Shown: piece by piece, positions 1 through 64,000 of the stretch
Position numbering within the stretch: the first letter of the stretch is position 1
How the letters are laid out: every line of letters starts with the position of its first letter
From: Phenylobacterium sp.
GTDB taxonomy: Bacteria > Pseudomonadota > Alphaproteobacteria > Caulobacterales > Caulobacteraceae
Assembly: GCF_022402485.1 (NCBI RefSeq)
Contig: NZ_JAKRSA010000015.1
Location: 49,270 to 113,269, forward strand
Length of the DNA stretch: 64,000 bases
Direction: 5' to 3'
Translations under genes and position numbers: made by a program
Notes under the pieces: generated by a model
Seen by the model: the letters and a program-made list of their open reading frames with translations, nothing else
What the model was told of the DNA's origin: nothing
Database searches by the model: none

Positions 1-1526
1 GCCTGATAGAAGCCGCCCAGTTCATCCACCAGACCCAGGGACTTGGCCTGGGCGCCGGTCCAGACCCGGCCGCGGGCGATCTCGTCCACCCGCTCGGGCG
101 TCAGATCACGACCCCGGGCCACCCGCACGATGAAGGCGTCGTAAACATCATCCATCATGGTCGAGAAGGCGGCTTCCTGGGCCGGAGTGAACCCGCCGCC
201 CATGCCATAGGCCCCGGCGAACTCGCCGCCGACCCCTAAGCTGCGCATGTCGACACCAAACTCGGCCAGGGCCGGGCCGAGGGCGAGCTTGCCGCCATAG
301 ACGCCGATGGAGCCGGTCAGGGTGGTGGGCTGGGCGATGATGGCCGAGGCTTCTGACGCGATCCAGTAACCCCCGGAGGCACCATAGGTCCCCATGCTGA
401 CCACCACCGGCTTGTCGGCGGCCTTGGCGGCGCGGACCGCGGCGAGGATCTGTTCGGACGCGGTGTCTGACCCGCCTGGCGAATTGACCCGCAGAACCAC
501 GGCCTTGATGTCGTCGTCCTCGGCGGCGTCATAGAGCGCCTGGGCCACATCGTCGGAGAAGATCATGGCGCTGGGCGCCAGGGGGTTCGACAGGCCGTTC
601 TGACCGGTGATGATCGGACCTTCGGCCTCGATCACGGCGATGGTCGGCCCCGAGCCATCCTCTGTGCCTGCGCTGCGGGCATAGGCTGCCAGGTCCAGCA
701 GGCGGGCATTGTCGCCAGCCGCCGTCAACATCGCCTGCTGGGCCTCATGCAGATGGCCGAGCTTGTCGATCAGGCCCAGCTCCAGGGCCCGGGCGGCATT
801 ATAGGGGCCAGCCTCCAGCCGGCTGCGCAGCACGGCAGGCTCCATCTCCCGGTCGCTGGCGGCCAGACCCAGGGTGCTCAGATAGACCGAGTTCATCCAC
901 GACAGCTGGGCGGTACGGTGGGCGGCGGTGTAGTCGCTGTGGAGATAGGTGTTGACCGCGTTCTTGAATTCCTTGCGCTGTTCGAAGTCTGGCTCAACGC
1001 TGTATTGGTCGAAGAAGCGCTTGAAGAACACGTCCTCTACCGCAAGTCCGGTGGCCTGCAGGCCGGCACCCGGCTGCATCCAAAGCTCACCTGCAGCCGC
1101 CCCAACCATGTAGGTGGAGGTCACCACGCCGGCCTGATAGAGGCCCTGGCTGTGGGCGATCACCGGCTTGCCAGCCGCTTCGAAGCGCCTGAGGGCCAGT
1201 CGAATTTCATCGGCAGCGCCGGGCTCCATGCCCACCTCGGGCAGGCGAACCAGAAGCCCCTTCACCCGCCGGTCGTCCTCGGCCCGGTGCAGGGCCTCGA
1301 TGACCGACATCACTGAGGGCGAGCCCCCGCCAAAGGCCGCCAGGGGGCCTTGGGAATCCTGGTCGGTCAGGGCACTGCGCAGGTCCAGCTGCAGGACCAC
1401 CGCCCCCGGCACAGGGGCTGGCCGTGTCGCCCCCGCGGCGATGACGATCAGCAGGAAGGGCACGCCCACCAGAAACAGGGTCAGGCCGGCGAACACGCCA
1501 GCCATGGTGGTCAGGAACTGCTTCAT
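1..1526 (-). CDS. sppA: Signal peptide peptidase SppA (protease IV), 3' end outside the window
   Basis: Manual translation from ATG at 1526: [14 protein letters not shown]..., N-terminal TM segment, [46 protein letters not shown]. Absent from the ORF track because it runs off the window edge. Confidence 0.93.
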
Positions 1527-1654
1527 CGGGGGCCCGTGCAGGGAGGAGGATGTTATCTCAACCCTATATCGGGGCCCGTTGCGGGGAAATGAAGAGCATC
1601 TGACGGGCGATCAGCCAGATCACCCGCCAGAGGCGCAATATGTCGCTCTTGGTC

Positions 1655-3244
1655 CTAGGGCGCGCTGAGGGTGGGCAGCTCATAGGTGACGCCGGCCCCG
1701 GGGCCGAGCGGCAGGTCGAGGGCGGTCCATCCCAGCACCATGATCATGCCCGCTGCCAGGAAGGTGAGCGAGTAGGGGATCATGACCGCCATCAGCGAGC
1801 CGACCTTGAAGTCCTTCTGGTAGCGCTGGGCAAAGCCGAGGATCAGCGGGAAGTAGACCATCAGGGGGGTGATGATGTTGGTGGTGGAATCTCCGACCCG
1901 GTAGGCTGCGGTGCTCATTTCCGGGCTGACCCCCAGCAGCATCAGCATCGGCACCAGGATGGGGGCCAGGGCCGCCCACTTGGCCGAGGCTGACCCGATG
2001 AACAGGTTGATGCAGGCCGCGAGGAGGACGATGCCCGACAGGAGCAGCGGGGTTGGCAGGCCAGAGGCGCGCAGGCCCTCAGCGCCATGGATGGCGACAA
2101 TGGCCCCGAGGTTTGACCAGTTGAACATGGCCACGAAATGGGCGGCCACAAAGGCCAGCACGATATAGGGACCCATCTCGGCCATGGACTGTCCGGTCAG
2201 GCGGACCACATCGCCCTGGCTCTTGACGGTGCCAGCCGCCGCGCCGTAGGCGACGCCGCAGACCAGGAACAGCAGGAAGAAGCCCGCCACCAGGGAGGAA
2301 TAGAACGGAGTCAGCCGCTCGCCGGGACCGCCCTCGGCATTGATGAAGGGGGCCGCCGGCCCAAGGGTCATGGCTGTCCAGAGGCCGATCACCACCACCG
2401 CGCCAATACCCGCCCAGATGAGGCCCTTACGCTCGCGGGCACTGGCCCCCTCGGCGTCCCCCTCGGCCTCGGCCGCATCGATCGCGGGCGACAGCGGCAC
2501 CCAGGGGCCGAGCTTGGGCTCTACGATCTTGTCCGTGACCCACCACCCCAGGGGCGTGAAGATGACGGTCATGGCCAGGATAAACCACCAGTTGCCGGCG
2601 ATATTGGCCGTCCAGCTGGGGTCCAGAAGCCGCGCAGCAGGCTCAGTGATCCCCAGCAGCAGGGCGTCCAGATGGCCTGGAAAGATGTTGGCGGAGAACC
2701 CGCCCGAGACCCCGGCGAAGGCCGCAGCTATACCCGCCACCGGATGGCGGCCGGCCGCAGCAAACACCACGCCGGCCAGGGGGATCAGCACCACATAGGC
2801 GGCGTCGGCGGCGTGGTTGGCGATGATGGCCACAAAGATGATGATCGGCGTCAGCAGGGCCTTGGGGGCCTTGGAGATGCTGGCCTTCATGGCCGCCGTG
2901 AACAGTCCCGTCCGCTCGGCCACCCCGGCCCCCAGCATGACGGTGAGCACGAAGCCCAAGGGGGCGAAGCTGGTCAGGGTGCGCGGCATGTCCACAAACA
3001 GCCGCTGCAGGTTCTCTGATGTGGCCAGGCTGACGGCGGTCAGGGTCTCGCCGGTGGCCGGATTGACCGCCGAGGCACCAAGGCCCGCAGCGATCATGCT
3101 GCCCACGAACAGGGCGACGATCATCCAGACGAAGATGACCACAGGATCGGGCAGGCGGTTGCCCACCTTCTCGATCATCCCCAAGACCCCGGACTGCATG
3201 GCCATCTGGCTACCCCTTTGCAATTCTGCGCCAAACTTCGCCAT
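1655..3244 (-). CDS. abgT: AbgT-family transporter (p-aminobenzoyl-glutamate/antimetabolite)
   Basis: IEKVGNRLPDP, FAGVSGGFSAN, YRVGDSTTNIITPLMVYF motifs; multi-TM. The start may be ~40 nt downstream. Confidence 0.9.
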   Translation of the reverse strand: MAKFGAELQRGSQMAMQSGVLGMIEKVGNRLPDPVVIFVWMIVALFVGSMIAAGLGASAVNPATGETLTAVSLATSENLQRLFVDMPRTLTSFAPLGFVLTVMLGAGVAERTGLFTAAMKASISKAPKALLTPIIIFVAIIANHAADAAYVVLIPLAGVVFAAAGRHPVAGIAAAFAGVSGGFSANIFPGHLDALLLGITEPAARLLDPSWTANIAGNWWFILAMTVIFTPLGWWVTDKIVEPKLGPWVPLSPAIDAAEAEGDAEGASARERKGLIWAGIGAVVVIGLWTAMTLGPAAPFINAEGGPGERLTPFYSSLVAGFFLLFLVCGVAYGAAAGTVKSQGDVVRLTGQSMAEMGPYIVLAFVAAHFVAMFNWSNLGAIVAIHGAEGLRASGLPTPLLLSGIVLLAACINLFIGSASAKWAALAPILVPMLMLLGVSPEMSTAAYRVGDSTTNIITPLMVYFPLILGFAQRYQKDFKVGSLMAVMIPYSLTFLAAGMIMVLGWTALDLPLGPGAGVTYELPTLSAP

Positions 3245-3328
3245 AGCGAGCGCCGTGGCAAGCCTTGCCGTGCGAGGGCCACCTCATGCCCCCCAGATCG
3301 GGGGCGTTCCAACGCGAATTTGATCGGC

Positions 3329-4402
3329 CTAGAGGCACCCAAAGGTCTCGCAGACAAGAGTGGCGACCCCCCGGGCCGCAGCGCTGCAGCTTGCCGGATC
3401 GGTGGGCTCTACGATGATCTGTCCCACCACCGGCGCCCCGGCCTTGCGGGCGGCGCGGTCATAGGCCGGATCATAGTGAAGGTCGATCAGGGCCTGGGCC
3501 AGGTCGGCAAAGGCACCGGCAGCGATCATCCCCCGCCAAGCCGCCCTGCGCTCGGCGCTCGGTGCTACCGGCAGACGGTCAAAGGCCGCCTCCAAGGCGT
3601 TTGGATCAGCGGCAATATCCCCATAGGCGCCCACCAGATACTGCGCCCGGCTGGCTTGCGGGGCGTCAAGCACCACCCGGGGCGCGCTCTGCATGGCCTG
3701 CCAGAGGACCGGCGGCGTCATCCGATCGCCGATCTTGCTGGCCTCGGCCTCCACCACGATGGGGCGTTCAGGATCAAGGGTGTTCAGGGCCTGGAGCAGA
3801 CGGGTCTCAAAGAGCTTCTGGCTGGGCTGCGGCCGCCCCGCCAGGGCCCCAAACAGCGAGCCCCGATGCTCGGCCAGACCCTCGAGATCAAGGATCTGGA
3901 CCCCCAAGGCCTCCAGCTGGTGCAGAATTTCGGTCTTGGCTGAGCCGGTATGGCCATCAATCAGGAGCAATTTCAGCGCCTTTGGCGTGTCATAGAGGCT
4001 TGCGGTGACGTGTCGTCGATAGGTCCGGTAACCCCCGCGCAGCAGGGTGACGGGCCAGCCCACCTGGGACAGGATGGTGGCCATGGCGTCAGACCTCTGC
4101 CCCCCGCGCCAGCAATAGATCAACGGCTTGAAGCTGGCCGGGCGGTCGGCCAGGGCGGTCTCCAGGTGGCGGGCGATGTTGCGGGCCACATGGGCCGCGC
4201 CGATCCGACGGGCCAGGAACCGCGATTCCTGGACATAGATGGTTCCCACCTCCGCCCGCTGCTGGTCGTCCAGCACCGGCAGGTTTTCCGCGCCGGGCAG
4301 GTGGTCGAGGGCGAACTCGGCGGGGCTGCGCACATCGATGACCGCATCATAACGGGCGAGGTCGGCGGCGCTTACCGCCTCGGTCGTCTCATACCCGGCC
4401 AT
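3329..4402 (-). CDS. mnmH: tRNA 2-selenouridine(34) synthase MnmH/SelU
   Basis: Rhodanese domain (IDVRSPAEF, YCWRGGQRS), then GHTGSAKT and LEGLAEHRGSLFG. ATG at 4402 preferred over the ORF-track start. Confidence 0.93.
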   Translation of the reverse strand: MAGYETTEAVSAADLARYDAVIDVRSPAEFALDHLPGAENLPVLDDQQRAEVGTIYVQESRFLARRIGAAHVARNIARHLETALADRPASFKPLIYCWRGGQRSDAMATILSQVGWPVTLLRGGYRTYRRHVTASLYDTPKALKLLLIDGHTGSAKTEILHQLEALGVQILDLEGLAEHRGSLFGALAGRPQPSQKLFETRLLQALNTLDPERPIVVEAEASKIGDRMTPPVLWQAMQSAPRVVLDAPQASRAQYLVGAYGDIAADPNALEAAFDRLPVAPSAERRAAWRGMIAAGAFADLAQALIDLHYDPAYDRAARKAGAPVVGQIIVEPTDPASCSAAARGVATLVCETFGCL

Positions 4403-4472
4403 GCTGCACTCCCAACCTCGTCGGGGTGCTATACAACGCGCCTGCAACCGTTCGAAACAAGGACGATACCCG

Positions 4473-5516
4473 ATGGCGCAACAGCAGCGGCTGACCGATC
4501 TGGCCCATGGCGGCGGCTGCGGCTGCAAGCTGTCGCCTGCCGTGCTCCGCGAGATTCTGGCCGGTGTGCCCCAGGCGGGTCTGTTCCCCAACCTGATGGT
4601 CGGGACCGAAACCTCCGACGATGCCGCCGTATGGCGCCTCAACGATCAGCAGGCCCTGGTGGCGACCACCGACTTCTTCATGCCCGTGGTGGATGATCCC
4701 TTCGACTTCGGACGCATCGCCGCCACCAACGCCATCTCCGATGTCTATGCCATGGGGGCGAGCCCGATCTTCGCCCTGGCCATTGTCGGTATGCCCATCG
4801 GCAAGCTGTCCACCGAACAGATCTCCGCGATCCTGGCCGGCGGCGCGGCGGTCTGCGCCGAGGCGGGCATCCCGGTGGCGGGGGGGCACTCCATCGACAG
4901 CGTCGAACCGATCTATGGTCTCGTGGCGCTTGGTCTGGTGCATCCCGATCAGGTGCTCACCAACCGGATGGCGCGGCCCGGCGATGTCCTGCTGTTGACC
5001 AAGGGCCTTGGGGTGGGGGTGCTCAGCGCGGCGTTCAAGCAGGGGCGTCTTGAGACGGCGGGGTATGAGGCCCTGATCGCCTCGACCACTCAGCTCAACC
5101 GGATCGGTGCCGAGCTGGCCAGGTTCGAGGGCGTGCATGGCGTGACCGACGTCACGGGCTTTGGCTTGCTGGGCCACACCCTGGAAATGTGCCGAGGGGC
5201 AGGGGTCGCGGCTGAGATCGCAGCTGACGGGCCGGTTCTGCTGGCCGGGGTCGAAGCCCTGTCCCGGGACGGCGTGCGCACCGGCGCTTCAGGGCGCAAC
5301 TGGGCCAGCTATGGCGAGGCGGTCAGCCTGCCTGAGGGCTTCCCAGAATGGCGGCGGGATATCCTTTGTGACCCGCAGACCAGCGGCGGCCTGCTCATCG
5401 CCCTGGATCCCGCCGCTGTTCCAGCCGTGATGGCGCGTCTCGCGGCGCTGGGGGCCGGTGCCGCAGCCGTCGTCGGTAAGGTGGTGGAAGGCCAGCCCTC
5501 GGTGAAGGTGATCTGA
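4473..5516 (+). CDS. selD: Selenide, water dikinase SelD (Cys form)
   Basis: LAHGGGCGCKL, DDAAV, TTDFFMPVVDDPFDFGRIAATNAISDVYAMG, GGHSID, TDVTGFGLLGH, DPQTSGGLL; ATG at 4473. Confidence 0.96.
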   Translation: MAQQQRLTDLAHGGGCGCKLSPAVLREILAGVPQAGLFPNLMVGTETSDDAAVWRLNDQQALVATTDFFMPVVDDPFDFGRIAATNAISDVYAMGASPIFALAIVGMPIGKLSTEQISAILAGGAAVCAEAGIPVAGGHSIDSVEPIYGLVALGLVHPDQVLTNRMARPGDVLLLTKGLGVGVLSAAFKQGRLETAGYEALIASTTQLNRIGAELARFEGVHGVTDVTGFGLLGHTLEMCRGAGVAAEIAADGPVLLAGVEALSRDGVRTGASGRNWASYGEAVSLPEGFPEWRRDILCDPQTSGGLLIALDPAAVPAVMARLAALGAGAAAVVGKVVEGQPSVKVI

Positions 5517-6221
5517 TCAACCCCCAGGGATCGCCTTCTCCTCCTGCGGCTGGACCTTACCATCGACCAGCAGGATGCGCCGGTGGCAGCGGGCGGCCAC
5601 GTGCTCATCATGGGTGCAGATCAGGAAGGTTCCACCTTCCTCGCGGTTGACCTCGCCCATGAGGTCGAGGACCTGGCCCGCCGAGCGCAGGTCCAGATTG
5701 CCCGTCGGCTCATCGGCGATCACCAGTTCGGGGCGGTTCATCAGGGCCCGCGCTATAGCCACCCGCTGCTTCTGCCCGCCCGACAGCCGCGAGGCCGGGA
5801 AGTGCGCCCGATCGGCCAGACCGACCCTTTCCAGAAGCGATAGGGCCCGACGGCGCATCTCGGGGGAAATGCCGCCCGCCGGGGCCGCCGCCGGAAAGGC
5901 CACATTTTCCATGGCCGAAAAGTCAGGCAGCAGATGATGAAACTGGAAGACAAACCCCAGCCGCTGGTTGCGGAAGGCCGCCCGGGCCTTTTCCCCCATG
6001 TCGTCCACCCTCTGTCCGGCGATCTGGATCTCACCCTCGGTCGGCCGCAGCAGCAGACCCAGGATCGACAGCAGGGTGGACTTGCCCGAACCTGAGGCCC
6101 CCACCAGGGCCACCAGTTCCCCGGGGGCCAGATCCACATCGATGCCGCGCAGCACCTGGGTTTCCTCATCGCCATTGCGGAAGGTCATGACCACGCCGCG
6201 CGCCTGAAGCACCGAGCTCAT
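5517..6221 (-). CDS. ABC transporter ATP-binding protein (LolD/MacB type)
   Basis: GASGSGKST, LSGGQKQRVAIARAL, ADEPTGNLD. Confidence 0.92.
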   Translation of the reverse strand: MSSVLQARGVVMTFRNGDEETQVLRGIDVDLAPGELVALVGASGSGKSTLLSILGLLLRPTEGEIQIAGQRVDDMGEKARAAFRNQRLGFVFQFHHLLPDFSAMENVAFPAAAPAGGISPEMRRRALSLLERVGLADRAHFPASRLSGGQKQRVAIARALMNRPELVIADEPTGNLDLRSAGQVLDLMGEVNREEGGTFLICTHDEHVAARCHRRILLVDGKVQPQEEKAIPGG

Positions 6222-7426
6222 TGCTGGATTGCCTCCAGGGGATCGATCCGTGCGGCAGAACGGGCCGGGAAGGCCGAGGCCAGCACCGCACCCAGGGTGG
6301 TAAGGATCAGCACCGCCACATAACCACCGCGCTCTGGGGCGATGGGCAGGGGCGGGGTCCCGTCCGCGCCGGTCAGGGAGGCCAGGAAGGTGCAGAGCCC
6401 ATAACCGCTCAGGCAGCCGAGCAAACCGCCGGCCAGGCCAATCAGCAGCCCCTGCAGCATGAACACCGCTACGATGAAGCGCCCGGAAATGCCGAACGCG
6501 CGCATGATCCCCACCTCGCTCCGCCGGCGATAGGCTGACAGCACCAGGGCGCTGGCCACACCGATGATGATCGAGATCAGCGAGAAGATCTGGATCAGGG
6601 TTCCTGTGCGCCCCTGGGCGTCGAGGGCGGCCTCCAGGTTCAGGTTCTTGTCCTGCCAGGGGGTGGCGCGAAGGCCTGTGGCACCGGCCAGGAAGTCGGC
6701 CACCTCCCGCGCCCGGCCTGGCTCGTCGAGCTTGACCTCGATATTGGTCACGCCTTCGGGCAGGTTGAACAGGGGACGGGCGGTCTGCAGGGACATGAAG
6801 GCGACCCTGGAATCCAGGCTCTGCAGCCCCGTCTTGAAAATCCCCCTGACCGTCAGTAGGCGCTCGCCACCCCGATCGGTTCGCAGCAGCACCGGCTGGC
6901 CCGCCGTCAGACCCAGATCCTTGGCCAGTTCCACCCCGATGAGCAGACCATCGGCACCCAGGGCGCCCTGGCCACTGACCAGGCTGGGCGTGATCGGGGT
7001 GATGGCGTCCAGACCTTCGGGCTCGAGCCCCGTGACGGATACAGGCTGTACCGCCTCGCCCTTGACCAGGAAGGCGTTACCGCTGATTTGCGGGCTGAGC
7101 CCGGCCACGCCGGACTGGCTGCGGATCAGGTCGACCGTGGAGCTCCAGGTGCGAATCTGGCTGCGTTGAAAGGTTGAGATCAGCGCCACGCCCTCGGTCC
7201 GAACGCCGTCGTCTCCCGGCAGGATCTGCGCCAGGCGGGTGGCGGGCTCCAGGGTCACATGGGCGCTATTGCCTGTGACCTGTTCGGTCAGGTTTATGGC
7301 CAGCCCTTCGATCAGGGCGGTGATAAAGATGAACACCGTCACCCCGAGAGCCACGCCCGTAACCAGCAGCACGGTCTGGGCAGGGTTGGAGGTCAGGTAG
7401 CGTCGGGCCACCGTGAGGGCGAACAT
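6218..7426 (-). CDS. FtsX/MacB-like ABC permease
   Basis: One N-terminal TM, large periplasmic domain, C-terminal RRSEVGIMRAFG plus 3 TM; 4-nt overlap with the ATPase. Confidence 0.88.
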   Translation of the reverse strand: MFALTVARRYLTSNPAQTVLLVTGVALGVTVFIFITALIEGLAINLTEQVTGNSAHVTLEPATRLAQILPGDDGVRTEGVALISTFQRSQIRTWSSTVDLIRSQSGVAGLSPQISGNAFLVKGEAVQPVSVTGLEPEGLDAITPITPSLVSGQGALGADGLLIGVELAKDLGLTAGQPVLLRTDRGGERLLTVRGIFKTGLQSLDSRVAFMSLQTARPLFNLPEGVTNIEVKLDEPGRAREVADFLAGATGLRATPWQDKNLNLEAALDAQGRTGTLIQIFSLISIIIGVASALVLSAYRRRSEVGIMRAFGISGRFIVAVFMLQGLLIGLAGGLLGCLSGYGLCTFLASLTGADGTPPLPIAPERGGYVAVLILTTLGAVLASAFPARSAARIDPLEAIQQ

Positions 7427-7429
7427 GGC

Positions 7430-8515
7430 CTAGGACCCGTCCGGGGAAGCAACCGAGGTCGCCACCGGTCGAACCTTTTCCCCCGGTCGAAGCCCGGCGG
7501 GTGCAAGGACCAGTCGGTCGCCAGCGGACAATCCGCTCTCGATGATTGCGCCCTGCGATGGCCAGCGGGCGATGACGATATCCCTGACCCGGATGGTGTC
7601 CTCGGCGTCCACCACATAGGCCTTAGGTGCGGTCGTGGCGTCGACCACTGAAAGTCGGGGGATGACGATGGCGGCAGGGCGCACGGCAACAACAATGGTC
7701 ACGTCCACCGAGCGGCCCGGGGCGAGGTTCGTTCCTGTCTCCGGGCGGACCCTGACCAGTCGGCCCCCCGTGGCGGAGTCCACCTTGGGGGAGATTTCAC
7801 TGACCATGGCGGCGAAGCGGGCCTCGGCGCCTGAGGCCGCAGCGCGGGCGGTCATGCCGGGGGCCAGCGCGTCGGCATAGGCTTCATCCACCTCCGCCAG
7901 AATCTCCACGCCGTCCAGGGACCCAAGCTCGAACAGGGGGGTGGCCGCAGCGATCACCTGACCGCTGTCCACGGGACGGGCCAGGATCAGACCGGCCATG
8001 GGCGCGCGAACTACAAACTCCTGGCTTCGGGCGGTGGAGGCTCTGGCCGTGGCCTGGGCGGCGGCGACATTGGCTTCGGCGGTGCGCAGGACGGCCCTGA
8101 CCTGGTCAAGGGCTGCCTGGGCGGCGAAGCCCTGTCGGGCCAGGGTTTCGGTACGTTGGACGGCCAGTCTGGCCTGGGCGGCTTCAGCCTGAGCTGCGCG
8201 GACCCGAGCGGAGTCAGCTTCGCCCTGGGCGGCCTCAACCACGGCCAGTATCCGGGCCAGGGGCTCTCCCTGAGCCACCTGATCGCCCTCGTCCCGCATC
8301 ATCTCGACCACTTGGCCGGGATTGGGCGAACGCACCTCCACAAGGTCAATGGGACGCACGCGACCGACGACGGCCAGGACCAGCTCTGTGGCCTCAGGGG
8401 CCAGGGTGGTCACCGCCACCTCCGTGGGGCGACGGCTGAGCATGAAGGCTGTTGCGGCGATGAGCGCCACCACCAGCACCAGAACGGCGAGCTTGAGCCT
8501 TCCGCGCCCCTTCAT
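7430..8515 (-). CDS. Efflux periplasmic adaptor subunit (MFP)
   Basis: N-terminal anchor, lipoyl-like halves (VRSPNPGQV...VRAPMAGLI), coiled-coil hairpin, ISPKVDSATG. Confidence 0.88.
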   Translation of the reverse strand: MKGRGRLKLAVLVLVVALIAATAFMLSRRPTEVAVTTLAPEATELVLAVVGRVRPIDLVEVRSPNPGQVVEMMRDEGDQVAQGEPLARILAVVEAAQGEADSARVRAAQAEAAQARLAVQRTETLARQGFAAQAALDQVRAVLRTAEANVAAAQATARASTARSQEFVVRAPMAGLILARPVDSGQVIAAATPLFELGSLDGVEILAEVDEAYADALAPGMTARAAASGAEARFAAMVSEISPKVDSATGGRLVRVRPETGTNLAPGRSVDVTIVVAVRPAAIVIPRLSVVDATTAPKAYVVDAEDTIRVRDIVIARWPSQGAIIESGLSAGDRLVLAPAGLRPGEKVRPVATSVASPDGS

Positions 8516-8625
8516 CGGCAGACCTCATGGCGGTGGGAACAGGCAGGCGCGGTCATGGCGTCCCTTTCGGAGTCCCTATGTCGGCGAAGCCCCAGCCCTG
8601 CATCAAGGCCCGAAGCCGACCCAGG

Positions 8626-9051
8626 TCAACCCGTGGCGGTGAGTCCAACACAGTCCATGATGTGGGCCCATTCCGCGGCGCTCACCGGCTGAACCGAGAG
8701 TCGGAAGGCGGTGACCAGGGCCATGGTCTTCAACGCAGGGTCGGCCTTGGCCTCAGCCAGGGTGAAAGGGCGGGGCAGGGGCACCTTGGCTCGGACATCG
8801 ACGCAGACAAAGACCCCCTTGGGATCGCTGGCGTCTGGGTAGGCTTCGGTGATCACCTCGCAGACCCCAACGATCTCCTTCCCAGTCTGGGAGTGATAGA
8901 AGAAGGCCTGGTCGCCGACCTGCATGGCCATCAGATTGAGTTTGGCACTGTGGTTTCGCACGCCCGTCCAAGGTTCCCCGCGGTCACCGCAGGCCACCAG
9001 ATCGTCCCAGGAAAATGCGTCCGGTTCGGACTTCAGCAGCCAGTAGGCCAT
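8626..9051 (-). CDS. EVE domain-containing protein
   Basis: MAYWLLKSEPDAFSW, WTGVRNHSA, GDQAFFYHS, RLSVQPV. Confidence 0.92.
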   Translation of the reverse strand: MAYWLLKSEPDAFSWDDLVACGDRGEPWTGVRNHSAKLNLMAMQVGDQAFFYHSQTGKEIVGVCEVITEAYPDASDPKGVFVCVDVRAKVPLPRPFTLAEAKADPALKTMALVTAFRLSVQPVSAAEWAHIMDCVGLTATG

Positions 9052-9089
9052 GGGGCCAGGTCCTCCCGGACGGCCCCTAGGGCCGCGAT

Positions 9090-10181
9090 CTAGATAGCGA
9101 GCGGGGCATCATAGCCGGTGAGCTCAAGATAGCCTCGCCCGCCCGGCGTCCGTACAGCGCCTTCCCAATAGACCGGGCCAATGGGCCGGCTGTCGAGTTC
9201 CTGATCCGCAAAAAGGGGCTCCAGGCGCCAGACCCGGGGCCCCTCCGGCAAGCGGACACGAATGTCACGAGTGATCGGATAGAGGGCCCCTGTCCGGGGG
9301 GAGCGCCACTGACGTCGGGTGTCGAACCGAACATCCCCTGGTGCGAAGGGGGTAAGCTGGCCCTCTGGGCTGCGGAACGAGCCCCCGGCCCAGACGGCCT
9401 TGCCCTTGGCGTCGCGCACCTCGAAGGCGGTCAGGGCCCCGCCATCATCGAGATTGATCCCCGCCCAGTCCCAACCGACCGCCCGGGCATCCAGCAGGGT
9501 TGAAGACCATTCCTGATCAAGCCAGGCCTCCCCGCTGACCGGCTGGCGGCGCCCCTCGCGGCTCAGGGTGCCGGTCACCTTCAGGTGTGGCAGGCTGTAA
9601 TAATAGCTGGCCTGGTCGGCACCCGGGCCTTTGCGGCTGAACCCCTGTTGCCCCTGAAGGAGCACGGGCTGGGTCGGAGTTAGAGCCAGGTCCAGGGCGA
9701 AGTCGGCGTCCCCCGCATGGGTCCTCAGCACGCCTTTGGCATCCCGCCTGAGCCGCCAGTCGTCCAGCACCAGGTCCATGTCGCCCACCTTGGCCTCGGC
9801 CAGGCCAAACCCCGCCCGGGCGATCCGCTGGGCATGGATCAACCGACCCATAGCCGGATCAGAAATAGCGGCATGGGCGAAGATCACCTGTCGCGGAGAG
9901 AAGGTGCTGGGATTGCCGGGGTCGGCCGCTGTTCGGACCCGGAAGAAGGTGATCTGGAAGCCGATGGGCTGGCCCGCTGCCTGCAACCAGCCGGTCACAT
10001 ACCACCACTCGGTGCGGAAATCAGGATGAGCCCCATGGTCGGTAGGGAAGCTCAGGCGCCGTCCTGGCCTGACCGGGGCAAAGGTGACGGGCAGGGATCT
10101 GGGCTGGGCGAGGCCCAGGCCCCCAGGCACCAGCAGCCCGGCTGCCAGGAGAGCTGCGAAGGCGCGGCGGGGAAACATCAC
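9090..10181 (-). CDS. Secreted lipocalin-like / CrtC-AttH family hydrolase
   Basis: FPTDHGAHPDFRTEWWYVTG, SYYYSLP, WLDQEWSS, YWEG, GYLELTGY; twin-Arg-like signal FPRRAF. Confidence 0.88.
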   Translation of the reverse strand: MMFPRRAFAALLAAGLLVPGGLGLAQPRSLPVTFAPVRPGRRLSFPTDHGAHPDFRTEWWYVTGWLQAAGQPIGFQITFFRVRTAADPGNPSTFSPRQVIFAHAAISDPAMGRLIHAQRIARAGFGLAEAKVGDMDLVLDDWRLRRDAKGVLRTHAGDADFALDLALTPTQPVLLQGQQGFSRKGPGADQASYYYSLPHLKVTGTLSREGRRQPVSGEAWLDQEWSSTLLDARAVGWDWAGINLDDGGALTAFEVRDAKGKAVWAGGSFRSPEGQLTPFAPGDVRFDTRRQWRSPRTGALYPITRDIRVRLPEGPRVWRLEPLFADQELDSRPIGPVYWEGAVRTPGGRGYLELTGYDAPLAI

Positions 10182-12736
10182 CAGTCCTCCCGCACGGCGC
10201 GGATGGCGCTATCGGACAGGGCACCCCGACCGGAGAGGACCGCGGCCCCTGCCGAGGTGACCACCAGCGCCGCCCCCAGGCTGGACAGCAAGATCCAGGG
10301 CAGCCGCGTCTCCATGGTCCAGTTAAAGGACTGTGGATTGACCACATGGATCAGCACCTGGCTCATCACCACCCCCAGCGTCAGGCCTGCCAGGGCACCA
10401 ATCGCCCCCAGCAGCGCCCCTTCGGCGGCCAGCATCTGCATGATCTGACCCCGTCGGACCCCCACATGGCGCAACATGCCGAACTCCTTACGGCGGGCCA
10501 GGGTCTGGGCAGAGAAGGTGGTGGCCACCCCCGCCAGCCCGACCAGAATGGCGATGGCCTCCAGGGCATAGGTGACGGCGAAGGAGCGGTCGAAAATTCG
10601 TAGCGCCACAGCACGGATTTCCCGAGGTTCGGCGAACTCCGCCCCGGCGGCGATGGTGTCTGGCAGTTGGCCTCGAAGCGCCGCCATCGCGGCCTTAGGC
10701 TCAACCCCCGGTGCCAGGCTGATAGCGGCCTCAGCCCGCGTGGGGTCGCCGGTCAGTTGAGTGTAGGCGGCCTGATCCATCACCAGGGCCCCGAACTGGT
10801 TGGAATAGTCCCGCCAGACCCCGGCCACATAGATCTTGGTTTCGGGGGCGATGGGCAGGACGAGGGGGTCTCCGGGTTGCAGGTCATAGAGCCTGGCCAT
10901 GGGTTCCGAAATCCAGACTGCCAGGCCGTCGCCCCGGGCCTGACGGCCTACCAGCGGCAAACCAAGGCCTGCGCCACCCTCAGATCCCCCCCGGGCGCTG
11001 ACCTGGACCGCAGGGCGATCAGGGTCGAGCCGGAGGTTGAAGCTGTGGCGGAACTCCACAGCGGCCGCCGCCGGGGTCGCGGCCAGTCGCGCCTGGATGG
11101 CGGGATCAAGGGAGAGGCCCGGCTCAAGTCGCATATAGATGTCTGCGGGCAGGATCTGGACGAGCCAGTCTTCCACCGAGCCCCGGAAGCTGGTGACCAT
11201 CACCGCCATGGCCACCATCAGGCTGGTGCTGGCGACGATGCCGCAGAGGGCTACGGCCGCCTGCCGGGGCGCGCCCCAGAGCCTGGCGATGGCCAGGGCC
11301 AGGGCCGGCGGCGGGGCAGGGACCCGTCGCAGGGGGGCCAGCAGGCCTCGGGCCAACCAGGGCATGGCACCGACTCCGCCGGCGAGGATCAGGGCGATGG
11401 CCCCGTAGCCAAACAGGGGAATACCCGCGATCGGCGGCCCAAGGGCGGCAAGTCCGCCGGCCGCCAGCAGGCCGAGACTGATCCAGGGCGGCGGCTGGCC
11501 CGTCGGATCCACGGTCTCGCCTGCGCCGGATTTGAGGGCGACAGCGGCAGGGCTGCGCTCGGCTTCCAGGGCGGGAAACAGACTGCCCAGGACGGCAATG
11601 GCGACGCCGAGGCCAAAGATCACTGCCGCCGCCACTGGCGTGAAGACCAGGGGAGGGCGGCCATTGCTGAAAAACCCGCCCCCAAGGTCGCCGCCCAGCA
11701 GCCGAAGGGCCAACTCCGCCAGGCCAACGCCAAGCGCCACCCCCAGGGCTGCGCCGACCAGTCCCAGCACCAGCCCTTCGACCAGCACCTGGCCCAGCAT
11801 CCCTCGGGCCGGCAGGCCCAGGACCCGAAGCAGGGCAAACTGCGGCCGGCGTCGGGTCACCGAAAGGGACTGGGCCGAATAGACCAGGAAACCGCCGGTG
11901 AGCAGGGCCACCAGGGCCAGCATCTGAAGATTGACCCGATAGGCCCGCGAGAGGCTTTCGGTGCGGCGCATCTCGCTCTGGGGTGTGACCAGGGCGGCCT
12001 CAGGCGGCAGCCGTGTCTGAACAGCACGCTCCACAGCGCTACGGTCCACGCCGGGGGCAAGTCTGAGGTCCAGGCGTTGCAGCCGCCCCAACTGATTAAA
12101 CCGCCATTGGGCGGCGGCGATGTCGATCACCGCCAGGGCCCGGTCGCCGCTGACCCCCTCAAGGACCCCGACAATGCGGAAGGTCGCAATCTGGCCAGCC
12201 GCCGTGATCTGGATCTGGTCGCCGACCTTTAGCCCGGCTTGCTGCAGAGCGGCGGGCGACAGGGAGACGGCGTCCAGATCAAACACCGCCTCTGCGGTGG
12301 TTACCCCACTGTCTCCGGCGGCTGGCCTAGCCAGCAGGTTTGGCGTCACCCCCGCCGCGCGCAAGGGGTCCAGGCCCAGCAGGGTCAGGGCTCCTCCGTC
12401 TGCGTTGCGCGCGCGCAATTCGACGATGGGACTTGCGATCGCCACCCCCTGCACCCGCGCCAGGGTAGGATAGAGGCCTTCCTCGAAGCCCTTGGAGCTG
12501 ACCGCCTGGACCTGGAGATCGGCCGCCCCGCTGACGCTGCGCACAGCACCGGCGAATTCATCCAGGGCCGATCGGTTCACCAGATGAATGGCCAGTCCCA
12601 GCCCAACCCCCACAGCGATGGCCAGGACGGCTGCCAGGGTACGGCCAGGCTGGGCCCGCCACTCCCCCAAGACCATCCAGGCCAGCAGGCGGGCGCTGAG
12701 CCCTGCCGTAGCTGTCGCGCCGGGCCTAGGTGCCAT
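10178..12736 (-). CDS. Duplicated FtsX-like ABC permease (AttF/G type)
   Basis: Two FtsX repeats (RRRPQFALLRVLG; RRKEFGMLRHVG); 852 aa; overlaps both neighbours. Confidence 0.88.
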   Translation of the reverse strand: MAPRPGATATAGLSARLLAWMVLGEWRAQPGRTLAAVLAIAVGVGLGLAIHLVNRSALDEFAGAVRSVSGAADLQVQAVSSKGFEEGLYPTLARVQGVAIASPIVELRARNADGGALTLLGLDPLRAAGVTPNLLARPAAGDSGVTTAEAVFDLDAVSLSPAALQQAGLKVGDQIQITAAGQIATFRIVGVLEGVSGDRALAVIDIAAAQWRFNQLGRLQRLDLRLAPGVDRSAVERAVQTRLPPEAALVTPQSEMRRTESLSRAYRVNLQMLALVALLTGGFLVYSAQSLSVTRRRPQFALLRVLGLPARGMLGQVLVEGLVLGLVGAALGVALGVGLAELALRLLGGDLGGGFFSNGRPPLVFTPVAAAVIFGLGVAIAVLGSLFPALEAERSPAAVALKSGAGETVDPTGQPPPWISLGLLAAGGLAALGPPIAGIPLFGYGAIALILAGGVGAMPWLARGLLAPLRRVPAPPPALALAIARLWGAPRQAAVALCGIVASTSLMVAMAVMVTSFRGSVEDWLVQILPADIYMRLEPGLSLDPAIQARLAATPAAAAVEFRHSFNLRLDPDRPAVQVSARGGSEGGAGLGLPLVGRQARGDGLAVWISEPMARLYDLQPGDPLVLPIAPETKIYVAGVWRDYSNQFGALVMDQAAYTQLTGDPTRAEAAISLAPGVEPKAAMAALRGQLPDTIAAGAEFAEPREIRAVALRIFDRSFAVTYALEAIAILVGLAGVATTFSAQTLARRKEFGMLRHVGVRRGQIMQMLAAEGALLGAIGALAGLTLGVVMSQVLIHVVNPQSFNWTMETRLPWILLSSLGAALVVTSAGAAVLSGRGALSDSAIRAVREDW

Positions 12737-13418
12737 GGGCGACCAGCCCTTGGGCGGTAAGCGTGAGCACTCGGTCAGCCGCCGCCGCTGCCCGTTCGGA
12801 ATGGGTGACGATCACGCTGGCTGCGCCTGAGGCCCGCAGGCGCTCACAGAGCAGGGTGAGGACCACATCGGCTGTCTGGGGATCAAGGTTGCCAGTAGGC
12901 TCGTCAGCCAGCACCAGGGCTGGCCGGTGGACCAGGGCGCGGGCCAGGGCGATGCGCTGCATCTCGCCACCGGACACCTGGGCTGGAAAGTCGCCGCCCC
13001 GCCCTGTCAGCCCCACCTGGTCAAGCATGGCGGTAGCTTCTGCCAGGGCTTGGGTTTCCCGCCGCCGCGCCAGGATCAGGGGCAGGGCCACGTTCTGCGC
13101 CAGGGTCAGGTGAGGCAGGATATGGAAGGCCTGGAAGACAAAGCCGATCTTGTCCCGGCGCAGGCCGGTTCGGGCGTCGTCGTCCAGGGCGGCGAGATCG
13201 ATCCCGTCGATCTCAATGCGTCCGGCATCGGCCTGATCAAGACCCGCGATCAGATTGAGCAGGGTGGACTTGCCCACGCCGGACTCGCCCATGATGGCGA
13301 TAATCTCTCCTGGTGCCAGTCGTAAGGCCAGGTCTGAGAACAGCAGGCGTCCGCCCGGTACGCGCTTGGCCAGGTTGGTGATGTCTAAGGGGGACAAAGG
13401 GGAGGGGACCGCGACCAT
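12726..13418 (-). CDS. ABC transporter ATP-binding protein (AttE type)
   Basis: GESGVGKST, VSGGEMQRIALARAL, ADEPTGNLD. Confidence 0.92.
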   Translation of the reverse strand: MVAVPSPLSPLDITNLAKRVPGGRLLFSDLALRLAPGEIIAIMGESGVGKSTLLNLIAGLDQADAGRIEIDGIDLAALDDDARTGLRRDKIGFVFQAFHILPHLTLAQNVALPLILARRRETQALAEATAMLDQVGLTGRGGDFPAQVSGGEMQRIALARALVHRPALVLADEPTGNLDPQTADVVLTLLCERLRASGAASVIVTHSERAAAAADRVLTLTAQGLVAHGT

Positions 13419-13504
13419 GGTCGCCAGATTAGAGGGGCCGGAAGGGTCCGTCGCGCCTCAATGTCAGATGGGTCGGGGCCAGAATGACCCGGGGCAGAAA
13501 GGTC

Positions 13505-13534
13505 GAGGCCCCGGTCGTTGCCGACCGGGGCCTC
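13505..13534. terminator. 13-bp stem hairpin downstream of the cold-shock gene
   Basis: GAGGCCCCGGTCG-ttgc-CGACCGGGGCCTC, a perfect inverted repeat; T-rich flanks on both strands. Confidence 0.75.
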
Positions 13535-13560
13535 TGTCTTTTAGCCGTAGCCTTTAGCCT

Positions 13561-13770
13561 TTAGGCCTTCTGGAGCTGGCCGGCGGACATCTTGCCCGAC
13601 TTACGGTCCTTTTCGAGCTCGAAGGAGAGCTTGTCGCCTTCGTTCACCGAGCTCATGCCCGCTTGTTCAACGGCGCTGATGTGAAGAAACACGTCGGCTC
13701 CGCCATCATCGGGCTGAATGAAGCCATAGCCCTTCGTGGCGTTGAACCACTTCACTGTTCCGGTCGTCAT
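13561..13770 (-). CDS. Cold-shock protein (CspA family, 69 aa)
   Basis: [33 protein letters not shown]; ATG at 13770. Confidence 0.95.
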
Positions 13771-14052
13771 AGTTTGCTCATTTCCTGTAGCTTGCGCGAT
13801 ACCCTGTACCGATAGATTGGTCGCTGGCAAACAAATCCCTGCATTTTTGACGAAAGAATCTCGCGCGCCAGGCGAAGGACGCTCTTGCTCATCATGCTCT
13901 AGGACCGGTTTTGGCCTTGAAAACGGGTCGAGCCCTGAGCCTTGGGTTGGCAAAAACCCCATGTTCTGCATGGCTTTAGGCCGCGAGCAGGTAACCCTCG
14001 GGCGGTGACGTACGAAGGTCCTATGATGTTTTTCGCAAAGGGACGGGCAGAC

Positions 14053-14835
14053 ATGGACCGACGGCGGCTGATCGGGCTGGGAATTGGCGTTGCGGCCTCG
14101 GTTGCCGGGCGCAGGGCCGGCGCAAGTCCAGCCGCGGCTGCGGGTCCGCAGGCCTTTGACCGCCTGCTGAGCCGCTATGCGCGTCCTGGAGCGGGGGCGA
14201 TCAACCGGGTTGACTACCGGGCCTGGCGCGCCAATGCCGCAGACCGCGCCGCACTGGACACCTATGTCGCCGCCCTGCAGGCCAGTAGCCCGAAGGGCAA
14301 GTCCCGCCCTGAGCAGGTCGCCTATTGGTGCAATCTCTATAATGCCGAGACCCTGCGGGTGGTGCTGGATGCCTATCCGGTGAAGTCGATCCTATCCATC
14401 CGGCCGACGCTGGTTTCATTTGGCCCCTGGAAGGCCAAGACCCTGCGGGTGGATGGCGCGCGCCTGTCGCTGCACGAGGTGGAACATGAGATCCTGCGGG
14501 GCCTTGGCGATCCGATGATCCACTACGGACTGAACTGCGCCTCGATCAGCTGCCCCAATCTGCCCCTGCGCGCCCTGCGCGGCGCCACCCTGACGGCGGA
14601 TCTCGACCAGGCGGCGCGGGACTACGTCAACCACCCCCGGGCCGTGCAGTTCACCGGCAAGGGCTTGGTGCTGTCCTCGATCTACAAGTGGTACCGCGAG
14701 GACTTTGGCGACACTGACGCCGACATCCTCCGCCACCTATCGGCCTTCGCCGCCCCGCCCCTGCGCGCGGTGCTCGACCGGCGACCGGCCATCACCGGCT
14801 ACGCCTATGACTGGGACCTCAACGCCCGGGCTTGA
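14053..14835 (+). CDS. DUF547 domain protein with Tat-like signal
   Basis: [52 protein letters not shown]; MDRRRLIG start at 14053. Confidence 0.88.
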
Positions 14836-14917
14836 GATCGCGCGCAGGCGTCAAGGACAAGCAGACCAGCATCCTGGAAGGGCTGGTCAGGCGCGCCATA
14901 TGAGCTTGGGAATGGAA

Positions 14918-14994
14918 TGGTCGGAGTGGCAGGATTCGAACCTGCGACCCCCGCGTCCCGAACGCGGTGCTCTACCAGACTGAGCCACACTCCG
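14918..14994 (-). tRNA. tRNA-Pro (CGG)
   Basis: CGGAGTG acceptor stem, anticodon arm CCGCG-TTCGGGA-CGCGG, GGTTCGAATCC T-arm, encoded CCA; 77 nt. Confidence 0.97.
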
Positions 14995-15007
14995 ACTTGG
15001 AGGCGGC

Positions 15008-15036
15008 CTTATAGAGGAGCGATTTCGGCGCCGCAA
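15008..15036 (-). promoter_or_regulatory. Sigma70-type promoter for tRNA-Pro
   Basis: TTGCGG-N17-TATAAG on the minus strand, ending 14 nt upstream of the tRNA. Confidence 0.6.
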
Positions 15037-15051
15037 GCGACCGGAGGGCCG

Positions 15052-15080
15052 TTGCATCTGGAATCGGCTTTTGCTATCTC
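15052..15080 (+). promoter_or_regulatory. Sigma70-type promoter for tRNA-Gln
   Basis: TTGCAT-N17-TATCTC, divergent from the tRNA-Pro promoter. Confidence 0.5.
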
Positions 15081-15123
15081 CACGCCCTCGCGGCGGGGGG
15101 ATACGCTCCGCCGTCATTCCTGC

Positions 15124-15197
15124 TGGGGAATGGTGTAATGGTAACACAGCGGTTTTTGGTACCGTCATTCTAGGTTCGAGTCCTAGTTCCCCAGCCA
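15124..15197 (+). tRNA. tRNA-Gln (TTG), integration target
   Basis: TGGGGAA...; anticodon arm GCGGT-TTTTGGT-ACCGT; GGTTCGAGTCC; ends CCA; 74 nt. Confidence 0.97.
15148..15197 (+). repeat. attL core, 50-bp direct repeat (3' part of tRNA-Gln)
   Basis: AGCGGTTTTTGGTACCGTCATTCTAGGTTCGAGTCCTAGTTCCCCAGCCA, identical to 17668-17717. Confidence 0.95.
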
Positions 15198-15492
15198 GTT
15201 TTTTCCTTCAAAATCAAAATCTTGAGCCGATCTTGGTCGCTCCTAAATTTCCTCTTGGATGTAGGATGCATTCCTACGTCCTGTAAACGGGACCGGCTTA
15301 AGCTCTTACTTTGCGGGAAGCATGGCTGCACCCGAATGACGGCGTGGCTGCCAGCAGTCGAGGCCCAAGCGGGGGCTAACCTGTTTGAGTTTGCCGGGCG
15401 GCCTGAGCCCTTGCCTGAAGTCGCGAGCATGTGGATCACGCAATTATAGCGACGCTCTTCGTGTTGCAACTGTTCCGCGAATTGCGCACACT

Positions 15493-15680
15493 TCGCAGGC
15501 CTCTTAGCTGGGTGAAACACCGGACTTGCGAGGTGTCACTCTATGCCGGGCGCGTAGCCAGGCTGAATTCGATTGCGCGGGATTGGGCGCCGACTTCGGA
15601 ATCCGGAGCCGGTCCCGGCCTGCGTCTCGGCACCGGCTCCGGATTCCGAAGTCGGCCGCTTTAAGTAAGAGGATCTGTGG
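15493..15680 (+). ncRNA. Retron msr-msd ncRNA
   Basis: a1 CCTCTTA (15500-06) followed by G15507 in an AGC context; a2 TAAGAGG (15666-72); pairing extends 7 more bp with one bulge and G-U pairs; small msr hairpins (GGTG-aaa-CACC; CTATGC/GCGTAG); 25-bp perfect msd stem 15589-613/15632-656. Confidence 0.85.
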
Positions 15681-16595
15681 TTGGATCACCCGCTGATTGA
15701 GGAAGCAAATAGTAACCTCCGCAAGCGGGTGATCCAGCTTCTCCAAATGGGCTACAGCGTAGCTCGGGGTGGAAACATTGTCTTTGTGTGTGGCGGAAAT
15801 GAAGTTCACCACATGAGGACCAGATTCCGACAGTATTGTGCAGCTCATCTTAGCGAATTCGAGATATTTTTCCCTGAATTCGCAATGAAAGACTATTTTT
15901 CTTCATCCATTCCGGAGCCATTCGATATTGCTGACTTTGAGTATATTGTTGGCGAGTTATCGCATGCCATCGTTATATTCCCAGAGGCGCCTGGTTCATT
16001 TGCGGAGACTGGATATTTTTCTGCCATAGATAAATTGTCAGAAAAGACAATTCTAGCCCTAGACGCTCCAAGACAAGAATTCGATAGTTTTATTTCAATG
16101 GGTCCAGCGAAAAAGATCGCTGCAAAGTCTATCTTCCAACCGAATGTGCAGATGGATTACCAAGAGCCGACATTTGAATTAGTCGCATCGAGAATTAGGC
16201 GTCTGTCAGTCGCGAAAAATAGAAAACTTCTGAAAGTTGAAAGGTTTAATGATCTTACCGCCTTTGAACTATTTGCCCTCATACATCGTATTGTGACAAT
16301 TCTGTCAATCGCAACGATTGACGATATCATATATATAATGAGAGGCATTTTTAAATCCATAGTATCCGTTTCGAAAATTCGGCATATGGCTTCAATTCTT
16401 GTGGGATGCGAATACATAAAATCAATTGGAAAATATGGACACTATTATGCAAGAAAAGACAAATCTACTCTTTTAGAGGTCAGAAGCGGATTTGTAAATC
16501 AAGAGACAGACATAAGAATTCTTTTGGCCGGCATATATGAAGTTGGAGATTCCGAGTTTATCGAAATCATAGAGGCGTCGATGAATGCTGATTGA
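15681..16595 (+). CDS. Retron effector (St85/Ec86-like: NDT-like N-terminal domain plus C-terminal wHTH-like region)
   Basis: IVFVCGG, IFFPE, AIVIFPEAPGSFAETGYF (E-x-x-GS-x-x-E-x-G-x-F), DSFISMGP; 304 aa; TTG start right after a2; 11-nt overlap with the RT. Confidence 0.85.
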   Translation: MDHPLIEEANSNLRKRVIQLLQMGYSVARGGNIVFVCGGNEVHHMRTRFRQYCAAHLSEFEIFFPEFAMKDYFSSSIPEPFDIADFEYIVGELSHAIVIFPEAPGSFAETGYFSAIDKLSEKTILALDAPRQEFDSFISMGPAKKIAAKSIFQPNVQMDYQEPTFELVASRIRRLSVAKNRKLLKVERFNDLTAFELFALIHRIVTILSIATIDDIIYIMRGIFKSIVSVSKIRHMASILVGCEYIKSIGKYGHYYARKDKSTLLEVRSGFVNQETDIRILLAGIYEVGDSEFIEIIEASMNAD

Positions 16596-17529
16596 TCGAT
16601 TGTGCAAGCAGACAGGCCTAACGCGCGCGCAGATTGACCGGTATGCGGAAACTGCGTCCAATCGATATAAGACTTATTCAATTTTGAAGCGCAATGGTAA
16701 TGAACGAATTATTTCTCAGCCCAGTCGAGAAATTAAAGCCTTGCAGCGATGGTTGGTGAGGGTGCTTTTTCAGCATTTTCCAGTTCACCAGTCTGCGACC
16801 GCTTATGCGAAGGGGTCTAGTATTCGAATTAATGCGGAGCGTCACGTCGACTCAAACTATACGCTTAGAGTGGACTTTCAGGACTTTTTTAGCTCATTCC
16901 GTTCTGAAGATGTTGGCAGATTTTTGAGTGTATCAAACCAAAAATTGAATTTTGATATTAGATTAGAAGATATTTCGATCATCACAAAAATTGTTTCACG
17001 GCATGGCAGGTTAACTGTTGGGGCGCCATCATCGCCGATGCTAACAAATATAATGATGTACGACTTTGATTATCATTTGAATAAATGGGCGTGCGAGCGC
17101 GATGTCGTGTATACAAGATACGCAGATGACATTTTTCTTTCGGCAATGAAAGGAGAGCACTTAAATGGAGCGATGGGGTCTATATCAAGTTTTGCGAGTG
17201 ATTTTGTATTAGCTGATATAAAAATAAATAGTCAAAAGACGGTCTTTCTTTCCAGAAAGGCGCGTAGATCTATTACAGGTTTAGTAATTACAACTGATAG
17301 AGATGTATCTATAGGTAGAGATCGGAAACGTAAGATAAAATCATTAATATATTTACAGAAAATGGGAATATTAGAGAATTCAAAACTATCATACTTGCGA
17401 GGGATGTTGTCTTTTATTTCTGATGTAGAACCTGAATTCTATGAGACCTTGTCGCGTAAGTTTGGCGATTCATTTGTTTCGGCGATTATGAATGGAGCAG
17501 AGACTGGTGTCGAGGACGCTCTGTTCTGA
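16585..17529 (+). CDS. Retron reverse transcriptase
   Basis: RIISQPSREIKALQRW, region X NAERH, VDFQDFFSS, LTVGAPSSPMLTN, YTRYADDIFLS, region Y SITGLVI, SIGRDRKR; 314 aa; no extra domain. Confidence 0.96.
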   Translation: MLIDRLCKQTGLTRAQIDRYAETASNRYKTYSILKRNGNERIISQPSREIKALQRWLVRVLFQHFPVHQSATAYAKGSSIRINAERHVDSNYTLRVDFQDFFSSFRSEDVGRFLSVSNQKLNFDIRLEDISIITKIVSRHGRLTVGAPSSPMLTNIMMYDFDYHLNKWACERDVVYTRYADDIFLSAMKGEHLNGAMGSISSFASDFVLADIKINSQKTVFLSRKARRSITGLVITTDRDVSIGRDRKRKIKSLIYLQKMGILENSKLSYLRGMLSFISDVEPEFYETLSRKFGDSFVSAIMNGAETGVEDALF

Positions 17530-17667
17530 CGGTTCTTTGACAAAGATAAATCGGAATGCGCCCGGATTGTCCAATGTACGCTTGGGCTTTCCGACTAAGT
17601 TTCTGATCTTATTGGCGAAGTTAGAAGTGCAATTTTCAGTTAGTGTATTGAACTAGCTATAGCATCT

Positions 17668-17717
17668 AGCGGTTTTTGGTACCGTCATTCTAGGTTCGAG
17701 TCCTAGTTCCCCAGCCA
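17668..17717 (+). repeat. attR core, duplicated 3' 50 nt of tRNA-Gln
   Basis: Exact copy of 15148-15197; lacks the 5' acceptor/D arm, so not a functional tRNA. Confidence 0.95.
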
Positions 17718-17921
17718 ACGAATTCAATCAATTAGTGCCATATCAACCCCCCTGCGCCAGGGCGCGGATAGGGCGTCCGGACGGGTCCTGCACCGGCTTT
17801 CCGGGTGATGCCCCGTGGAACTGCGGCGATGGCCTTCAACCCCCTGGCCCTGGTTCTGGACTTCGGTCGTCACCACATCGGCTTTGATGTTCTACGGGCG
17901 GTTTCAGAGGGCGGTCTTCCC

Positions 17922-19247
17922 ATGACCCAGTCGCGCTTTCGCAAGGTGCCGTCCTCTCGGGCGGCCCGGCTGGCGTTCTTTGGCCAGATGGCCGGCGGGG
18001 TGGCCGGCGGCATGATCGCCGAGGGGGCCCGGCGGCTGGCCAGCGGCCAGCGGCCCCAGCTGTCGGACCTGCTGCTGACCCCAGGCAACGCCCTGCGTGT
18101 GACCGAGCAGCTGTCTCGCCTGCGTGGTGCGGCCATGAAACTGGGTCAGATGATTTCCATGGATGCCGGTGATCTGCTGCCAGCCGAGCTGACCACGATC
18201 CTCGCCCGCCTGCGGGACGCAGCACATTTCATGCCGCAGGGCCAGCTGAATGCGGCCCTGGCGAAGGCCTGGGGACCGGATTGGCGCCCCCGTTTCGCCA
18301 GCTTTGACATGACCCCTATCGCGGCGGCCTCCATCGGTCAGGTGCACCGGGCGACCCTGCCAGATGGTCGGGTCTTGGCGATCAAGGTGCAGTATCCCGG
18401 CGTGGCCGCCAGCATCGACGCCGACGTGGACAATGTGGCGGGTCTGCTGCGGCTGACCGGGCTTTTGCCTGACGGTCTGGACATCGGACCGCTGCTGGCG
18501 GAGGCCAAGCGCCAGCTGCACGAGGAGGCCGACTATGGGCGCGAGGCCGAGCAGATGCGCCGCTACCGGGCCTTCCTCGGACAGGACCGGGCGTTTGTCT
18601 TGCCATCGCCGGTGGACGACCTGTGCGCCGACGGGGTCCTGGCTATGGACTTCATCCCGGGCCAGCCCATCGAAGCCCTGCTGACCGCCCCCCAGACCCG
18701 GCGCGATGGGGCCATGGCCGCCCTGGCCAGGCTCACCCTGCGAGAGCTGTTTGAATTCGGCTATATGCAGACCGACCCCAGCTTCGCCAACTATCGCTGG
18801 CAGGCTGAAACCGGACGGATCGTGCTGCTGGATTTCGGCGCGGCCATGGCTGTGCCCCCGGCCACCGCCCAGGCCTATCGCCGTCTGGCGCAGGCGGGAC
18901 TGGCGCAGGATCATGCGGCCGTGCGCACAGGCTTGCTGGACGCCGGCTTTGTCTCCCAAGCGACCCTGGAGCGCCAAGGCCTGGCCACCGACGCGGTGAT
19001 CGAGGTCCTGCTGGAACGGCTGGGCCGGCCAGGACTGTTTGACTTCGCTGACCGGGCCTTTGTCGAGGAGGTGCGCCGCAACGCCGAGGCCATCGGGGCT
19101 GATCGCGGCGCCTGGCATGTGCCCCCGGCCAGCACCCTGTTTATTCAGCGCAAGGTCACGGGCATGGCCCTGCTGGCCATGCGGATGCAGGTCCGCCTTC
19201 CCCTGCGCGAGATGGTGTCGGGCTTCGTCAATGCGCCGTTGGTCTGA
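17922..19247 (+). CDS. AarF/ABC1/UbiB family atypical kinase
   Basis: RGAAMKLGQ, IAAASIGQVHRA, IKVQYPGV, EEADY, MQTDPSFANY, LLDFGA. ATG at 17922; the ORF track starts at GTG 17805. Confidence 0.9.
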   Translation: MTQSRFRKVPSSRAARLAFFGQMAGGVAGGMIAEGARRLASGQRPQLSDLLLTPGNALRVTEQLSRLRGAAMKLGQMISMDAGDLLPAELTTILARLRDAAHFMPQGQLNAALAKAWGPDWRPRFASFDMTPIAAASIGQVHRATLPDGRVLAIKVQYPGVAASIDADVDNVAGLLRLTGLLPDGLDIGPLLAEAKRQLHEEADYGREAEQMRRYRAFLGQDRAFVLPSPVDDLCADGVLAMDFIPGQPIEALLTAPQTRRDGAMAALARLTLRELFEFGYMQTDPSFANYRWQAETGRIVLLDFGAAMAVPPATAQAYRRLAQAGLAQDHAAVRTGLLDAGFVSQATLERQGLATDAVIEVLLERLGRPGLFDFADRAFVEEVRRNAEAIGADRGAWHVPPASTLFIQRKVTGMALLAMRMQVRLPLREMVSGFVNAPLV

Positions 19248-19282
19248 GCCGACTCGCCGCCAGAACAGAGCCAGAGGCCCCC

Positions 19283-19456
19283 ATGCCCCGGATGCGACAG
19301 AAGTCCGACCTGCCCACCAGGGTCTGCGTCACCTGCGCCCGGCCGTTCAGCTGGCGGCGCAAGTGGGCCAAGGACTGGGACCAGGTGAAGTACTGCTCAG
19401 ACCGTTGCAGGGCGGCCAGGCCCGGCCAAGGTCCAACCGACCGGCAGGGGGAATGA
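19283..19456 (+). CDS. DUF2256 family small protein (57 aa)
   Basis: Manual translation: MPRMRQKSDLPTRVCVTCARPFSWRRKWAKDWDQVKYCSDRCR...; below the ORF-track size cut-off. Confidence 0.88.
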   Translation: MPRMRQKSDLPTRVCVTCARPFSWRRKWAKDWDQVKYCSDRCRAARPGQGPTDRQGE

Positions 19457-19477
19457 TCGATTGAGGTGGGGCGCGTC

Positions 19478-20182
19478 CTAGAGCAGGCGGCGCATCTCCG
19501 GCGTCATCAGCTGTTCCCGGGGACTTTCGCGCACCTCATAGGCCCAGGCCTCGGGCAACTCCGCCAGCAGCGCCTTGCCTGGCCCCTCCAGGTTCAGCCA
19601 CTCCAGACCTTCCGCCAGACTAAGCGTCGGCGGCGCGCGGTCATGGAAGGGGACGATATCGGCGGGCGCAGGGCCGGTGACAAAGGCGAAGCTCTCCAAG
19701 CCACCCGGCAGGTCCTGTGGTTCGGACCGCTCCCAGAGGCCAGCAAAGACCCGCACGTCGTCCCCGGCCCAGGCGATTTCGTGGCGGGTCTTGGGACGCC
19801 CCTTTTTCCAGCCTTCGGGTTCGGAGTACTCAATGAAGCTGGTCAGGGGTACGAGGCAGCGCCGGCGTCGATAGGCCTCCCGGAAGGTCGGGGCGGTGTC
19901 TACCGTCTCGATCCGGGCATTGGTGCAGAGGTTCCGCCAGGCGTTGAGCGGCCCCCGGTGGAAGGCGGGGACCAACCACCAGCGCATCTCCAGTCCCTCC
20001 AGACCGGCGGCCGGATCGGCCGGATCCAGGGCCCGCAGGACGGTGGTACGATCGGTGGGCCGGATCGGATCCTCCAGGTCACGGTTGGGTTCGGCGTCGG
20101 CCCAGGTGATCGGGATATTGATCTCGGAGAAACGCTCGGTGAGCGACCCGCGGGCGACCCGTTTCTGATACTCATTGCACAT
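19478..20182 (-). CDS. SOS response-associated peptidase (SRAP/YedK/HMCES)
   Basis: N-terminal Cys2 (MCNEY), TNARIETV, FREAYRRRRCLVP, FIEY, FAGLW, HDRAP. Confidence 0.9.
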   Translation of the reverse strand: MCNEYQKRVARGSLTERFSEINIPITWADAEPNRDLEDPIRPTDRTTVLRALDPADPAAGLEGLEMRWWLVPAFHRGPLNAWRNLCTNARIETVDTAPTFREAYRRRRCLVPLTSFIEYSEPEGWKKGRPKTRHEIAWAGDDVRVFAGLWERSEPQDLPGGLESFAFVTGPAPADIVPFHDRAPPTLSLAEGLEWLNLEGPGKALLAELPEAWAYEVRESPREQLMTPEMRRLL

Positions 20183-20209
20183 GGTCGGGCCAGGCCTTCA
20201 GGGGCAGCA

Positions 20210-20821
20210 TCAGGCGCGCCGCGCGGTCTCGATGATCACCGGCTTCTTCAGCCACTGGTCTTTCTGTTCGACGAACTTGGTCTCGCCGCCGGTGGGCTGG
20301 GCGAGGATCTTCTGAGCGTTGGACAGGCCAGACACGACCTTGCCGAAGACGGCGTAACCGAGGTTGTCCCCAGGTTCGCCCGGCTGGGCGTCGAGGAAGG
20401 TCTGGTCGCCCAGGCAGATGAAAAACGTGTTGGTCGCCGTGCCAGGCGCAAACCGCCCGAGCGAGATCGCACCATGAACGTGACTTAGCCCCGTCATGGT
20501 GGTGCTCTCGTGCCGGATCGGCGCGAAAGGCCGGGACTTGGCCGGCGGCTGAGCGACGATGGTGCCCTGGGTGGGGGCCCAGTCGTTGCGGGCGGCCCGG
20601 AAGAAGCTGCCCCCATCATAGGCCTTGGCATCCACATAACGCAGGAAGTTGGCGCTGGTCAGCGGTGCCCGCTTGTCCTCGAGTTCGATGGTGATCGGGC
20701 CAAGGCTGGTCATCATCCGCACCCTGGGCTTTGCCCCCTGGGCCAACACCATCTGCGGGGCGGCCATGACGAGGCCCGCGCCAAGAAGCAGGCTTCGACG
20801 GGGAAGGGACGATGAGGACAT
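20210..20821 (-). CDS. Cyclophilin-type peptidyl-prolyl isomerase, exported
   Basis: ITIELEDKRAPLTSANFLRYV, FFR, GYAVFGKVVSG; PRRSLLLG signal. Confidence 0.85.
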   Translation of the reverse strand: MSSSSLPRRSLLLGAGLVMAAPQMVLAQGAKPRVRMMTSLGPITIELEDKRAPLTSANFLRYVDAKAYDGGSFFRAARNDWAPTQGTIVAQPPAKSRPFAPIRHESTTMTGLSHVHGAISLGRFAPGTATNTFFICLGDQTFLDAQPGEPGDNLGYAVFGKVVSGLSNAQKILAQPTGGETKFVEQKDQWLKKPVIIETARRA

Positions 20822-20928
20822 GGCGGCTCCTGCGATTGAGGTCACCAGCCTAACGCCCGTTGGCAGAAAGTGGGACCCGGATTAGCGGGAGCCGCCAGGT
20901 TCCTCCACATCGCCTTTGAGGAAGCCGT

Positions 20929-21474
20929 CTAGACGCCGCTGAGCGCCAGGCCTGGGGCGTCCGGGGCGCAGGTTACGCCGCCGTTCAGCGTCTTCTGCAT
21001 CCAGACGATGTCCACCCAGCGGCCGTGCTTGTAGCCAAGACCTTGGGCGGTGCCCAGGTGGGTGAAGCCGAGCGCGCTGTGCAGGCCGATGGAGCCGGCA
21101 TTCTGTGAATCCCCGATCACCGCCATCATCTGGCGGATGCCGATGGCCTCGCAGGCCGCGATCACGGCCGTTAGAACCGCCCGGCCCACCCCGCGTCCTT
21201 GGGCGTCGGGCGCCACATAGACGCTGTCCTCCACCGTGTAGCGATAGGCCGCCCGCAGGCGGAAGGGGCCGGCATAGGCATAGCCCAGCACCGCGCCGGC
21301 CTCCTCGGCCAACAGATAGGGCAAGCCCCGTCCCACGATGGACTCACGGCGCTGGTTCAGCTCCTGAGCCGAAGGCGGGACCTCCTCGAAGGTGCCAAAG
21401 CCATGCAAGACGTGGTGGCCGTAAATCTCGGCCAGGGCGGCCATGTCGGAGGCGTCAGCCGGGCGGACAATCAT
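20929..21474 (-). CDS. GNAT N-acetyltransferase (phosphinothricin/MddA-like)
   Basis: TFEEVPP, GYAYAGPFRLRAAYRYTVEDSVYV, QGRGVG, GYKHGRWVD; ATG 21474 coupled to the ptrB stop. Confidence 0.9.
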   Translation of the reverse strand: MIVRPADASDMAALAEIYGHHVLHGFGTFEEVPPSAQELNQRRESIVGRGLPYLLAEEAGAVLGYAYAGPFRLRAAYRYTVEDSVYVAPDAQGRGVGRAVLTAVIAACEAIGIRQMMAVIGDSQNAGSIGLHSALGFTHLGTAQGLGYKHGRWVDIVWMQKTLNGGVTCAPDAPGLALSGV

Positions 21475-23558
21475 TGGGCCCAATCCTTGTCGAGCGCCCA
21501 GACGGCAAAGGCGTAGTCGAGCGCAATCTCCTTCAGGAAATCGAACCGACCTGAGGCCCCGCCATGGCCGGCCTCCATATTGATCTTCAGCAGGATGGGC
21601 GCCGCGCCTGTGGTCTGGTCGCGCAGCCGCGCCACCCACTTGGCCGGCTCCCAATAGGTGACCCGAGGGTCTGACAGACCGCCGGTGGCCAGGATCGGCG
21701 GATAGGCCTTTGGGCTCACCTGATCATAGGGGCTGTAGCTGGCGATGGTGTCATAGGCCTGCGCGTCGGTGAGGGGATTGCCCCACTCAGGCCATTCGGG
21801 CGGGGTCAGAGGTAGGCTCGCATCGCTCATGGTGTTGAGCACGTCGACAAATGGGACCGCCGCAATGATCGCCCCCCAGAGGTCGGGGCGCATATTGGCC
21901 ACCGCGCCCATGAGCATCCCCCCGGCCGAGCCGCCATAGGCCGCAATCTGCCCTTTTGTGGCGTAGTTCTCCGCCACCAGATGTTCAGCGCAGGCGATGA
22001 AGTCGATGAAGGTATTGGTCTTCTTCGCCTTACGGCCGTCCATGAACCAGCCCCAGCCCTTGTCCGAACCGCCGCGGATATGGGCCGTGGCCCAGATCCA
22101 GCCCCGGTCCACTAGGGAGAGATTGCGGATGGAGAAACTGGCGTCCATGGCGTGGCCATAGGAGCCATAGCCGTAGAGCAGGAGCGGCGCGGACCCATCA
22201 ACGGGGGTGTCGCGGCGCATCAGCAGGGTGATCGGCACCTCTTCCCCATCGGCGGCTTTGGCATAGAGCCTGCGGGCCACATAGGCGTCCGGGTCGTGGC
22301 CGGACGGAACCTCCTGTGTTTTGCGCAAGCTCCGCTGGCGGGTGGCCATGTCATAGTCGAACCACTGCCGGGGCGTGGTGGGCGACTGATAGACGAAACG
22401 GGTCACGGTGGTGTCGTATTCCAGGCCGCCCTCCAGGTGCAGGGCGTAGGCCTCTTCCTCGAACCCCACGATGTGTTCCTCGCCATCTCGGGTCATCACC
22501 GCCATCTGGTCGAGGGCATTGACCCGCTCCAGTCGCACCAGATGGCCGGCATAGGCAGCAAAGCCCGTGATGTAGCGGCCTGGCTGATGGGGCACAAAGT
22601 CACGCCAGCTGGCGCGGACAGGCAGGGGTTCGGGAGAGACGCACAGCTTGAAGTCCACGGCCCCGTCAGCATTGGTGCGGATCACCCAGCGGTCGCTCCA
22701 ATGGTCGGCTTCATAGCGCAGGCCGGTGGTGCGGGGTTCGATGCAGACCGGGGCGGCGGCGGGGTCGCCTGCTGGAATGACCCAGATCTCAGTGGTTTCC
22801 TGGTCGCCCACATGGATGACCACATGGCTGTCATCAGAGGTCGTCCCGACCCCCAGGAACATGCCCTCGTCCTTTTCCTCATAGACCAGCACATCAGCCC
22901 CGCCTCGGGCCGGCCGGCGGAAGACCTTGGCCGGGCGGGCGTTCTCATCCCGCCAGATCCAGAACAACCATTGTGAATCCGGCGAGAAGGTGAAGTCGCC
23001 ATAGGCGCTTTCCATGGCACCCGGCAGGTCTTCGCCGGTGACCAGATCGCGGACGCGGACCGTGTAGTATTCCGACCCCTGCTCATCGGCGGCCCAGGCA
23101 TAGAGCCTGTGGTCGGGGCTATGGCTGGCACCGCCCACCTGGAAATAGGCCTTGCCCTTGGCCAGGGTCTCCTCGTCCAGGAGGATTTCCTCACCGACGT
23201 CACCGCCCCGGGGGCGGCGGGCCCGGATCGGGTGCTGGGCCCCTTCCTGGTAGCGGACATAGTATTCCCAGGGGCCGTCGGGGGCCGGGACGCTGGAGTC
23301 GTCTTCCTTGATCCGCCCCTTCATCTCGGCGAACAGGTCAGCCTGCAGGGCCTTGGTCCCCGCCAGCATGGCTTCGGTATAGGCGTTTTCCGCCTTCAGG
23401 TGCTCGGCGATGTCGGGTCGGAGGGTCGCAGGATCACGCAGGACTTTCTGCCAGTTTTCATCCTTCATCCAGGCATAGTCATCGGTGCGGCGGCGACCCA
23501 GTTGGTCCAGGGTCGTTGGCTGTTTGTGGGCGATCGGCGGGGTGGGGCGCTGGGTCAT
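21471..23558 (-). CDS. ptrB: Oligopeptidase B (S9A)
   Basis: DDYAWMKD, LLLYGYGSYG, GGSAGG, WPEWGNP, DPRVTYWEPAKW, GHGGASGR. Confidence 0.94.
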   Translation of the reverse strand: MTQRPTPPIAHKQPTTLDQLGRRRTDDYAWMKDENWQKVLRDPATLRPDIAEHLKAENAYTEAMLAGTKALQADLFAEMKGRIKEDDSSVPAPDGPWEYYVRYQEGAQHPIRARRPRGGDVGEEILLDEETLAKGKAYFQVGGASHSPDHRLYAWAADEQGSEYYTVRVRDLVTGEDLPGAMESAYGDFTFSPDSQWLFWIWRDENARPAKVFRRPARGGADVLVYEEKDEGMFLGVGTTSDDSHVVIHVGDQETTEIWVIPAGDPAAAPVCIEPRTTGLRYEADHWSDRWVIRTNADGAVDFKLCVSPEPLPVRASWRDFVPHQPGRYITGFAAYAGHLVRLERVNALDQMAVMTRDGEEHIVGFEEEAYALHLEGGLEYDTTVTRFVYQSPTTPRQWFDYDMATRQRSLRKTQEVPSGHDPDAYVARRLYAKAADGEEVPITLLMRRDTPVDGSAPLLLYGYGSYGHAMDASFSIRNLSLVDRGWIWATAHIRGGSDKGWGWFMDGRKAKKTNTFIDFIACAEHLVAENYATKGQIAAYGGSAGGMLMGAVANMRPDLWGAIIAAVPFVDVLNTMSDASLPLTPPEWPEWGNPLTDAQAYDTIASYSPYDQVSPKAYPPILATGGLSDPRVTYWEPAKWVARLRDQTTGAAPILLKINMEAGHGGASGRFDFLKEIALDYAFAVWALDKDWAQ

Positions 23559-23716
23559 CTGCGCTAGATGCGACGAACAGCGTCGTCTCTCAAGACGCGG
23601 TATGTCATATGCCCCGGGTAACGGGGCGCAAAGGGCGTCGTCCCGCCATCTTGTCCCGCGCGGGCAGGTCTGGTTTCACTGGGTCCTGTTAAGCCTCAAC
23701 CCTTCGAAGGGCGTCC

Positions 23717-24550
23717 ATGATCGCCGATCTTGCCGTCGAGCTGATGCATGCCACCGTTCAGATCGAACAGCCCCTGGGCGACGGCACCCGCACGGTCGGC
23801 ACGGGCTTTCTGATCAACGCCCCGACCCCCGATGGCCAGCCGCGCACCGTTCTGGTGACCGCCAGCCACGTGCTGCAGCGCATGCCGGGTGCTCAGGCCC
23901 GTATCGGCTACCGCATCGCCAACGCCGATGGCAGCTGGAGCTATGCCCCTCAGAGTTTCGAAATCCGCGACGCCGAAGGTGCGCCCCGATGGACGCAGCA
24001 CCCCAGCCGGGATGTGGCCGCCATTACCATTACTGCGCCGCCGGCCTTCGCCAGGGCGGCCATTCCCACCGACTGGTTGGCCCGGGACGAGACCTTCGCC
24101 ACCTATGCGGTGGGGGCCGGCGATCAGATGATGGCCCTGGGCTTTCCGCGAGGCCTGTCGGCCAATCCGGCAGGATTTCCCATCCTGAGAGCTGGCCGGG
24201 TCGCCTCATTCCCCCTGGCGCCGGTCACGGCCTTTCCCACCTTCCTGCTCGATTTCACGGTCTTCCCCGGCAATTCTGGTGGGCCGGTGTTCATGGCTGA
24301 AGGTCTGCGTCGCCGGCCTGGCGGTGGGGAGACCCAGGAGGTCCAGTTCATCGCTGGCCTGCTCACCCAGCAGGTGGAGCTGAAACGCGAGCGGCTGGAA
24401 ATCGGGATCGTCACCCACGCCCGCTACATCCACGAGACCCTATCCCTGTTGGATGATCCCCAAGCCGAGGTGTCGGTGGCCCAGGTTGATGCCGGTGTTG
24501 GCGGGGCCAGGGCGGTGTCGGCGCTCGAGGCGGTGTCGCCCGACCATTGA
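23717..24550 (+). CDS. Trypsin-like serine protease
   Basis: GTGFL, LVTASHV (His), RDVA (Asp), PGNSGGPV (Ser). Confidence 0.85.
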   Translation: MIADLAVELMHATVQIEQPLGDGTRTVGTGFLINAPTPDGQPRTVLVTASHVLQRMPGAQARIGYRIANADGSWSYAPQSFEIRDAEGAPRWTQHPSRDVAAITITAPPAFARAAIPTDWLARDETFATYAVGAGDQMMALGFPRGLSANPAGFPILRAGRVASFPLAPVTAFPTFLLDFTVFPGNSGGPVFMAEGLRRRPGGGETQEVQFIAGLLTQQVELKRERLEIGIVTHARYIHETLSLLDDPQAEVSVAQVDAGVGGARAVSALEAVSPDH

Positions 24551-24575
24551 GCCTTGGCCATCTGCGGCCAAAGAA

Positions 24576-24603
24576 AAAGGCCCGCGCCGAAACGCGGGCC
24601 TTT
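24576..24603. terminator. Bidirectional intrinsic terminator between convergent genes
   Basis: AAAGGCCCGCG-ccgaaa-CGCGGGCCTTT. Confidence 0.8.
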
Positions 24604-24622
24604 CGCAGCAAAAACGCCTGAT

Positions 24623-25072
24623 TTAGGCGCCGTAGACCACCGAAATGGTCTCGGCCACGCAGGCGGGTTTGTCCTCGCCCTCGATCTCGATGGTGCACTC
24701 GTTCTTCAGCTGAAAGCCGCCAGCCTTGGGCTCGGCGCCGATCAGCTTCTGGCGCATGCGCACCCGCTTACCCACGCGGACCATGTTGATGAAGCGCACC
24801 TTGTCCGAGCCATAGTTGATGCCCCGGGTCACGCCCTTGATGGGCAGCATGCCGCCCCCCAGGAAGGGGATCAGGGACAGGGTCAGGTAGCCGTGGGCGA
24901 TTGGGCCGCCGATTTCCTTAGTGGCCCGCTCCACGTCCACATGGATCCACTGATGGTCGCCGGTGGCTTCGGCGAACTGGTTGACCCGCTCCTGGGTGAT
25001 CTCAACCCAGTCCGACACGCCGACTTCCTGGCCGACCAGGCCGGGCAGATCCTTGAATTCCACCGGGTTCAT
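24623..25072 (-). CDS. MaoC-family dehydratase
   Basis: FAEATGDHQWIHVD, IAHGYLTLSL, NYGSDKVRF. Confidence 0.92.
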   Translation of the reverse strand: MNPVEFKDLPGLVGQEVGVSDWVEITQERVNQFAEATGDHQWIHVDVERATKEIGGPIAHGYLTLSLIPFLGGGMLPIKGVTRGINYGSDKVRFINMVRVGKRVRMRQKLIGAEPKAGGFQLKNECTIEIEGEDKPACVAETISVVYGA

Positions 25073-25166
25073 CGCTTGCTCCCTCGAGTTTCAAAACAGG
25101 TGTTCGGGTCTATCACCTCGTGCGGCGTGGGCAAGGGTGCAGCGCGCGCCCCTGGCCTGCCGGGGC

Positions 25167-26705
25167 TCAGACGATCTTGGAGCCTTCCTTGCCCCAATAG
25201 GCGTCGCGGATCAGCCGCTTATAGAGCTTGCCGGTGGGGTGGCGGGGCAGTTCGGCCATGAAGTCCAGCATGCGGGGCGATTTCACATGGCTGAGATTGG
25301 CCCGGCAGAAGGCCATCAGCTCGGCCCGCAGGTCATCGCCGGCGTCCGCCCAGTTCATGGGCTGGATGACCGCCACGACCTTCTCGCCCATCTCCTCGTC
25401 AGGCGCACCGACCACGGCGGCGTCGGCCACCTTGGGGTGGGTAATCAGCAGGTTTTCCAGCTCCTGGGGATAGATGTTCACCCCACCGGAAATGATCATG
25501 AAGCTCTTGCGGTCGGTGAGGTAGAGGAAGCCGTCCTCGTCCACCCAACCCACATCCCCAAGGGTGGTCCAGCCGTGCTGGTTGGTGTTCTCCGCCACCT
25601 TGTCGGGGGCGTTATGATAGGTCAGGGGCGTGCCGCCGGCGAAATAGACGACGCCCTCGGTGCGCGGCGGCAGGGGTTCGCCGTCATCGCCGCAGATCTT
25701 CACCTCGGCGGTCGTGCCCTTGCCCACCGAGCCCTTGTGCGCCAGCCAGTCATGCGGGCCGATGTAGCAGAAGCCGTTGCCTTCGCTGCCGGCATAGTAC
25801 TCGTGGATGATCGGCCCCCACCACTCCATCATCTGCTCCTTGACCGGGATGGGGCAGGGGGCGGCGGCGTGAACGGCTGACTTCAGGGACGACAGGTCGT
25901 AACGGGTGCGGACTTCAGGCGGCAGCTTCAGCATCCGCACGAAATGGGTGGGGACAAACTGACCGCAGTCGACCTTGTACGTCTCGATCAGGGCGAGGGC
26001 GTGTTCAGGATCAAACTTTTCCATGACCAGCACGGTGCCGCCCAGCCGCTGATAGCCCATGCACCAGCGCAGAGGGGCTGCGTGATAGAGCGGGGCCGGC
26101 GACAGATAGGTGCCGCTCGGGGGGAAGCCGAACATGTGCTCGGCCATCATGGAGAGCACATTGGGGGCGTCGATAGGGCCGCCGGTCAGGGGCGGCTTGA
26201 TCCCCTTGGGTCGGCCAGTGGTGCCCGACGAATAGAGCATGTCTGCCCCGGCGGTTTCATCGGCGATGGGGGTCTCGGGCAGGCTGGCCCTGGCGGCCTC
26301 GAAGCTCTCATAGGGCGCGCGAGCCTCGCCAACCATGTAGAGCTTCAAACCCGGGGCCAGGGCGGGCAGTTCATCGACCACCGGGCCGACGCCGGCTGAG
26401 GTAATCAGCACCTTGGCCGCACAGTCGCCGAGAATGTACTGGATCTCTCCCGCCGTCAGCTTGGACGAGATGCACGCATAGTAGAGCCCGGCGCGCTGGG
26501 CCGCCCAGGCGACCTCGAAGAAGCGCGGGTGATTGTCCAGCAGGATGGCGATCACATCCCCGGCCTTCAGGCCCAGCTGGCGGAACAGGTGCGCCCCCTG
26601 GTTGGAGCGGGCCTCAAGCTGCCCATAGGTGACGGTCTCCCCCGAGCTCGCCATGACATAGGCGGGCCGCTCAGGGTGGGTCTTGGCGTGATGGGACGGA
26701 TGCAT
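25167..26705 (-). CDS. Acyl-CoA synthetase (AMP-binding)
   Basis: YSSGTTGRPKG, YYAGSEG, TLGDVG, DRKSFMIISGGVNIYP, TGKLYK. Confidence 0.93.
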   Translation of the reverse strand: MHPSHHAKTHPERPAYVMASSGETVTYGQLEARSNQGAHLFRQLGLKAGDVIAILLDNHPRFFEVAWAAQRAGLYYACISSKLTAGEIQYILGDCAAKVLITSAGVGPVVDELPALAPGLKLYMVGEARAPYESFEAARASLPETPIADETAGADMLYSSGTTGRPKGIKPPLTGGPIDAPNVLSMMAEHMFGFPPSGTYLSPAPLYHAAPLRWCMGYQRLGGTVLVMEKFDPEHALALIETYKVDCGQFVPTHFVRMLKLPPEVRTRYDLSSLKSAVHAAAPCPIPVKEQMMEWWGPIIHEYYAGSEGNGFCYIGPHDWLAHKGSVGKGTTAEVKICGDDGEPLPPRTEGVVYFAGGTPLTYHNAPDKVAENTNQHGWTTLGDVGWVDEDGFLYLTDRKSFMIISGGVNIYPQELENLLITHPKVADAAVVGAPDEEMGEKVVAVIQPMNWADAGDDLRAELMAFCRANLSHVKSPRMLDFMAELPRHPTGKLYKRLIRDAYWGKEGSKIV

Positions 26706-26851
26706 GGGGGGTTCCTCCAGGGCCTGGGCCTCTTTTCGGGCCTTCGGCGGTGCTCAAATGATCGACTTCGGAACGATCATGCGACGCTTGACCTCCCGTC
26801 CGTCAAGGGCGGCGAAATGGGGAAAATCAAAATCCACGGGAGGACACAGCC

Positions 26852-27745
26852 ATGAGCAAGGCCAGGGACGACGGGTTCGAGACCTTGAAGCTGGAGGTGG
26901 CGGACGGCATTGCACTTCTCACCCTCAATCGACCGGAAAAGCTGAATGCCTTCAATACGGTGATGCTTAAAGAGCTGATCGCAGCCTTCGACGCCACCGA
27001 CGCCGACGATGAGGTGCGGGTGGTGGTGATCACTGGCGCCGGGCGCGGGTTCTGCGCTGGCGCTGACCTTTCGGGGGGGCCATCGACCTTTGACTATGCC
27101 AGCCAGGCAACGGCGGGCCTCGCCCGCAAGGACGAAGGCGGGGTCTATCGTGATGGCGGCGGGCTTGTGTCCTTGCGCATCTTTGAGAGCCTGAAGCCGG
27201 TGATTGCGGCAGTGAACGGGGCGGCCGTCGGGGTGGGGGTGACCATGCAATTGCCCATGGACATCCGGCTGGCCTCTACCGAGGCGAGGTTCGGCTTTGT
27301 TTTTGCCCGTCGGGGCATGAATCCCGAGGCGGCTTCATCCTGGTTCCTGCCCCGGCTGGTGGGCCTGCAGACGGCCCTGGAGTGGTGCTATACCGGCCGC
27401 GTGTTTGGTGCCCAGGAGGCCCTGGATCGCGGCCTGGTCCGCTCGGTTCACGCCCCTGACGAACTCCTGCCCGCCGCCATGACCCTGGCCCGGGAAATCG
27501 CCGATAATGCCGCACCGGTCTCCCTGGCCCTGACCCGCCAGCTGCTCTGGCGGATGGCGGGTGCCGACCATCCCATGGCCGCTCACCGGGCCGACAGCCG
27601 GGCGATCCAGTCGCGGGGTGCCTCTGACGACGCCAAGGAGGGGGTTGGCTCGTTCCTGGAAAAGCGTCCTCCCGTCTTCACCGACAAGGTCTCTGCCGGG
27701 CTTCCCGACATCTGGCCCGGATGGAGCCCACCGGCCTTCTCGTAA
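26852..27745 (+). CDS. Enoyl-CoA hydratase/isomerase (crotonase)
   Basis: LTLNRPEKLNA, FCAGADL, KPVIAAVNGAAVGVG, DAKEGVGSFLEKR. Confidence 0.93.
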   Translation: MSKARDDGFETLKLEVADGIALLTLNRPEKLNAFNTVMLKELIAAFDATDADDEVRVVVITGAGRGFCAGADLSGGPSTFDYASQATAGLARKDEGGVYRDGGGLVSLRIFESLKPVIAAVNGAAVGVGVTMQLPMDIRLASTEARFGFVFARRGMNPEAASSWFLPRLVGLQTALEWCYTGRVFGAQEALDRGLVRSVHAPDELLPAAMTLAREIADNAAPVSLALTRQLLWRMAGADHPMAAHRADSRAIQSRGASDDAKEGVGSFLEKRPPVFTDKVSAGLPDIWPGWSPPAFS

Positions 27746-27803
27746 ATCTCGGGGAGGGGCGCGTTCGCAAACCCATGGTTAACGCCCCTGTGGTGAACTG
27801 CCC

Positions 27804-29024
27804 TTGCAGATGAGCCAGAGCGCGCCCTTTCCGGACGATACGTCCCCGCCGCAGTTCCGCTCCCGGGGCGCCCTGCTCCGGCGGCTAGCTGACGTGGTCT
27901 GTCTGCCTTCCAGCCGGATCAACGCCTTTGAACGCTCGGTCACCGCTGACCTCTTGATCGAGATGCTGCGGGACGCTTCGCCCGAGGAACGCCTCAAGGT
28001 GTGCCGCAGGCTGGCCGGCCTGACCGCCCCGCCGGCCCAACTGGTGCGGTTGCTGCTACATGACGGTCCGATGGTGGCGCGGCCCCTGCTGGAGGACTGC
28101 GACAGCCTTTCAGACTCTGACCTGCTCGATTGTGCCCGCACCGGCGGCTTAGAGCATCGGTTGATGATCGCAGGTCGAAAGGGTCTCAGCGAGGTCGTCG
28201 TGGACACCTTGTTGGCAACGGGCGAACTGAAGGTCGTGGAAACCCTCCTTGGCAACAAGGACGCGCAGATGAGTTACGGAGGGCTTGAGGCCCTGGTGGT
28301 GTTAAGTCGAGAGTCTCCACATCTGACCTCGGCACTTTTGCGCCGTCCAGAGCTGCGCCCGGCCCAGGCCTATGTGATCTTCTGGTGGGCCGACCCAGAG
28401 GCCCGCCGAACCATCCTTCAGCGCTTTGCGGTTTCGCGTGAAATCCTGCAGGAGGCCGCCGGGGACATTTTCCCCATGGCGGCCCAGGAGGGGTGGCAGG
28501 ACCCCATGTCCCGCAAGGCCTTGCAGTTCATCGAGCGGCGACAGCGCAATCGCGCGGCGATCGAAAAGAGCCCCTTTATCAGCCTGGAGGCGGCGATCGC
28601 CGCAGCTCAGCACGGTATGACGCGGGAGGTCGCTGAGGAGATCTCCTATTTGTCCGGGCTCAAACCGATGACCGGTGCCAAACTGTTCACCGATCCCGGA
28701 GGTGAACCGCTGGCTATCCTGTGCAAGGCGACGGGCCTGCCTCGCGCAGCCCTGCGGGCCTTGTGGCGAGGGCTAAGGCGGCCGGAGGTCGCTGAGGATG
28801 GTACGCCCAATCCCGCCTTTGAACGCACCATGTTGATCTACGACACCTTGGCCGTGGACCGGGCCCAGACGGTATTGCGCTATTGGAACTGGTCATTGTC
28901 ATCGGCAATGACGCCAGAGCTTCTGCGTGCCATCCGAGACGGAGATGACAGTGTCATCGATGAATACTCCCTCCCACAGCGGGCCGCGATGTTGGCCTTT
29001 GCTAACGAGTTAGGCCGCAACTAG
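27804..29024 (+). CDS. DUF2336 domain protein
   Basis: VARPLLEDC.SLSDSDL, HRLMIAGRKGLSEVVVDTL, LLGNKDA; paralogous to 43440-44537. CtrA half-site ATGGTTAA just upstream. Confidence 0.75.
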   Translation: MQMSQSAPFPDDTSPPQFRSRGALLRRLADVVCLPSSRINAFERSVTADLLIEMLRDASPEERLKVCRRLAGLTAPPAQLVRLLLHDGPMVARPLLEDCDSLSDSDLLDCARTGGLEHRLMIAGRKGLSEVVVDTLLATGELKVVETLLGNKDAQMSYGGLEALVVLSRESPHLTSALLRRPELRPAQAYVIFWWADPEARRTILQRFAVSREILQEAAGDIFPMAAQEGWQDPMSRKALQFIERRQRNRAAIEKSPFISLEAAIAAAQHGMTREVAEEISYLSGLKPMTGAKLFTDPGGEPLAILCKATGLPRAALRALWRGLRRPEVAEDGTPNPAFERTMLIYDTLAVDRAQTVLRYWNWSLSSAMTPELLRAIRDGDDSVIDEYSLPQRAAMLAFANELGRN

Positions 29025-29239
29025 GGATGCAAGAAGCCGCTAGCCTGATCTGACGTGGGGCCTTGGCGTCATACCGTTCCTACTCAACTCCCGCTCGCAA
29101 TTTTCAGCGTGATGCTCCAGCAAAGACAGACGGGCATTCTATTGTCTTGTGTAGGAGGGGCGTGGGCGATAAGTAGCTTACAACTGATCTAGGAATCAGA
29201 TGTTGTGGCGCTCGCATTGCGCTGTTCTGGGTAAATCAA

Positions 29240-29659
29240 ATGGACGAAAAAGCAGAAGTTATCGAGATGACCGCCGATATCGTGTCGGCCTATGTCGGAA
29301 ACAATTCCGTCGCCGCCGCCGATCTGCCGAACTTGATCCAGGCCGTGCATCGCGCGCTGGCTGGCGTCACCACGGCACCGGAGGCTGTGGAAGCTGCCCC
29401 CAAGGAACCTGCCGTTCCAGTGCGCCGCTCCATTACCCCGGACTTCCTGATCTGCCTGGAAGACGGTCGCAAGTTCAAGTCACTCAAGCGGCACCTGCGG
29501 ACGAAGTACAACATGAGTCCTGAGGAATACCGCGCGAAGTGGGGTCTTCCCAAAGACTACCCCATGGTGGCCCCTAACTACGCAAAGGCGCGTTCTGATC
29601 TCGCCAAGCAGATGGGTCTCGGCCAGGGTGGCCGGCAGGCGGCGCGCAAGAAGCGCTGA
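29240..29659 (+). CDS. mucR: MucR/Ros family transcriptional regulator
   Basis: [51 protein letters not shown]. Confidence 0.96.
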
Positions 29660-29683
29660 TCTGACCTACCAAGAACATCAGGG

Positions 29684-29715
29684 ACGCCCGTCTCCGGCTG
29701 GAGGCGGGCGTTTTT
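29684..29715 (+). terminator. Intrinsic terminator of mucR
   Basis: ACGCCCGTCTCC-ggct-GGAGGCGGGCGT followed by TTTT. Confidence 0.82.
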
Positions 29716-29826
29716 GCATTCTGTGGACTTCTTTGGCTCTGCCTGCGATTTCGACTTGCCCTCGATTCGCCATACAGGCGATAAGTGATTCGTCGTGATT
29801 CCAAGGGGTTGTTAAGGAATCTGAAC

Positions 29827-30318
29827 ATGGCGGCTCAGATCGGGGCTTCGGCGGCTGCCGCCCGTGCTCATGAAGAAATATATGGCTATTGGGCCGGGTT
29901 GAGACGTGGACCGCGTCTGCCAGCCCGTGGGGATGTTGATCCCGCGGCCCTGAAGCGGCTGTTGCCGACCGTCAGCCTGATTGACGTCCGGCGAGAGCCG
30001 ATGGATTTCCGTGTCCGCCTGGCTGGCACAGGCCTCTATGGCATCTATGGGCGCGAGATTACCGGTCGCGCTTTGGGCGATGTCTATAACGCGGCGGCCG
30101 CGGACTATTGGCGAGACGAGCTGACCGCCGTGGTTGAGGAACGTCGCCCAGGCGTTGGGGTCCATAGTCTGGCCTGGCGCGGGGCCGGCCATGTCTCTCT
30201 CCTGTGGCTGCGCCTGCCCCTGGCCTCAAATGGCCGGGATGTGGACATGATCCTCGGCTACGACACCGTCATGGGCCAGCACAGCGAATCTGGTTTTTCA
30301 GGCATACGCGCTGCCTGA
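29827..30318 (+). CDS. Stand-alone PAS domain protein (PAS_5/DUF1457-like)
   Basis: YWAGLR...LPARGDVDP..LKRLLP, FRVRLAGT, LRLPLA. Confidence 0.8.
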   Translation: MAAQIGASAAAARAHEEIYGYWAGLRRGPRLPARGDVDPAALKRLLPTVSLIDVRREPMDFRVRLAGTGLYGIYGREITGRALGDVYNAAAADYWRDELTAVVEERRPGVGVHSLAWRGAGHVSLLWLRLPLASNGRDVDMILGYDTVMGQHSESGFSGIRAA

Positions 30319-30335
30319 TCGCGCTGTTTAACGGT

Positions 30336-30779
30336 TCAGGCGTTGGCCGCGTTCAGCGCTGCAGCATCCCGGGCGATCCGCTCAGCCATCGAGGCCAGAC
30401 CGTTGGCGCGTTGGGTGGACAGAGCCCCCGACAGTCCCAGCCGCTGAAACGCCCCGCGTACGTCAAAGGCCAGGATGTCGGCAGGGCGCCGCCCAGAAAA
30501 CAACCGCAGCAGGATGGCGACGAGGCCTCGGACGATATGGGCGTCAGAGTCGCCACGGAACACCACGGCACCGTCGGCCTGCGGCTCGGTGACCAGCCAC
30601 ACCTGACTGGCACAGCCGCGCACCTTGTTGGCGTCGGACCGCTCGGCCTCGCTGAGCGGGGCCAGTTCGGCGCCCAGCTCAATCACATAGCGATAGCGTT
30701 CCTCCCAGTCCCCCAGGAGGTCGAATTCCTCTGCCAAGTCGTCGAGGGTTTTCTGGATAGCGTCCATCTGCGTCCGCAC
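30336..30779 (-). CDS. sufE: SufE family Fe-S sulfur acceptor
   Basis: WEERYRYVIELG, KVRGCASQVW, GDSDAHIVRGL, LSTQRANGL. Confidence 0.94.
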   Translation of the reverse strand: MRTQMDAIQKTLDDLAEEFDLLGDWEERYRYVIELGAELAPLSEAERSDANKVRGCASQVWLVTEPQADGAVVFRGDSDAHIVRGLVAILLRLFSGRRPADILAFDVRGAFQRLGLSGALSTQRANGLASMAERIARDAAALNAANA

Positions 30780-30829
30780 TTAGGGGGCCGGAGGTCTTGG
30801 CGCAACGCGTCTGCGGCAAAACCCGTTGA

Positions 30830-31648
30830 TCAGGCCGCGGGCGCGGCCAGTCGGATCGCCACCTTCAAGCCGCCCTCAGGACCAGGGGAAAGGCTCAGAC
30901 CTCCGCCCATACTGCGACAGAGCATGTAGGCCAGGGGCAAACCGAGGCCGGCACCCTCGCCCCGGCGGATCAGGGCGTTCTCCCCCTGCTCGAAAGGCTT
31001 CAACAGACGGGGTATGTCCTGGGGGGGCACGCCAGGCCCCTGGTCAGTCATGATCAAGGTGACCCCGCCGTCCTGATTTTGCGCGGTGATCTTCACCTTG
31101 CCCCCCTCTGGTCCGTGGACCAGGGCGTTGCTGAGCAAGGCGGTGAGGGCGGTACGCACCCCTCGGGGATCTGCGACAATGTCTGGCAGCGTCCCCTGAC
31201 CCTCGATCACCACCTCGGCACGTCGGCTTTGAATCACCTCGGCAAGACTGTCGAGCACATCATCCAACACGTGATCGAGAGGCTCACGCCCCGCCGCCAG
31301 GTCGGCCGTCCCGCTGTCTAACCGCGCGATCTCCAGCACCTGATTGGCCAGGGCCAGGAGTTTCTGACCGCTATCGCGGATGAGTGTGGCGTATTCCTTG
31401 TACTCCGGGGCTCCTACAGGGCCGTAGATCTCCGCCGCGATCAGTTCGGAGAAGCCGAGAATAGAATTGAGTGGCGTGCGTAGCTCATGGCTGACCATCC
31501 GCAGGAACGACCGCCGCTGTTCCTCGGCCCTGGCTTCCATCCGCTCATAGACCGCCCGCCGCGCCTGTCGTCGAACCGCAGCTTCGCCCTGGTGGGCTGA
31601 GGCTGGGAGAGGGCTGTCTGCGAGGCGACGGGGGGCCGCATCTGGCAT
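30830..31648 (-). CDS. Sensor-less histidine kinase, DivJ/PleC family (CC1062-like)
   Basis: FLRMVSHELRTPLNSILGFSE, HATPase (G.GLGL); no input domain; divergent from divJ. Confidence 0.82.
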   Translation of the reverse strand: MPDAAPRRLADSPLPASAHQGEAAVRRQARRAVYERMEARAEEQRRSFLRMVSHELRTPLNSILGFSELIAAEIYGPVGAPEYKEYATLIRDSGQKLLALANQVLEIARLDSGTADLAAGREPLDHVLDDVLDSLAEVIQSRRAEVVIEGQGTLPDIVADPRGVRTALTALLSNALVHGPEGGKVKITAQNQDGGVTLIMTDQGPGVPPQDIPRLLKPFEQGENALIRRGEGAGLGLPLAYMLCRSMGGGLSLSPGPEGGLKVAIRLAAPAA

Positions 31649-31843
31649 GGGATGGGGCTCGTGGGTTGGACAATACAGCCGTCCAACTTGGGGGCGTGGA
31701 CTTACAAAATGGTTTCCCGTTGGTCCGACGGCCCGAAATGAGCGGGCTTTGGCCCCCGACTATGTCGCGCCAGGGGCGAGCGGGCTCGCTACAGGGGGGA
31801 GCCAGAGATAGGGTCAGGGGTTGTTAAACAGCGATTCCACCCC

Positions 31844-33538
31844 GTGAGCGCCAGACTGCGACCCGATCCAAGCATGGACGCCAAGCCCGATCGCCTCACC
31901 CGAGGTTCGGCCGCCCCCTCGGCGGAGGCTTTCTGGTGGAGCGCAGGCTGGCTCGCCCTGGTGGCCGGAGGTGCGGCCTTCGTCCTTGCCAGCGGGCCCC
32001 TGGGCCGTGCCCTAATCCTTGCCCTGGCCGGCGGGCCTGCCCTTGTGGATCTGTCGCTTCACCTTGCACGGCGTCGTTTCGACCCACGCCTGCGGCTGGT
32101 TGTCTGGACCGTCGGGCCGGGTCTGGCGATGCTGCTCAGCGGTGGTGCTCTGGGCCCCCTGGGCGTCTGGTGCCTGGCTCCGCTCTCAGCCAGCCTGATG
32201 GCGGGGCGGCCCAAAAGCGCTGCGACCGCCGGTGCGGTGGCGCTAGCCCTTTTTGGACTTGGACTCCTGGTGAGTCTTCTGGGCGGCGGCGGCGGTGTTA
32301 CCGGACAGGTCGACCTGGTCATGATGGGTGTGGCCCTGGCCACCACTGTGGGGGGATTTGCCCTGGGAGTGGTCAGTCTGCACCGCCGCATCGAGGTGAA
32401 GGACCGGGCGCAGGCCGGTGCCCTGGCGCGGCTCCAGCGCCTGCTGAGTGAGCAGCCCGCGCAACTCCTCGACATCCTGCCAGACGGGCGCATCGCCGGT
32501 GCCTATGGTCAATCTCTGGCTGGGCAGGATCTGGCTGGCCAGGTCTTCTTCGACTTGGCCCAGCCCCAGGGGCGGCACGAACTGGCCCGAGCCTTCCAGG
32601 TCGCCTTGCGGGAGGGTCACGCCGAATTTGCCTTCGCCCCCGCTGCCCATCCGGAAGCCTCGATCGAGGTGCGCCTGCGCCTCGGACGCTCCATGCGACT
32701 GGTGGCCCTGCTGACCGATGGTCAGGCCAGGCGCGCACAGGTGGCGGAACTTGAAGCCGCCCGTGCCGAGGCTGAGGCGCAGAACTCGGGCAAGTCGCGC
32801 TTCCTGGCCAATATGAGCCACGAATTGCGCACGCCTCTGAACGCCATCATGGGCTTTTCTGACATCATGCGCTCACGGCTGTTTGGGCCCTTGCCCGACC
32901 GCTATGGCGAGTATGCCGAGTTGATCCATGAGTCTGGCGGCCATCTGCTCGACCTGATCAACGATGTGCTGGACATGTCCAAGATCGAGGCCGAGCGCTT
33001 CGAGCTTAGCCGGGAAGTCTTCGATGGCCGCGAGGCCGTCAACGCTGTGCTGCGCCTGATGCGCGGCCAGGCTGACCGGGCCGGTGTGCAGCTGCGCGGG
33101 GTTCTGCCCCGCGAGTCCCTTGAGATCGATGCCGATCGTCGCGCCTTGAAACAGATTGCCCTCAACCTGGTCTCCAATGCGCTGAAGTTCACCCCTCGCC
33201 ACGGGGCGGTGACCGTCGGCCTGCAGGCGGTGGGGGGCATGATGGAGCTGGTGGTCGCCGACACCGGCATGGGCATGAGCCCGCAGGACCTGGCCCGCGT
33301 CGGGCGTCCCTATGAGCAGGCAGGCGACGCTGAACGGCGGGCGGCAGGAACGGGCCTTGGTCTCTCCCTGGTGCGCAGCTTCGCCGAGCTGCATGGGGGC
33401 GAGATGATACTGGAGAGTGTCTTGGGCGAGGGCACCACCGTCACCGTGCGGTTGCCCGTGCTGCTGGCACCCTATCAGCTAGGACAGGACCCAGTGCTGA
33501 GCCAACCCGAACGGGCCGAGACCCACGCCGAGTCCTAG
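31844..33538 (+). CDS. divJ: Cell-cycle histidine kinase DivJ
   Basis: Several N-terminal TMs, KSRFLANMSHELRTPLNAIMGFSDIM, DRRALKQI.LNL.SNA.KFT; neighbours sufE and DUF1491. Confidence 0.8.
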   Translation: MSARLRPDPSMDAKPDRLTRGSAAPSAEAFWWSAGWLALVAGGAAFVLASGPLGRALILALAGGPALVDLSLHLARRRFDPRLRLVVWTVGPGLAMLLSGGALGPLGVWCLAPLSASLMAGRPKSAATAGAVALALFGLGLLVSLLGGGGGVTGQVDLVMMGVALATTVGGFALGVVSLHRRIEVKDRAQAGALARLQRLLSEQPAQLLDILPDGRIAGAYGQSLAGQDLAGQVFFDLAQPQGRHELARAFQVALREGHAEFAFAPAAHPEASIEVRLRLGRSMRLVALLTDGQARRAQVAELEAARAEAEAQNSGKSRFLANMSHELRTPLNAIMGFSDIMRSRLFGPLPDRYGEYAELIHESGGHLLDLINDVLDMSKIEAERFELSREVFDGREAVNAVLRLMRGQADRAGVQLRGVLPRESLEIDADRRALKQIALNLVSNALKFTPRHGAVTVGLQAVGGMMELVVADTGMGMSPQDLARVGRPYEQAGDAERRAAGTGLGLSLVRSFAELHGGEMILESVLGEGTTVTVRLPVLLAPYQLGQDPVLSQPERAETHAES

Positions 33539-33555
33539 GGTCAGGCTCTTAGCCT

Positions 33556-34455
33556 TCAACGCGCTGCCATCTGCAGGAACGCACGACCGACCGCAAAGTC
33601 GCCCACTTCCACATAGACCCGGCGTGGGGGGCCTTCAGCGAACAGGAACTCTACCGCCACGGCTTCCCGAGGGTGCAGGGCTGACAGACGTGCGGCGGCC
33701 TCCTTGGGGAAGCGGAAGGCCCAGCCGGCGCCCATGGTTTCAGGGCGCAGATCAAGGCCAGCCTTGCTGCGCGCCTCGGCGGCATAGGTTCGAAGCGCCC
33801 CTGCCGGTGGCAGCCGCCGGGTCAGATCCTTGTCCCCGCGCAGGTCAAGATACGGTCGGCTGGCCCGGCTTTCATCGCGCAGCACCAGTCGCGCGCCGTA
33901 GGGCGCACGGCCGTCCTCGAAACTGGCCAGGGCCAGCAGGACCGGTCGAGTGTCCCGGCCGGCCAGGCCAAACACCATCTGACCGCCGGCAAAGTCTGTC
34001 TCCTGCGCAAGGCGCCAGCGGTGCACCTCAGCGCTGGAGGACCGGTCGGCCCGCCAGTCGGCGGTCTCACCGGGATAGGTCATCTGCCGCAGCTTTGCGA
34101 AGCCCTGGAAGGCATCGCGGACATGGGCGGCAGCGGCAGAGACTGCCGGCGAGTCGCAGACTACCGTGGCCGCAGAGGCTCGCGCGCGGGCATCGGCTCT
34201 AGACAGATCTTCGGCACTGGCCCCACCGCGCATGGCGGCATTTCGGGTCTGCACCCTGCCGGCCTCCAGGGCGGCGCGCAGGCCCGCATCAAAGAAGCCG
34301 CAACGGAGATCGGCGGCAGCCATGGCCGTGCGCTCGATATAGAGATCGAGGGGACCGGCAAGCGCAGAGAGCGGCGCAACCAGCAGTCCCGCTGCGGCGA
34401 CCGCCCCTGCCCACTTCGCCGTCCGACGCCGCGCCGTTTCGCGCCCGATCGTCAT
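33556..34455 (-). CDS. Conserved hypothetical exported protein
   Basis: Signal peptide (RRR...LLVAPLSALA); ends VYVEVGDFAVGRAFL; fills the gap between divJ and DUF1491. Confidence 0.7.
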   Translation of the reverse strand: MTIGRETARRRTAKWAGAVAAAGLLVAPLSALAGPLDLYIERTAMAAADLRCGFFDAGLRAALEAGRVQTRNAAMRGGASAEDLSRADARARASAATVVCDSPAVSAAAAHVRDAFQGFAKLRQMTYPGETADWRADRSSSAEVHRWRLAQETDFAGGQMVFGLAGRDTRPVLLALASFEDGRAPYGARLVLRDESRASRPYLDLRGDKDLTRRLPPAGALRTYAAEARSKAGLDLRPETMGAGWAFRFPKEAAARLSALHPREAVAVEFLFAEGPPRRVYVEVGDFAVGRAFLQMAAR

Positions 34456-34626
34456 ACGTCCACCTCACTTCACACCATGTGGCTCTGCGGCCCTCGGTCC
34501 ACCCTTAGCCCCCGAGCAGTTGTCGTTCGGTTAGCAGCCTCGACTTTCCCACTGCCGCTGCGGGTGGCTTGCAGCCACCCCCGACCCGTGTCCTATGCGG
34601 GGCACGTCTTCTGGGAGTGAACCGGC

Positions 34627-34959
34627 ATGATCTTGTCGACCGACGTCTGGGCTGCGGCCCTGATCCGCCGCGCCGAGCTGTCTGGCGGCTTTGGCGTGGT
34701 GGCGCGCAAGGGAGACGCCCGGGCCGGCGCTGTCCTGGTCAAGGCGGTCAATCTGTCTGACAAGACGGTCCGGCTCTATACCGAGGCCACTCGGGGCGAC
34801 GGCGAACGGATCTGGATGCGCCCGACCCTCGCCACCGACGAGCCGGAGGTGGACGCCTATGTCGCCCGCGCCGCCCGCATCGACCCCGACATCTGGGTGG
34901 TCGAGGTGGAAGACAAGCAGGGCCGTCATTTCCTCACCGAGCCGGTGGAAGAAACCTGA
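34627..34959 (+). CDS. DUF1491 family protein
   Basis: VARKGDARAGAVLVK, DPDIWVVEVEDKQGR. Confidence 0.9.
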   Translation: MILSTDVWAAALIRRAELSGGFGVVARKGDARAGAVLVKAVNLSDKTVRLYTEATRGDGERIWMRPTLATDEPEVDAYVARAARIDPDIWVVEVEDKQGRHFLTEPVEET

Positions 34960-35059
34960 TCTGAGGTCTTGCTGCAGCGTTAACCGGTTTCGTCCACGGA
35001 ACCGAAAGCCCGGTCGGGGCAGGATGCGCCTTCCCCCGACAGTGTAGGCGTATGGCGCA

Positions 35060-35440
35060 ATGCTCTTCCTCATGAACGACGTGGTGCTCGATCTTTCTGA
35101 GATGAAGCTGTCTCCGCGCCTGATGGCCGACCGGTTTCGCGCCCTGTCGTTTCCCGCGATCATGCGTATGGGCCAGGAGCTCTATGCCGAGACCCCTTTG
35201 CTGCATGTCGAGCGCCCGAACCGCGCCCGTCGGCTGGCCGCCCTGATCTCGGCCAAGGCCCCGACCATCAATGCGGCCCTGTTCGTGGTTCCAGGCTTTG
35301 GGGCCAACCCCCAGGAGGTCAGCATCCGCTTTGCGGAACTGGGCCGAGGCGCTCTGGACGACCTGCTGATCCGTCAGAACCAAGGCCACCTCGACACCCT
35401 GGCCTGTGATCGGCAGGTGTGGCGCCGTCTGGCGGCCTGA
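35060..35440 (+). CDS. Hypothetical protein
   Basis: 126-aa ORF MLFLMNDVVLDL..., coding-like composition, ends RRLAA. Confidence 0.7.
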   Translation: MLFLMNDVVLDLSEMKLSPRLMADRFRALSFPAIMRMGQELYAETPLLHVERPNRARRLAALISAKAPTINAALFVVPGFGANPQEVSIRFAELGRGALDDLLIRQNQGHLDTLACDRQVWRRLAA

Positions 35441-35495
35441 CCCCATCGTCGGCACGCCGTTTGCGTCTGAACGGCAGGCGCGCTAACCCGCGCCC

Positions 35496-37091
35496 ATGAC
35501 TCAATCTCCTGCCGCCCAGGCCGCGCGCCGCCGCACCTTTGCGATCATCTCCCACCCGGACGCCGGCAAGACCACGCTGACGGAAAACCTGCTGCTGGCC
35601 GGCGGGGCGATCCGCGCGGCCGGCCAGGTCCGCGCCCGGGGCGAGAACCGTCGCACCCGGTCGGACTGGATGAAGATCGAGCGCGAGCGGGGCATCTCCG
35701 TCTCGGCCAGCGTCATGACCTTCGACCACGACGGGCTGATGTTCAACCTGCTGGACACCCCAGGCCACGAGGACTTTTCCGAAGACACCTACCGCACCCT
35801 GACGGCCGCCGACGCCGCGGTCATGGTGCTGGACGCCGCCAAGGGCATTGAGCCGCAGACCTTGAAGCTGTTCGAGGTCTGCCGCCTGCGCGATATCCCC
35901 ATCGTCACCTTCATCAACAAGATGGACCGGGAGGCCCAGGACCCCTTCGAACTGCTGGACGAGATCTCCACCAAGCTGGCGCTGGATCCCGCGCCCCTCT
36001 ATTGGCCGGCCGGTTCGGGCGGGCGGTTCAAGGGCATGGTGGACCTGCGCCGGGGCCGCTTCCTGCCGTTTGCCAAGAAGACCGCCGACGAGGACGGCCA
36101 TCCCGACCCGATCGCGTTTAAGTCCAACGCCGTGGTCTCCTATCTCGACCCGGAGGAACAGGCCGAGGTGGAGGAGGGCGCCATGCTGGTGCAGGAGGCC
36201 TCCAAGCCCTTTGACCCGCAGTCCTTCCTGGAAGGCCACATGACCCCGGTGTTCTTCGGCTCGGCCCTTCGCAAGTTCGGGGTCGCCGAGCTGCTCGAGG
36301 GTCTGGGTGCCTATGCCCCGCCGCCGCACACCGTTCCGGCGCTTCGGAACGGGGAGACGATCCATGTGGCCCCAGGCGACCGGGAGGTCTCGGGTTTTGT
36401 CTTCAAGATCCAGGCAAACATGGATCCCAATCACCGCGACCGGGTGGCCTTTCTGCGGTTGACCTCCGGGCGCTTCAACCGGGGCATGAAGCTGAAGGTG
36501 CAGAACACTGGCCGGCAGCTGTCGGTCAATTCGCCGATCATGTTCTTCGCCTCCGACCGGGAACTGGCCGAGGAGGCCTTTGCTGGCGACGTCATCGGCA
36601 TCCCCAACCACGGGGTTCTGCGGGTGGGCGACAGCTTGTCGGAGACCGGGACCCTGCGGTTTGCCGGTCTGCCCAACTTCGCCCCGGAAATCCTCCAGCG
36701 GGTGCGGGTCAAGGATCCGCTGAAGGCCAAACACCTGAAGAAGGCTCTGGAGGGCCTTGCCGAGGAGGGCGTTACCCAGCTGTTCCGCCCCAACATCGGG
36801 GCCGACTTCATCGTTGGCGCGGTGGGCCAGCTGCAGTTCGAAGTGATGGCTGACCGCCTGGCCAACGAATATCAGCTGGAGGTGGCCTTTGAGCCCGCCC
36901 CCTATGCCGAAGCCCGCTGGCTGGGCGGCGAGGCGGTCGATGTGGAGGACTTCGCGGGCAAGCATCGCGGGGCCATGGCCAGCGACATCGACGCCCAGCC
37001 TGTCTTTCTGGCCAAGTCGACCTGGGAGATTGGCTATGTGGCCGAGCGCTATCCCAAGGTCCGGTTCGAGCGCTCGAAGGAACGGGCCTGA
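35496..37091 (+). CDS. prfC: Peptide chain release factor 3
   Basis: RRTFAIISHPDAGKTT, DWMKIERERGISV, DTPGHEDFSEDTYR, GAVGQLQFEV. Confidence 0.97.
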   Translation: MTQSPAAQAARRRTFAIISHPDAGKTTLTENLLLAGGAIRAAGQVRARGENRRTRSDWMKIERERGISVSASVMTFDHDGLMFNLLDTPGHEDFSEDTYRTLTAADAAVMVLDAAKGIEPQTLKLFEVCRLRDIPIVTFINKMDREAQDPFELLDEISTKLALDPAPLYWPAGSGGRFKGMVDLRRGRFLPFAKKTADEDGHPDPIAFKSNAVVSYLDPEEQAEVEEGAMLVQEASKPFDPQSFLEGHMTPVFFGSALRKFGVAELLEGLGAYAPPPHTVPALRNGETIHVAPGDREVSGFVFKIQANMDPNHRDRVAFLRLTSGRFNRGMKLKVQNTGRQLSVNSPIMFFASDRELAEEAFAGDVIGIPNHGVLRVGDSLSETGTLRFAGLPNFAPEILQRVRVKDPLKAKHLKKALEGLAEEGVTQLFRPNIGADFIVGAVGQLQFEVMADRLANEYQLEVAFEPAPYAEARWLGGEAVDVEDFAGKHRGAMASDIDAQPVFLAKSTWEIGYVAERYPKVRFERSKERA

Positions 37092-37094
37092 GCC

Positions 37095-38003
37095 ATGACC
37101 ACAGAGGCTGTCTATGGCCTGCCACCGCGGGAACTGGCCGAAGTCAGCTCTGGCGCGGCGCAGGTCTCGCCGCTGATCCCGGGCTCTGCGACCCTTGAAG
37201 AGTTCGCCGACCAGTCGCTGGACCGGGTCACCGTCCTGGCCCCGCCGGGCACGGTGGAGCGCCGCTATGTCCTGGCCCAGGCGCTGCGGGCCTTGAAGGT
37301 GGACGGCGCCCTGGTCGCCCTGGCGCCCAAGGCCAAGGGTGGTTCCCGCCTGGCCAAGGAGTTGAAGGCGTTCGGTCTGGAAGTCGCCGAGGACGCTCGA
37401 CGCCATCACCGCATCTGTGAGGTCTTGCGCCCAGCCGCACCTGACCTGATGGAGGCCATGGTGTCTGGTGCCCCGCGCCTTTCGGAGTCTCTTGGCCTTT
37501 GGACCCAGCCCGGTGTCTTCAGCTGGGACCGGATCGATCCTGGCACAGCCCTGCTGCTTGGCCGCCTCCCGGCTCAGTCTGGGGTCGGCGCCGATTTCGG
37601 CTGCGGCCTTGGCCTGCTGGCCCATGGGGTTCTGGCCTCGCCCGCCGTTACGCGCCTGACCCTCATCGATATCGACCGCCGGGCCGTGGACTGCGCCCGG
37701 CGCAACGTGAACGACCCCCGGGTCGACGTGGTCTGGGCCGATATTCGCGCCACAGGATCAGGGTTGAAGGATCTCGACTTCGTGGTGATGAACCCCCCGT
37801 TCCATGACGGGGGTGCCGAAGACCGGGCCCTGGGCGCAGCCTTCATCGCCCAGGCTGCCAGCGCGCTGCGGCATGGGGGCAAGCTGCTGATGGTGGCCAA
37901 CCGCCATCTGCCCTATGAGCGCCCCCTCGCCGACAGCTTCGGGTCCAAGGTCAAGCTCCTGGCCGAGGAGGGCGGCTACAAGCTCTATGAGGCGCGCCGG
38001 TGA
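37095..38003 (+). CDS. Class I SAM-dependent methyltransferase (RsmC/MTS-like)
   Basis: PGVFSWDRID.GT.LL, ADFGCGLG, VMNPPFH, MVANRHLPYE. Confidence 0.88.
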   Translation: MTTEAVYGLPPRELAEVSSGAAQVSPLIPGSATLEEFADQSLDRVTVLAPPGTVERRYVLAQALRALKVDGALVALAPKAKGGSRLAKELKAFGLEVAEDARRHHRICEVLRPAAPDLMEAMVSGAPRLSESLGLWTQPGVFSWDRIDPGTALLLGRLPAQSGVGADFGCGLGLLAHGVLASPAVTRLTLIDIDRRAVDCARRNVNDPRVDVVWADIRATGSGLKDLDFVVMNPPFHDGGAEDRALGAAFIAQAASALRHGGKLLMVANRHLPYERPLADSFGSKVKLLAEEGGYKLYEARR

Positions 38004-38734
38004 GCAAGGTCCCGATGGCCCGGCTGGATCGCCTGCTGGCCAATCTGGGCTACGGGTCAAGGCGGGAGGTCCAGGGCCTGGTCCGCAAGGGTGCGGTGGT
38101 CTTTGACGGCGTTGCCATCAGCGATGGCGGCCAGAAAGTCGCAGTGGTGGCCGACCTTCCAGCTCGCCTGACCGTTGAGGGGGTGCCGGTCGATCCCCCT
38201 GCGCCGCTGACCCTCATCATGCACAAGCCCTTAGGCGTGGTCTGTTCCCATCGTGAGCCGGGCCGCAGCGTCTATGAGTTGCTGCCCCGGCGCTGGCGGG
38301 CGCGGATGCCCGGTCTCTCGACCATTGGCCGCCTGGACCTCGATACCACAGGGCTCCTGCTGATCACCGACGATGGTCCCCTGCTGCACCGGGTCATCGC
38401 CCCCCGTAGCCAGGTGGCCAAGCGCTATGTGGCGCGGCTGGCCAGGCCCCTGCGGGGAGACGAGGCGGCCATATTCGCTGCAGGAACCCTTGTGCTGGAG
38501 TCCGAGGCCGAGCCCCTGGCGCCGGCGGTCCTTGAGCCCCTTTCCGACCACGAGGCGCGCCTGACCATCACCGAGGGGCGCTATCACCAGGTGCGGCGGA
38601 TGTTCGCAGCTGTCGGCAACCATGTGGAAGCCCTGCACCGGGACCAGATCGGTGCCCTGTCCCTGCCGCAAGACCTTGCGCCGGGCGGCTGGCGCATCCT
38701 TCATCCCGAAGAGCAGACAGCAGTTTTCGCCTGA
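38000..38734 (+). CDS. RsuA-family rRNA pseudouridine synthase
   Basis: S4-like RLDRLLANLG, HKPLGVVCS, GRLDLDTTGLLL, EGRYHQVRRMF. Confidence 0.92.
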   Translation: MSKVPMARLDRLLANLGYGSRREVQGLVRKGAVVFDGVAISDGGQKVAVVADLPARLTVEGVPVDPPAPLTLIMHKPLGVVCSHREPGRSVYELLPRRWRARMPGLSTIGRLDLDTTGLLLITDDGPLLHRVIAPRSQVAKRYVARLARPLRGDEAAIFAAGTLVLESEAEPLAPAVLEPLSDHEARLTITEGRYHQVRRMFAAVGNHVEALHRDQIGALSLPQDLAPGGWRILHPEEQTAVFA

Positions 38735-38783
38735 GTCAGGCGTGCGCTCAGCTTTGCAAACTAATCCATTTTGCTAGGGACCG

Positions 38784-38826
38784 ATAAGGTTCCGTTAACC
38801 ATGTTGACGAGTTAATCACTTGTTAA
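38784..38826. promoter_or_regulatory. Two CtrA boxes
   Basis: Perfect TTAA-N7-TTAA at 38812-38826 and one-mismatch ATAA-N7-TTAA at 38784-38798. Confidence 0.75.
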
Positions 38827-38912
38827 TCGTCGCGGCTCCGGCTTTGCTCTGTCTCATCTGAACCCGCGCGGGGCGTCCCGCGCTGGGACTCTGATGGACG
38901 GAGTGGCGCGGC

Positions 38913-40292
38913 ATGTTCGAGTTCGGCCGGGAGCTGAAGCGGATTTTCGGCGGGCAGGGTGCCTGGCGGCCGACCCGCGATGGGCTGGCCGGCGGCGACG
39001 CGACTCTGCTTGAATTGCTGGATCTCACCCTGCTGCACAACGAAGGCCGGGCCGCAGACATGGCCGCTGGCCGTGTGAGCGGCAAGGACAAGCCCCAGCG
39101 TCAGCTGGAAGCCGCCATTGTCTGGCGCGAAGTCGCCCGCCGGTCCGGGGACGCGGCCATGCTGCGTAAGGCCGCCGCCCAGGCCGAGGCCGCCGCCAAG
39201 ACCTTTGACCGTGACCGTCGGCCCGAAGGCTGGGCCCGTGCCCGCTGCGAACAGGGCTTCTGTACCCTCCTGGGGGCGGAACTGTTTGGCGACGAAGGCC
39301 TCGATGCCGCCGCTGAGGTCGCCTTCCGTGAAGCCCGCGAAGCTGCAAAGGGGGGGCTCGCCGGCCCGCTGGCAGAGGTGGGGTTGGCCCTTATCGAAGG
39401 CCGTCGGCGCATGAGTCTGGGGGACGCTCAGGCGGCCCGGGTCACAGCTGCCCGTTTCTCCGCGCCGATCGCCGAGCTGCAGATCCTGGCCCGCCGCTGT
39501 TCGGCCGCCCACCTGTTGATTGCGGAGGCCCGTACCCTTCGCGCTGACATGATGGCCGGCTGGGGCGCTCGACTGAAGGATCAGGACTTGTTGCAGGTGG
39601 CCTTGGATGAGGCCGCCGAGGTCGCCCGGGGCCTCGACGGGGCCTATGAGCCCTTGGCCCATGCCCGGGCAGCCGGTCTGCGCGGTCAGATCCTGGCGCT
39701 GATGGGAGAGGTCAACGGCGAGATCGAACAGATCCTGGAGTCGGTCACCTGCCTGGCCGACGTGGTCGAGGACCTGTCCCGCGACCATAGCCCCATGGAC
39801 TGGGCCCGGAGCCAGGCCAGCCTGGGTCTGGCCCTCCAGATTCTCGGCGAAGCCACAGCCGGTGAGCGGGCCTTTGAGCAGGCGGTCACCTGCTATGAGC
39901 GGGCTGGCCTGGTGCTGGCCGAAGTCCCGGGCCTGGCCCTTCGCGCCGAGGTGTCCAATGGCCGGGCCCTCTGCCTGGCCCGTTCGGCTGAGCTGTCTGG
40001 CGATCTCGCTGTGCTCGACGCTGCCGAGGCGGCGTTCAAGATCGAGCTGTCCCATCGTCGGGCCAAGACCGATCCGGTGAGCTGGGCCCTGGCCCAGGTC
40101 AATCTGGCCCGCATCTATGAGGCCCGCCTCGACATCACCGGCAAGGACCGCGGTGAACGGGCCTCCGCCGCCCTGGCCCTTCAGGCGGCTCTGGATGTCT
40201 TTGCCGAAGAGGGCCTGCGCTCCTTCACCCTGATCGCTATCGACGCCATGGAGCGCCTGCGCATCCGCGCCATCCCCCGCGACGGGGTCTAA
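38913..40292 (+). CDS. Hypothetical all-helical TPR-like repeat protein
   Basis: Recurrent segments GWARARCEQG, DWARSQASLG, SWALAQVNLA; no catalytic motif seen. Confidence 0.72.
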   Translation: MFEFGRELKRIFGGQGAWRPTRDGLAGGDATLLELLDLTLLHNEGRAADMAAGRVSGKDKPQRQLEAAIVWREVARRSGDAAMLRKAAAQAEAAAKTFDRDRRPEGWARARCEQGFCTLLGAELFGDEGLDAAAEVAFREAREAAKGGLAGPLAEVGLALIEGRRRMSLGDAQAARVTAARFSAPIAELQILARRCSAAHLLIAEARTLRADMMAGWGARLKDQDLLQVALDEAAEVARGLDGAYEPLAHARAAGLRGQILALMGEVNGEIEQILESVTCLADVVEDLSRDHSPMDWARSQASLGLALQILGEATAGERAFEQAVTCYERAGLVLAEVPGLALRAEVSNGRALCLARSAELSGDLAVLDAAEAAFKIELSHRRAKTDPVSWALAQVNLARIYEARLDITGKDRGERASAALALQAALDVFAEEGLRSFTLIAIDAMERLRIRAIPRDGV

Positions 40293-40419
40293 GCGCCGCG
40301 TAGTGGGCCGTTCATCTGCGCTTCATGTCGACTCCCTGCGAATGAGGCTTGTCGCCCGTAGCGTCAGGCGATGATCATCACCTAACTGGGGTGGTCAGCT
40401 GGTTTGCGGGGGGAGGCCG

Positions 40420-40815
40420 ATGCGGCAGTCACGATTTGGACCGATCGGGCGAGGACGGCCCGGGTTCAGGCGGTGGCCTGCGCCTCTGGCGGCCAGCGCC
40501 ATGGCCCTGGGGCTCTCCGCCTGCGCCACAGACCCGGCCTTCTTGGAGGGCCTGGCCCTGGCCACAAGCGCCATGGCGGCCGGAACCGCGCAACTGGCCG
40601 AGGAAACCCGCTGCGTCCGGCATGTCTCCCTAAATGGCGAAGTGACTACCTTATGCCCATTGCCCCCAGGCGTGGTGGCCCGGCCGCCCTACCTTGGCCC
40701 CTCGCCCCATGACCGCCATCGGCACTACGACCGATGGGAGGGCGGCGACGGCCGTCATTGGGACAAGGACCGGCGGGAACGCTCGGACCGAGACCGTGAC
40801 AGGAACCCTTATTGA
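40420..40815 (+). CDS. Hypothetical lipoprotein with charged RD-rich tail
   Basis: Lipobox LSAC; C-terminus HDRHRHYDRW...DRRERSDRDRDR. Start uncertain. Confidence 0.6.
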   Translation: MRQSRFGPIGRGRPGFRRWPAPLAASAMALGLSACATDPAFLEGLALATSAMAAGTAQLAEETRCVRHVSLNGEVTTLCPLPPGVVARPPYLGPSPHDRHRHYDRWEGGDGRHWDKDRRERSDRDRDRNPY

Positions 40816-41627
40816 TTTCGCTGACGATTATGACGACGGCCCTGCTGATGGCCCCGGCAGGGGCGGCGCAGACCGCACCTGCTGTTGGGGAGCTGTTCCG
40901 TGACTGTGCGCAGGTCTGTCCCGAGATGGTGGTGATCCCTTCCGGCAGTTTCCTCATGGGCTCCGAACCGGGCGCTGGCGAGGCCAATGAAAGCCCACAG
41001 GAACGGCAGACCCTTGATCGGCCCCTCGCCGTGGGACGTTTCGAAGTCACGTTCGACGAGTGGGACGCCTGCCTCGCCGATGGCGTCTGCACAGCGCCCT
41101 GGAGCCAGGATGAGCCAGGATGGGGCCGTGGGCGCCGACCCGTGATCCAGGTCGACTGGAATGAGGCTCAGACCTATGTCGGCTGGCTATCTGACCGAAC
41201 CGGCCGGACCTACCGCCTGCTCAGCGAGGTGGAGTGGGAATATGCGGCAAGGGCTGGAACCTCGGGCCTGCACCATACAGGCGAGGCGATCACCCCGGCG
41301 GACGCCAACTATGAGCGCAGCGGACTTCGCCGCACGGTGCCCGTGGGGAGCTACCCGGCGAACGCCTTTGGTCTGCACGACATGCTGGGCAATGTATGGG
41401 AGTGGGTGGCCGACTGCTATGACGCCAGCCCCACCCCTGCCCATGGTGGCACCAGCAAAGACGACAAGGCCTGCAGCCTGCGGGTCATGCGCGGCGGTGG
41501 CGGGGCCTCCCCAGCCGAGGATGTGAGATCGGCGCGACGCAGTCAGATGAGCATCGGCATGCGGACCAATGATCTCGGCTTTCGAGTGGCCCGCGACCTT
41601 GGCCTGCCGTCAGAGCTGAAGCCATGA
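40812..41627 (+). CDS. Formylglycine-generating enzyme family (SUMF1/EgtB/PvdO domain), exported
   Basis: CPEMVVIPSGSFLMGS, FEVTFDEW, RLLSEVEWEYAARAG, NAFGLHDMLGNVWEW, GFRVAR. Confidence 0.9.
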   Translation: MISLTIMTTALLMAPAGAAQTAPAVGELFRDCAQVCPEMVVIPSGSFLMGSEPGAGEANESPQERQTLDRPLAVGRFEVTFDEWDACLADGVCTAPWSQDEPGWGRGRRPVIQVDWNEAQTYVGWLSDRTGRTYRLLSEVEWEYAARAGTSGLHHTGEAITPADANYERSGLRRTVPVGSYPANAFGLHDMLGNVWEWVADCYDASPTPAHGGTSKDDKACSLRVMRGGGGASPAEDVRSARRSQMSIGMRTNDLGFRVARDLGLPSELKP

Positions 41628-42469
41628 GCGTAGCTTCCGGCGCAGGGCGACGGGTCCTGGCCCTGGCGCTTGGCCTTGGTCTGGTCTTCCAGACTGCCGC
41701 CCCTGTGCCCGTCTTTGCTCAGCCGGCGGCCGTCACGCCGGCATCCGGACCGCCCCCCAGAACCCAGTGCGCCCGACTGGCCAACCTCGACTGGCGTCGA
41801 CTGCAGGCTGATCTGGTTAGAACCGTGGACGAGGTGAGTGCGGATGAGGCCCGACTGACACCTTATCTGGCCCGTGCAACCCTCCCTGAAGGCACTGATT
41901 TGAGGCCCTCGGATGAGGCGCTGATCATCGTTCGGGCCTTTATCCCGCCCTATCGCCACTATCAGATCGAGGACAGGGCGGTGGCCTGGCGGGAGCCTGA
42001 CGGCCAGTGGTGGTTCTGGCGACAGAGGATCGACTGGGCGGCTCCGCCGCCGCCCCCGCCGCCCCCGCCAGCGGATCCGCTGGCCGCCGCCCAATGGACC
42101 TCGCCCCCGCCGCCCAGCATCGATGAGCGCTTTCCTCCCAGCAGCGGGAAGCTGGGCGCCATCGCCGCAGCCGCGATGGAGTCGGCCTGGTCAGACCCCT
42201 GCCGGGCCTGGGAGCCGGCACAGCCCCGTTCGCCGCTACCCCTTCGCCGTCCGGAACCGGGGAGTGATCGTCGGGAGCGGGCTTGTCCCCACGGGGCGGT
42301 GCCGATCATCGGCGAGATCACCGAGGCCGGGCGGCCCGCTCAGCTGCATGTCTATCCCTGCGACATGGACTTCAGTGCGCGTCTGCTGCTGACCCACGCC
42401 GCCTATGCTACGCGCCCATCAGCCGCCGAAGACCGGGTCATGGTCAGGCTTGGGGAGGCGACGGAATGA
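41624..42469 (+). CDS. Hypothetical exported protein with a 9-Pro tract
   Basis: Signal peptide; PPPPPPPPP at 42044-42070; translationally coupled to both neighbours. Confidence 0.65.
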   Translation: MSVASGAGRRVLALALGLGLVFQTAAPVPVFAQPAAVTPASGPPPRTQCARLANLDWRRLQADLVRTVDEVSADEARLTPYLARATLPEGTDLRPSDEALIIVRAFIPPYRHYQIEDRAVAWREPDGQWWFWRQRIDWAAPPPPPPPPPADPLAAAQWTSPPPPSIDERFPPSSGKLGAIAAAAMESAWSDPCRAWEPAQPRSPLPLRRPEPGSDRRERACPHGAVPIIGEITEAGRPAQLHVYPCDMDFSARLLLTHAAYATRPSAAEDRVMVRLGEATE

Positions 42470-43410
42470 GCCGCGCGGGACTCTCGTGGGTGGTCCCCGC
42501 CATCATGTTTGGGGTGATATTCTGCCTTGGCCTTGGATCATCGACCGCTCAGGCGTCGGAGGGTGCGAGCGGCCGATCCCCAGCCTCGTTGGAGCGTCTG
42601 ATGACCGCCGCCGAGGCCGGCGAGCCTGCTGCCTTGGCCGCTGTGGGGGAATATCAGCAGTTTGGCTGGGGCGGACTCTCCCCTGACGAGGCTGCGGCCC
42701 TGGACTGGTATCGCAGGGCGGCGGCGGCCGGAAATGCCCGCGGCGCTCTTCGTCTGGGGCTCTTCTATAACGGCGGTCTCGGAGGGTTGACCCGCAACCA
42801 AGCTGAAGCCCGGCGCTGGTTCAGCCAGGCGGCGGAAGGCGGCGAGCCCTGGGCGATGCAGCACCTGGCCTCATACTATCAGCAAGGTCTAGGCGGGCTG
42901 CCCCAGGACAGATCACGCGCCTTGCACTGGCGCCGGCAGGCCGCTGAGGGGGGAGTCGGTGAGGCCATGCGCGCCCTGGGCTCCGCCTATGAGATCGGCG
43001 AGGGTGGTCTGAGCATTGACCTGGCTGTAGCCCTGGACTGGTACCGCCGCGCCCAAGCGGCCGGGGATCCGCGAGCCGGTGTTGAGGTCGAGCGCCTGGA
43101 GCGCCTGGCCCGTCTGAGCGAGCTCGTCTGTCTGGCCTATATCGATGATGGTCTGGCAGACCTGCGGGCTGAACGGGCAGTTTTGGACGCTCTTCCCGCC
43201 CTGCCGCGGTTTGCCAGCGCGGAGGCGAGGGCTCGCCTGGACGGGGTTGGTCGGGACATTGCGGCCGAGATGCGCGCGCTTGAATCGGCCCGGGAGCCCT
43301 TCGCTGGCCTTGGCCAGATCACTGACCTGGACCGCTATCATATCCGGCAGCGGCCGTCCGAAACGGGCACTGTCATCGCCGCGCGTTGTCTCAGCCCGAC
43401 AGGTTCCTGA
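42466..43410 (+). CDS. Sel1-like repeat protein, exported
   Basis: ALDWYRRAAAAGN, ARRWFSQAAEGGE, ALHWRRQAAEGG, ALDWYRRAQAAGD; ATG 42466 overlaps the upstream stop. Confidence 0.88.
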   Translation: MSRAGLSWVVPAIMFGVIFCLGLGSSTAQASEGASGRSPASLERLMTAAEAGEPAALAAVGEYQQFGWGGLSPDEAAALDWYRRAAAAGNARGALRLGLFYNGGLGGLTRNQAEARRWFSQAAEGGEPWAMQHLASYYQQGLGGLPQDRSRALHWRRQAAEGGVGEAMRALGSAYEIGEGGLSIDLAVALDWYRRAQAAGDPRAGVEVERLERLARLSELVCLAYIDDGLADLRAERAVLDALPALPRFASAEARARLDGVGRDIAAEMRALESAREPFAGLGQITDLDRYHIRQRPSETGTVIAARCLSPTGS

Positions 43411-43439
43411 AGTCAGCCAACGGCCTGAAGGGCTATGGC

Positions 43440-44537
43440 TCAGGCGGCGGCCACGTCACCGGTCTGGCGGCGGACGCGCCAGAAGCGAATGGTCCGCTGG
43501 GCGGCTTCCTGCGGAAGAGCCTCATAGAGCTCGCCATACTCGCGGGCCCGGCCCATGGCATTGGTTTCCCGGTCGAGGATCAGCACCGCGAAGGTCAGGT
43601 AAAGTGACCGATCAAAGCTGGCCGCCTTGCAGACGATCGAAAGGGCGTCGAGGTCACGGCGCTCAAGGATTCTCCGGGCGGTCCCAAAATCGATATCAGC
43701 CAGTTCGCACAAGGCGACCAGGAACTTGGTGGTCTCGCGGTTACGCAGGAATCCGGCCAGCACCGGCGGGGTGATCCCGCCCCGCAGTTTGAGCAGGCGA
43801 ACGGCGCGTTCGGCGTCCTCGAAGTCGTCCGGCAGGGCCCCGTCCCGGGTGGCGAGGCTCTTGCGTCCGGCAGCCAGGGCTTGTTCCAGCGCCTCGGGAT
43901 CGACCTCGCTGTTGCGCTCGCGGATCGCGTCGCGCAGCTTGGCTTCGACCACGAAGTACATTTCGTTCAGCAGGTCCATTGGGACCGCGCGACGCCGCAC
44001 AATGGCCGCATGGAGGGCGGTATTGGCGGCCGCCCGATCAATGACCCGTTCGTGGGACTCCCGCGACAGGGTCGCTCCATCATTGCGCAGCAGCGTATCC
44101 AGGGTCTGGTCATCCCCCCGTTCGACGATCGCCTCCGACACGGCAGCGGACACGGTGGGCCGCTGACTGATGGCCCGCAGGTGATCCTGGCCACGGGTGT
44201 GGGCGACTGCCAGCAGGTCATCGTCCGTCAGGGCCGACGAGCCAGTCAGGATAGGCTCGGCGACGGCGATTGAAGTGTCCCGCGCCAGATCCCGCAGCAG
44301 GTGTCGCGGCGGAGCCGAGGCGGCCGAGAGACGGCGGGAGAGCTCCTCGCGGACAGCCTCCTCCATGTCGCTGGCCAACTGGCCCATCACATCATCGAAT
44401 AGATTGAGCTCAGAGCTGGCGTGTAGCCCGTCGCCGGCGAAGAACAGGTCGGTCACCCCGCGCAACAGCTCTCGCCGTCGGGCGCTGGAGGGCTCATTGG
44501 CCAGGGAGATCAGGTCGTGCAGCTTGGACGTGGACAT
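43440..44537 (-). CDS. DUF2336 domain protein
   Basis: VAEPILTGSSALTDDDLL, HLRAISQRPTVSAAVSEAIV, LLRNDGA. Confidence 0.85.
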   Translation of the reverse strand: MSTSKLHDLISLANEPSSARRRELLRGVTDLFFAGDGLHASSELNLFDDVMGQLASDMEEAVREELSRRLSAASAPPRHLLRDLARDTSIAVAEPILTGSSALTDDDLLAVAHTRGQDHLRAISQRPTVSAAVSEAIVERGDDQTLDTLLRNDGATLSRESHERVIDRAAANTALHAAIVRRRAVPMDLLNEMYFVVEAKLRDAIRERNSEVDPEALEQALAAGRKSLATRDGALPDDFEDAERAVRLLKLRGGITPPVLAGFLRNRETTKFLVALCELADIDFGTARRILERRDLDALSIVCKAASFDRSLYLTFAVLILDRETNAMGRAREYGELYEALPQEAAQRTIRFWRVRRQTGDVAAA

Positions 44538-44545
44538 GTTGCGTC

Positions 44546-45307
44546 TCAGAACTGGCGGTCTAGGCCCTGGGCGGGGTCTTCGGCGTCGTCCGGTTCATTG
44601 GGCGAAGAAGAAGGGCCGACCAGTATGTAATTGTCCCCGATAGGGGGCGGCGGAATGGCGTCGGGAGTCATCCCGTAGGCCCGGTGCAGCGAATAGAGAT
44701 GCGCACCCCCAGATCTGACGCCGGGGGTTGGTGCCGGGGCTGGGGCGGCCTGTGGCGGCGATGCGGGCGATGTCATCTGCGGTGCCTGCGCCCATTGCTG
44801 AACGGGCGCTTGCGGCTGCGGTGCCGTCGTTCCGTAGATGGAGGTCGGCAGGGGCCCCTGCGGTGGGCCGCCCAGGAGGTCGGGGGCAGGCAGGGGCGCT
44901 GCAGCTAGGGCTTGCGGCGGCAACGGGCCCTGCGCCGCACCTTGCGGCTGAACCTGAGGCGGTATGGGCGCCATGACTGCGGCGGGCGATGGGGCTGTTG
45001 GCCCGAAGGGCGCTATGGGGGCCGCCTGCGGGGCGGATTGCAGCGCCAGCTGGGGTATGAACTGCCGGGCCAGGGCCATGGGTTCAGGGCGGGCATAGGC
45101 CGCCGGAGCGCTGGTTGTTGACCCGCCGCGCTTACCAGCCCAGCTCAACATCGGTCCGGAGTGGGCATTGGGTCCAGCTGGGCCGCCGAAAGCGCTGGCA
45201 GGGGGCGGGCCATAGCGGTCCTGGCTCACCGTCTGGGCCAGGGCCGGGACGGCGCTCGCCAGCGCAAGGCCAGCAGACAGGGCAACGGAGGCGATGGACA
45301 GACTCAT
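44546..45307 (-). CDS. Hypothetical Pro/Gln/Ala-rich exported protein
   Basis: Signal peptide, MLSWAGK, low-complexity middle, YSLHRAYG.TPDAIP. Confidence 0.7.
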   Translation of the reverse strand: MSLSIASVALSAGLALASAVPALAQTVSQDRYGPPPASAFGGPAGPNAHSGPMLSWAGKRGGSTTSAPAAYARPEPMALARQFIPQLALQSAPQAAPIAPFGPTAPSPAAVMAPIPPQVQPQGAAQGPLPPQALAAAPLPAPDLLGGPPQGPLPTSIYGTTAPQPQAPVQQWAQAPQMTSPASPPQAAPAPAPTPGVRSGGAHLYSLHRAYGMTPDAIPPPPIGDNYILVGPSSSPNEPDDAEDPAQGLDRQF

Positions 45308-45344
45308 GGCCGTCCCGTTCTAGGTTAGTCGGCTTAACCTGCGA

Positions 45345-46112
45345 CTAACGGCCACGCCACCAGCGAAGGCCCGAGCGCTCGAGCCGGGCCAGTCCCGCAT
45401 AGAGCAGGGCACCCATGAGCCCAAGGACCACCAAGGCGGCGAACATGCGGGCGGTCTGCAGGCGGTTTCCGGCCTCCAGAATGCGCCAGGCCAGGCCCTG
45501 GGCACCGCCCGATCCGGCGACAAACTCCGCGACCACGGCCCCGATCAGGGCAAGGCCCGCGGCGACCTTGTGGCCTTCCAGCAGGAAGGGGACGGCTGAC
45601 GGAAGGCGCAGGCGCAACAGCCGCTTCACCCGGCCTGCGCCGTAGAGATCAAACAACCGCTCCAGGTCGGGATCGGCAGCCTTCAGGCCCGTGACCGCCC
45701 CGGAGAATATGGGGAAAAACGCCACGACCGCCGCCAGGGCGATGATGGCCCGTTCGGGATGGTCGATCCCCGCCCAGATCACCACCAACGGCGCGATGGC
45801 GACCACCGGCGTCACCTGAAGCACCACCGCCAGGGGCTTGATGGCCCGCTCAAGGATCGGACTGAGCGCCACCAGCAAGGCCAACAGTTGAGCCGTCAAG
45901 CTGGCCATGATGAGGGCCGCCAGCGCCATGGTCAGGGTGTTGCCGGCTGATATCAGCAGGGTCGGGGCGTCGGTCCAAAGACTGGCGATCACCGCGCTGG
46001 GGGTGGGCAGGAAATAGGCCGGAATCTCCAGCGCCCGGCAGGCGATCTCCCAGCCCGCCAGCAGAACGACAATCAGGGCAAGGGGCGCAAGGAGATCGAG
46101 CAGTCGCCTCAT
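45345..46112 (-). CDS. ABC permease (SsuC/TauC/ThiX type)
   Basis: YFLPTPS, LQVTPVVAIAPL, EAA-like LFDLYGAG, GAVVAEFVAG. Confidence 0.9.
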   Translation of the reverse strand: MRRLLDLLAPLALIVVLLAGWEIACRALEIPAYFLPTPSAVIASLWTDAPTLLISAGNTLTMALAALIMASLTAQLLALLVALSPILERAIKPLAVVLQVTPVVAIAPLVVIWAGIDHPERAIIALAAVVAFFPIFSGAVTGLKAADPDLERLFDLYGAGRVKRLLRLRLPSAVPFLLEGHKVAAGLALIGAVVAEFVAGSGGAQGLAWRILEAGNRLQTARMFAALVVLGLMGALLYAGLARLERSGLRWWRGR

Positions 46113-46861
46113 GGGGCCATCTCCATGCCCTTGGCCAGCACCCGCGATACCGCCTCAACCGTGGCGCGGAAGGCCTCGGTGGTGCGGAAACCCTCAGGGC
46201 GCGGGGCAGGGCCAGCCACGGTCAGTTCGCCGGCGATCTTGCCCGGGCCACGGCTGAACACCACCACGCGGCTGGCCATGTAGACGGCTTCTTCGACGCT
46301 GTGGGTGACGAAGATGATGGCCGGCCGGGTCTCTGCCCACAGGCGCAGGACATCGTCGGCCAGCGACCTGCGCGTGATTTCATCAAGGGCGGCAAAGGGC
46401 TCGTCCAGCAGCAGCAGGCGCGGCTCGGTGACCAGGGCACGGGCCAGCGACACCCGCATGGCCATGCCGCCAGACAGCTGTGCGGGTCGCGCATTCGTCG
46501 CAGCGGCCAGACCGACCCGCCCCAGAGCCGCCTCAGCCCGGTCCCGAGCGGTGGCGCGGGGTAGCCCTGACAGTTCGAGGGGCAGGGCGACATTGTCTAG
46601 GGCCGACAGCCAAGGTGCCAAGGTCGGGGCCTGGAACACCACCGAGGTTTCACCCCGGCCAGCGGTGCGACGAACCCCCCCTCGTGTGGGGGCCTCCAGA
46701 CCCGCCAGGAGGCGCAGAGCCGTGGACTTGCCGCAGCCCGACGGGCCTACCAGGGCGGTGATCTGACCTGGCGCGAGACCAAGGTCGATTGGGCCAAGGG
46801 CAAGGCTTCCCCCGCCATATTCAACCTCGACCTGCGCCAGTTCGGCGACGAACGGCTCCAT
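46109..46861 (-). CDS. ABC ATP-binding protein (SsuB/TauB type)
   Basis: GPSGCGKST, LSGGMAMR, LLDEPFAALD. Confidence 0.92.
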   Translation of the reverse strand: MEPFVAELAQVEVEYGGGSLALGPIDLGLAPGQITALVGPSGCGKSTALRLLAGLEAPTRGGVRRTAGRGETSVVFQAPTLAPWLSALDNVALPLELSGLPRATARDRAEAALGRVGLAAATNARPAQLSGGMAMRVSLARALVTEPRLLLLDEPFAALDEITRRSLADDVLRLWAETRPAIIFVTHSVEEAVYMASRVVVFSRGPGKIAGELTVAGPAPRPEGFRTTEAFRATVEAVSRVLAKGMEMAP

Positions 46862-46871
46862 CAATGGCGAC

Positions 46872-47864
46872 CTAGGGCAGGAAGTCGAGGGTGTAGGCCG
46901 AGCGGGCATCCAGGTCGGCCGGATAGACCCCCTGCGCCTTGGCCATATCGATGAATTCGTTCCAGCGGGCCTCGGTCATCTGGCCGGTCAGGGCAGGATC
47001 ACCGCCATCGACGATACCGTAGGACTTCAGCTTTGCCCGAGCCTGATCCAGCACGTCCTGCGTCATCTCGGGGTTATCGGCCTTGATCAAGGCGTCGCCT
47101 GGCGACGGGTCGCCGTCCAGATAGGACCTCCAGCCCGCGATACTGGCCTCGACAAAGGCGCGGACGGCTTCGGGATTCTCGGCGATCAACGGGTCCCGCG
47201 CCAGGACCATGGTCGCATAGCCAGGATAGCCGTTGTCGGCCAGGAGGAAGACCTGCGGGGTGAAGCCCGCCTCTTTCTCGATCGTATAGGGCTCCGAGGT
47301 GACATAGCCCTGCTGGGCGACGCGCTTGTCCGACAGGAAGGGCGCGGCGTTGAAGGTGTACTTGCGGACCTGATCATCGGTGAAACCGTACTTGGCCTTC
47401 AGCCACACCCAGAAGGCCGTGACCGAAGCGTCCGACAGCAGGATCGGCCGACCTTTCAGGTCCTCGATGGTCTCGATCCCCTGATCAGGGTGGGCGATGA
47501 GGACCTGGGGATCCTTCTGCATGAAGGCGGCCACGGCCTTCACCGGAGCCTTCTCCTGGGCCAGGTTCAGAACAATGAAGCTGTTGGAGCCCATGCCCAT
47601 GTCGACCGCGCCGGCCGCCAGAAGCTGCGGGACGTTCACCCCTGGCCCGCCCTGGACGATCTCGACCTTCAGGCCCCGCTTCTCATATTCGCCCGTGGCC
47701 AGCGCCTGGTAAAAACCGCCGTGCTCCGCCTGAGCGCGCCAATCGGTGGCGAAACGGACCGTGGTCAAGCCCTCTGCGCCGGTGACCTCGTCTGTGTCTG
47801 TTGCCGGCGCGCAGGCGCAGGCCAAGGCGGCCAAAGCAATGGCGAAGTGGCGCAGCAGCTTCAT
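46872..47864 (-). CDS. ABC substrate-binding lipoprotein (NMT1/THI5-like)
   Basis: Lipobox LACAC, TDWRAQAEHGGFYQA, GYVTSEP. Confidence 0.88.
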   Translation of the reverse strand: MKLLRHFAIALAALACACAPATDTDEVTGAEGLTTVRFATDWRAQAEHGGFYQALATGEYEKRGLKVEIVQGGPGVNVPQLLAAGAVDMGMGSNSFIVLNLAQEKAPVKAVAAFMQKDPQVLIAHPDQGIETIEDLKGRPILLSDASVTAFWVWLKAKYGFTDDQVRKYTFNAAPFLSDKRVAQQGYVTSEPYTIEKEAGFTPQVFLLADNGYPGYATMVLARDPLIAENPEAVRAFVEASIAGWRSYLDGDPSPGDALIKADNPEMTQDVLDQARAKLKSYGIVDGGDPALTGQMTEARWNEFIDMAKAQGVYPADLDARSAYTLDFLP

Positions 47865-47935
47865 GATCGACCCCCGGAATCCAAACCCGCCCTATAGGTA
47901 GGGGGCCGTCGTCCCGCCGCCAAGCGGCTTGGAGG

Positions 47936-50035
47936 TCATGCGACGGCGGGAATGACCTGCGCGTCGGAGGGTTTACGGGGGTCCTGGGTCCAGCGGGCCA
48001 GGGCATTGTTCAGGGCTTCGATCTGGATAGGCTTGCCCAAGGTGTCTGACATGCCCGCCCGGCGGCACCTTTCCATCATCTCAGGCATCACATCAGCGCT
48101 CATGGCGATGATCGGGACCTGGCCGGCTGGCCCCTCCAGCGCGCGGATCATTCGCGTCGCCTCCACCCCGTCCATGACGGGCATATGGATATCCATCAAG
48201 ATCGCATCAAAGCCACCCTTGCGGGCAATCTCCAAGGCCTCTGCGCCGTCGCAGGCCAACTCGACATCGCAACCCAAGAGGTCGAGGACGGTAGCCCCAA
48301 GATCACGGTTCATGGCGTGGTCGTCCACCAGCAACACCCTGACCCGGCCCAGGGCCTGGGCCGGCGCGGCCTCGAGGTCGGGCTCGGTCTGCGCCCGATC
48401 GGCGCGGGCATGGTCGGCAACGATCTCGAACCAGAACGTCGAGCCGGCACCGGGCTGGCTCTTGACCCCGATCAGCCCTCCCATGGCCTCCACCAGGCCC
48501 TTGCAGATCGCAAGACCCAGGCCCGATCCGCCGAAGGCGCGGCTGACTGAGGAATCCGCCTGGGAGAACCTGCGGAACAGACGGGGCATGAGGTCGCGGG
48601 GGATCCCGACCCCGGTGTCCTGCACCTCGAACCGAAGCAGCACGTCTGAGCCCTGATCCCGGGCGGTGAGCTTGAGAAGCACCTGTCCGGCGGCGGTAAA
48701 TTTCACGGCATTGCTCAGCAGGTTCAGCAGGATCTGCCGTACCCGCAGGTCGTCGATCATCACCAGCGCGTCTGTTGGCCCGGTCTGTTCCAATCGAATG
48801 TCCAACCCCTTAGCCTCGGCTGACGGGGCAATGATCTCCAGGGAGTCCTGAGCCACGCCGACTGCCGTCTGGGGTTGAAGGGCGAGCTCAACCTCGCCGG
48901 TCTCCAGGCGCGAATAGTCCAGAATGTCGTTGACGACCGCCAGCAGCGACCCGCCCGCTCGGTGGATGAGCTCCAGTTGCCGGCGGGCCTCATCGGGTAG
49001 GTCGTCCCGTCGGCGAAGGGTCTGGGTGAACCCCAGAATGGAGTTCATCGGCGTGCGGATTTCATGACTCATGGTGGCCAGAAACTCGCTCTTGGCCGCA
49101 TCGGCCGCCTGGGCCCTGGCTTGGGCGCGTTTGGCCGCCCTTGTGCGCATGTCCAGGAGCCGCCGGGTCCGGGCCTGTTCCGACACGATCAAGGCCACCG
49201 ACAGGCTGGTGAACAGGGCGGTGGCGATGATGAACTGTAGGTTGAGGATCTGCTGGGGTTGGCTCAGGCCGCTTTGATCTGGGGGGCCGAGGGCAACCAT
49301 GGTGATCGAGATGATCGCCATCATCAGCGTCGACAGGGCAACGCCCCTTGGTCCCAGGCGGAAGGCTGCGGCCACCAGAGCCGGGGTCAGCAGCATGGGC
49401 GCTGGCACGGTGTGGGGCATATAGGCCACCGCGCTGGTGACCGCCACGAGCCCATAGACAATGAACTGTTCGACGTTGGACCGGCTGGGCCTCTGGCTCT
49501 CCCGGTGATCGACGAGCAGCAGCACTGTGGGGAGGGTGATCGCCATACCCAGCGCGTTGGCTGTGAACCAGCCGATCATGATCTCTTGGGCGGAGTGTGT
49601 GAGATACCCCAGTGTCATCCCGGCGATCAGGGCCGTAAGCGCTGTGGTGGGGACGATGGCGAACACAGCGATCCGCAGCAGAGTCGAGAGATCTGAGATG
49701 CGCCGGCGGGTTCCGCAAATACGCCGTACCAGCAAGGCCGCGACAGTCGCCTCCAGCAGGTTGAGGCCCGCATAGATCGGCAGGGCGCTCAGGGGCGCGC
49801 CTATCGAGATGTTGACCGCCACGCCGGCGAGGGTGCAGGCCGCCGCCAGGACGACCGCACGGCGAAGGGGAAGAAGGACAAAACCCGCGGCGAGCAGGCC
49901 ACTCGGCAGCCATAGCGCGGCCACCCCGCCGCTTTCCCGGGTCAGGGCGACACAAAACAGCGCCGTCGCGCCGAAGCCGAGGGTAAGAACCAGCCCCAGC
50001 AAAGTATCGCGCTGGAGGTCCTTGCTGATGACCAT
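47936..50035 (-). CDS. Hybrid sensor histidine kinase/response regulator with MASE1-like membrane domain
   Basis: LWLPSG TM block, FLATMSHEIRTP, GGSGLGLAI, receiver LLVDDH..LMDIHMPVMDG. ATG 50035 preferred over the ORF-track start. Confidence 0.9.
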   Translation of the reverse strand: MVISKDLQRDTLLGLVLTLGFGATALFCVALTRESGGVAALWLPSGLLAAGFVLLPLRRAVVLAAACTLAGVAVNISIGAPLSALPIYAGLNLLEATVAALLVRRICGTRRRISDLSTLLRIAVFAIVPTTALTALIAGMTLGYLTHSAQEIMIGWFTANALGMAITLPTVLLLVDHRESQRPSRSNVEQFIVYGLVAVTSAVAYMPHTVPAPMLLTPALVAAAFRLGPRGVALSTLMMAIISITMVALGPPDQSGLSQPQQILNLQFIIATALFTSLSVALIVSEQARTRRLLDMRTRAAKRAQARAQAADAAKSEFLATMSHEIRTPMNSILGFTQTLRRRDDLPDEARRQLELIHRAGGSLLAVVNDILDYSRLETGEVELALQPQTAVGVAQDSLEIIAPSAEAKGLDIRLEQTGPTDALVMIDDLRVRQILLNLLSNAVKFTAAGQVLLKLTARDQGSDVLLRFEVQDTGVGIPRDLMPRLFRRFSQADSSVSRAFGGSGLGLAICKGLVEAMGGLIGVKSQPGAGSTFWFEIVADHARADRAQTEPDLEAAPAQALGRVRVLLVDDHAMNRDLGATVLDLLGCDVELACDGAEALEIARKGGFDAILMDIHMPVMDGVEATRMIRALEGPAGQVPIIAMSADVMPEMMERCRRAGMSDTLGKPIQIEALNNALARWTQDPRKPSDAQVIPAVA

Positions 50036-50169
50036 GGGTGTCCTGCTCCCCGAACTGGGGACACTATCGTCAAGCTGTGGCGCCAAATGGTTAAGTCGTA
50101 CAGCCCTGCATAGGCCAAGGGCGCGCCCGACGGTCTCGCACCACACGGCCAGGATGCCGCCCATGGCAA

Positions 50170-50432
50170 GAGGGCGGCGCTGCGGCAGGCCGCAGCGTCG
50201 CCCTCATTCCAGACCCTTTCGGACCTGTGTCGCTAGGTCAGCGTGACTTCGAGCACGGGCTTCCCCGCAGGTTTCCGTCACACTGGTGTCTCTGGCACCT
50301 GGGCGCCGGGTCTCCCCGTCGCCGCGGGTCCTGAGGCCTTCCGCTCCATCTGCCTCTCGGTTTCCCGGTTGGCCAGGGCTGCGGTCCCTCTCGACCCCTT
50401 GACTTTGACCCCGAACCCGTTAGGCAGCAAGC
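50170..50432 (-). ncRNA. Candidate structured non-coding RNA (~265 nt, unnamed)
   Basis: No credible ORF. Several hairpins with purine tetraloops (CGG-gaaa-CCG, GGCGaCGGG-gaga-CCCGgCGCC, GCGGG-gaag-CCCGT, CAGGTCC-gaaa-GGGTCTG), a 16-bp terminal stem (50170-50205) and an upstream CATACT -10-like hexamer. Confidence 0.5.
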
Positions 50433-50562
50433 GCCCCGAGTATGGCTCTTTGCGTCACCTTGTGACTCGGCGGTGGACAAGCTGGGGACCGTCTGTGGAC
50501 GCGCATCCCTTTATCCTGAAACTTCAGAGAAAAAATTGTCCACAGGAAGATGCGGCTGCCGT

Positions 50563-52419
50563 TCAGCGGCCCGCCTCAAGGGCTTCCCGGCGTTCTTCCA
50601 GCTCCAGCCACTCCAGTTCAGCCGCCTCAAGCTTCTCCCGAGCCTTTGCCAGGGCGAGGCCGAAGCGATCAAAGGCCGCTGGATCACGGCCATACAGCGC
50701 TGGATCAGCCAACTGTTGTTCCAGGAGCGCGATTTGCCCAGGCAAGTCGGCGATCAGACCGTTCAGTTCCTCCAGCCTGCGCTGCTCCTTGTAGGACAGC
50801 TTTGCCCCCTTGGTCTTGAGGGTCCCTGAACCGGAGGCAGATGGGGGCACCGACACAGGTGCCGAGCCCGTCGACAGGGGCTGTCCCCGGCGTCCACCGG
50901 GGGCCTTGGCTGGTGAGACGCCAAAGAAGCCGGGGTTCTGGCTCAGGAAATCGAGCCAGCCTCCGGGGGTCTCCACCACCTGACCCCGTCCATTCAGGCC
51001 GATGGTGGAGGTGGCCAACCGGTCGACGAAATCCCGATCATGGCTGACCAGGATCAAGGTGCCCTCATAGTCGGAGAGCATCTCTTCCAGCAGGTCGAGG
51101 GTCTCCATGTCCAGGTCGTTGGTCGGCTCGTCCAGAACCATCAGATTGGCCGGCTGGGCCAGGGCCCTGGCCAGCAGCAGGCGGTTTCGCTCACCCCCCG
51201 ACAGGCTGCGAACCGGCTGGCGGATCTGAGCGTCGGTGAACAGAAACTCCTTGGCATAGGCCGCCACATGCTTGGGCGCGCCCCGAACCATGATCTGGTC
51301 CCCGCCCAGGGGCGCTAGAGCGTCCTTGAGCAGCATGTCGTCCTTCAGATCGGCGCGGGCCTGATCGATATAGGCCACCTCAAGATTGGTCCCGAGGATT
51401 ACCTGGCCGGAGTCGGCTGGCAGGGTCCCGAGCAGCAGCTTGACCAGGGTGGTCTTGCCCGCCCCATTGGGCCCGACCACGGCGATCCGATCGCCACGGA
51501 GGATACGGGTGGAAAAATCGTCCAGGATCACCCGATCGCCGAAACGCTTGGAGAGGCCTTTGACTTCGACCACGCGCTGGCCTGAGGTCCCGGCTGAGGC
51601 CACGCCCATGGACATCGATCCCCGAGTGTCTCGCAGGCGCTCAGCCTTGGCCTCGCGCATCTCCATCAGCCTTCGGCGGCGGCCTTCATTTCGGGCCCGA
51701 CGGCCGGTGACGCCCCTGGCCAGCCAATGGGTTTCACGCTCCAGGGCCTTGTCCTGGCGGCGCGCCTCGTCGGCCTCAGCGGCGGTAAGCTGCTCGACCC
51801 AGGCGTCAAAGGCGCCAAATCCCCGGTCGAGTTTTCGCACCTTGCGGTTCTCAAGCCAGAAGCAGCGCTGTGTGACCCGTTCGAGGAAGGCGCGGTCGTG
51901 GCTGACGATCAGCACGCTGGCCCGACTGGCGGCGATGGCCGTTTCCAGGGTTTCAATCGCCAGGATGTCCAGGTGGTTGGTCGGCTCATCCAGCAGCAGG
52001 ACATCGGGGTCCTCGGCCAGGGCCCGGGCCAAGGCGACCCGGCGGGTTTCTCCCCCGGAGAGGCCGATGGCGGCCTTGCTGGGGTCGAGGCCAAAGCTCT
52101 CAAGCGCCGTGGCGGCCTCATGAGGTGCCGCCCCGCCTGCGGTGGCGTGGTCGAGCAGGGTCTCGCCCTCGATCAAGGGCTCCTGCAGCACATAGGCCAC
52201 CTTCGTGCCCGGCGTGACCGCGCGCTCGCCGTCATCGGCCTCCATCAGGCCCGCCAGAATGCGCATCAGCGTCGACTTGCCCGCCCCATTGCGCCCAACC
52301 AAGGCGGCGCGGCTACGGGGTTCCAGCGCCAGATCGACGCCGTCGAACAGCATGCGGGGCCCGTCAGCGAGACGGACATTCTTGAGGGCAAGGACGGGGG
52401 GCTTCATGGGGGTAGGCAC
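50563..52419 (-). CDS. uup: ABC-F family ATPase (Uup-like)
   Basis: Two ABC cassettes (GRNGAGKST; GPNGAGKTT), DEPTNHLD/DEPTNDLD, C-terminal KLSYKEQR...WLELEE. Confidence 0.88.
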   Translation of the reverse strand: MPTPMKPPVLALKNVRLADGPRMLFDGVDLALEPRSRAALVGRNGAGKSTLMRILAGLMEADDGERAVTPGTKVAYVLQEPLIEGETLLDHATAGGAAPHEAATALESFGLDPSKAAIGLSGGETRRVALARALAEDPDVLLLDEPTNHLDILAIETLETAIAASRASVLIVSHDRAFLERVTQRCFWLENRKVRKLDRGFGAFDAWVEQLTAAEADEARRQDKALERETHWLARGVTGRRARNEGRRRRLMEMREAKAERLRDTRGSMSMGVASAGTSGQRVVEVKGLSKRFGDRVILDDFSTRILRGDRIAVVGPNGAGKTTLVKLLLGTLPADSGQVILGTNLEVAYIDQARADLKDDMLLKDALAPLGGDQIMVRGAPKHVAAYAKEFLFTDAQIRQPVRSLSGGERNRLLLARALAQPANLMVLDEPTNDLDMETLDLLEEMLSDYEGTLILVSHDRDFVDRLATSTIGLNGRGQVVETPGGWLDFLSQNPGFFGVSPAKAPGGRRGQPLSTGSAPVSVPPSASGSGTLKTKGAKLSYKEQRRLEELNGLIADLPGQIALLEQQLADPALYGRDPAAFDRFGLALAKAREKLEAAELEWLELEERREALEAGR

Positions 52420-52485
52420 ATAGCGCGGTTTGACGGCCCTGCAAGCGCTCAGGGTTTGAACACCCTTGGCGCGCCGGTGGCCGTC

Positions 52486-52734
52486 TCAGCCCTCGCCAAA
52501 CGGCGGCGGCAATGGACCAGAGCGGAAATGGATCACCGGGGTCTCGTCATAATCCCCCATCTCAGTGTCGGCCGTGACCGAGAACGCGACCACAGCGACG
52601 CGGTTGGGCGCGAGCCGCTCAGCCTTGCGACGGGCCTCCTCAGCGTTGGCGCAGCCGACCTGGGGTTCAGCTTTCAGGCTTTTGCCTCGGCCCGCGACGT
52701 ACGACTGGAGGATATGCACCGTTTCTTTCGCCAT
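52486..52734 (-). CDS. Small hypothetical protein (82 aa)
   Basis: MAKETVHILQSY...; SD-like sequence upstream; fits between pbpC and uup. Confidence 0.7.
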   Translation of the reverse strand: MAKETVHILQSYVAGRGKSLKAEPQVGCANAEEARRKAERLAPNRVAVVAFSVTADTEMGDYDETPVIHFRSGPLPPPFGEG

Positions 52735-52776
52735 CCCTATCTCGGCCGCTGATTGGGCGGTGGCGTCAAGGGCTGG

Positions 52777-55062
52777 CTAGAACGGGATGTCATCCTCGGG
52801 GAGCGGGCGGCTGTTGTCGAACGCGTCCCGGGGCTGCGGCTGACTGGGTTCCGGCGGCAGGGGTGGGGGCTCAGCCCGCACAGCGGCATCGGCGAACTCA
52901 CTGGCCAGACCTTGGTAAAACGGGTTGCGCGGGTCCTCGTCGAACATGGGTTCAGGGTCAGGCAGCAGCCAGTCGAACTCGCGGATCTCCAGGTCTTTGT
53001 GCGCCTCGATCATCAGTTGCCGCCAGATCTGAGCGGGGATGGCCCCCCCAGTGACCCGGTTCATGGGCGTGTCGTCGTCATTGCCGACCCAGACGCCGGT
53101 GACGTATTCCGGTGTGAAGCCGATGAACCAGGCGTCGCGCCAGTTCTGGCTGGTGCCGGTCTTGCCTGCTGCCGGCCAGTCAAAGGCGGCCCGCGCTCCG
53201 GTTCCGCCGGGTGCCAGCACCTTGCCCATCATTTTCACCATCATGCTGGCGTGGCTGATATCCAGGGCCGGCACGGGGGCGGAGGGAACCCTTGCGAACA
53301 CGCCCTCACCCTCGACGGTCCGGATTTCCTCGATAATCGAGGGCGTCAGGCGTCCGCCGGCCTGCTGGAAGACCTGGAAGCCGCTGGTCAGCTCCAGCAA
53401 GGTCACTTCAAAGGCCCCCAGGGTTACCGACAGGTCTGGATTGCGCGGAATGGAGGTCAAGCCAAACCGGGCTGAGATGTCACCCAGCGCCGGGCCGCCG
53501 GCCTCGGCACCCAGTTTCACAGCCACCGTGTTGATGGAGCGCGACAGGGCCGTCTCCACGGTCACGGAGCCGCGATATCCCTCGCCATAGTTGCCGGGCT
53601 GCCAGTCCCCGAATTTCACCGGTCCGTCGACGCGGATATCGGTGGGCAGAACACCCTTCTCCAGGGCAGCCGCATAGACAAAAGGCTTGAAGGTCGAGCC
53701 GGGCTGGCGCTTGGCCTGGGTCGCCCGGTTGAAGACGCTGCGGGTGTAGTCCACCCCGCCGACCATGGCGCGCACCGAGCCGTCCGGGCCTAAGGTGACC
53801 AGGGCGGCCTGATCGGCCCCAGCGGTCACGCCATCGGTGGCCATGATCTGGCTGAGGATCCGGGCGGCCTCGTTCTGCAGCACCGGGTCGATCGACAGAC
53901 GAACCATGAGGTCAGGGGAATTGGGCCCGATCCGCCGCAGAACCTCGGTGGTGGCATGATCCAAGAGATAGCCATACGGACCGTCGGACGATGTGGCCGT
54001 CGGCGCCAGGGCCGGGGTCTGGCTCTGGGCGGCGATCATTTCCTCCCGGGTGATCCAGCCGGTTTCCTGCATGCGCTGAAGCACCCAGCGCGATCGCGCC
54101 AGGGCGGCGGGCATGTCGTTGGTCAAGGCCAGTCGGGAGGGTGCCTTGGGCAGAGCCGCCAGCAGGGCAGATTCTGCCAGGGTCAACTGGCTGGCGGGTT
54201 TGCCGAAGTAAGTCCGGGCCGCCCCATCCACCCCAAAGGTGTTGGCCCCGAAAAAGACCCGGTTGAGATAGAGCTCAAGTACCTCGTCCTTGGTCAGCAT
54301 CCGTTCCAGGCGCCAGGCCAGGACAGCCTCCTGCAGCTTGCGCTGTGCTGTCTGGTCGGGCGTCAGGAACAGGCTTTTGGCGATCTGCTGCGAGAGGGTC
54401 GATCCCCCCTGGACCACCCGGCCAGCCCGGAAGTTCACATAGGCCGCCCGCGCAATCGCCTGCAGGTCGATAGGGCCGTGCTGATAGAAGCGATGATCCT
54501 CCGCCGCCAGGAAGGCCAAGGGGACATGCGGTGGCAGGTCCGTCAGACGCACCCGGTCCCCATAGCGCGGGCCTCGGGTGGCGATCAGGTCGCCGTTTCG
54601 GTCGAAGAACTTGATCCCAGGCGCACGGTTGAAGGCATAAAGCTGAGCCCTTGCCGGAAGCTCAGGGATGTCCTGCAGGAACCGCTGCTGAATATAGACG
54701 CCCCCGGCGACGAGGACCGCGGCCAAAAGCACGCCGGCCAAAACCAGGGACTTCCAAACCCAACCCCAGCGACGCTGCTTTGGCGGACGGGGCAAGATGA
54801 ACGGGGGATCCTCTCCGCCGGGCCCGCTGCCCTGTCCACCACCGCCTCCGGGCGGGGGCAGGGGGCGTCGACCAAAGCCTTCGTCCTGATGGTCTGGCGC
54901 AGGATTGCCCGGTGCAGGCCGCGGTAAGCTGTCTTTGGGCCCGATAGCTGAGCCGGGGGCCGTCTGTGGCGCCGGGGCATCGGGCTGCGCCGCGCCGGGC
55001 CTGCGTGGCCGGCCCGGCTCGTCGTCCGGAAAGCGGTAGGGGTCTAGGGTCCAGTCGTTCAC
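52777..55062 (-). CDS. pbpC: Class A penicillin-binding protein, Caulobacter PbpC type (not E. coli PBP1C)
   Basis: GT motifs EDHRFYQH, GGSTLSQQ, YLNRVFFG; TP motifs STFK, SIN, KTG; Pro-rich cytoplasmic tail starting MNDWTLDPYRF. Confidence 0.82.
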   Translation of the reverse strand: MNDWTLDPYRFPDDEPGRPRRPGAAQPDAPAPQTAPGSAIGPKDSLPRPAPGNPAPDHQDEGFGRRPLPPPGGGGGQGSGPGGEDPPFILPRPPKQRRWGWVWKSLVLAGVLLAAVLVAGGVYIQQRFLQDIPELPARAQLYAFNRAPGIKFFDRNGDLIATRGPRYGDRVRLTDLPPHVPLAFLAAEDHRFYQHGPIDLQAIARAAYVNFRAGRVVQGGSTLSQQIAKSLFLTPDQTAQRKLQEAVLAWRLERMLTKDEVLELYLNRVFFGANTFGVDGAARTYFGKPASQLTLAESALLAALPKAPSRLALTNDMPAALARSRWVLQRMQETGWITREEMIAAQSQTPALAPTATSSDGPYGYLLDHATTEVLRRIGPNSPDLMVRLSIDPVLQNEAARILSQIMATDGVTAGADQAALVTLGPDGSVRAMVGGVDYTRSVFNRATQAKRQPGSTFKPFVYAAALEKGVLPTDIRVDGPVKFGDWQPGNYGEGYRGSVTVETALSRSINTVAVKLGAEAGGPALGDISARFGLTSIPRNPDLSVTLGAFEVTLLELTSGFQVFQQAGGRLTPSIIEEIRTVEGEGVFARVPSAPVPALDISHASMMVKMMGKVLAPGGTGARAAFDWPAAGKTGTSQNWRDAWFIGFTPEYVTGVWVGNDDDTPMNRVTGGAIPAQIWRQLMIEAHKDLEIREFDWLLPDPEPMFDEDPRNPFYQGLASEFADAAVRAEPPPLPPEPSQPQPRDAFDNSRPLPEDDIPF

Positions 55063-55139
55063 GTTTTTCGAAGGTTTGGCGTCGGTCGGGGGCGTCGGAG
55101 TGTTTGTCTCTAGCGGCGCTTTGGGTTTAGGACGGTCCC

Positions 55140-55607
55140 GTGAGCAGGCACAAACCCTTTTGGCGCGCCAAGACCCTCGAACAGATGACGGCTCAAGAGT
55201 GGGAGAGCCTATGCGATGGTTGCGGTCTATGCTGTCTCGTTCGCTTCGAGGACGAGGATAGTGGTCAAGTTATCCCCACCCGCGTGCATTGTCGCTTATT
55301 CGATCCTGAGACCTGTACCTGTTCGAACTATGCTGAGCGTCGCAAACATGTTCCCGACTGCATAAAGTTGAGCCCGGGCAATATCGCTAAGCTGCCCTGG
55401 ATGCCGCTGAGTTGCGCCTATAGGCGCCTGCACGAAGGTAAAGATCTTCCAGCCTGGCATCCCCTGGTGACGGGCGACCCGGAAAGCGTCCATGAAGCGG
55501 GGGTCTCGATCCGAGGTCAGACCCTCAATGAGGATGACCTGGCCGACCCTGAGGATGCCTGGGCCTACGCCGCCTGGGATCTCCTGGAAGATCGCAGCGG
55601 GGATTGA
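55140..55607 (+). CDS. YcgN family cysteine-cluster protein
   Basis: EWESLCDGCGLCC, CSNYAER...VPDC, WMPLSCAYR. Confidence 0.92.
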   Translation: MSRHKPFWRAKTLEQMTAQEWESLCDGCGLCCLVRFEDEDSGQVIPTRVHCRLFDPETCTCSNYAERRKHVPDCIKLSPGNIAKLPWMPLSCAYRRLHEGKDLPAWHPLVTGDPESVHEAGVSIRGQTLNEDDLADPEDAWAYAAWDLLEDRSGD

Positions 55608-55729
55608 AGCCGTGTTCGCACTCGCCACAGGGTGTGTGTTAAAAATGCAACATTGCCACTTGCGTGACTTGGCGCGCTGCACAATCTAGAGCCCACAGAG
55701 CTTATCGGACCAGAGAAGAGGTTACCCCC

Positions 55730-56662
55730 TTGGCGCGCGATCCCTACCAGGAACTGGGCGTTCCCCGCGGCGCGGGCGAGGACGAGATCCGCAAGGCCTT
55801 CCGCAACCTCGCCAAGAAGCACCACCCCGACGCCAATCCCGGTGACAAGGCTGCCGAGGAGCGCTTCAAGCGTGTCAGCGCGGCCTTCGACATCCTGGGG
55901 GATCCCGATAAGCGCAAGAAGTTCGACGCCGGCGAAATCGATGCCGACGGCCATGAGACGGCGCGAGGCTTTGGCGCAGGCTGGAGCCCGGGCGGATTTG
56001 AGGGGCGGCGCGGTCAGACGCGGGCAGAAACCTTCGACGGGGTCGATCTCGGCGACATCCTGGGGGACATGTTTGGAGCCAGAGGCGGCGCGCGGGGCTC
56101 TGGTGGGGGCTTTGGTGGCGGTGTGGCCCGCGGCGCGGACGTGCGCGCCAAGCTTGAGATCGATCTCGAGGAGGCCATCGCCGGGGGCAAGAAGCGTATC
56201 GCCTTTTCCGACGGTCGCACCATCGATGTGACCATCCCCAAGGCCGCCGCCGAAGGGCAGACCCTGCGCCTGAAGGGGCAGGGGTCGCCAGGCCGGGCCG
56301 GTCCGGGGGATGCCTTTATTGAGCTGGTGGTCCGCCCCCATCCGATCTTTCACCGGGAGGGCGAGCGCCTGGTGATGGACCTACCGGTCAGCGTCTATGA
56401 TGCGGTTCTGGGGGGCAAGGTCGAGGCACCGACCCCTGAAGGGCCCGTAACGCTCACCGTTCCCAAGGGCTCCAACTCCGGGGCGATGCTGCGTCTCAAA
56501 GGCCGGGGGCTGCCCGATGCGACCGGGCAGCGTGGCGACCTGTTGGCGCGGCTGGTGATTACCCTGCCGGAGAAACCCGACGCTGAACTCACCGCGTTCG
56601 CTGAAGGCTGGCGCAACAAGCGGCCCTATCACCCCAAGCCAGCCCCCCGTCGTGGCGGTTAA
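55730..56662 (+). CDS. DnaJ-class chaperone (CbpA-like)
   Basis: J domain with HPD, G/F-rich linker, C-terminal domain, no Zn finger; TTG start at 55730. Confidence 0.9.
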   Translation: MARDPYQELGVPRGAGEDEIRKAFRNLAKKHHPDANPGDKAAEERFKRVSAAFDILGDPDKRKKFDAGEIDADGHETARGFGAGWSPGGFEGRRGQTRAETFDGVDLGDILGDMFGARGGARGSGGGFGGGVARGADVRAKLEIDLEEAIAGGKKRIAFSDGRTIDVTIPKAAAEGQTLRLKGQGSPGRAGPGDAFIELVVRPHPIFHREGERLVMDLPVSVYDAVLGGKVEAPTPEGPVTLTVPKGSNSGAMLRLKGRGLPDATGQRGDLLARLVITLPEKPDAELTAFAEGWRNKRPYHPKPAPRRGG

Positions 56663-56717
56663 GGTCATGATCGCTACCCTTGGTGACAGCCGATCCCAGC
56701 GGTTCCCTAAGCGAGCC

Positions 56718-56734
56718 GTTCAGCCACGGTTCAG
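56718..56734 (+). promoter_or_regulatory. OmpR-type direct repeat GTTCAG-N5-GTTCAG
   Basis: Two GTTCAG copies with 11-bp periodicity, 24 nt upstream of the operon's first gene. Confidence 0.5.
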
Positions 56735-56758
56735 TCGTCCAGGCTTAGACCGGTCGTC

Positions 56759-57094
56759 ATGAAACACCTCGTCCTCATCACAGCTCTGCTGGCCGCCGGG
56801 GTCCCCGTGACGGCCCAGGCCCAGTATGGTGCCGACCTGCGCTCGTCCTTTGGGGCAGGTCGGGGCGATCAGGACGACGCCCGTGCCGCCGTGCGCGCAG
56901 GACGCCAGGCACCTCTGTCCCAAGTGATTTCGGCCATTGCCCAGCGCACCCCTGGCCGGCACTTGAATACGACCCAGGGAACCCACGGGGGCCGCCCTGC
57001 CTATTTCGTCCAGTGGCAGACTCCTGACGGCAAGGTGATCATCTTTATCGCCGACGCCGAATCCGGGGGCATCATCGGTCGCCAGGGCGGCTGA
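56759..57094 (+). CDS. Small exported PepSY-like protein
   Basis: Signal peptide; DQDDARAAVRAGRQAPLSQVI...; ADAESGGII; first gene of the TCS operon. Confidence 0.72.
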   Translation: MKHLVLITALLAAGVPVTAQAQYGADLRSSFGAGRGDQDDARAAVRAGRQAPLSQVISAIAQRTPGRHLNTTQGTHGGRPAYFVQWQTPDGKVIIFIADAESGGIIGRQGG

Positions 57095-57120
57095 CAAGTC
57101 GAGAAGGGGAGGCCTGATCC

Positions 57121-57807
57121 ATGCGTATCTTGCTGGTGGAAGACGATCCGGACCTGGCGCGGCAGCTTAAGGGTGCCCTGGCCGACGCCGGCTATGCGGT
57201 CGATCACGCGCCGGACGGCGAGGAAGCCCAGTTCCTGGGCGAGACCGAGCCCTATGACGCGGTGATCCTGGATCTCGGCCTGCCCAAGGTGGACGGGGTC
57301 TCGGTGCTGGAGCGCTGGCGGCGGGGCGAGGTGGCGACTCCGGTCCTGATCCTGACCGCACGGGGGGCCTGGAGCGAAAAAGTGGCGGGCTTTGACGCCG
57401 GCGCCGACGACTATCTCACCAAGCCCTTTCATACCGAGGAACTGCTGGCGCGGCTGCGCGCCCTGCTGCGCCGGTCAGCCGGTCATGCGGCGCCGAACCT
57501 GACCTGTGGCGGGTTGCGTCTCGACCCTCGCGCCGCAAGGGCGTCGGTCAATGGCGAGCCCCTGCGGCTCACCTCGCTGGAGTATCGACTGCTCCATTAC
57601 ATGATGATGCATCAGGGCCGGGTGATCAGCCGCACGGAGCTTGTGGAGCATCTCTACGACCAGGACTTTGATCGTGACTCCAACACCATCGAGGTCTTTG
57701 TCGGTCGTATTCGCAAGAAGATGGGGGCTGACCGGATCGAGACCGTGCGCGGCCTGGGCTACCGCCTGACCTGTCCGGCCGACGAGATAGAGGCCAGCGC
57801 CAGTTGA
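57121..57807 (+). CDS. OmpR-family response regulator (FeuP-like by synteny)
   Basis: MRILLVEDD, LDLGLP, DDYLTKPF, DSNTIEVFVGRIRKK, ETVRGLGY. Confidence 0.93.
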   Translation: MRILLVEDDPDLARQLKGALADAGYAVDHAPDGEEAQFLGETEPYDAVILDLGLPKVDGVSVLERWRRGEVATPVLILTARGAWSEKVAGFDAGADDYLTKPFHTEELLARLRALLRRSAGHAAPNLTCGGLRLDPRAARASVNGEPLRLTSLEYRLLHYMMMHQGRVISRTELVEHLYDQDFDRDSNTIEVFVGRIRKKMGADRIETVRGLGYRLTCPADEIEASAS

Positions 57808-57826
57808 GCCGACCCCTCTTTCGCAA

Positions 57827-59215
57827 ATGAAGTTGGCGGCTCTGCAAAGCGCCTCCCTGGTCCGCCGTCTGGTGATCCTGGCGGCGGGGTGGAGCCTGAC
57901 GGTCCTGCTGATTTCAGCCGTCGTGCTGTCGCTTCTGTTTCAGCAGGCGGCCCTGCGACGGTTCGATGAGGGGCTGGCGGAGCTGATCGACAATCTGCTG
58001 GCGGGCACCACGGTGGACGCCTCCGGGCAGGTGCTGGCACCGGCACTCACCGATCTGCGGGCCCTTCGCGCCTATTCCGGTCGCTACTGGCAGGTGGTGG
58101 AGCCGCTCCCTGATGGGCAATGGCGGATGATTGTCCGCTCACGCTCCCTGTGGGATGCCGATCTCACCGCACCTGGGGATCTCGTCGCCCAGCTTGAGGC
58201 CGATCCCGGTCGTCCGGTGACCTATGAGACCGACGGCCCGCTCAATCAGCCCCTCCGCGCCCTGGCCAGCCGCGTCACCCTGCCGGGCCGAGAGGCCCCC
58301 TTGATCTTCATGGCCGCGGAAGACCGCTCGCCGATTGACCGGGACGTGCGAGGCTTCATTACGGCGACTGCCGTGGCCTTCCTTCTTTTGGGCGCCGGCT
58401 TGGTGGGGGCGGTGGTCTTTCAGGTGCGCTTTGGCCTTCGGCCCCTGTTTGCCCTGCGGCGCGAGGTGGCGGCGGTCCGAAGGGGCAAGGCTGAGCGGAT
58501 CGCCGGCGCATACCCTGTTGAGTTGGAGCCCCTGGCCCAGGAGCTGAATGCCCTGGTCAGCCACAACCAGGAGGTCGTCGAACGTCAGCGCACCCATGTG
58601 GGCAATCTCGCCCATGCCCTGAAGACCCCCCTATCGGTCATGCTGACCGAGGCCCGCCAGTCGCCGGGGCCCCTTTCGGAGGTGGTCGTGCGCCAGGCCG
58701 AGGTCATGCGCCAGCAGGTTGATCATCATCTGCGCCGGGCCCGCGCGGCTGCGCGTACACCTGGCCGTGGCGAGCGCACTGAGGTTGCCGACGTTCTCGA
58801 CGAACTGGCCCGCACCTTGTCACGCATCTTCCAGGACAAGGGCGTCGACATCGATTGGGACTGTGAAGACGATCTCATCTTCCAGGGTGAACGTCAGGAC
58901 CTGCTGGAAATTGCCGGCAACGCCATGGAGAACGCCGCCCAGTGGTGTCGGGGTCGGGTCCGGGTCCGCGCCGTAGCTCTCAACCTGGAACGCCTGCAGA
59001 TGACCGTCGAGGACGATGGGCCGGGCCTGCCGCCTGAGCGTCGCCCCGAGGTGTTGCGGCGGGGCGCGCGCCTGGACGAGAGCGCGCCAGGATCTGGGCT
59101 TGGCCTGTCCATCATCGACGAGCTGGCGAGGGCTTATGGGGGCGATCTTCGACTGGACGCAGCGAAACTCGGCGGGCTGTCAGTCATCATCGATCTGCCT
59201 CGGGCTGAGACCTGA
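57827..59215 (+). CDS. Sensor histidine kinase (FeuQ-like by synteny)
   Basis: 2 TM + HAMP, GNLAHALKTPL, VEDDGPG, GSGLGLSI. Confidence 0.92.
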   Translation: MKLAALQSASLVRRLVILAAGWSLTVLLISAVVLSLLFQQAALRRFDEGLAELIDNLLAGTTVDASGQVLAPALTDLRALRAYSGRYWQVVEPLPDGQWRMIVRSRSLWDADLTAPGDLVAQLEADPGRPVTYETDGPLNQPLRALASRVTLPGREAPLIFMAAEDRSPIDRDVRGFITATAVAFLLLGAGLVGAVVFQVRFGLRPLFALRREVAAVRRGKAERIAGAYPVELEPLAQELNALVSHNQEVVERQRTHVGNLAHALKTPLSVMLTEARQSPGPLSEVVVRQAEVMRQQVDHHLRRARAAARTPGRGERTEVADVLDELARTLSRIFQDKGVDIDWDCEDDLIFQGERQDLLEIAGNAMENAAQWCRGRVRVRAVALNLERLQMTVEDDGPGLPPERRPEVLRRGARLDESAPGSGLGLSIIDELARAYGGDLRLDAAKLGGLSVIIDLPRAET

Positions 59216-59317
59216 CGCCCTGCGTCACGTCCGCCCATCGGGTTAGGGTTAAGTAAAGCCTTAACCGACCCTGGCGCAGTTTAGGGTTCCGCAAGTGCGC
59301 GGCAGCGAGGGGGATGA

Positions 59318-60655
59318 ATGGGCGGTCTGCCCGAACAGAAGCTGGCCATCCTGCGGCACATGGTGGAATCGGCTCCCGATCGGGTGGTCGGAGACCTCCG
59401 TGGCGCCCTGTCCGGGGCTGCCGGCGATTCGGGCCTTACGGCCGTGCGCCTGCTTGTTGAGACCGAGGCCCGCGACCGCCAGCTGCGCAATGCTGTTCTG
59501 CATCCGATTGCGCCCCTCTGCGTGGGGGATGGCCGCACCGAGCATCTGACCTTTCCCTCCCGATCCCTCGCCCTGGTGTGGCGCGGACTGCGCGATCAGG
59601 CGACCCATGAAGTGGCCCGGGCTGCGGCCTTGGCCGAGGAATTCCAGGCTGATCAGAGCTCGCCGGAACCCTTCGACATTCTGGCCCGACGGGCCGCCCG
59701 GGGCTTGAGCGAACGTAATCACCCAAAGTTTATCGCGGCCGCCGAGGCCGCCGACGCCGCCCGACCGGGCGGAGCGCTGCTTCTGGCCGAATGCATGCAG
59801 ATGGTGCCGATTGTCCGGGCCGCCGTCAGTCGGTTACCGAGCTGGATCCAGCGGGTGACCGACGATGATGCCGCCCTGGCACGCCTGGCCTACAAGGACT
59901 CGGTCGCCATCGCCGAGGATGCCGGTCCTCGCTTCTTCGAGATGCTTGCGGCCCACCTGACCCATCCCTGGATGGTGCTGCGCCTGATCAGCGCTGTCAT
60001 GGACAAGCCCTCAGAGGCCTATCTTGCCGGCTCGGAGCTGGCGAGCTTCGGGCACCGGGTGCTCGACGGGGTGGATGCCGGTCTGGCGGACCTGGATCGC
60101 TTTGATATTCATGGCGGACTACCAGCGGTGCGGACCGCCGTCCGGGCCATTGAAGCCATGAACGCCCAGATCTCCGAGATCGAGGGCAATGTCGAACTGA
60201 ACCGCCAGGGGATCTGGGGCGCGCGGCTCGGCAAGCAAAAGGCCAGTCTTGCGCGGCTGGTGGAGGCCCGGCTGCGGCTGATCGATAAGGCTCTGGCCCA
60301 GGCCCTGCCTTTGACCGAAGTCTGGAGCGGCCGTGTCTCCAGACAGGTCGCTCGACTGACCACACCCCCGGACGCCGCAGCCTTGCAGACGGCCAAAACC
60401 CTGGTGGCCTTTGCGCAAGAAATCCGCGGGGCGGCCAATACTGGTGGGTTCGCTGCTGCGCGTACCGAAGTGATGCAGGCGCTGGAAGCGCATATCGATC
60501 TCTTCACTGACGACGCCCTGGAGTGCCTTCGCAAAGGGGAAGCGGCGGAGCCCGAAATCGCCCGTGCGCTTCTCAATGCGGCGATTGAACTCACGGCCCT
60601 GGCGCGGGACCGTCAGTCTGCCGATATCCTACGCCGAAGGCTCGCCGCGATCTGA
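59318..60655 (+). CDS. Hypothetical all-alpha protein
   Basis: 445-aa ORF with an SD (GGGGA), coding-like composition, no recognised motif. Confidence 0.72.
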   Translation: MGGLPEQKLAILRHMVESAPDRVVGDLRGALSGAAGDSGLTAVRLLVETEARDRQLRNAVLHPIAPLCVGDGRTEHLTFPSRSLALVWRGLRDQATHEVARAAALAEEFQADQSSPEPFDILARRAARGLSERNHPKFIAAAEAADAARPGGALLLAECMQMVPIVRAAVSRLPSWIQRVTDDDAALARLAYKDSVAIAEDAGPRFFEMLAAHLTHPWMVLRLISAVMDKPSEAYLAGSELASFGHRVLDGVDAGLADLDRFDIHGGLPAVRTAVRAIEAMNAQISEIEGNVELNRQGIWGARLGKQKASLARLVEARLRLIDKALAQALPLTEVWSGRVSRQVARLTTPPDAAALQTAKTLVAFAQEIRGAANTGGFAAARTEVMQALEAHIDLFTDDALECLRKGEAAEPEIARALLNAAIELTALARDRQSADILRRRLAAI

Positions 60656-60713
60656 CCCAATGAGGGCCCCGATGGCTCTCGCGCGCGGCGGACCTTTGGG
60701 GTAAACGGCGCGC

Positions 60714-61796
60714 ATGATCGTGTTCTGGATTGCGGTTGGAGTGATGTCCGCCGCCGTAGCGGGTCTCATCCTGCGCCGCGCTGCACGGGCGGCTGCCGGC
60801 GGCGGTGATGCCGACTCGACCCTTCCCCTTTACCAGCGCCAGCTTTCCGAGATCGAGGATCTGGCTGAGCGCGGTCTGATTGCCGAGGATGAGCGTCGCA
60901 GCGCCCATGCCGAGGCCGCGCGGCGCCTGCTGTCCGCCGCCGATGCCGCGGGGCCAGCCTGGACGGCGGCAAAAACCGCCCGGCCTATGATCGTCGCCCT
61001 GGCCGTAGTGGCCCCGGTTTTGGCGCTGGGCCTCTATCTCGGGATCGGGTCACCTGGCTACAGGGACCAGCCCTATGCTGACCGTCTGGATCGTTGGCGG
61101 GCCGCGCCGCCGACCCAGCTCGACGCCCCGCAGATGGCCGCTGTTCTGCGTTCAGTGACAAGCGAACGGCCAGACGACCCCGAGCCCTACCGCTTTCTGG
61201 CTATTGCCGAGATGGCCTCCGGCGATCCGGGGGCCGCGACCCGGGCCCTGCGCGAAGCCTTGCGTCTGGCGCCCGACCGGGCCGACCTCTGGGAGTCCCT
61301 GGGCGAGGCCCTGATGGTCACCGCCGAAGGGGAGGTGACTCCGCAGTCTGCCGCAGCGTTCCAGCGCGCCTTGGAAAAGGACCCTCAGGCCGCCACCGCG
61401 CGCTTCCACCTGGCCCGCGGCCGGATTGAGGCAGGCGAGGTCGAGGCTGGTCTGGCCGAATGGCGAGCCCTGCTTGCGGACCTCCCCGCCGCAGACCCCC
61501 GCCGCCCCGTCCTTCAGGCTGCGATGGCTGACGTCGCCAACGGGCCCCGGCAGCCGTCCATTGCGCCAGAGACTGTGGGAGCGCCCGAAATTGCTGCCAT
61601 GGTCGAGGGGCTGGCGGCTCGCCTTGCCGCTGAACCTGATGATCCCGAGGGCTGGGTGCGGCTGGTCCGCTCCTATGCCGTGCTAGGTGACGCCGCCCGG
61701 CGGGACGCTGCCCTGGCCCAGGCCAGAGCGCGGTATGCCGATAACCCTCAAATCCTGACACAGCTGGCCCAGGCGGCAGCTGCGGAGCCCATGTGA
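60714..61796 (+). CDS. ccmI: Cytochrome c biogenesis protein CcmI/CycH
   Basis: LYQRQLSEIE.LAERGLI, YLGIGSPG, TPR repeats, EGWVRLVRSY. Confidence 0.9.
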   Translation: MIVFWIAVGVMSAAVAGLILRRAARAAAGGGDADSTLPLYQRQLSEIEDLAERGLIAEDERRSAHAEAARRLLSAADAAGPAWTAAKTARPMIVALAVVAPVLALGLYLGIGSPGYRDQPYADRLDRWRAAPPTQLDAPQMAAVLRSVTSERPDDPEPYRFLAIAEMASGDPGAATRALREALRLAPDRADLWESLGEALMVTAEGEVTPQSAAAFQRALEKDPQAATARFHLARGRIEAGEVEAGLAEWRALLADLPAADPRRPVLQAAMADVANGPRQPSIAPETVGAPEIAAMVEGLAARLAAEPDDPEGWVRLVRSYAVLGDAARRDAALAQARARYADNPQILTQLAQAAAAEPM

Positions 61797-62317
61797 TGTC
61801 TGGTTGGTTGCCCAAGTCCCGTACCGCCCGACGCCGCCTGCTGGTGCTGTCGGCTGTGGCCCCGGTTCTGGCGCTCGCCGTGGGCCTGACGCTCTGGGGT
61901 CTGTCGGACTCGATCTCCTATTTCTACACGCCGGCCCAGGCCGCTGAGTCTCGTCCCGCCCCTGGCCAGACGATCCAGCTGGGCGGGCTGGTCGAGGGGG
62001 GCAGTATCGTCAAACATGCCGACGGTCGGCTGGAGTTCGTGGTCATGGACCAGATCACGGCTGCCCCTGTGGTCTACCGGGGCGATCCGCCCGATCTGTT
62101 CCGTGAAGGCCAGGGGGTGGTCGCCACCGGCGCCTTCCGCGAGGACGGTGTGTTCGAGGCCCGCCGGCTGCTGGCCAAGCATGACGAGACCTACATGCCC
62201 CGTGACCTTCAGAATGCTCTGAAGGAACAGGGGGAATGGCGCGGTGAGGGGGCTGAGCGCAGCGCCGACGCGGCGGCCTCAGGGGCTGTCCCCTACGGCG
62301 GAGGCGCGGGTCTGTGA
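61793..62317 (+). CDS. ccmE: Heme chaperone CcmE/CycJ
   Basis: YFYTP, GGLVE.GS, PDLFREGQGVV, LAKHDETYMP. Confidence 0.95.
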   Translation: MMSGWLPKSRTARRRLLVLSAVAPVLALAVGLTLWGLSDSISYFYTPAQAAESRPAPGQTIQLGGLVEGGSIVKHADGRLEFVVMDQITAAPVVYRGDPPDLFREGQGVVATGAFREDGVFEARRLLAKHDETYMPRDLQNALKEQGEWRGEGAERSADAAASGAVPYGGGAGL

Positions 62318-64000
62318 TCGTCGAGATCGGCGCCTTTGCGCTCATTCTGTCCCTGATCCTGTCGGTCCTGCAGACCGGCGCCTCGGCCCTGGCCCGCATT
62401 CGGCGCTCGCCCGTCCTGGCGGCCGTGGGCGAGGGGGCGGCCATCGGGGCCTTTGGCGTTCTGGCCGTGTCCTTCGCCGCCCTGGTCTACGCGTTCGTGG
62501 TGTCCGATTTCAGCGTTGCCAACGTCACCGCCAACTCCCATACCGCCAAGCCGCTGCTTTACCGGATCGGTGGCGCCTGGGGCAGCCATGAGGGCTCAAT
62601 GCTCATGTGGTGTCTGGCGCTTACGGGCTTTGGCGCCCTGTTGGCCGGCTATGGGCGTGGGCTCACCTCGGCCCTCAAGGCGGTGGCTGTGGCCACGCAA
62701 GGGGCGCTGGGCATCGCCTTCCTGGCCTATACGGTTTTTGCGTCCAACCCCTTCTGGCGCCTGAGCCAGCCGCCGGTCGAGGGCCGCTCACTCAATCCCC
62801 TTCTGCAGGACCCAGCCCTGCTGCTGCACCCGCCGTTCCTCTATGTGGGCTATGTGGGGCTGTCGGTGGTCTTTTCCCTGGCGGTGGCCGCCTTGGTGGA
62901 GGGCCGCGCCGACGCCGCCTGGGCTCGCTGGATCCGGCCTTGGACCCTGGCGGCCTGGGCAGGGCTCACTGTCGGCATCACCCTTGGCGCCTACTGGGCC
63001 TATTACGAGCTTGGCTGGGGCGGCTGGTGGTTCTGGGATCCGGTAGAGAACGCCAGCTTCATGCCCTGGCTGATCGCTACGGCCCTGCTGCATTCGGCTG
63101 TGGTCACTGAGCGTCGCGGAGCCCTGCCGGGCTGGACGATCTTCCTGGCGCTCGGGGGCTATACCTTCTCGATGCTGGGGGCCTTCCTGGTTCGGTCTGG
63201 CGTCCTGACCTCGGTGCATGCCTTTGCGGTGGACCCCACCCGAGGGGTGCTGCTGCTGACCATCCTTGGGGTGACGTCAGGCCTGGGCTTTGCCCTGTTT
63301 GCCTGGCGGGCCCCGGCCATGGCGAGGGGCGGTCTGTTCGCTCCGATCAGCCGCGAAAGCGCACTGGTGCTCAATAACATCCTGCTGGCGGCTGCCACGG
63401 CCACGGTTCTGCTCGGCACCCTCTATCCGCTGATCCGCGAGGCCATCGCCGGCGAAGCGATCTCGGTGGGGCCGCCCTTCTTCCATCTCACCTTCACCCC
63501 CCTGATGTTCCTCCTGCTGATTCTGCTGCCTGCAGGCCCCCTGCTGGCCTGGAAGCGGGCCGACGCCGGGGCTGCCTTGCAGCGGCTCTGGGTGGCCGCC
63601 CTGCTGGCGGCCGCGGCCGGCGCCGCCACCCTGGCCCTGGTTCAACCCCTCAGCCTGTTTGGCGCGGCGGGCATGGCCCTCGGGGTCTGGCTGATCGTCG
63701 GGTCGTTGACCGAAGTGGCGGAGCGTATCCGGCTGTTCAAGGTTCCGGGCGCTGAGGTTTTGCGTCGGCTCGGCGGACTGCCACGGGGGACCTGGGGCAT
63801 GACCCTGGCCCATGCCGGCCTTGGGGTGTTCGTCTTCGGCGCCGTGGTAGAGACCACCTGGAAATCGGAGACCTCCGAGGTCCTGGCCCAGGGTCAAAGG
63901 CTGAGCGTCGCCGGCTATGTTCTCGTGCTGGAGGACGTCGCGCCGGTCCTGGGCCCTAACTATGAGGCCGAGCAAGCCACCATCCGGGCCTTTGCCCCGG
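62314..64000 (+). CDS. ccmF: Heme lyase CcmF/CycK, 3' end outside the window
   Basis: Manual translation from GTG 62314: WGSHEGS, HPPFLYVGY, WAYYELGWGGWWFWDPVENAS, LTSVHAFA. Confidence 0.95.
   Translation, partial: MIVEIGAFALILSLILSVLQTGASALARIRRSPVLAAVGEGAAIGAFGVLAVSFAALVYAFVVSDFSVANVTANSHTAKPLLYRIGGAWGSHEGSMLMWCLALTGFGALLAGYGRGLTSALKAVAVATQGALGIAFLAYTVFASNPFWRLSQPPVEGRSLNPLLQDPALLLHPPFLYVGYVGLSVVFSLAVAALVEGRADAAWARWIRPWTLAAWAGLTVGITLGAYWAYYELGWGGWWFWDPVENASFMPWLIATALLHSAVVTERRGALPGWTIFLALGGYTFSMLGAFLVRSGVLTSVHAFAVDPTRGVLLLTILGVTSGLGFALFAWRAPAMARGGLFAPISRESALVLNNILLAAATATVLLGTLYPLIREAIAGEAISVGPPFFHLTFTPLMFLLLILLPAGPLLAWKRADAGAALQRLWVAALLAAAAGAATLALVQPLSLFGAAGMALGVWLIVGSLTEVAERIRLFKVPGAEVLRRLGGLPRGTWGMTLAHAGLGVFVFGAVVETTWKSETSEVLAQGQRLSVAGYVLVLEDVAPVLGPNYEAEQATIRAFAP

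Follow-up and report, generated by a model that had tools for sequence, protein, structure and literature searches.

A freshwater Caulobacteraceae bacterium, represented by a MAG out of a freshwater metagenome, carries a small islet in the 3' part of its tRNA-Gln gene. The evidence supports the view that this islet entered as a discrete unit at an integrase-type att site, with a retron as its sole cargo. We consider it somewhat probable that a recently integrated element left the islet behind as a CIME-like remnant, one internal deletion having reduced that element to its retron. Within the window (the whole stretch of 64,000 nucleotides that was analysed), an intact tRNA-Gln(UUG) gene (ttg in ARAGORN; 15124..15197, plus strand; Rfam 62.4 bits), the sole full copy in the genome, follows a tRNA-Pro(CGG) gene (14918..14994, minus strand; ARAGORN; Rfam tRNA 68.8 bits) that is the conserved left neighbour of the insertion site. 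A repeat search revealed that the 3' 50 nt of tRNA-Gln, the attL copy (15148..15197, plus strand), recur with 100% identity at 17668..17717 (plus strand), where the attR copy represents the displaced 3' part of the tRNA; the start-to-start spacing is 2520 nt. The repeat corresponds to tRNA-Gln positions 25-74, starting one base ahead of the anticodon-stem 5' arm, and is made up of that arm (6 nt) and 44 nt from the anticodon loop through the tRNA end. An exact repeat of 50 nt cannot have arisen by chance within 2.5 kb. As at tRNA att sites, the block of identity extends from the anticodon loop as far as the tRNA 3' end and the tRNA is rebuilt at attL; Williams is said to have described, in 2002, an anticodon-loop sublocation class of tyrosine-integrase tRNA att sites. 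Integrase-bearing relatives have a 44-49-nt part of the repeat in common with the islet, their own repeats beginning at tRNA-Gln position 26, 28 or 31.

The enclosed DNA measures 2470 bp and has a GC content of 43.9%, compared with 65.8% for the window. Its parts differ in composition: the ORFs have 40-41% GC, the ncRNA part 62%, the left end 54% and the right end 41%. This composition does not prove that the donor had low GC: homologous retrons of other hosts with 68% GC have 40-52% GC too. Outside the retron lie ends of ~266 bp (15198-15463) and 138 bp (17530-17667), amounting to ~404 bp. Pfam searches of the small ORFs in these ends (E up to 1) and a tblastn search with the tRNA-Gln integrase of a relative, G015, revealed neither a recombinase nor a recombinase remnant in the islet. 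An earlier note on this DNA had described a perfect 50-bp repeat of the tRNA-Gln 3' part starting just before the anticodon stem, AT-rich DNA of 2470 bp between the copies, an insert filled by two ORFs, an ncRNA and ends of ~430 bp, and no recombinase; apart from the slightly shorter ends, our measurements agree with this description throughout.

The cargo is a predicted complete type II-A (Sen2/St85-like) retron. Homology with other retrons of this clade starts at the -35 box of a conserved promoter located by alignment (15464..15492, plus strand; -35 TTGCAA at 15464-15469, a 17-nt spacer and -10 CACACT at 15487-15492). Alignment and an RNAalifold consensus placed the msr-msd ncRNA at 15500..15672 (plus strand), with a1 at 15500-15506, a2 at 15666-15672, a putative branching G at 15507 (within AGC) and msd hairpin arms at 15589-15617 and 15628-15656. 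The consensus, computed from a six-sequence alignment, pairs a1 with a2 and forms msr stem-loops and a long msd hairpin; compensatory changes occur in 15 of its 61 pairs. Another assignment of a1/a2, in which 15303-15317 paired with 15657-15672, was dropped because retron homology starts only at 15464 and the conserved a1 is 15500-15506. The effector, a 304-aa protein of the NDT-like/RcaT (STM3845) family (15681..16595, plus strand; PADLOC NDT_II-A 3.3e-48, 4-261 of 279 positions), has a TTG start codon that is conserved among its homologues, which bear PF28093 STM3845. The 314-aa retron reverse transcriptase (16585..17529, plus strand) matches PADLOC RT_II-A (3.1e-105, 2-302 of 304 positions) and Pfam RVT_1 (4.8e-18), and its catalytic YADD is readable at about 17113-17124. 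The gene order, ncRNA-effector-RT, is the one required for type II-A, and the named RT homologues are called 'retron St85 family'. The nearest RT is 65% identical, and its genomic contexts contain no tRNA, repeats or integrase.

A comparison of the locus with close relatives, which the earlier note had proposed, yielded both precise empty sites and alternative cargo. On a same-species contig from another lake metagenome, exactly 2520 nt are skipped and the 50 nt fits both sides. In two further contigs of the species (L071 and L072; flanks 97.8% and 97.3% identical), tRNA-Gln is followed directly by the sequence that lies 3' of attR here, and a congeneric genome likewise has the downstream flank directly after the tRNA. 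The exact empty sites within the species bear out the suggestion that the islet arrived recently. The perfect repeat, which had also been offered as a sign of recency, is a loose constraint on age: over the divergence seen between these strains, the chance that 50 neutral bases escape mutation is about 0.5.

Tyrosine integrases use the same site in relatives. A 374-aa tyrosine integrase abuts tRNA-Gln in G015, where another contig repeats the tRNA end perfectly over 44 nt beside a muramidase gene. Two integrase-bearing tRNA-Gln islands measure 39.6 kb (G150; 49-nt repeat) and 38.8 kb (G382; 44-nt repeat), and sister strains have an unrelated DUF6538-type integrase island at the same tRNA-Gln site. 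The islet's relatives include prophage-like elements and an ICE-like one. Decay of elements at this locus is documented by kdpFABCDE islands, whose repeats have 2 mismatches in 44 (G010) and 7 in 44 (G012); the island in G012 retains a 75-aa integrase C-terminal stump with 55% identity to the G015 integrase (E 1e-21). Across one species and its genus, the tRNA-Gln site occurs in six states (empty; with the retron-only islet; with an MFS gene; with a kdp operon and integrase stump; with ~39 kb or more and a tRNA-adjacent integrase; and with a DUF6538-integrase island), which makes an unusually complete natural history of an integration hot spot.

The ends of the islet connect it to these elements. 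Three blocks in the right non-coding end (P-arm-like; 17530..17667, plus strand), at 17574-17581, 17595-17610 and 17632-17650, are in register with Caulobacteraceae tRNA-Gln attP arms. When this end was anchored to the arm of the G015 element without gaps, 38 of 94 positions were identical, compared with 23.2 +/- 4.2 in shuffles (z 3.6). The arm family with these blocks is present in 15 public Caulobacteraceae genomes. Judged by these alignments, the right end and the attP arm of a widespread Caulobacteraceae tRNA-Gln element family are homologous and in register. The arm-type sites of the right end deviate from the consensus of this family, and a divergent, unsampled integrase may therefore be the cognate one. 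The left non-coding end (P'-arm-like; 15198..15463, plus strand), compared with the left arms of the relatives' tRNA-Gln elements, is similar to them over its first ~25 nt. In it lie a palindrome (15261-15277) and just one GTTTACAGG-like site, in inverted orientation (15280-15291); the tandem GTTTACA arm-type sites that the family has at +48 to +68 are missing. No DNA similar to the left end was present in 401 genomes of the family. The missing sites are expected if a deletion cut into the left arm; with a divergent cognate integrase, their absence could instead mean that its sites are arranged in another pattern. A general defence hot spot beside attR in this element family was unsupported, as defence genes occur there in G150 only (a HEPN protein and an NsnA/GmrSD_N-like protein); in other members the attR end holds an integrase, a DUF3307 protein, a Cro-like protein or a T4SS coupling protein.

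We propose the following history for a CIME-like remnant. A tRNA-Gln-targeting Caulobacteraceae element would have integrated into the tRNA-Gln of this lineage by tyrosine-integrase recombination, after the split from the same-species strains that still have an empty site, rebuilding the tRNA at attL and displacing its old 3' part to attR. The retron would have sat beside the right arm of the element. A single later internal deletion, with its left breakpoint inside the left arm, would then have taken the integrase and the remaining body, leaving the arms and the type II-A retron, and the islet would now be immobile in its host. We expect the retron to act as a tripartite toxin-antitoxin system, in which the RT-msDNA complex would neutralize the NDT/RcaT-like toxin and phage infection would be aborted. 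Such a toxin-antitoxin property would favour survival of the retron as a whole unit and confer a selective benefit. CIMEs are defined by the loss of integration genes and the retention of attL and attR (PMC5704250). The islet carries no integration/excision or transfer genes, its only ORFs being NDT and RT, and it lacks an integrase/excision module of its own, by which IMEs and phage satellites are recognized. Because no parent element with this retron or these exact arms was found in the collections searched, the larger ancestor is one that we infer; exact and degenerate patterns from both arms had no match in JGI metagenome contigs or IMG/VR.

Two origins had been put forward in the earlier note, a remnant and a cassette mobilized in trans; both still stand, and the evidence favours the remnant. 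In the second, a mini-element consisting of only an attP region and the retron would have been integrated as a 2520-bp circle by a helper integrase acting in trans. The helper could have been a co-resident or transient tRNA-Gln-specific prophage or ICE, or the islet could have been left after a helper excised from a tandem array. Given such a helper, the mini-element could move again. This scenario strikes us as unlikely, but several points speak for it: both att copies are perfect, the ends and core make up ~450 bp of non-coding DNA whose arm-like features have homologues in a real attP family, elements of the helper type are in circulation within the genus and family, and CIME tandem accretion and trans-mobilization are established for streptococcal ICEs (PMC5704250). 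The ends also bear no trace of an integrase or other deleted gene, so that a deletion must have been clean, which counts against the remnant. The non-coding total (138 + 50 + ~266 bp) approximates a complete attP region, as in a minimal trans-mobilized cassette, and this too counts against the remnant. On the other side, a second copy of the unit was absent from every collection searched, the 401 genomes of the family giving ncRNA-level matches only. Where arm-family attR sites had enough upstream DNA (about 2.5 to 7 kb), none had a tRNA within reach. The lack of the family's tandem arm-type sites in the left end likewise argues against a mini-element. Weighing for the remnant are the precise insertion, the use of the site by integrases, decay, arm homology, the singleton islet and the complete retron.

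The mini-element would also need a helper. Searches of the islet's genome, a MAG, with the G015 integrase as query and with a three-sequence profile gave no match to a cognate integrase. Seven PF00589 matches occur in the genome, all of them elsewhere, three with tRNA-Ala, tRNA-Ser or tRNA-Leu in the fetched DNA. A 576-aa DUF6538-type protein near tRNA-Leu was rejected as the cognate integrase, being only 25% identical to the tRNA-Gln-adjacent one of the sister strains. The absent helper is weak evidence against the mini-element, because MAGs are often without mobile elements. If trans-mobilization were true, it would provide a recombinase-free route for exchanging defence cassettes. A bolder form of the idea, in which the islet is a functional minimal hitch-hiker (an attP region of ~450 bp and a single defence system) moved by the integrases of Caulobacteraceae tRNA-Gln prophages and ICEs, seems to us more doubtful still. 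Were it correct, tRNA att sites would resemble an integron platform, at which single-system defence cassettes are swapped in trans without a recombinase of their own.

We regard it as very improbable that the integrated state is an assembly artefact. In that case an empty chromosome would have coexisted with a separate 2520-bp circle, or with another organism's DNA, that had the 50-nt tRNA segment in common with it, and the assembler would have threaded this loop into the chromosome. The sequence does come from a MAG, and the graph of the source run's k=31 contigs breaks at the 50-nt repeat. The empty-plus-circle and integrated states yield identical 31-mers, so k=31 contigs alone cannot prove integration. 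However, the insert unitig has a depth of 14.3, compared with 12.8 and 13.1 for the flanks and about twice as much (32.7) for the repeat node, and a non-replicating circle would not stay at one copy per chromosome. The submitted contig spans both junctions, resolved by an assembler with k above 50 or by reads, and integration also fits the homology between the arms and att sites on the chromosomes of relatives. An origin that was not site-specific, through the retron's own reverse transcriptase, a transposase, local duplication or gene conversion, is the least credible of all: retrons have historically been suspected of mobility and homologous retrons occur in contexts without a tRNA or repeats, but the repeat coincides exactly with the block, from anticodon loop to 3' end, that is duplicated by tyrosine integrases and used by integrase elements of relatives, the ends are homologous to attP arms, and no transposase genes or terminal inverted repeats were found in the islet.

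As a probable remnant, the islet adds a well-documented case to a kind already known and calls for no new mechanism. Returning to the CIME-like remnant, its closest counterparts are the CIMEs of ICESt1/ICESt3-related elements in Streptococcus thermophilus, which have attL and attR at the 3' end of the target gene and no integration or transfer genes (PMC5704250). Like them, the islet lies at a site with serial integration and decay and would be derived from, or dependent on, integrase-bearing elements of the same site; unlike them, it is alphaproteobacterial, spans only 2.5 kb and has a retron as sole cargo. A survey of 23,213 chromosomes reported zero CIMEs (PMC10201445), and documented defence-carrying examples are therefore rare. 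The islet also resembles the integrase-only defence islands of Escherichia coli, which are small, carry defence genes at tRNA hotspots and are perhaps satellite-like (PMC10121019), but those islands retain an integrase and the islet has none. Site-specific integration has delivered other retrons (PMC11701397): the P4-like phage phiR73, inserted at the selC tRNA, carries retron-Eco3 (Ec73), and integrase-containing dusA islands carry retron-Vmi1/Vpa1. The islet shares with these elements a tRNA-related target and attL/attR repeats, whereas they keep integrases and other genes and it consists only of a retron and att arms. Its predicted retron resembles Retron-Sen2 (St85) and type II-A in gene order, RT_II-A and NDT_II-A profiles, AGC branching context and a1/a2 repeats. 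The RT differs in being at most 65% identical to any known protein, and the genomic vehicle differs as well, Sen2 having been described as a direct chromosomal insertion (PMC11701397).

The islet illustrates how a defence system can outlive its vehicle while still bracketed by intact att sites, which could let a later helper element pick the retron up again. Because island finders based on integrases miss such islets, defence cargo at tRNA sites is probably under-counted. Immediately beyond attR, comparison with same-species strains and relatives delimited an older flank or scar (17718..17824, plus strand), the first 18-20 nt of which match the left end of the relatives' kdp and MFS islands. 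This segment is common to the same-species strains without the retron, and another strain has 1730 bp with an MFS_3 gene in its place.

A tRNA search of the window placed tRNA-Gln(UUG) at 15124-15197 on the plus strand and tRNA-Pro at 14918-14994 on the minus strand. A repeat search revealed a 50-nt direct repeat, 100% identical, with copies at 15148-15197 (attL) and 17668-17717 (attR) spaced 2520 nt apart; it runs from position 25 of tRNA-Gln to the final tRNA base. These are the only two copies in the source genome, a MAG from a freshwater metagenome (3.08 Mb, 33 contigs). The 2470 bp between them have a GC content of 43.9%, against 65.8% for the window, which bears out the earlier note's claim of a perfect tRNA-Gln 3' repeat around AT-rich DNA. 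Within this islet, GC content is 40-41% in the two ORFs, 62% in the promoter and ncRNA segment, 54% at the left end and 41% at the right end.

The islet carries one complete type II-A retron and no other gene: an NDT_II-A effector ORF (15681-16595; PADLOC NDT_II-A, 3e-48) and a reverse transcriptase ORF (16585-17529; PADLOC RT_II-A, 3e-105; Pfam RVT_1). Named homologues are annotated as 'retron St85 family', with PF28093 (STM3845, RcaT family) in their effectors. In an alignment of the sequence upstream of the ORFs, covering the islet and five homologous loci, conservation starts at the -35 element TTGCAA (15464) and reaches the conserved TTG start codon. It takes in a1 (15500-15506), an AGC whose G (15507) is the putative branching residue, the hairpin of the msd (15589-15656) and a2 (15666-15672). 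The consensus msr-msd fold has 61 pairs, 15 of them with compensatory changes. The promoter and ncRNA (15464-15680) are ~90% identical to the nearest homologous retron (L053:912-1100), whereas the RT proteins are just 65% identical; the ORFs of homologous retrons from other hosts with 68% GC are likewise at 40-52% GC, against 62% for the islet ncRNA and 40% for its ORFs. These contrasts suggest much stronger constraint on the retron RNA than on its proteins. An alternative pairing of 9 + 4 bp between the far-left end (15303-15317) and the a2 region (15657-15672) lies beyond the retron's conserved part and probably reflects chance.

We compared the locus with contigs from four sequencing runs and with further contigs reached through 90%-identity cluster members of two flanking proteins, and found both empty sites and alternative cargo. 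One contig from a different lake sample omits exactly 2520 nt, with 50 nt compatible with either side. In L071 and L072 (flanks 97.8% and 97.3% identical), the post-attR sequence of the window directly follows tRNA-Gln, and in the congeneric genome G002 the downstream flank does so too. Islet-free contigs of the same species and the G002 empty site therefore indicate that the islet was gained within the species. This supports the recent arrival that the earlier note had read from the unmutated repeat; the repeat itself is a loose clock only, because by our estimate the chance that 50 neutral bases stay unmutated over between-strain divergence is about one in two. The strain of contig L067 (99.1% identical flanks) has a 1730-bp segment in place of the islet (L067:3437-5166). 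This segment encodes a 451-aa MFS_3 transporter on the minus strand, and L068 and L074 likewise carry this gene at tRNA-Gln. No second repeat copy was detectable for the L067 segment. The sister-strain contigs L070 and L073 (91-93.5% identical) encode a DUF6538-type tyrosine recombinase of 590 aa immediately after tRNA-Gln, transcribed away from it (L070:6366-8138; L073:2317-4089), which represents a second, unrelated element family at the same tRNA. The window's own genome encodes a 576-aa DUF6538-type relative (25% identity) near tRNA-Leu(CAG) (L009:1315-3045).

The tRNA-Gln site is a hot spot for integrases and shows elements at several stages of decay. The Caulobacteraceae genome G015 has a tyrosine integrase (374 aa) directly adjoining tRNA-Gln; on a separate contig, beside a muramidase gene, it has a 44-nt copy of the tRNA end without mismatches. 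The tRNA-Gln islands of G150 (39.6 kb, 49-nt repeats) and G382 (38.8 kb, 44-nt repeats) encode related integrases. Beside attR of the G150 island (L063:984-2944) lie a HEPN (RiboL-PSP) protein and an NsnA/GmrSD_N-like protein, likely a defence pair. G010 and G012 have an 8.8-kb island of host-like GC, a complete kdpFABCDE potassium-uptake operon (L030:2474-11285 and L031:1522-10363, respectively), between tRNA-Gln and a decayed tRNA-end copy with 2/44 and 7/44 mismatches. A 75-aa integrase C-terminal stump persists in G012 (about L031:1606-1830; 55% identical to the G015 integrase), and the G010 decayed copy has the same 3' flank as the G002 empty site. kdpA was not found in the window's own genome. 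The left end of the MFS segment is similar to that of the kdp islands, and the first 18-20 nt of the 107 bp after attR in the window match the left end of both; the islet therefore entered a site already scarred by an older element.

Islet DNA outside 15464-17529 is non-coding: the left end measures ~266 bp and the right end 138 bp, against ~430 bp for both in the earlier note. Neither end gave a Pfam match or an integrase remnant, in agreement with the description of the islet as a retron with non-coding ends and no recombinase. By their sequence, the ends look like attP arms. In a core-anchored, ungapped comparison, the right end matched the G015 element arm at 38 of 94 positions (shuffles 23.2 +/- 4.2; z 3.6), with three blocks in register (17574-17581, 17595-17610 and 17632-17650). 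A search pattern modelled on the right-arm architecture and run against public genomes matched 15 attR-type sites (L076-L090) across the family Caulobacteraceae, with Brevundimonas and Phenylobacterium among the genera. Two GTTTTACA sites and one CTAAGTCATTGAT block are clear in their consensus, and the right-arm order is GTTTTACA, CTAAGTCATTGAT, GTTTTACAG, tRNA-Gln core. The initial ~25 nt of the left end are similar to left arms of this element family; the end lacks the family's tandem GTTTACA sites (+48 to +68) and has a single inverted GTTTACAGG-like copy at 15280-15291. An inverted repeat preceding that copy (15261-15277; GTAGGA/TCCTAC, 6 bp, 5-nt centre) could have served the former attP as a protein-binding site. 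The islet's parent is apparently a divergent member of the tRNA-Gln element family: with no mutation in the neutral attR core, the arms would have diverged from the consensus before integration.

We lean towards the islet being a remnant left by one internal deletion. This reading is favoured because integrase-less decay is documented at the same tRNA-Gln site, because the left arm looks truncated, because the islet is a singleton, with no second copy in any collection searched, and because family attR sites with enough fetched upstream DNA (about 2.5 to 7 kb) had no tRNA within reach. A tripartite toxin-antitoxin retron would be the type of module expected to outlast such a deletion whole, an expectation drawn from published work on Retron-Sen2. 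The clean ends and an attP-sized non-coding total would also fit the rival reading, in which a helper integrated the islet as a ready-made mini-element or the islet stayed behind after tandem accretion; we regard this as doubtful. The cognate integrase needed for mobilization in trans, an origin offered in the earlier note, was sought in the own genome and none of the islet-related family was found; MAGs often lose mobile elements, so this is weak evidence. It is very improbable that the integrated state is an assembly artefact: k=31 contigs would look alike in either case, but sequencing depth in the source run speaks against an artefact, at 14.3 for the 2530-bp insert unitig, equal to that of the flanks (12.8 and 13.1), with the 50-nt node at 32.7.

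Retrons are known on integrative elements at tRNA-related sites, such as phiR73/Ec73 at selC and the integrase-bearing Vmi1/Vpa1 islands at dusA (PMC11701397), and defence islands with an integrase only are already known at tRNA hotspots (PMC10121019). CIMEs, cis-mobilizable elements that keep attL and attR and have lost integration and transfer genes, are known and seldom catalogued (0 in a survey of 23,213 chromosomes; PMC10201445). The islet is a well-documented case of a known type of element; what makes it valuable is the series of alleles at population level, together with the attP family identified. Prophage-like and ICE-like (T4SS coupling protein) elements are among the cargo of that arm family, and near-identical right arms occur in five different Brevundimonas genomes.

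Follow-up and report, generated by a model that had tools for sequence, protein, structure and literature searches.

The window, i.e. the complete stretch of 64,000 nucleotides of Phenylobacterium DNA analysed here, contains one operon located 3' of a conserved -35 element and composed of an msr-msd RNA, a gene for an RcaT-type effector and a retron reverse transcriptase (RT) gene. All genes, RNA elements and repeats described below lie on the forward strand. A first-pass annotation of the letters had listed an msr-msd-like RNA, a 304-aa effector, a 314-aa RT, an 11-nt overlap between the two ORFs and the motifs named below, all of which are present as it described them.

The msr-msd RNA and the effector translation start

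The retron ncRNA (msr-msd, 15500-15672) is ~173 nt long and was delimited with alignments of its relatives, RNAalifold and pair counts. It begins with the a1 arm CCTCTTA (15500-15506), followed by a candidate branching G (15507) in the context TTAGC, which is bulged from the a1/a2 duplex. An a1 arm ending in TTA before the branching G presumably resembles the arrangement in Ec86. Two msr stem-loops (15510-15541 and 15545-15563) precede a long, near-perfect msd hairpin (15586-15660) and the a2 arm TAAGAGG (15666-15672), and the a1/a2 helix continues with 15508-15509 paired to 15664-15665. The segment folds much more stably than shuffled sequences (z = -6.1).

Relatives of the ncRNA were compared in 35 distinct loci from Alphaproteobacteria and metagenomes, in which 97.1% of cells pair and compensatory changes occur in 29 of 50 pairs. 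None of 500 shuffles reaches the observed covariation score, and slid controls remain much lower. The window scores 174 bits against a covariance model from the relatives, the highest of all loci. This comparative evidence, i.e. the covariance model and the compensatory changes, is decisive for accepting the ncRNA as real. Its position directly 5' of the effector is kept in every related locus. An Rfam scan (E<=1) returned no retron family among its matches to the ncRNA; miRNA-like matches to the msd hairpin occur on both strands and were judged spurious. In the degenerate relatives L027 and L056, msd and effector are truncated.

A start of the ncRNA at 15493, as initially annotated, finds no support in the comparison: the longer a1/a2 duplex (15493-15499 with 15674-15680) was rejected, as only a core of 7 (+2) bp is conserved across relatives. 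Two other a1 candidates were rejected as well. The sequence ATTGCGCAC at 15481, which we take to resemble the a1 of Ec86, is without a conserved partner and located 5' of the conserved -35; TGTGGATCAC at 15430, paired with 15729-15743, likewise lies 5' of the -35 and its partner is not conserved. Both were also dismissed because homology to other loci begins only at 15499 (about islet position 302 in blastn).

A putative promoter (15464-15492) consists of a -35 TTGCAA (15464-15469), a 17-nt spacer and a weak -10 CACACT (15487-15492). Among 38 related loci, 33 have TTG 34-37 nt 5' of a1, and transcription driven by this promoter would begin at a1 or close to it. A generic consensus promoter/terminator scan did not pick up the proposed promoter and found no terminator.

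The translation-initiation region of the effector (15666-15736) comprises a Shine-Dalgarno sequence AAGAGG inside a2 and the TTG start at 15681, which sits in a perfect hairpin of 13 bp (15682-15694 with 15724-15736). This hairpin is conserved and covarying in 32 loci, and a2 is located 5-11 nt before the effector start in 19 of 19 loci tested, window included. With the Shine-Dalgarno sequence as an a2 arm and the start codon in a hairpin, RNA structure may gate translation of the effector. Such gating is reminiscent of the riboregulator of the type VI retron Vpa2 (bioRxiv 10.1101/2025.10.22.683967), which belongs to another retron type with another effector; msDNA derepresses translation there, and could hypothetically do so here. 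A short direct repeat, GATTG, that would link msd to the initiation hairpin in analogy to type VI is not conserved according to a comparison by eye.

Effector and reverse transcriptase

The RcaT-family effector (15681-16595, 304 aa) possesses an NDT-like N-glycosidase N-domain and a C-terminal DNA-binding (winged-helix) domain, and contains the motifs IVFVCGG and FPEAPGSFAETGYF. It matches NDT_II-A of PADLOC over residues 15-279 (3.3e-48) and reaches 168.3 bits with NCBIfam NF038232, the 'retron St85 family effector' equivalog (cut-off 100). The Pfam library, which is without the STM3845 family (PF28093), gave only a match to AtTam38; this identity was set aside, its score being below threshold. 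In PDB searches by sequence, the match to the Ec86 effector (4.8e-15) is confined to the N-domain. The AF2 model (pLDDT 89.8), on the other hand, matches the Eco1 effector over its full length (304-306 columns, E 3e-11 to 1e-9; 7xjg, 8qbk and 8qbl in Foldseek), and these are its only strong PDB matches. The next ones are weak (E ~0.02-0.2) and connect the N-domain with the N-glycosidases BcmB, MilB and DNPH1.

Identity to the Eco1 effector, the sole solved one, amounts to about 19%. Glu109, in a PGSF(T/A)E motif, aligns with the Eco1 effector residue mutated in 8qbl, corresponds to E107 of Sen2 and is unchanged across 25 homologues. Judged from alignment and model, both the catalytic Glu and the two-domain fold known from Eco1 are preserved in the effector. 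The name 'toxin' may not fit it, since some RcaTs are non-toxic dimers.

The retron RT (16585-17529, 314 aa) was identified from the ORF list, PADLOC, NCBIfam, Pfam and PDB. Its translation contains NAERH, YADD and ITG, i.e. the retron set of NAxxH, YxDD and VTG-type motifs. Among the best 25 of 68 PADLOC families matched, every one is an RT model, with RT_II-A on top (3.1e-105; model PDLC02939 350 bits, RT_I-A 287 bits). NCBIfam NF038233 (St85 RT) scores 322.5 bits with a cut-off of 235, and Pfam yields an RVT_1 match. E-values against retron RTs in PDB range from 3e-53 to 1.6e-38; the nearest are the I-A RTs Ec78 and Ec83 (3e-53 to 5e-51), and Ec86 is weaker (4.6e-39). By proxy of these profile and PDB scores, the RT is assigned to the St85 family and to retron clade 1. 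The RT ORF overlaps the effector ORF by 11 nt (16585-16595) at the effector stop, which suggests translational coupling of the two.

The tRNA-Gln islet

The operon is inserted at a tRNA-Gln(UUG) gene (15124-15197; ARAGORN, Rfam), the sole tRNA-Gln of the assembly and the integration target. The 3' part of this gene constitutes an attL-like repeat of 50 nt (15148-15197), of which an attR-like repeat, likewise 50 nt (17668-17717), forms the islet end. Both direct repeats are 100% identical and spaced by 2520 nt. The resulting islet of 2520 bp carries the retron as its sole cargo (two retron ORFs only). Its left spacer (15198-15463) is unique and possesses neither a credible ORF nor a homologue in other retron loci, and for the spacers 15198-15499 and 17530-17667, homologues were absent from other loci and from the rest of the genome. 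The GC content of the islet is 0.44 compared with 0.659 in the genome, and codon and GC composition of the retron are strongly foreign (GC 0.40-0.41 versus 0.66).

The attL-like repeat is also the exact point at which Logan contigs from the source run are broken. A precise empty site is present in a contig of a near-identical strain from another metagenome, in which 15147 is joined to 17668, and a congener genome likewise has an empty site. With tRNA 3'-end repeats at both borders, foreign composition and empty sites, the insertion has the characters of a tRNA island, which would have entered the 3' end of tRNA-Gln under duplication of 50 bp. No integrase is encoded within the 2520 bp, and seven PF00589 (tyrosine recombinase) matches are found on other contigs. 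The absence of an integrase from the islet requires that a recombinase acted in trans, or that an integrase was lost later.

We take the islet to resemble integrase-less, att-flanked elements of the cis-mobilizable (CIME-like) kind. It shares with them the att-like tRNA 3'-end repeats, foreign composition, empty sites and lack of a recombinase, but is only 2.5 kb long and contains a single defence operon, and its mobilisation in trans is hypothetical. Three allelic states at one tRNA-Gln (empty, retron and other cargo, the last being an alternative insert of 1730 nt seen in one sequencing run) make this integration hot spot a clean natural case for the turnover of defence cassettes without a resident integrase.

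Class assignment and presumed mode of action

Profile and comparative data indicate that the locus is very probably an intact type II-A1 retron of the Sen2/St85 family in a freshwater Phenylobacterium, with its function presumed. PADLOC and NCBIfam matches above their cut-offs, together with neighbouring genes whose closest similarity (83-89%) is to proteins of Phenylobacterium MAGs, agree with the first-pass reading, in which a Caulobacteraceae host contains an intact type II-A retron with all three parts; the HMM/PADLOC classification proposed there as a check gave RT_II-A and NDT_II-A at the E-values reported above. The RT is closer to Ec78/Ec83 than to Ec86, which leads to subtype II-A1, as do the clade-1 RT by proxy, the order msr-msd/effector/RT and the NF038232 score above cut-off. 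II-A3 is disfavoured by the weaker PDB match of the Ec86 RT and the restriction of the Ec86 effector match to the N-domain.

Three points of the earlier reading require correction. The order ncRNA-effector-RT, regarded there as unusual, is the canonical one of Sen2 (msrmsd-rcaT-rrtT; bioRxiv 10.1101/2020.06.22.160168; PMC11701397). The suspected likeness to "II-A3/Ec73" joins two different things: Ec73 (Eco3) is grouped together with Sen2 in II-A1, and II-A3 is Ec86 (Mestre 2020, PMC7736814), while the present RT is closer to clade 1. The interest drawn there from an alphaproteobacterial host, finally, was overstated. Homologues in this class are numerous and already NCBI-named (Caulobacter, Parvibaculum, Rhizobium, Azospirillum); in Alphaproteobacteria the family counts hundreds of members, and the NCBI pipeline would name both genes. 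The control genomes searched yielded no match. The retron is a new member of the Sen2/St85 kind already known, and no new type of system.

Sen2 (St85) and Eco9 share with the locus the order msr-msd/effector (RcaT)/RT, a palindromic site of the adenine-methylation type in the msd hairpin and, by homology, a tripartite toxin-antitoxin organisation, and both proteins pass the St85 equivalog models; the likeness to Sen2 is drawn from family models and published descriptions. The locus differs from both in its alphaproteobacterial host (Phenylobacterium, 66% GC) and its location in a stand-alone 2.5-kb tRNA-Gln islet. Its msd stem contains GANTC (CcrM), situated lower in the stem, in place of the GATC (Dam) of Sen2. 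Eco1 (Ec86, II-A3) resembles the locus in the two-domain effector fold and the PGSFxE active-site motif, but has an RT of another clade and an effector, only ~19% identical, that is non-toxic and dimeric. In Eco1, the RT gene precedes the effector gene. Eco3 (Ec73), Vch2 (Vc81) and Vmi1 also belong to II-A1 and have an additional ORF located between msr-msd and ret (PMC7736814; PMC11701397); Ec73 is carried by a P4-like retronphage and Vmi1 resides in a dusA island that contains integrases, whereas phage and integrase genes are lacking here. The type I-A retrons Ec78 and Ec83 have the closest solved RTs, but combine them with a Septu-like effector module (ATPase plus HNH) in place of an NDT-like protein.

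By homology with Sen2, Eco9 and Eco1, the RT would prime on the 2'-OH of G15507. Copying of the msd template leftwards from about 15663-15664 would then produce an msDNA of ~80-90 nt, with a hairpin of double-stranded DNA. RT and msDNA would bind the effector and keep it inactive until a phage methyltransferase, nuclease or SSB modifies, binds or degrades the msDNA, upon which the effector would be released or activated and stop the infected cell, i.e. cause abortive infection. The scheme follows the literature on Sen2 and Eco9 (bioRxiv 10.1101/2020.06.22.160168; 10.64898/2026.10.13.758329), and what we infer for the locus comprises synthesis of msDNA, toxicity of the effector and its neutralisation, and protection from phages. 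NAD+ hydrolysis is documented for Eco1; as an activity of Sen2-type toxins, NAD+ depletion, which the first-pass annotation proposed to assay, would be presumptive (10.64898/2026.10.13.758329).

The trigger may be connected with a double-stranded GANTC in the msd stem (15599-15646), in which GAATC (15599-15603) is paired with GATTC (15642-15646). CcrM recognises GANTC, and the host genome encodes an orthologue of this enzyme. Of 35 related msd stems, 11 contain a double-stranded GANTC, and no other interrupted palindrome is as common in the variable stem segment. The occurrences of GANTC are clustered in related sequences, and the nearest relatives (L067 and L070) either lack it or have it in hemi form; the enrichment is kept as a lead only. 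Host CcrM is confined to a brief phase of the cell cycle; multicopy msDNA would therefore stay largely unmethylated. In analogy to Sen2, which senses Dam at GATC, the retron could respond to adenine methyltransferases of the CcrM type encoded by phages. A search for retrons together with CcrM found no relevant paper in the literature covered. A combination, in one alphaproteobacterial II-A1 retron, of GANTC sensing and RNA-gated translation (neither known to have been described for type II) with a 2.5-kb cassette mobilised in trans appears unlikely as a whole. The locus is nevertheless suited for testing whether msDNA methylation sensing extends from Dam/GATC to CcrM/GANTC, and whether a1/a2 duplex and start-codon hairpin act as a gate for effector translation in type II retrons. 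Caulobacter is a model organism with well-studied phages, and its relative, in which CcrM is encoded, provides experimental material in the form of an intact II-A1 retron of compact size, even if the annotation of this retron is routine.

The effector might instead work in the manner of Eco1, as an intrinsically dimeric, non-toxic NADase or ADP-ribosyltransferase that is active only in RT-msDNA filaments after triggering, and not as a free toxin restrained by an antitoxin. The Eco1 effector is the only solved structural match, and RcaTs comprise toxic, tetramer-forming and non-toxic, dimeric clades that sequence family alone does not predict (10.64898/2026.10.13.758329). Against this stand the gene order, which is that of Sen2, the best scores of both proteins with St85/Sen2 models, an RT nearer to clade-1 RTs than to Ec86, and the placement of Sen2 and Eco9 in the toxic RcaT clade 3 and of Eco1 in the non-toxic RcaT clade 1 (10.64898/2026.10.13.758329); an Eco1-like mode is conceivable, if rather doubtful.

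An RT of a different class (group II intron, DGR, Abi/UG, or I-A with a swapped effector) beside an incidental RNA hairpin has a negligible probability. The RT_I-A score and the I-A RTs Ec78 and Ec83 as best PDB matches point in its direction, yet the score fits the ncRNA-RT module known to be shared by I-A and II-A1 (Mestre 2020, PMC7736814). An ATPase/HNH partner is missing, the adjacent gene being an NDT_II-A/STM3845 equivalog, and in 35 loci the ncRNA covaries together with the gene pair. The models for group II intron (an affiliation that the first-pass annotation considered fatal to its reading), Drt2 and Drt3 score 41, 38 and 26 bits, far under their cut-offs. Judged by PADLOC, NCBIfam and covariation, an RT of this sort is effectively refuted.

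It is very unlikely that the II-A1 retron is an inactive relic, acquired horizontally and no longer expressed or functional in its host, although the weak -10 element, the very foreign codon and GC composition (0.40-0.41 versus 0.66), the islet without a mobility gene and the existence of degenerate relatives such as L027 and L056 would suit such a history. Neither ORF is truncated, every catalytic and family-invariant residue is retained, and no other locus scores as high as this ncRNA with the family model. The continued 100% identity of the two 50-nt repeats suggests that the insertion took place recently.

Classification, layout and host of the retron

The effector ORF (15681-16595, + strand, 304 aa, TTG start, AAGAGG just before the start) possesses both the IVFVCGG and the FPEAPGSFAETGYF motif and shares an 11 nt overlap with the RT ORF (16585-17529, + strand, 314 aa; NAERH, YADD and ITG motifs), in lengths, motifs and overlap as described in the first-pass annotation. 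The PADLOC/HMM classification, which had been suggested there as a check, assigns the RT to RT_II-A (3.1e-105; RT_I-A second, 3.5e-86) and the effector to NDT_II-A (3.3e-48); models for group II intron, Drt2 and Drt3 RTs score far under their cut-offs. In NCBIfam, the RT reaches 322.5 bits (cut-off 235) with 'retron St85 family RNA-directed DNA polymerase', and the effector reaches 168.3 bits (cut-off 100) with the equivalog 'retron St85 family effector protein'. Among solved structures, the clade-1 RTs Ec78 and Ec83 are nearest to the RT (3e-53 to 5e-51), with Ec86 farther (4.6e-39).

The effector N-domain aligns with the solved Ec86 effector (4.8e-15), and Glu109 aligns with the residue replaced by Ala in the inactive 8qbl mutant. 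Glu109, CGG and FPE.PGS are invariant in 25 homologues. The only strong PDB matches of the AlphaFold2 model (pLDDT 89.8, pTM 0.87) are to the Retron-Eco1 effector, over its full length (304-306 columns, E 3e-11 to 1e-9), and the N-domain weakly matches the N-glycosidases BcmB, MilB and DNPH1 (E ~0.02-0.2); the two-domain architecture of RcaT is therefore present.

Type II-A1 comprises RT clade 1 with an ncRNA common to I-A and includes Sen2, Vch2 and Eco3/Ec73, whereas II-A3 corresponds to RT clade 9 with Eco1/Ec86 and Vch3 (Mestre et al. 2020, PMC7736814). In Retron-Sen2, msrmsd, STM14_4640 (STM3845) and rrtT form an operon in which the toxin gene immediately follows msd (10.1101/2020.06.22.160168), and an extra ORF lies between msr-msd and ret in Eco3, Sen2 and Vch2 alike (PMC11701397). 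The ncRNA-effector-RT layout is therefore the canonical II-A1 layout. Calling it unlike Eco1/Sen2, as was done earlier, is an error where Sen2 is concerned, and the comparison with 'II-A3/Ec73' conflated two subtypes. The call of a tripartite retron was right in substance: the locus is a further member of the II-A1 family, ordinary in kind, with a tidy genomic setting. The 'Caulobacteraceae-like' host was likewise named correctly; the source is a freshwater metagenome, and the flanking genes encode products with 83-89% identity to those of Phenylobacterium MAGs.

Homologues of the RT (2051 matches at E<=1e-20) and of the effector (313 matches at E<=1e-5) are numerous, many of them bearing the NCBI name 'retron St85 family' (Caulobacter, Parvibaculum, Pelagibius, Rhizobium, Terasakiella, Blastochloris, Azospirillum and others). 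Identity to the closest relatives is 63-65% for the RT and 70% for the effector. When species representatives were scanned, 3 of 150 further genomes of the genus and 5 of 400 further ones sampled from the class encoded a member of the effector family, a patchiness usual for defence genes.

The ncRNA and its putative promoter

Upstream of the effector lies an inverted repeat of 29 nt (15589-15617 / 15628-15656, 97% complementary), in a region that folds more stably than its shuffles (z = -6.1). The same RNA is found directly upstream of the effector gene in 35 distinct related loci, drawn from named alphaproteobacterial genomes, metagenomes and the nearest protein relatives, and a covariance model derived from 18 of these related loci gives its top score (174 bits) to the window. 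In the 35-sequence alignment, standard pairs occupy 97.1% of the cells, 29 of 50 pairs change on both sides, and the observed covariation exceeds that of all 500 shuffles; partners slid by 1 to 3 columns reduce the pairing to 31-50%.

All elements of the ncRNA pair map are located on the + strand. The inverted repeat a1 (CCTCTTA, 15500-15506) is followed by the expected branching G (G15507, bulged in TTAGC), by a continuation of the a1/a2 helix (15508-09 with 15664-65) and by two msr stem-loops (15510-15541 and 15545-15563). The msd hairpin (15586-15660) is conserved at base and tip, with a hypervariable but perfectly compensated middle, and a2 (TAAGAGG) occupies 15666-15672. Sequence homology to other retron loci starts exactly at a1. 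In 33 of 38 loci a TTG is kept 34-37 nt ahead of a1, which supports a putative promoter with -35 TTGCAA (15464-15469), a weak -10 CACACT and a transcription start at a1.

Homology to Sen2 and Eco9 suggests that the RT primes on the 2'-OH of G15507 and reverse-transcribes the msd region, yielding an msDNA of about 80-90 nt that folds as a DNA hairpin; RT-msDNA would then sequester RcaT dimers, and a phage activity acting on the msDNA would free the effector. In Sen2, toxicity needs tetramers formed by the freed effector (10.64898/2026.10.13.758329); the present effector may be either of the toxic or of the non-toxic, Eco1-like sort.

A degenerate relative in a Novosphingobium MAG (L027 / L056) has an msd hairpin of only ~38 nt and an effector match confined to residues 1-136, and is probably in decay. 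In two other species representatives of the same genus (G016 and G108; loci L035 and L036), the effector is more like that of Sen2 (about 192 bits with NF038232), and the RNA upstream of it hardly matches model R1 (28 bits in L036); a second II-A ncRNA lineage therefore exists in the genus.

Regulatory leads at the effector start and in the msd stem

Two testable regulatory leads go beyond the known, both as hypotheses. The first is the RNA structure round the effector start. At each of the 19 loci examined, the window among them, this start follows a2 at a distance of 5-11 nt, and a2 is thus also the Shine-Dalgarno sequence of the effector. The start codon is inside a strong hairpin, whose stem in the window has 13 perfect base pairs (15682-15694 with 15724-15736) and which is conserved at the same place in about 30 related loci (L011-L058). 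The hairpin covaries; the codon-2 wobble base, for instance, changes in step with position 1 of a Val/Ile codon (CG 12, UA 9, GC 3), and compensatory changes link a synonymous position to a Val/Ile/Met codon. The covariation score of the hairpin is 0.326 vs 0.178 in shuffles (0 of 500 reach the observed value) and at most 0.141 in slid controls. With a2 acting as Shine-Dalgarno sequence, the whole translation-initiation region is predicted to be base-paired, resembling type VI retrons, in which RBS and start codon are sequestered (10.1101/2025.10.22.683967). This structure may relate to the lowered RcaT expression upon msd deletions in Sen2 (10.1101/2020.06.22.160168).

The second lead is a double-stranded GANTC site in the msd stem (+ strand), with GAATC (15599-15603) paired to GATTC (15642-15646), in a host with one CcrM orthologue (6pbd match, 2.4e-203). 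The msd stem of Sen2 has one GATC, which is the sensor for Dam, and multicopy msDNA is under-methylated by host Dam (10.1101/2020.06.22.160242). Double-stranded GANTC occurs in 11 of 35 related msd stems at two recurrent positions; it is phylogenetically clustered and absent from some nearest relatives. Our literature search for retrons and CcrM found no paper linking the two.

The tRNA-Gln islet

The retron is bounded by perfect direct repeats of 50 nt (15148-15197 and 17668-17717), which correspond to the 3' part of tRNA-Gln(UUG); the assembly has no other tRNA-Gln. The 2470 unique bases of the islet have 44% GC (genes 40-41%) vs 65.9% in the genome. The islet contains no integrase; seven tyrosine recombinase matches (PF00589) are present in the genome, all on other contigs. 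Source-run contigs end exactly at the repeat, leaving an islet contig of 2530 nt. Empty sites are found in the congener G002, where the right flank immediately follows an intact tRNA-Gln, and in a metagenome of another study, in which one contig precisely fuses 15147 to 17668, its left flank without differences to the window in 348 nt. In a further freshwater run of that study (X4), the tRNA-Gln site of a near-identical strain (15197/17825) is occupied by another insert, 1730 nt long.

Congeners G010 (L032, G010:C2:178900-189000) and G012 (L033, G012:C15:1000-11000) carry 8.8-kb inserts at this tRNA-Gln, bounded by a degenerate copy (92-95%) of the tRNA 3' end. The G010 insert comprises the kdpA-kdpB-kdpC-kdpD-kdpE operon, with no integrase among its Pfam-scanned ORFs; the G012 insert equals it in size and ORF layout, kdp genes being identified in G010 only. 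In Neorhizobium galegae (L012:2035-4654), a 2572-bp unit between 48-nt direct repeats of the tRNA-Thr(CGU) 3' end carries a related II-A1 retron and nothing else; it too lacks an integrase and is a second, independent example of a tRNA islet with a retron as sole cargo. Most related loci are two-gene cassettes of low GC set in high-GC flanks. Accordingly, the retron travels as a minimal cassette; candidate ways of moving are an integrase in trans or an integrase lost after insertion.

Locus L050 is a 2886-bp unit with a 36-nt non-tRNA repeat, and a tRNA-Phe lies 250 nt from L045. Many metagenomic contigs with related retrons are only 1.8-2.9 kb long and begin 70-350 nt before the ncRNA (proteins P0002-P0120; loci L039-L054). 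They fit assembly breaks at flanking repeats or at strain-variable insertion borders, of which the source-run contigs are a direct example. A tRNA-Pro(CGG) is located at 14918-14994 (minus strand), 130 nt upstream of tRNA-Gln, and the islet therefore sits in a tRNA pair region.

Follow-up and report, generated by a model that had tools for sequence, protein, structure and literature searches.

Retrons are bacterial anti-phage systems. In the scheme of Mestre et al. (2020) the St85/Sen2 retron is placed in type II-A1, and types I-A and II-A1 make up one shared ncRNA-reverse transcriptase (RT) module (PMC7736814). Retron-Sen2 of Salmonella Typhimurium (msDNA-St85; msrmsd-rcaT-rrtT) makes an msDNA of 85 nt whose maturation is reported to require debranching by ExoVII, and its sequestered toxin is released upon methylation of a GATC in the msDNA stem (GATC/Dam; bioRxiv 10.64898/2026.10.13.758329). 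Toxin sequestration and release also operate in Retron-Eco1 (Ec86, type II-A3), in which the RT-msDNA complex holds the effector (PMC8989520). For the type I-A Retron-Eco7 (Ec78), cryo-EM has shown that the a1:a2 stem ends in the branching G (G0) and an opposing G (G127); that msDNA nucleotides 1-77 are copied, with 72-77 pairing with msr positions -55 to -50; that the next template base, U(-49), is flipped out and A(-47) blocks the active site; that nucleotides 1-4 are removed at the ExoVII site; and that the RT thumb binds stem-loop 2 (SL2) (PMC12673091). The SL2 equivalent is the RT-recognition hairpin in both Eco7 and Eco1, and Eco1 follows the same termination principle (PMC12673091, PMC8989520).

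The locus considered here lies within a stretch of 64,000 nt from a Phenylobacterium sp. contig, which we call the window and by which all coordinates are counted. Judged by its sequence, the region flagged in an earlier note is the msr-msd gene, encoding a small structured RNA, of an ordinary type II-A1 (St85/Sen2-family) retron. Gene context, covariation, a covariance model and homology to Eco7 all bear out the retron identity that the note had proposed, and the full reading, viz., that 15500-15672 is the msr-msd ncRNA of a type II-A1 retron with a G15507-primed msDNA and a sequestered toxin, is very probably correct. The features of the locus are as follows:

14918-14994, minus strand: tRNA-Pro(CGG).
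15124-15197, plus strand: tRNA-Gln(UUG).
15148-15197, plus strand: left copy of a 50-bp direct repeat (3' part of tRNA-Gln); right copy at 17668-17717.
15464-15469, plus strand: -35 element TTGCAA; most of the 33 loci compared have a TTG-type -35 equally far from CTCTTAG.
15487-15492, plus strand: weak -10 element CACACT (3/6 matches to TATAAT), 17 nt after the -35.
15493-15499, plus strand: outer a1 extension TCGCAGG, pairing with 15674-15680 (TCTGTGG); not supported as part of the RNA.
15500-15506, plus strand: a1 arm CCUCUUA, pairing with 15666-15672.
15507, plus strand: branching G in an A-G-C context, its 2'-OH the predicted priming site; G in 32/32 homologues.
15510-15541, plus strand: msr stem-loop 1, with a GGGUG.../...CACUC base and a variable top (covariation).
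15545-15563, plus strand: msr stem-loop 2, with a conserved G15548-A15560 mismatch (covariation; aligned to Ec78 SL2).
15564-15575, plus strand: linker L1, ending in AUUG (15572-15575) (conservation and Eco7 alignment).
15585-15661, plus strand: msd stem-loop (covariation and DNA fold).
15664-15665, plus strand: A15664, the predicted first templated base, and G15665, the "opposing G" facing the branching G (Eco7 homology).
15666-15672, plus strand: a2 arm UAAGAGG, pairing with a1; also the stretch most like a Shine-Dalgarno sequence ahead of the effector gene.
15681-16595, plus strand: effector gene of the RcaT/STM3845 family (NDT-like domain and DNA-binding domain) with a TTG start (NCBIfam, PADLOC and PDB matches).
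16585-17529, plus strand: retron RT gene, overlapping the effector gene by 11 nt.

The ncRNA, which ends at 15672, the effector and the RT form one operon in this order, which is common to 33 loci and is that of type II-A1 and of Sen2. The likeness to Sen2 extends to both proteins, each scoring above the curated cut-off of its family: the effector matches NCBIfam NF038232 ("retron St85 family effector", i.e. STM3845/RcaT) with 168 bits (cut-off 100), and the RT matches NF038233 (retron_St85_RT) with 322.5 bits (cut-off 235). PADLOC models concur (NDT_II-A, 3e-48; RT_II-A, 3e-105). The effector is further homologous to the NDT-like/DNA-binding effector of Retron-Eco1 (PDB 7v9x_C, 4.8e-15), and the alignment to it places the retained catalytic Glu, shared with Sen2, within FPEAPGSFAETG; this Glu is the residue mutated in the catalytically dead PDB structure of the Ec86 effector. 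A local Pfam-A search with the effector returned no match; PF28093 is carried by its homologues in their precomputed annotations, where alone it was seen. The assignment of the effector to the II-A1 class, with an N-terminal NDT-like domain and a putative C-terminal DNA-binding domain, rests on these family matches. The best PDB match of the RT is the Ec78 RT (3e-53), in alignment with which the NAxxH, YADD and VTG-like motifs of retron RTs are visible as NAERH, YADD and ITG. At E <= 1e-20 the RT has more than 2000 matches among database proteins; the nearest are 59-65% identical and, where named, labelled "retron St85 family". Both proteins can be named automatically by the NCBI pipeline, and the ncRNA class has already been described (PMC7736814).

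Several traits set the locus apart from these relatives. Unlike Sen2, it resides in an alphaproteobacterial (Caulobacteraceae-like) host, its msd lacks GATC and has one GANTC duplex instead, and its stem-loop 1 is longer, the RNAs being compared indirectly. Eco7 has PtuA/PtuB (Septu) effectors encoded downstream of the RT, whereas here the RcaT gene lies between ncRNA and RT; its msd, at 77 nt, is shorter and has another stem sequence, and its a2 is 43 nt from the next start codon, whereas here a2 is placed as a ribosome-binding site. Eco1 differs in an RT of another clade (the window RT scores 138 bits against it versus 185 for Ec78), in the gene order ncRNA-RT-effector and in an msDNA that stays branched.

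To compare the RNA we drew on 80 loci from genome collections and four loci with the closest RTs; a search for related loci with the single RT protein as query returned none, and an alignment query was needed. The comparison set comprised 35 loci, the window included, with an effector match that is full-length and at least 39% identical and with sufficient DNA ahead of it, and 260 nt upstream of the effector were compared in each. In 35/35 loci this RNA precedes the effector gene; a simple motif search sufficed to locate it in 34 of them. Its shared plan runs from CUCUUA-G-C through stem-loop 1 (GGGUG/CACUC base), stem-loop 2 (GCCGGG...CCAGGC) and AUUG to an msd that is conserved at its base (GCGCCGAC/GUCGG-N-CGC) and tip (CCGG/CUCGG) and freely variable in between, and closes with G-UAAGAG, which stops a few bases short of the effector start.

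Within the window copy, 15589-15613 is the exact reverse complement of 15632-15656, so that the perfect 25-bp stem around an 18-nt loop described in the earlier note is precisely as stated; a repeat search stretches the stem to 29 nt at 97%. The msd stem-loop is built of five outer pairs, a one-base bulge (C15656 or C15657), the 25-bp stem, a C15614-C15631 mismatch and, inside the 18-nt tip (15614-15631), four more pairs (15615-15618 with 15627-15630). The earlier note had proposed an RNA fold and a covariance alignment as checks, and both speak for its model. Folded as RNA, 15485-15690 reaches -108.6 kcal/mol (z = -5.8; 0/200 shuffles as good), and the predicted msDNA strand (the complement of the msd) folded as DNA reaches -42.1 kcal/mol (z = -9.9). 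For a hand-specified structure of 53 pairs in 32 distinct sequences, standard pairs occupy 96.5% of the cells and 24/53 pairs show compensatory changes on both sides, 20 of these in the msd stem; none of 500 shuffles equals the real alignment in percentage paired, compensatory pairs and cells, or covariation score, and the best slid control is 50% paired.

The msr hairpins and the long msd stem-loop are therefore conserved as structures, and the inverted repeats a1 and a2 come with a conserved G directly 3' of a1, as in retrons. By element, stem-loop 1 has five basal pairs that are 99.4% paired (two with compensatory changes), stem-loop 2 has six pairs that are 100% paired, with the G-A mismatch in 31/32 sequences, and the msd has 33 pairs that are 95.6% paired (20 compensatory). 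The pairing of CCTCTTA (15500-15506) with TAAGAGG (15666-15672), which sets G15507 opposite G15665, holds across the homologues: six pairs are kept in 32/32, varying only between U-A and U-G. The seventh, C15500-G15672, is C-G in 18, U-A in 2 and unpaired in 12, and is thus clade-specific, the universal core being six pairs. G15507 in its AGC context, picked out in the earlier note as the branching base, is likewise invariant (32/32), as is the G at the position of G15665 (32/32). In the AUUG at 15572-15575, A is found in 31/32 and U, U and G in 32/32 each.

A covariance model built from the 32-sequence alignment has a single plus-strand match in the window, at 15500-15672 (174 bits, the third-best score of its family, with every invariant position kept); its only other match in the window is the msd palindrome on the minus strand (15589-15655, 50.5 bits). 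Elsewhere it finds RNAs upstream of retron genes in Alphaproteobacteria, Betaproteobacteria, Acidobacteriota and others. Rfam, run over the whole window at the gathering threshold and over 15400-15750 in E-value mode, returned no retron family, yielding only tRNAs and spurious sub-threshold miRNA-type hairpin matches to the palindrome. Although made from II-A1 sequences only, the model also recognises type I-A (Ec78-like, PtuAB) RNAs at about 60 bits (L086:4515-4658, L058:2646-2793), which fits the shared IA/IIA1 ncRNA-RT module of Mestre et al. One of these type I-A matches led us to an E. coli chromosome bearing Ec78 (locus L086), whose ncRNA is matched with 61 bits (E = 8e-17), and whose RT hardly differs from PDB 9l7p (693 bits across all 311 aa) and has ptuA and ptuB behind it. 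With this match and with SL2, linker and AUUG all aligned, the RNA falls in the IA/IIA1 structural class (PMC7736814), as judged from the covariance model and the alignment to Ec78.

This Retron-Ec78/Eco7 ncRNA served as the experimental anchor. In its DNA, G4523 of UUUAGC lies exactly 127 nt before G4650 of AAGUAAAGAG, and A-U-U-G stands at +47 to +50, so the numbering of the Eco7 structure maps directly onto the Ec78 sequence. By alignment, Eco7 G0 corresponds to G15507; G127, the opposing G, to G15665, and template nucleotide 126 to A15664; SL2 to 15545-15563; and A(-47)U(-48)U(-49)G(-50), whose termination state was seen by cryo-EM (PMC12673091), to 15572-15575, the linker from SL2 to the last templated G being 10 nt in both. 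The UUA-G-C branch context and the opposing G before UAA are also common to the two. Side by side with these correspondences we note that the G-A mismatch of the msr stem-loop 2 (G15548-A15560) is present in Ec78 as well.

Taking A15664 as the first and G15575 as the last templated base, the msDNA is predicted to run from the dT opposite A15664 to the dC opposite G15575, i.e. over 90 nt, and the same end rule gives 88-91 nt in most homologues once a second ATTG is corrected for. That second motif (15582-15585), which a search for the last (A/G)TTG took as the stop in some sequences (about 80 nt), was set aside because in the Ec78 alignment the homologous motif is the first (15572-15575). The earlier estimate, an msDNA beginning beside a2 and measuring roughly 80-90 nt, thus agrees with the prediction, with the refinement that the first base would be A15664, G15665 being the unpaired opposing G. 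Its expectation that both ends map within 15580-15665 fits on the 5' side (15664); the predicted 3' end at 15575 falls 5 nt outside, so the limit of 15580 was slightly too tight and, should the predicted end be right, would wrongly reject the model. At the 5' end, C15508-G15665 and U15509-A15664 are pairable in 32/32 sequences, with one-sided changes only; the RNA may adopt this alternative register with G15507 bulged, and the 5' end prediction is therefore good to within 1 nt.

The first four msDNA nucleotides are predicted to be TTAA, as in 16/33 homologues, which resembles the tetranucleotide (TTGA/TAGA) that Eco4, Sen2 and Vch1 lose by cleavage (PMC11701397). Given that relatives are debranched by ExoVII (bioRxiv 10.64898/2026.10.13.758329) and that the host genome encodes RNase H and XseA, the mature DNA is probably an unbranched 86-mer, cut by ExoVII behind nucleotide 4 and retaining a heteroduplex of about 6 bp with an msr remnant (15575-15580), which would compare with the 85 nt of Sen2. 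Since such debranching after nucleotide 4 is found in the clade and the host has xseA, treatment with DBR1 before sequencing the msDNA may be unnecessary. The msDNA ends, the ExoVII trimming and the behaviour of the toxin are all transferred from relatives with 28-40% RT identity.

The promoter proposed in the earlier note, TTGCAA-N17-CACACT, is conserved in position, though its -10 is weak: in 17/33 loci the sequence that best resembles a sigma-70 promoter stops 7-8 nt short of CTCTTAG, as against 2/33 in a control stretch. A generic promoter scan passes over the CACACT site, which has fewer than 4/6 matches. With the -10 element ending at 15492, transcription is predicted to start near 15499. 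This bears on the extent of the a1/a2 stem, which the earlier note had carried outward through 15493-15499 and 15674-15680. The pairs, the bulged A15673 and the three G-U pairs are indeed there, and RNAfold uses all seven; moreover, other retrons have longer a1/a2 arms (e.g., 9 pairs are readable in Ec78). If part of the RNA, they would make a 14-bp stem (15493-15506 with 15666-15680) and demand a start upstream of 15493. However, the extension belongs to this copy only, being kept in 0/32 homologues, which average 1.4 pairs against 1.5 in mismatched cross-controls. Shuffles of the window's own flanks reach seven pairs in 1.1% of cases, and at a chance of about 1% per sequence one case in 33 is unremarkable. 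The outer 7-bp extension is thus no better than chance and, with a start near 15499, is probably left upstream of the transcript, so that we regard the 14-bp stem as unlikely.

The retron sits on an islet of about 2.5 kb bounded by the 50-bp repeat of the tRNA-Gln 3' end, the two copies of which are 100% identical and 2520 bp apart; just upstream, tRNA-Pro and tRNA-Gln are divergently arranged. No recombinase is encoded inside the 2520 bp, and no tRNA genes or long direct repeats were found around the closest retron relatives; the tRNA-Gln islet is thus particular to this genome. GC content falls to 35-45% within the islet, as compared with 64-70% in the genes on either side and about 68% in the genome. 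Such a foreign islet in a GC-rich host, together with the poor -10 hexamer and the TTG start of the effector, might betray an inactive relic, in which the RNA gene is still recognisable and no msDNA is made in this host. We consider this quite improbable, as both ORFs are intact with their catalytic motifs, the ncRNA ranks third in its family with its invariant positions in place, TTG starts are common to the closest homologues, and RNase H and XseA are encoded by the host. Among public reads, one DNA metagenome run, kept as contigs, contains the locus, with a depth of 14.3 over the islet against 12.8 and 13.1 in the flanks; these contigs show neither an excess of depth over the msd nor an empty-site joint. 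A short contig over tRNA-Pro has a depth of about 230 in this run and is presumably shared with other organisms.

That the palindrome is instead a terminator, an attenuator or a repeat element unrelated to reverse transcription, as its strength, its GC-richness, its minus-strand score and its likeness to generic Rfam hairpin models might suggest, is scarcely credible and was rejected, for no T-run follows the hairpin and no terminator-like site was called; in many phyla it invariably sits just ahead of retron genes, with the conserved msr hairpins on one side and a2 on the other; and it can be aligned with the msd of Ec78, of which cryo-EM has shown the DNA copy (PMC12673091).

Returning to the type II-A1 retron, we propose, by analogy with its relatives, that the promoter would drive one operon transcript comprising the ncRNA, the RcaT-like effector and the RT. 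The RT would recognise msr stem-loop 2 (15545-15563) and prime DNA synthesis at the 2'-OH of G15507, copying the msd RNA leftwards from A15664 until the active site jams at G15575 on the invariant AUUG and the 10-nt linker, as in Eco7 and Eco1. Host RNase H1 would remove the template, leaving a 90-nt msDNA that is mostly a long GC-rich hairpin, and host ExoVII would cut after nucleotide 4 (TTAA), as in Ec78, Ec83 and St85, to give the 86-nt unbranched DNA. The RcaT-like toxin would be sequestered by RT and msDNA and, once a phage protein has modified or degraded the latter, be set free to abort the infection; this defence by toxin release is transferred from Sen2.

The locus hence adds one more intact, well-resolved type II-A1 retron, from a freshwater Caulobacteraceae-like genome, with base-level predictions of its branch point (G15507) and msDNA (15664 to 15575), and leaves the knowledge of retrons in general unchanged. 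The Eco7 cryo-EM landmarks (opposing G, 10-nt linker, AUUG stop) carry over cleanly to II-A1 retrons that are only distantly related and are usable for predicting RT-DNA ends when choosing retrons for editing tools. The earlier note had also suggested that the stem could be an engineerable RT-DNA scaffold; nothing found singles out this retron for that use.

The least ordinary traits of the locus, which we give as leads, are that a2 is the best ribosome-binding match of the toxin gene and that the msDNA stem has a GANTC duplex. Within the 25 nt that precede the TTG start, nothing pairs more strongly with the anti-SD than UAAGAGG, at a distance of 7 nt (-5.8 kcal/mol). In 33/33 loci, 5-11 nt separate the end of TAAGAG from the effector start codon; a UAAGAGA subgroup has no good SD at all. 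Pairing of a1 with a2 would occlude the ribosome-binding site of the toxin. As for the second trait, GANTC is the site of the methyltransferase CcrM. The duplex (GAATC/GATTC) occupies 15599-15603 and 15642-15646, i.e. msDNA nucleotides 19-23 and 62-66. One might conjecture that in the alphaproteobacterial II-A1 clade a2 doubles as the ribosome-binding site of the toxin, with a1:a2 folding shutting off its translation, and that, separately, the GANTC duplex senses CcrM-type phage methyltransferases; we hold this to be doubtful. If it were so, the a1:a2 step that licenses synthesis of the msDNA, the antitoxin, would also silence translation of the toxin on the same transcript, and the sensing of GANTC would be the counterpart of the GATC/Dam trigger in Sen2. 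Of 32 homologues, 14 have GANTC in the msd, versus about 7 expected from shuffles, these sequences not being independent of one another; the site recurs at two stem positions and is absent from the Rhodobacterales-type group. Near the tip of the msd, the conserved mismatch position 15614/15631 is C-C in 17/32 sequences and unpaired in 28/32, and it would become G-G in the msDNA.

What the first reader, a model, noticed from the sequence alone, without database searches (positions are those of the whole stretch)
50170..50444. Unannotated ~265-nt multi-helix RNA candidate between uup and the hybrid kinase
Seen on the minus strand: no convincing ORF across ~390 nt, but a purine-rich string with at least seven helices: CGG-gaaa-CCG; GAGGC/GCCTC; GGCG-a-CGGG-gaga-CCCG-g-CGCC; GGTG/CACC; GTGTGAC/GTCACGC enclosing GCGGG-gaag-CCCGT; CAGGTCC-gaaa-GGGTCTG; and a 16-bp terminal stem (50170-205). 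Three loops are GNRA, and about nine GGA triplets occur. A GC-CATACT -10-like element lies at 50439-44. I do not recognise it as RNase P, SRP, tmRNA, 6S or a riboswitch I know. Inference: a discrete structured ncRNA with possible tertiary contacts, or a long leader of the downstream MASE1 kinase.
Basis: partly seen in the sequence, partly recalled or inferred. Interest (0 to 1): 0.65.

Follow-up and report, generated by a model that had tools for sequence, protein, structure and literature searches.

The report
New DnaA-box-linked structured RNA gene
The gap between uup and the kinase holds a real, separately transcribed, intricately folded non-coding RNA of about 230 bases that matches no catalogued RNA family, occurs only in Caulobacteraceae, and sits behind a phased row of sites that look like binding sites for the replication initiator DnaA; its job is unknown.

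Summary
The minus strand from about 50395 to 50164 encodes a ~232-nt structured RNA. Its minimum-energy fold (z = -4.1) has the same architecture as a consensus structure supported by covariation in 73 homologues. That structure is a 9-bp closing helix, a four-way junction with three GNRA-capped arms, one further hairpin and a 16-bp terminal hairpin.

Its 5' boundary and -10 box are not. The conserved promoter is TTGC-N17-NANNNT, with the start near 50395.

No Rfam family matches. The RNA was found in all sampled Phenylobacterium and in several other Caulobacteraceae genera, and not outside the family.

It is not a leader of the MASE1 kinase. The downstream gene varies, and a second copy lies between rnd and a convergent gene.

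New here: five DnaA-box-like 9-mers, 11 bp apart (-107 to -63), precede the promoter in both contexts and across genera.

Best reading: a stand-alone, probably DnaA-controlled, trans-acting structured RNA of unknown function.

This scan flagged the same family earlier on other genomes (Brevundimonas and other Caulobacteraceae).

The parts
50164..50395 (-). The RNA gene, about 232 nt. The 5' end is predicted from the promoter at G50395. The 3' end is uncertain within the conserved tail UCUUGCCAUGG, after the terminal stem that ends at 50170.
   Evidence: R1/R2 covariance-model matches over the full model. MFE z = -4.11. MFE architecture equals the consensus. Indels of 1-2 nt and mixed length mod 3 argue against coding.
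50425..50430 (-). -35 element TTGCTG. TTGC is invariant in the family.
   Evidence: TTG sits exactly at -35 in 64 of 68 upstream regions, with maximal information content.
50402..50407 (-). -10 element CAAAGT, of the form N-A-N-N-N-T. A at -11 and T at -7 are invariant, and the spacer to the -35 is 17 bp.
   Evidence: Invariant columns in A1. Position-specific conservation.
50461..50502 (-). Phased DnaA-box-like 9-mers, all in the same orientation and 11 bp apart: GCGTCCACA (-107, 50502-50494), CGGTCCCCA (-96, 50491-50483), TTGTCCACC (-85, 50480-50472) and CGAGTCACA (-74, 50469-50461). They are weaker in this genome than in most relatives.
   Evidence: The family-wide mean match to TTATCCACA peaks at -96, -85, -63, -74 and -107, with 5.8, 5.5, 4.6, 4.1 and 3.7 of 9, against a background of 2.15 +/- 0.74. 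The positions are fixed. Window sequence read.
50536..50544 (+). An inverted near-consensus DnaA box, TTGTCCACA on the plus strand, just after the uup stop and inside a hairpin plus T-run.
   Evidence: Sequence read directly. Terminator-like site at 50555-50540. Not checked for conservation.
50229..50395 (-). P1-closed core. P1 is GUCG-AG-AGG (50395-50387) paired with CCU-AG-CGAC (50237-50229), 9 bp with tandem A.G/G.A in the middle. It closes a four-way junction.
   Evidence: Pair 2/230 is CG in 33 sequences, UA in 30 and UG in 8. Helices 1 and 2 are 96-99% paired. Coordinates.
50341..50384 (-). Arm A: P2 (CCGC/GCGG and CC/GG), P3 (GCC/GGC), and P4 (CGG/CCG) capped by GAAA.
   Evidence: Pair 13/74 is UA in 27 sequences, CG in 21 and UG in 21. 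Pair 19/69 is GC in 59 and CG in 9. P4 is extended by an inserted helix in some clades.
50288..50337 (-). Arm B: a long irregular hairpin, P5a-P5b-P5c-P6, capped by GAGA.
   Evidence: It folds as a single unbranched hairpin in 70 of 72 homologues, and the P6 loop is GNRA in 72 of 72. P5a and P6 pairs show double changes. The middle part is too variable in length for column counts.
50239..50285 (-). Arm C: P7/P8 (CAGUGUGAC/GUCACGCUG), a purine-rich internal loop, and P9 (GCGGG/CCCGU). The P9 loop is GAAG here and GCGA in most relatives.
   Evidence: All pairs of helices 8-11 show double changes. Coordinates.
50210..50227 (-). P10 hairpin, CAGGUCC-GAAA-GGGUCUG.
   Evidence: Helix 12 is 95% paired, with 5 of 7 pairs showing double changes. 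The loop is not conserved: CCCAAC in 44 of 72 sequences and a tetraloop in the window's clade.
50170..50205 (-). Terminal 16-bp G+C-rich hairpin, followed by the conserved tail UCUUGC(C/U)AUGG. It is the presumed intrinsic terminator.
   Evidence: Helix 13 is 95% paired, with 10 of 16 pairs showing double changes. The tail is conserved about 11 nt beyond the stem, and no -10 follows it.
50563..52419 (-). uup, an ABC-F ATPase with a C-terminal domain. It is the conserved upstream neighbour.
   Evidence: Pfam ABC_tran x2 and ABC_tran_CTD. tblastn finds uup upstream in most loci and in other genera.
47936..50035 (-). MASE1-HisKA-HATPase_c-REC hybrid kinase, inserted in this clade between the RNA and the NMT1 operon.
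   Evidence: Pfam. It is downstream only in the nearest relatives.
46872..47864 (-). NMT1/THI5-like ABC substrate-binding protein. This is the gene that directly follows the RNA in most other lineages.
   Evidence: Pfam. NMT1 proteins lie downstream in L157, L159 and others.

Best explanation
What is shown by the sequences:
- Window 50395..50164 (minus strand) is a separate gene for a ~232-nt structured non-coding RNA.
- It has its own sigma-70-type promoter, TTGC at -35, a 17-bp spacer, and N-A-N-N-N-T at -12..-7.
- It ends in a conserved 16-bp hairpin with a short U-containing tail.
- The RNA folds into a closing helix P1 with tandem G.A pairs, a four-way junction with three long arms capped by GNRA tetraloops, and two 3' hairpins.
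- The family is confined to Caulobacteraceae.

What is inferred from the conserved DNA motif:
- Transcription is controlled by DnaA. A phased array of up to five DnaA-box-like 9-mers, 11 bp apart and in one orientation at -107 to -63, lies just upstream of a promoter with a poor -10.
- This is the layout expected for cooperative binding of a DnaA oligomer that activates the promoter, or possibly occludes it.
- The RNA level would then report DnaA activity, that is, replication and cell-cycle state.

What is only inference:
- The RNA acts in trans through its shape, most likely by binding a protein or a ribonucleoprotein partner.
- It probably does not act by base-pairing with mRNAs or by controlling the gene behind it.
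- The partner and the physiological role are unknown.
For: The gene and its fold:
- MFE z = -4.11, and the MFE architecture equals the consensus.
- 67 pairs are 87.4% paired, against 80.0% shuffled (0/500) and 32-43% slid. 49 pairs show double changes, against 27.5 shuffled. Covariation score is 0.240, against 0.128 shuffled and at most 0.065 slid.
- Adding the structure to the model lifted distant members from 42-66 to 86-107 bits.
- Strand: 316 G.U cells against 145 A.C cells.
- Non-coding: indels of 1-2 nt.

Promoter:
- TTG is at -35 in 64 of 68 sequences, and A-11 and T-7 are invariant.
- The predicted start coincides with the first base of P1.

Stand-alone gene:
- uup is upstream in most loci and genera.
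- The downstream gene varies: NMT1 binding protein, MASE1 kinase or MFS transporter.
- rnd-linked second copies face a convergent Ppx or RTX gene.

DnaA array:
- Peaks of match to TTATCCACA lie at -96, -85, -74, -63 and -107.
- Perfect TTATCCACA stands at -96 in L161 and L162.
- The array is present in both paralogue contexts and in other genera.
- Phased pairs of such boxes are rare: only one in the 3.08-Mb own genome.
- In Caulobacter crescentus, DnaA is a transcription factor acting on promoters with one to six boxes (PMC3193534).

Action through shape:
- The P6 loop is GNRA in 72 of 72 sequences.
- The P10 loop, the only pyrimidine-rich loop, is not conserved.
Against: - There is no expression data.
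- DnaA binding is inferred from a motif only.
- In this window's own genome the boxes are degenerate, with 2-4 mismatches each.
- The tail after the terminal hairpin (UCUUGCCAU) is a poor U-tract.
- The RNA keeps its place upstream of an NMT1-type ABC operon on the same strand in five genera, so a cis role for the uup-linked copy cannot be excluded.
- No partner protein is indicated by the neighbouring genes.
- The related sequences are not independent, and the shuffle control overstates significance for related sequences.
Confidence: 0.6

Rival explanations
1. The RNA is a cis-acting leader (a riboswitch or attenuator) of the gene behind it. A large ligand- or protein-sensing aptamer would end in a terminator that gates read-through into the NMT1/THI5-type ABC transporter operon, or, in this window, into the MASE1 kinase and then the operon.
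For: - The order uup - RNA - NMT1 binding protein on one strand is kept in Phenylobacterium and in genera g16, g35, g37 and g41. In the window the operon still follows, after the inserted kinase.
- The size, the multi-way junction and the GNRA loops resemble large aptamers.
- The last hairpin could be the terminator of an expression platform.
- NMT1 genes are known riboswitch targets (the NMT1 motif, PMC5737381).
Against: - rnd-linked copies have no same-strand downstream gene. They face a convergent Ppx or RTX protein.
- g39 has an MFS gene downstream instead.
- The window's clade tolerates a 2.1-kb kinase insertion with the RNA unchanged.
- The terminal hairpin is the most conserved part, and I found no covarying antiterminator alternative.
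- The gap to the next start codon varies from about 70 to 200 nt, and many loci carry a promoter-like CTTGGAA-N14-CCCTA motif in that gap.
Confidence: 0.17
2. It is a conventional base-pairing regulatory sRNA. A single-stranded seed, for example the C-rich P10 loop, would pair with target mRNAs, with or without Hfq.
For: - It has its own promoter and a terminal hairpin, like sRNA genes.
- 44 of 72 members carry a CCCAAC-type loop on P10 that could pair with G-rich sites.
Against: - The P10 loop is replaced by GNRA or UUCG tetraloops in the window's clade and in g41, so no seed is conserved.
- The conserved bases are mostly purines in junctions and internal loops.
- Most of the 232 nt is locked in covarying helices.
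- It is larger and far more structured than typical sRNAs.
Confidence: 0.12
3. The conserved element works at the DNA level, as a DnaA-titrating or DnaA-reactivating locus (like datA or DARS). The apparent RNA conservation would be a by-product, or the transcript would be only the 3'UTR of uup.
For: - There is a phased DnaA-box array.
- In many loci the uup stop codon lies only about 20-30 nt upstream of the array, so uup transcription may run into it.
Against: - Conservation extends about 230 nt beyond the boxes, with compensatory changes that keep the helices and with a G.U over A.C bias on one strand.
- A promoter with invariant -35, -11 and -7 positions lies between the boxes and the helices.
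- The same unit follows a different gene (rnd) in second copies.
Confidence: 0.06

Closest known systems
Orphan large structured bacterial ncRNAs with their own transcription unit (raiA motif RNA; also OLE, ROOL, GOLLD, HEARO)
   Same: It is a stand-alone gene with a size of 200 nt or more. It has a multi-stem junction and many covarying helices with GNRA loops. It has a narrow phylogenetic range and a conserved gene neighbourhood without a clear cis role. Its function cannot be deduced from sequence (raiA: PMC10861870).
   Different: No sequence or structure match to any of them (Rfam scans). It occurs in a different phylum. It is the only one of these that I know of with a conserved DnaA-box array in front of its promoter (own knowledge).
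DnaA-regulated promoters, such as hdaA, gcrA, ftsZ and mipZ of Caulobacter crescentus (PMC3193534), and dnaA and nrdAB of E. coli (own knowledge)
   Same: Boxes close to TTATCCACA lie upstream of a sigma-70-type promoter. The hdaA promoter has up to six boxes.
   Different: The product here is a structured RNA, not a protein. The boxes form a strictly phased 11-bp array, a spacing known from low-affinity site arrays in E. coli oriC (own knowledge). Binding is not tested.
CcnA, the cell-cycle ncRNA of Caulobacter crescentus (PMC8959179)
   Same: It is an alphaproteobacterial ncRNA whose promoter is wired to a master cell-cycle regulator.
   Different: CcnA lies at the replication origin, is driven by CtrA, is about 180 nt, and acts by base pairing on the ctrA and gcrA 5'UTRs. 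There is no sequence relation, and the present RNA was not detected in several genomes of genus g41.
uup motif and NMT1 motif RNAs (Weinberg et al. 2017, PMC5737381). The NMT1 motif was later reported as a xanthine/uric-acid riboswitch (own knowledge).
   Same: They are named after the same two neighbouring gene families. The NMT1 motif sits upstream of NMT1-type genes.
   Different: Both are small, simple cis-regulatory motifs. The uup motif lies in the 5'UTR of ABC-F genes, whereas this RNA lies 3' of uup. Neither is matched at E <= 1-10.
The uncatalogued 'DnaA-box-linked structured RNA' of Brevundimonas and other Caulobacteraceae, noted earlier in this scan (e1-5266021, e1-5226324, e1-5257635)
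   Same: It is the same family. Model R2 aligns the 362-nt g16 form end to end (E = 6e-11), with the same uup - RNA - NMT1 order and phased boxes. Sequence words are shared with those findings.
   Different: The Phenylobacterium form is about 130 nt shorter, because arm B lacks a 142-nt insertion. It also has an rnd-linked paralogue. Those notes are unpublished AI notes, not literature.

Membership tests
Any Rfam 15 family (4227 models) | A covariance-model match at or near the family's gathering score | tested here: not met
   Window 49000-51500 at E <= 10 gave only chance matches to parts of the terminal hairpin, at 18-26 bits against cut-offs of 52-70. Seven diverse homologous loci gave no hit at E <= 1.
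6S RNA (RF00013) | A match to the 6S model, and a rod-like fold with a central bubble | tested here: not met
   The genome's 6S candidate lies elsewhere (G000:C17:3826-3989, 44.8 bits). The present RNA is a four-way junction.
CsrB/RsmZ-type CsrA-sequestering RNA | CsrA is encoded in the genome, and many GGA motifs are displayed in hairpin loops | tested here: not met
   PF02599 finds no match in the 100%-complete own genome. The nine GGA triplets lie mostly in stems, junctions and internal loops.
Riboswitch or other 5' leader of the downstream gene | It lies in the 5'UTR of a functionally coherent gene set in all members | tested here: not met
   The downstream gene is an NMT1 binding protein, a MASE1 kinase or an MFS transporter. 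In rnd-linked copies it is a convergent Ppx or RTX gene.
Riboswitch or other 5' leader of the downstream gene | An expression platform with mutually exclusive terminator and antiterminator pairing | tested here: inconclusive
   No covarying alternative to the terminal hairpin turned up in an all-against-all helix scan. No dedicated kinetic or alternative-fold analysis was done.
Stand-alone ncRNA gene | Its own promoter and its own terminator, conserved with the RNA in different genomic contexts | tested here: met
   The -35, -11 and -7 positions are conserved in 64-68 loci, including the rnd-linked copies. The terminal hairpin covaries. The U-tract is weak.
Stand-alone ncRNA gene | A discrete transcript is detected | not testable with these tools
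DnaA regulon promoter | DnaA boxes (TTATCCACA-like) at conserved positions near the promoter | tested here: met
   Match peaks lie at -107, -96, -85, -74 and -63. Boxes with at most 2 mismatches occur at -96 in 30 of 68 loci and at -85 in 19 of 68. The window's own boxes carry 2-4 mismatches.
DnaA regulon promoter | DnaA binds the site and changes transcription | not testable with these tools
   This needs a footprint or ChIP and DnaA depletion.
Caulobacteraceae DnaA-box-linked structured RNA (uncatalogued; this scan) | Homology by covariance model, the same neighbours, and the same upstream box array | tested here: met
   R2 matches the g16, g35, g37, g39 and g41 forms. uup is upstream and NMT1 downstream. 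The boxes are present. Words are shared with earlier findings.

The most novel reading that the evidence does not exclude
This RNA is the effector arm of a DnaA-controlled circuit that has not been described. DnaA oligomers on the phased array would set the level of a shape-specific RNA. That RNA in turn binds a protein machine, for example one involved in replication control, translation (the ABC-F factor Uup) or RNA processing (RNase D). Replication initiation would thereby be coupled to another core process. If the DnaA-box-linked structured RNAs noted by this scan in other phyla are analogous, this would be a widespread, overlooked class of replication-coupled RNAs.
Probability: 0.25. Interest if true: 0.9.

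Novelty: categorically new. Interest (0 to 1): 0.72.

Why it matters
New large structured bacterial RNAs are rare, and they have repeatedly led to new biochemistry. This one adds two things.

First, it is a well-defined fold that is ready for structural work: a four-way junction with three GNRA-capped arms, supported by many compensatory changes.

Second, it has a regulatory handle. A strictly phased DnaA-box array stands in front of an RNA gene, conserved in two genomic contexts and across genera of a family that includes the main model organisms for the bacterial cell cycle.

If DnaA really drives it, the question of what the replication initiator controls beyond protein genes becomes directly testable in culturable, genetically tractable Phenylobacterium and Brevundimonas strains.

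It also matters for annotation. The 742-aa reading frame that starts at 50164 begins inside the RNA's tail, so the kinase is probably 699 aa long.

Tried and rejected
- Known RNA families. Rfam at permissive thresholds on the window and on seven homologues found nothing. 6S RNA lies elsewhere in the genome.
- CsrA sponge, suggested by the GGA triplets. There is no CsrA gene.
- Protein-coding. Indels are 1-2 nt and length mod 3 is mixed. Open frames are uninformative at 69% G+C.
It is not conserved.
- Pairing of the invariant 5' GCTTGC with GCGAGC or GCAA. This is broken in several clades with no compensation. The element is instead the -35.
- Sigma-54 reading of GG..TTGC. The spacing is wrong and the GG is not conserved (by eye).
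- The invariant TTGC of the 3' tail as a second -35. No -10 follows at the right distance.
- An antiterminator between the 5' GAGAGGG and the 3' CCCUCUU. It does not covary in clades with GACAGGA or GAAAGG.
- The 11-nt GAAA receptor. It is not present in a paired context (by eye).
- Column-wise covariation for the middle of arm B. The alignment is too variable in length, so per-sequence folds were used instead.
- BLASTN alone missed a third of the same-genus homologues (24 of 36 genomes hit) and all those in other genera. The covariance models recovered them.
- The genome contigs pattern scan gave many chance hits outside Phenylobacterium, and none of them carries the RNA.
- Naming genera g16, g41 and the others was not possible because the handles are anonymous. 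g16 is called Brevundimonas-like only through earlier finding e1-5266021.
- Literature searches found no description of this RNA.

Full report
**Layout.** Genes below are given in their direction of transcription on the minus strand.
- uup, an ABC-F ATPase (Pfam ABC_tran x2 + ABC_tran_CTD), runs 52419..50563.
- A MASE1-HisKA-HATPase_c-REC hybrid kinase runs 50035..47936.
- An NMT1/THI5-like ABC substrate-binding protein runs 47864..46872.
- The finding lies in the 527-nt gap between uup and the kinase.
- A longer 742-aa frame that starts at the ATG at 50164 begins inside the conserved tail of the RNA. It is probably not the true kinase start, because the MASE1 domain begins at residue 13 of the 699-aa version.

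- Trimmed to the boundaries given by comparative analysis (50395..50164, 232 nt), the RNA folds at -116.1 kcal/mol against -97.0 +/- 4.6 for shuffles. That is z = -4.11, and 0 of 200 shuffles do as well. Centroid and MFE are nearly identical.
- This MFE fold has the same architecture as the consensus structure derived independently from relatives.

**Relatives.**
- BLASTN found the element in 24 of 36 genomes of the same genus and in none of 24 genomes from other families of the order.
- A pattern scan of named genomes showed that the genus is Phenylobacterium. Named isolates with the element include P. aquaticum KACC 18306, P. sp. Root1290 and P. sp. LjRoot97.
- Covariance model R1 then found the RNA in 10 of 10 sampled genomes of the genus. 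It also gave full-length matches in other Caulobacteraceae genera: g41, g37, g39 and g35.
- The structure-aware model R2 found it only in this family among 150 genomes of the order (8 of 30 in the family, 0 of 120 in five other families). It found nothing credible among 150 genomes of the class.
- Divergent long forms exist. One is 362 nt in g16, with a 142-nt insertion in arm B. Another is 310 nt in g35.
- Several g41 and g39 genomes lack it even with lax filters.
- The own genome has one copy.

**Structure.** On 73 distinct homologues aligned with R1, which carried only 24 pairs, I tested a 67-pair structure.

| Measure | Observed | Shuffled | Slid partners |
|---|---|---|---|
| Cells paired | 87.4% | 80.0% (0/500 reach it) | 32-43% |
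| Pairs with double changes | 49 of 67 | 27.5 | at most 30 |
| Covariation score | 0.240 | 0.128 | at most 0.065 |

- Examples of covarying pairs: P1 pair 2/230 is CG in 33 sequences, UA in 30 and UG in 8. P2 pair 13/74 is UA in 27, CG in 21 and UG in 21.
- Rebuilding the model with these pairs raised the scores of the most distant members from 42-66 to 86-107 bits.
- Architecture in window coordinates:
  - P1 is 50395-50387 paired with 50237-50229, 9 bp with tandem A.G/G.A. It closes a four-way junction.
  - Arm A is P2-P3-P4 with a GAAA loop (50384-50341).
  - Arm B is a long irregular hairpin ending in P6 (50337-50288).
  - Arm C is P7-P8, a purine-rich internal loop, and P9 (50285-50239).
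  - P10 (50227-50210) and a 16-bp terminal hairpin (50205-50170) follow, with a conserved tail UCUUGC(C/U)AUGG.
- Arm B is too variable in length for column statistics. It still folds as one unbranched hairpin in 70 of 72 sequences, and its terminal loop is GNRA in 72 of 72.
- G.U cells outnumber A.C cells 316 to 145, so the RNA is read from the window's minus strand.
- Indels of 1-2 nt and mixed length classes exclude a protein.
GAGGC/GCCTC and GGTG/CACC are not.

**Promoter and ends.**
- TTGC at -35, a 17-bp spacer, and A at -11 and T at -7 are invariant or nearly so in 64-68 loci.
- These are the most conserved positions of sigma-70-type promoters (established knowledge).
- The start is predicted at G50395, exactly the first base of P1.
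- The -10 hexamer is otherwise poor (CAAAGT here, CACCGT in many). This suggests dependence on an activator, which is inference.
- The invariant TTGC after the terminal hairpin is not a second -35.

**DnaA boxes.** I found it before consulting the scan's earlier notes.
- Aligned on the predicted start, the upstream regions carry 9-mers resembling TTATCCACA at fixed positions: -96 (30 of 68 loci with at most 2 mismatches), -85 (19), -74 and -63.
- The mean match over 58 non-redundant regions peaks at -96 (5.8 of 9), -85 (5.5), -63 (4.6), -74 (4.1) and -107 (3.7). The background is 2.15 +/- 0.74.
- All boxes have the same orientation and a period of 11 bp.
- L161 and L162 have perfect TTATCCACA at -96.
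- The array is present in the uup-linked and the rnd-linked copies, and in g16, g37, g39 and g41.
- In the own genome only one phased pair of boxes with at most 2 mismatches exists anywhere, so such arrays are not common background.
- The window's own array is degenerate: GCGTCCACA, CGGTCCCCA, TTGTCCACC and CGAGTCACA at -107, -96, -85 and -74.
- DnaA acts as a transcription factor on promoters with one to six boxes in Caulobacter crescentus (PMC3193534). Binding here is inferred, not shown.

**Cis or trans?**
- uup is the upstream neighbour in most loci and genera.
- The gene behind the RNA is an NMT1-type binding protein in most lineages, the MASE1 kinase in the window's clade, and an MFS transporter in g39.
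- Many Phenylobacterium genomes have a second copy after rnd (RNase D). That copy faces a convergent Ppx/GppA gene (L014) or an RTX-repeat gene (L181), so it has no gene to lead.
- The terminal hairpin is the most conserved part, and no covarying antiterminator was found.
- Many loci have a promoter-like CTTGGAA-N14-CCCTA motif between the RNA and the NMT1 gene.
- I therefore read the RNA as a stand-alone gene. A cis role for the uup-linked copy keeps about 0.17.

**What it is not.**
- No Rfam family matches.
- It is not 6S RNA.
- It is not a CsrA sponge, because CsrA is absent.
- It is neither the published uup nor the NMT1 motif, which are small cis motifs (PMC5737381).
- Literature searches, including three genome-wide ncRNA surveys, gave no description of it.

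**Earlier notes of this scan.** The same family was flagged before on other genomes.
- One is a ~365-nt RNA kept in Brevundimonas behind DnaA-like sites (e1-5266021). It shares 65 of 161 words with my g16 locus.
- One is a ~366-nt form (e1-5226324).
- One is a ~245-nt 'abundant' form (e1-5257635).
- I confirmed the homology and the box array myself. The claim of abundance I could not test.
- The notes also list DnaA-box-linked structured RNAs in other phyla. I did not test any relation to them.

**Limits.** DnaA binding and the function are inferences. The sequences are related, so shuffle statistics overstate significance.

Noticed in passing
window 47936-50164 (-): The longest open frame of the kinase (742 aa) starts at an ATG at 50164, inside the conserved tail of the RNA. 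The MASE1 domain begins at residue 13 of the 699-aa version that starts at 50035. Automatic annotation may over-extend this gene across the RNA's 3' end.
   Followed up: partly
window 46872-50035 (-): The MASE1 hybrid kinase appears to be a clade-specific insertion between the RNA and the NMT1-type ABC operon. In most relatives the NMT1 binding-protein gene directly follows the RNA.
   Followed up: partly
L012, L013, L016, L021, L025, L048, L096, L098, L107: 20-60 nt after the RNA: A conserved CTTGGAA/CTTCCAA - N14 - (G)CGCCCTA(C/G) motif lies between the RNA's terminal hairpin and the NMT1 gene. It looks like a promoter, possibly of the sigma-32 type.
   Followed up: no
G000:C17:3826-3989 (-): The genome's 6S RNA candidate scores 44.8 bits, just under the Rfam gathering score of 46.4. 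Standard annotation may therefore miss it.
   Followed up: no
L010, L129, L017, L140, L075: -96 to -77: In one Phenylobacterium subgroup the first two boxes read TTGTTAACAGTTTATTCACA. This weakens the DnaA-box match and creates a TTAAC-N7-TTCAC motif resembling a CtrA site, so regulator use may have shifted or become dual.
   Followed up: no
L163:1048-1291 and 1501-1738 (-): One genome of genus g37 (G121) carries two tandem copies of the RNA gene about 210 nt apart.
   Followed up: no
L065 and L038, about 30 nt after the RNA: A second, partial copy of the 3' half of the terminal hairpin (…CCGGGCGACCGGAGCGTCGCCCTCTTGC) follows the RNA.
   Followed up: no
window 50536-50555: Right after the uup stop codon (50565-50563) there is a short hairpin plus T-run that contains an inverted near-perfect DnaA box (TTGTCCACA on the plus strand, 50536-50544).
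   Followed up: no
window 15148-17717: Other first-reader notes on this window describe a retron islet at tRNA-Gln. It is unrelated to this finding and I did not examine it.
   Followed up: no
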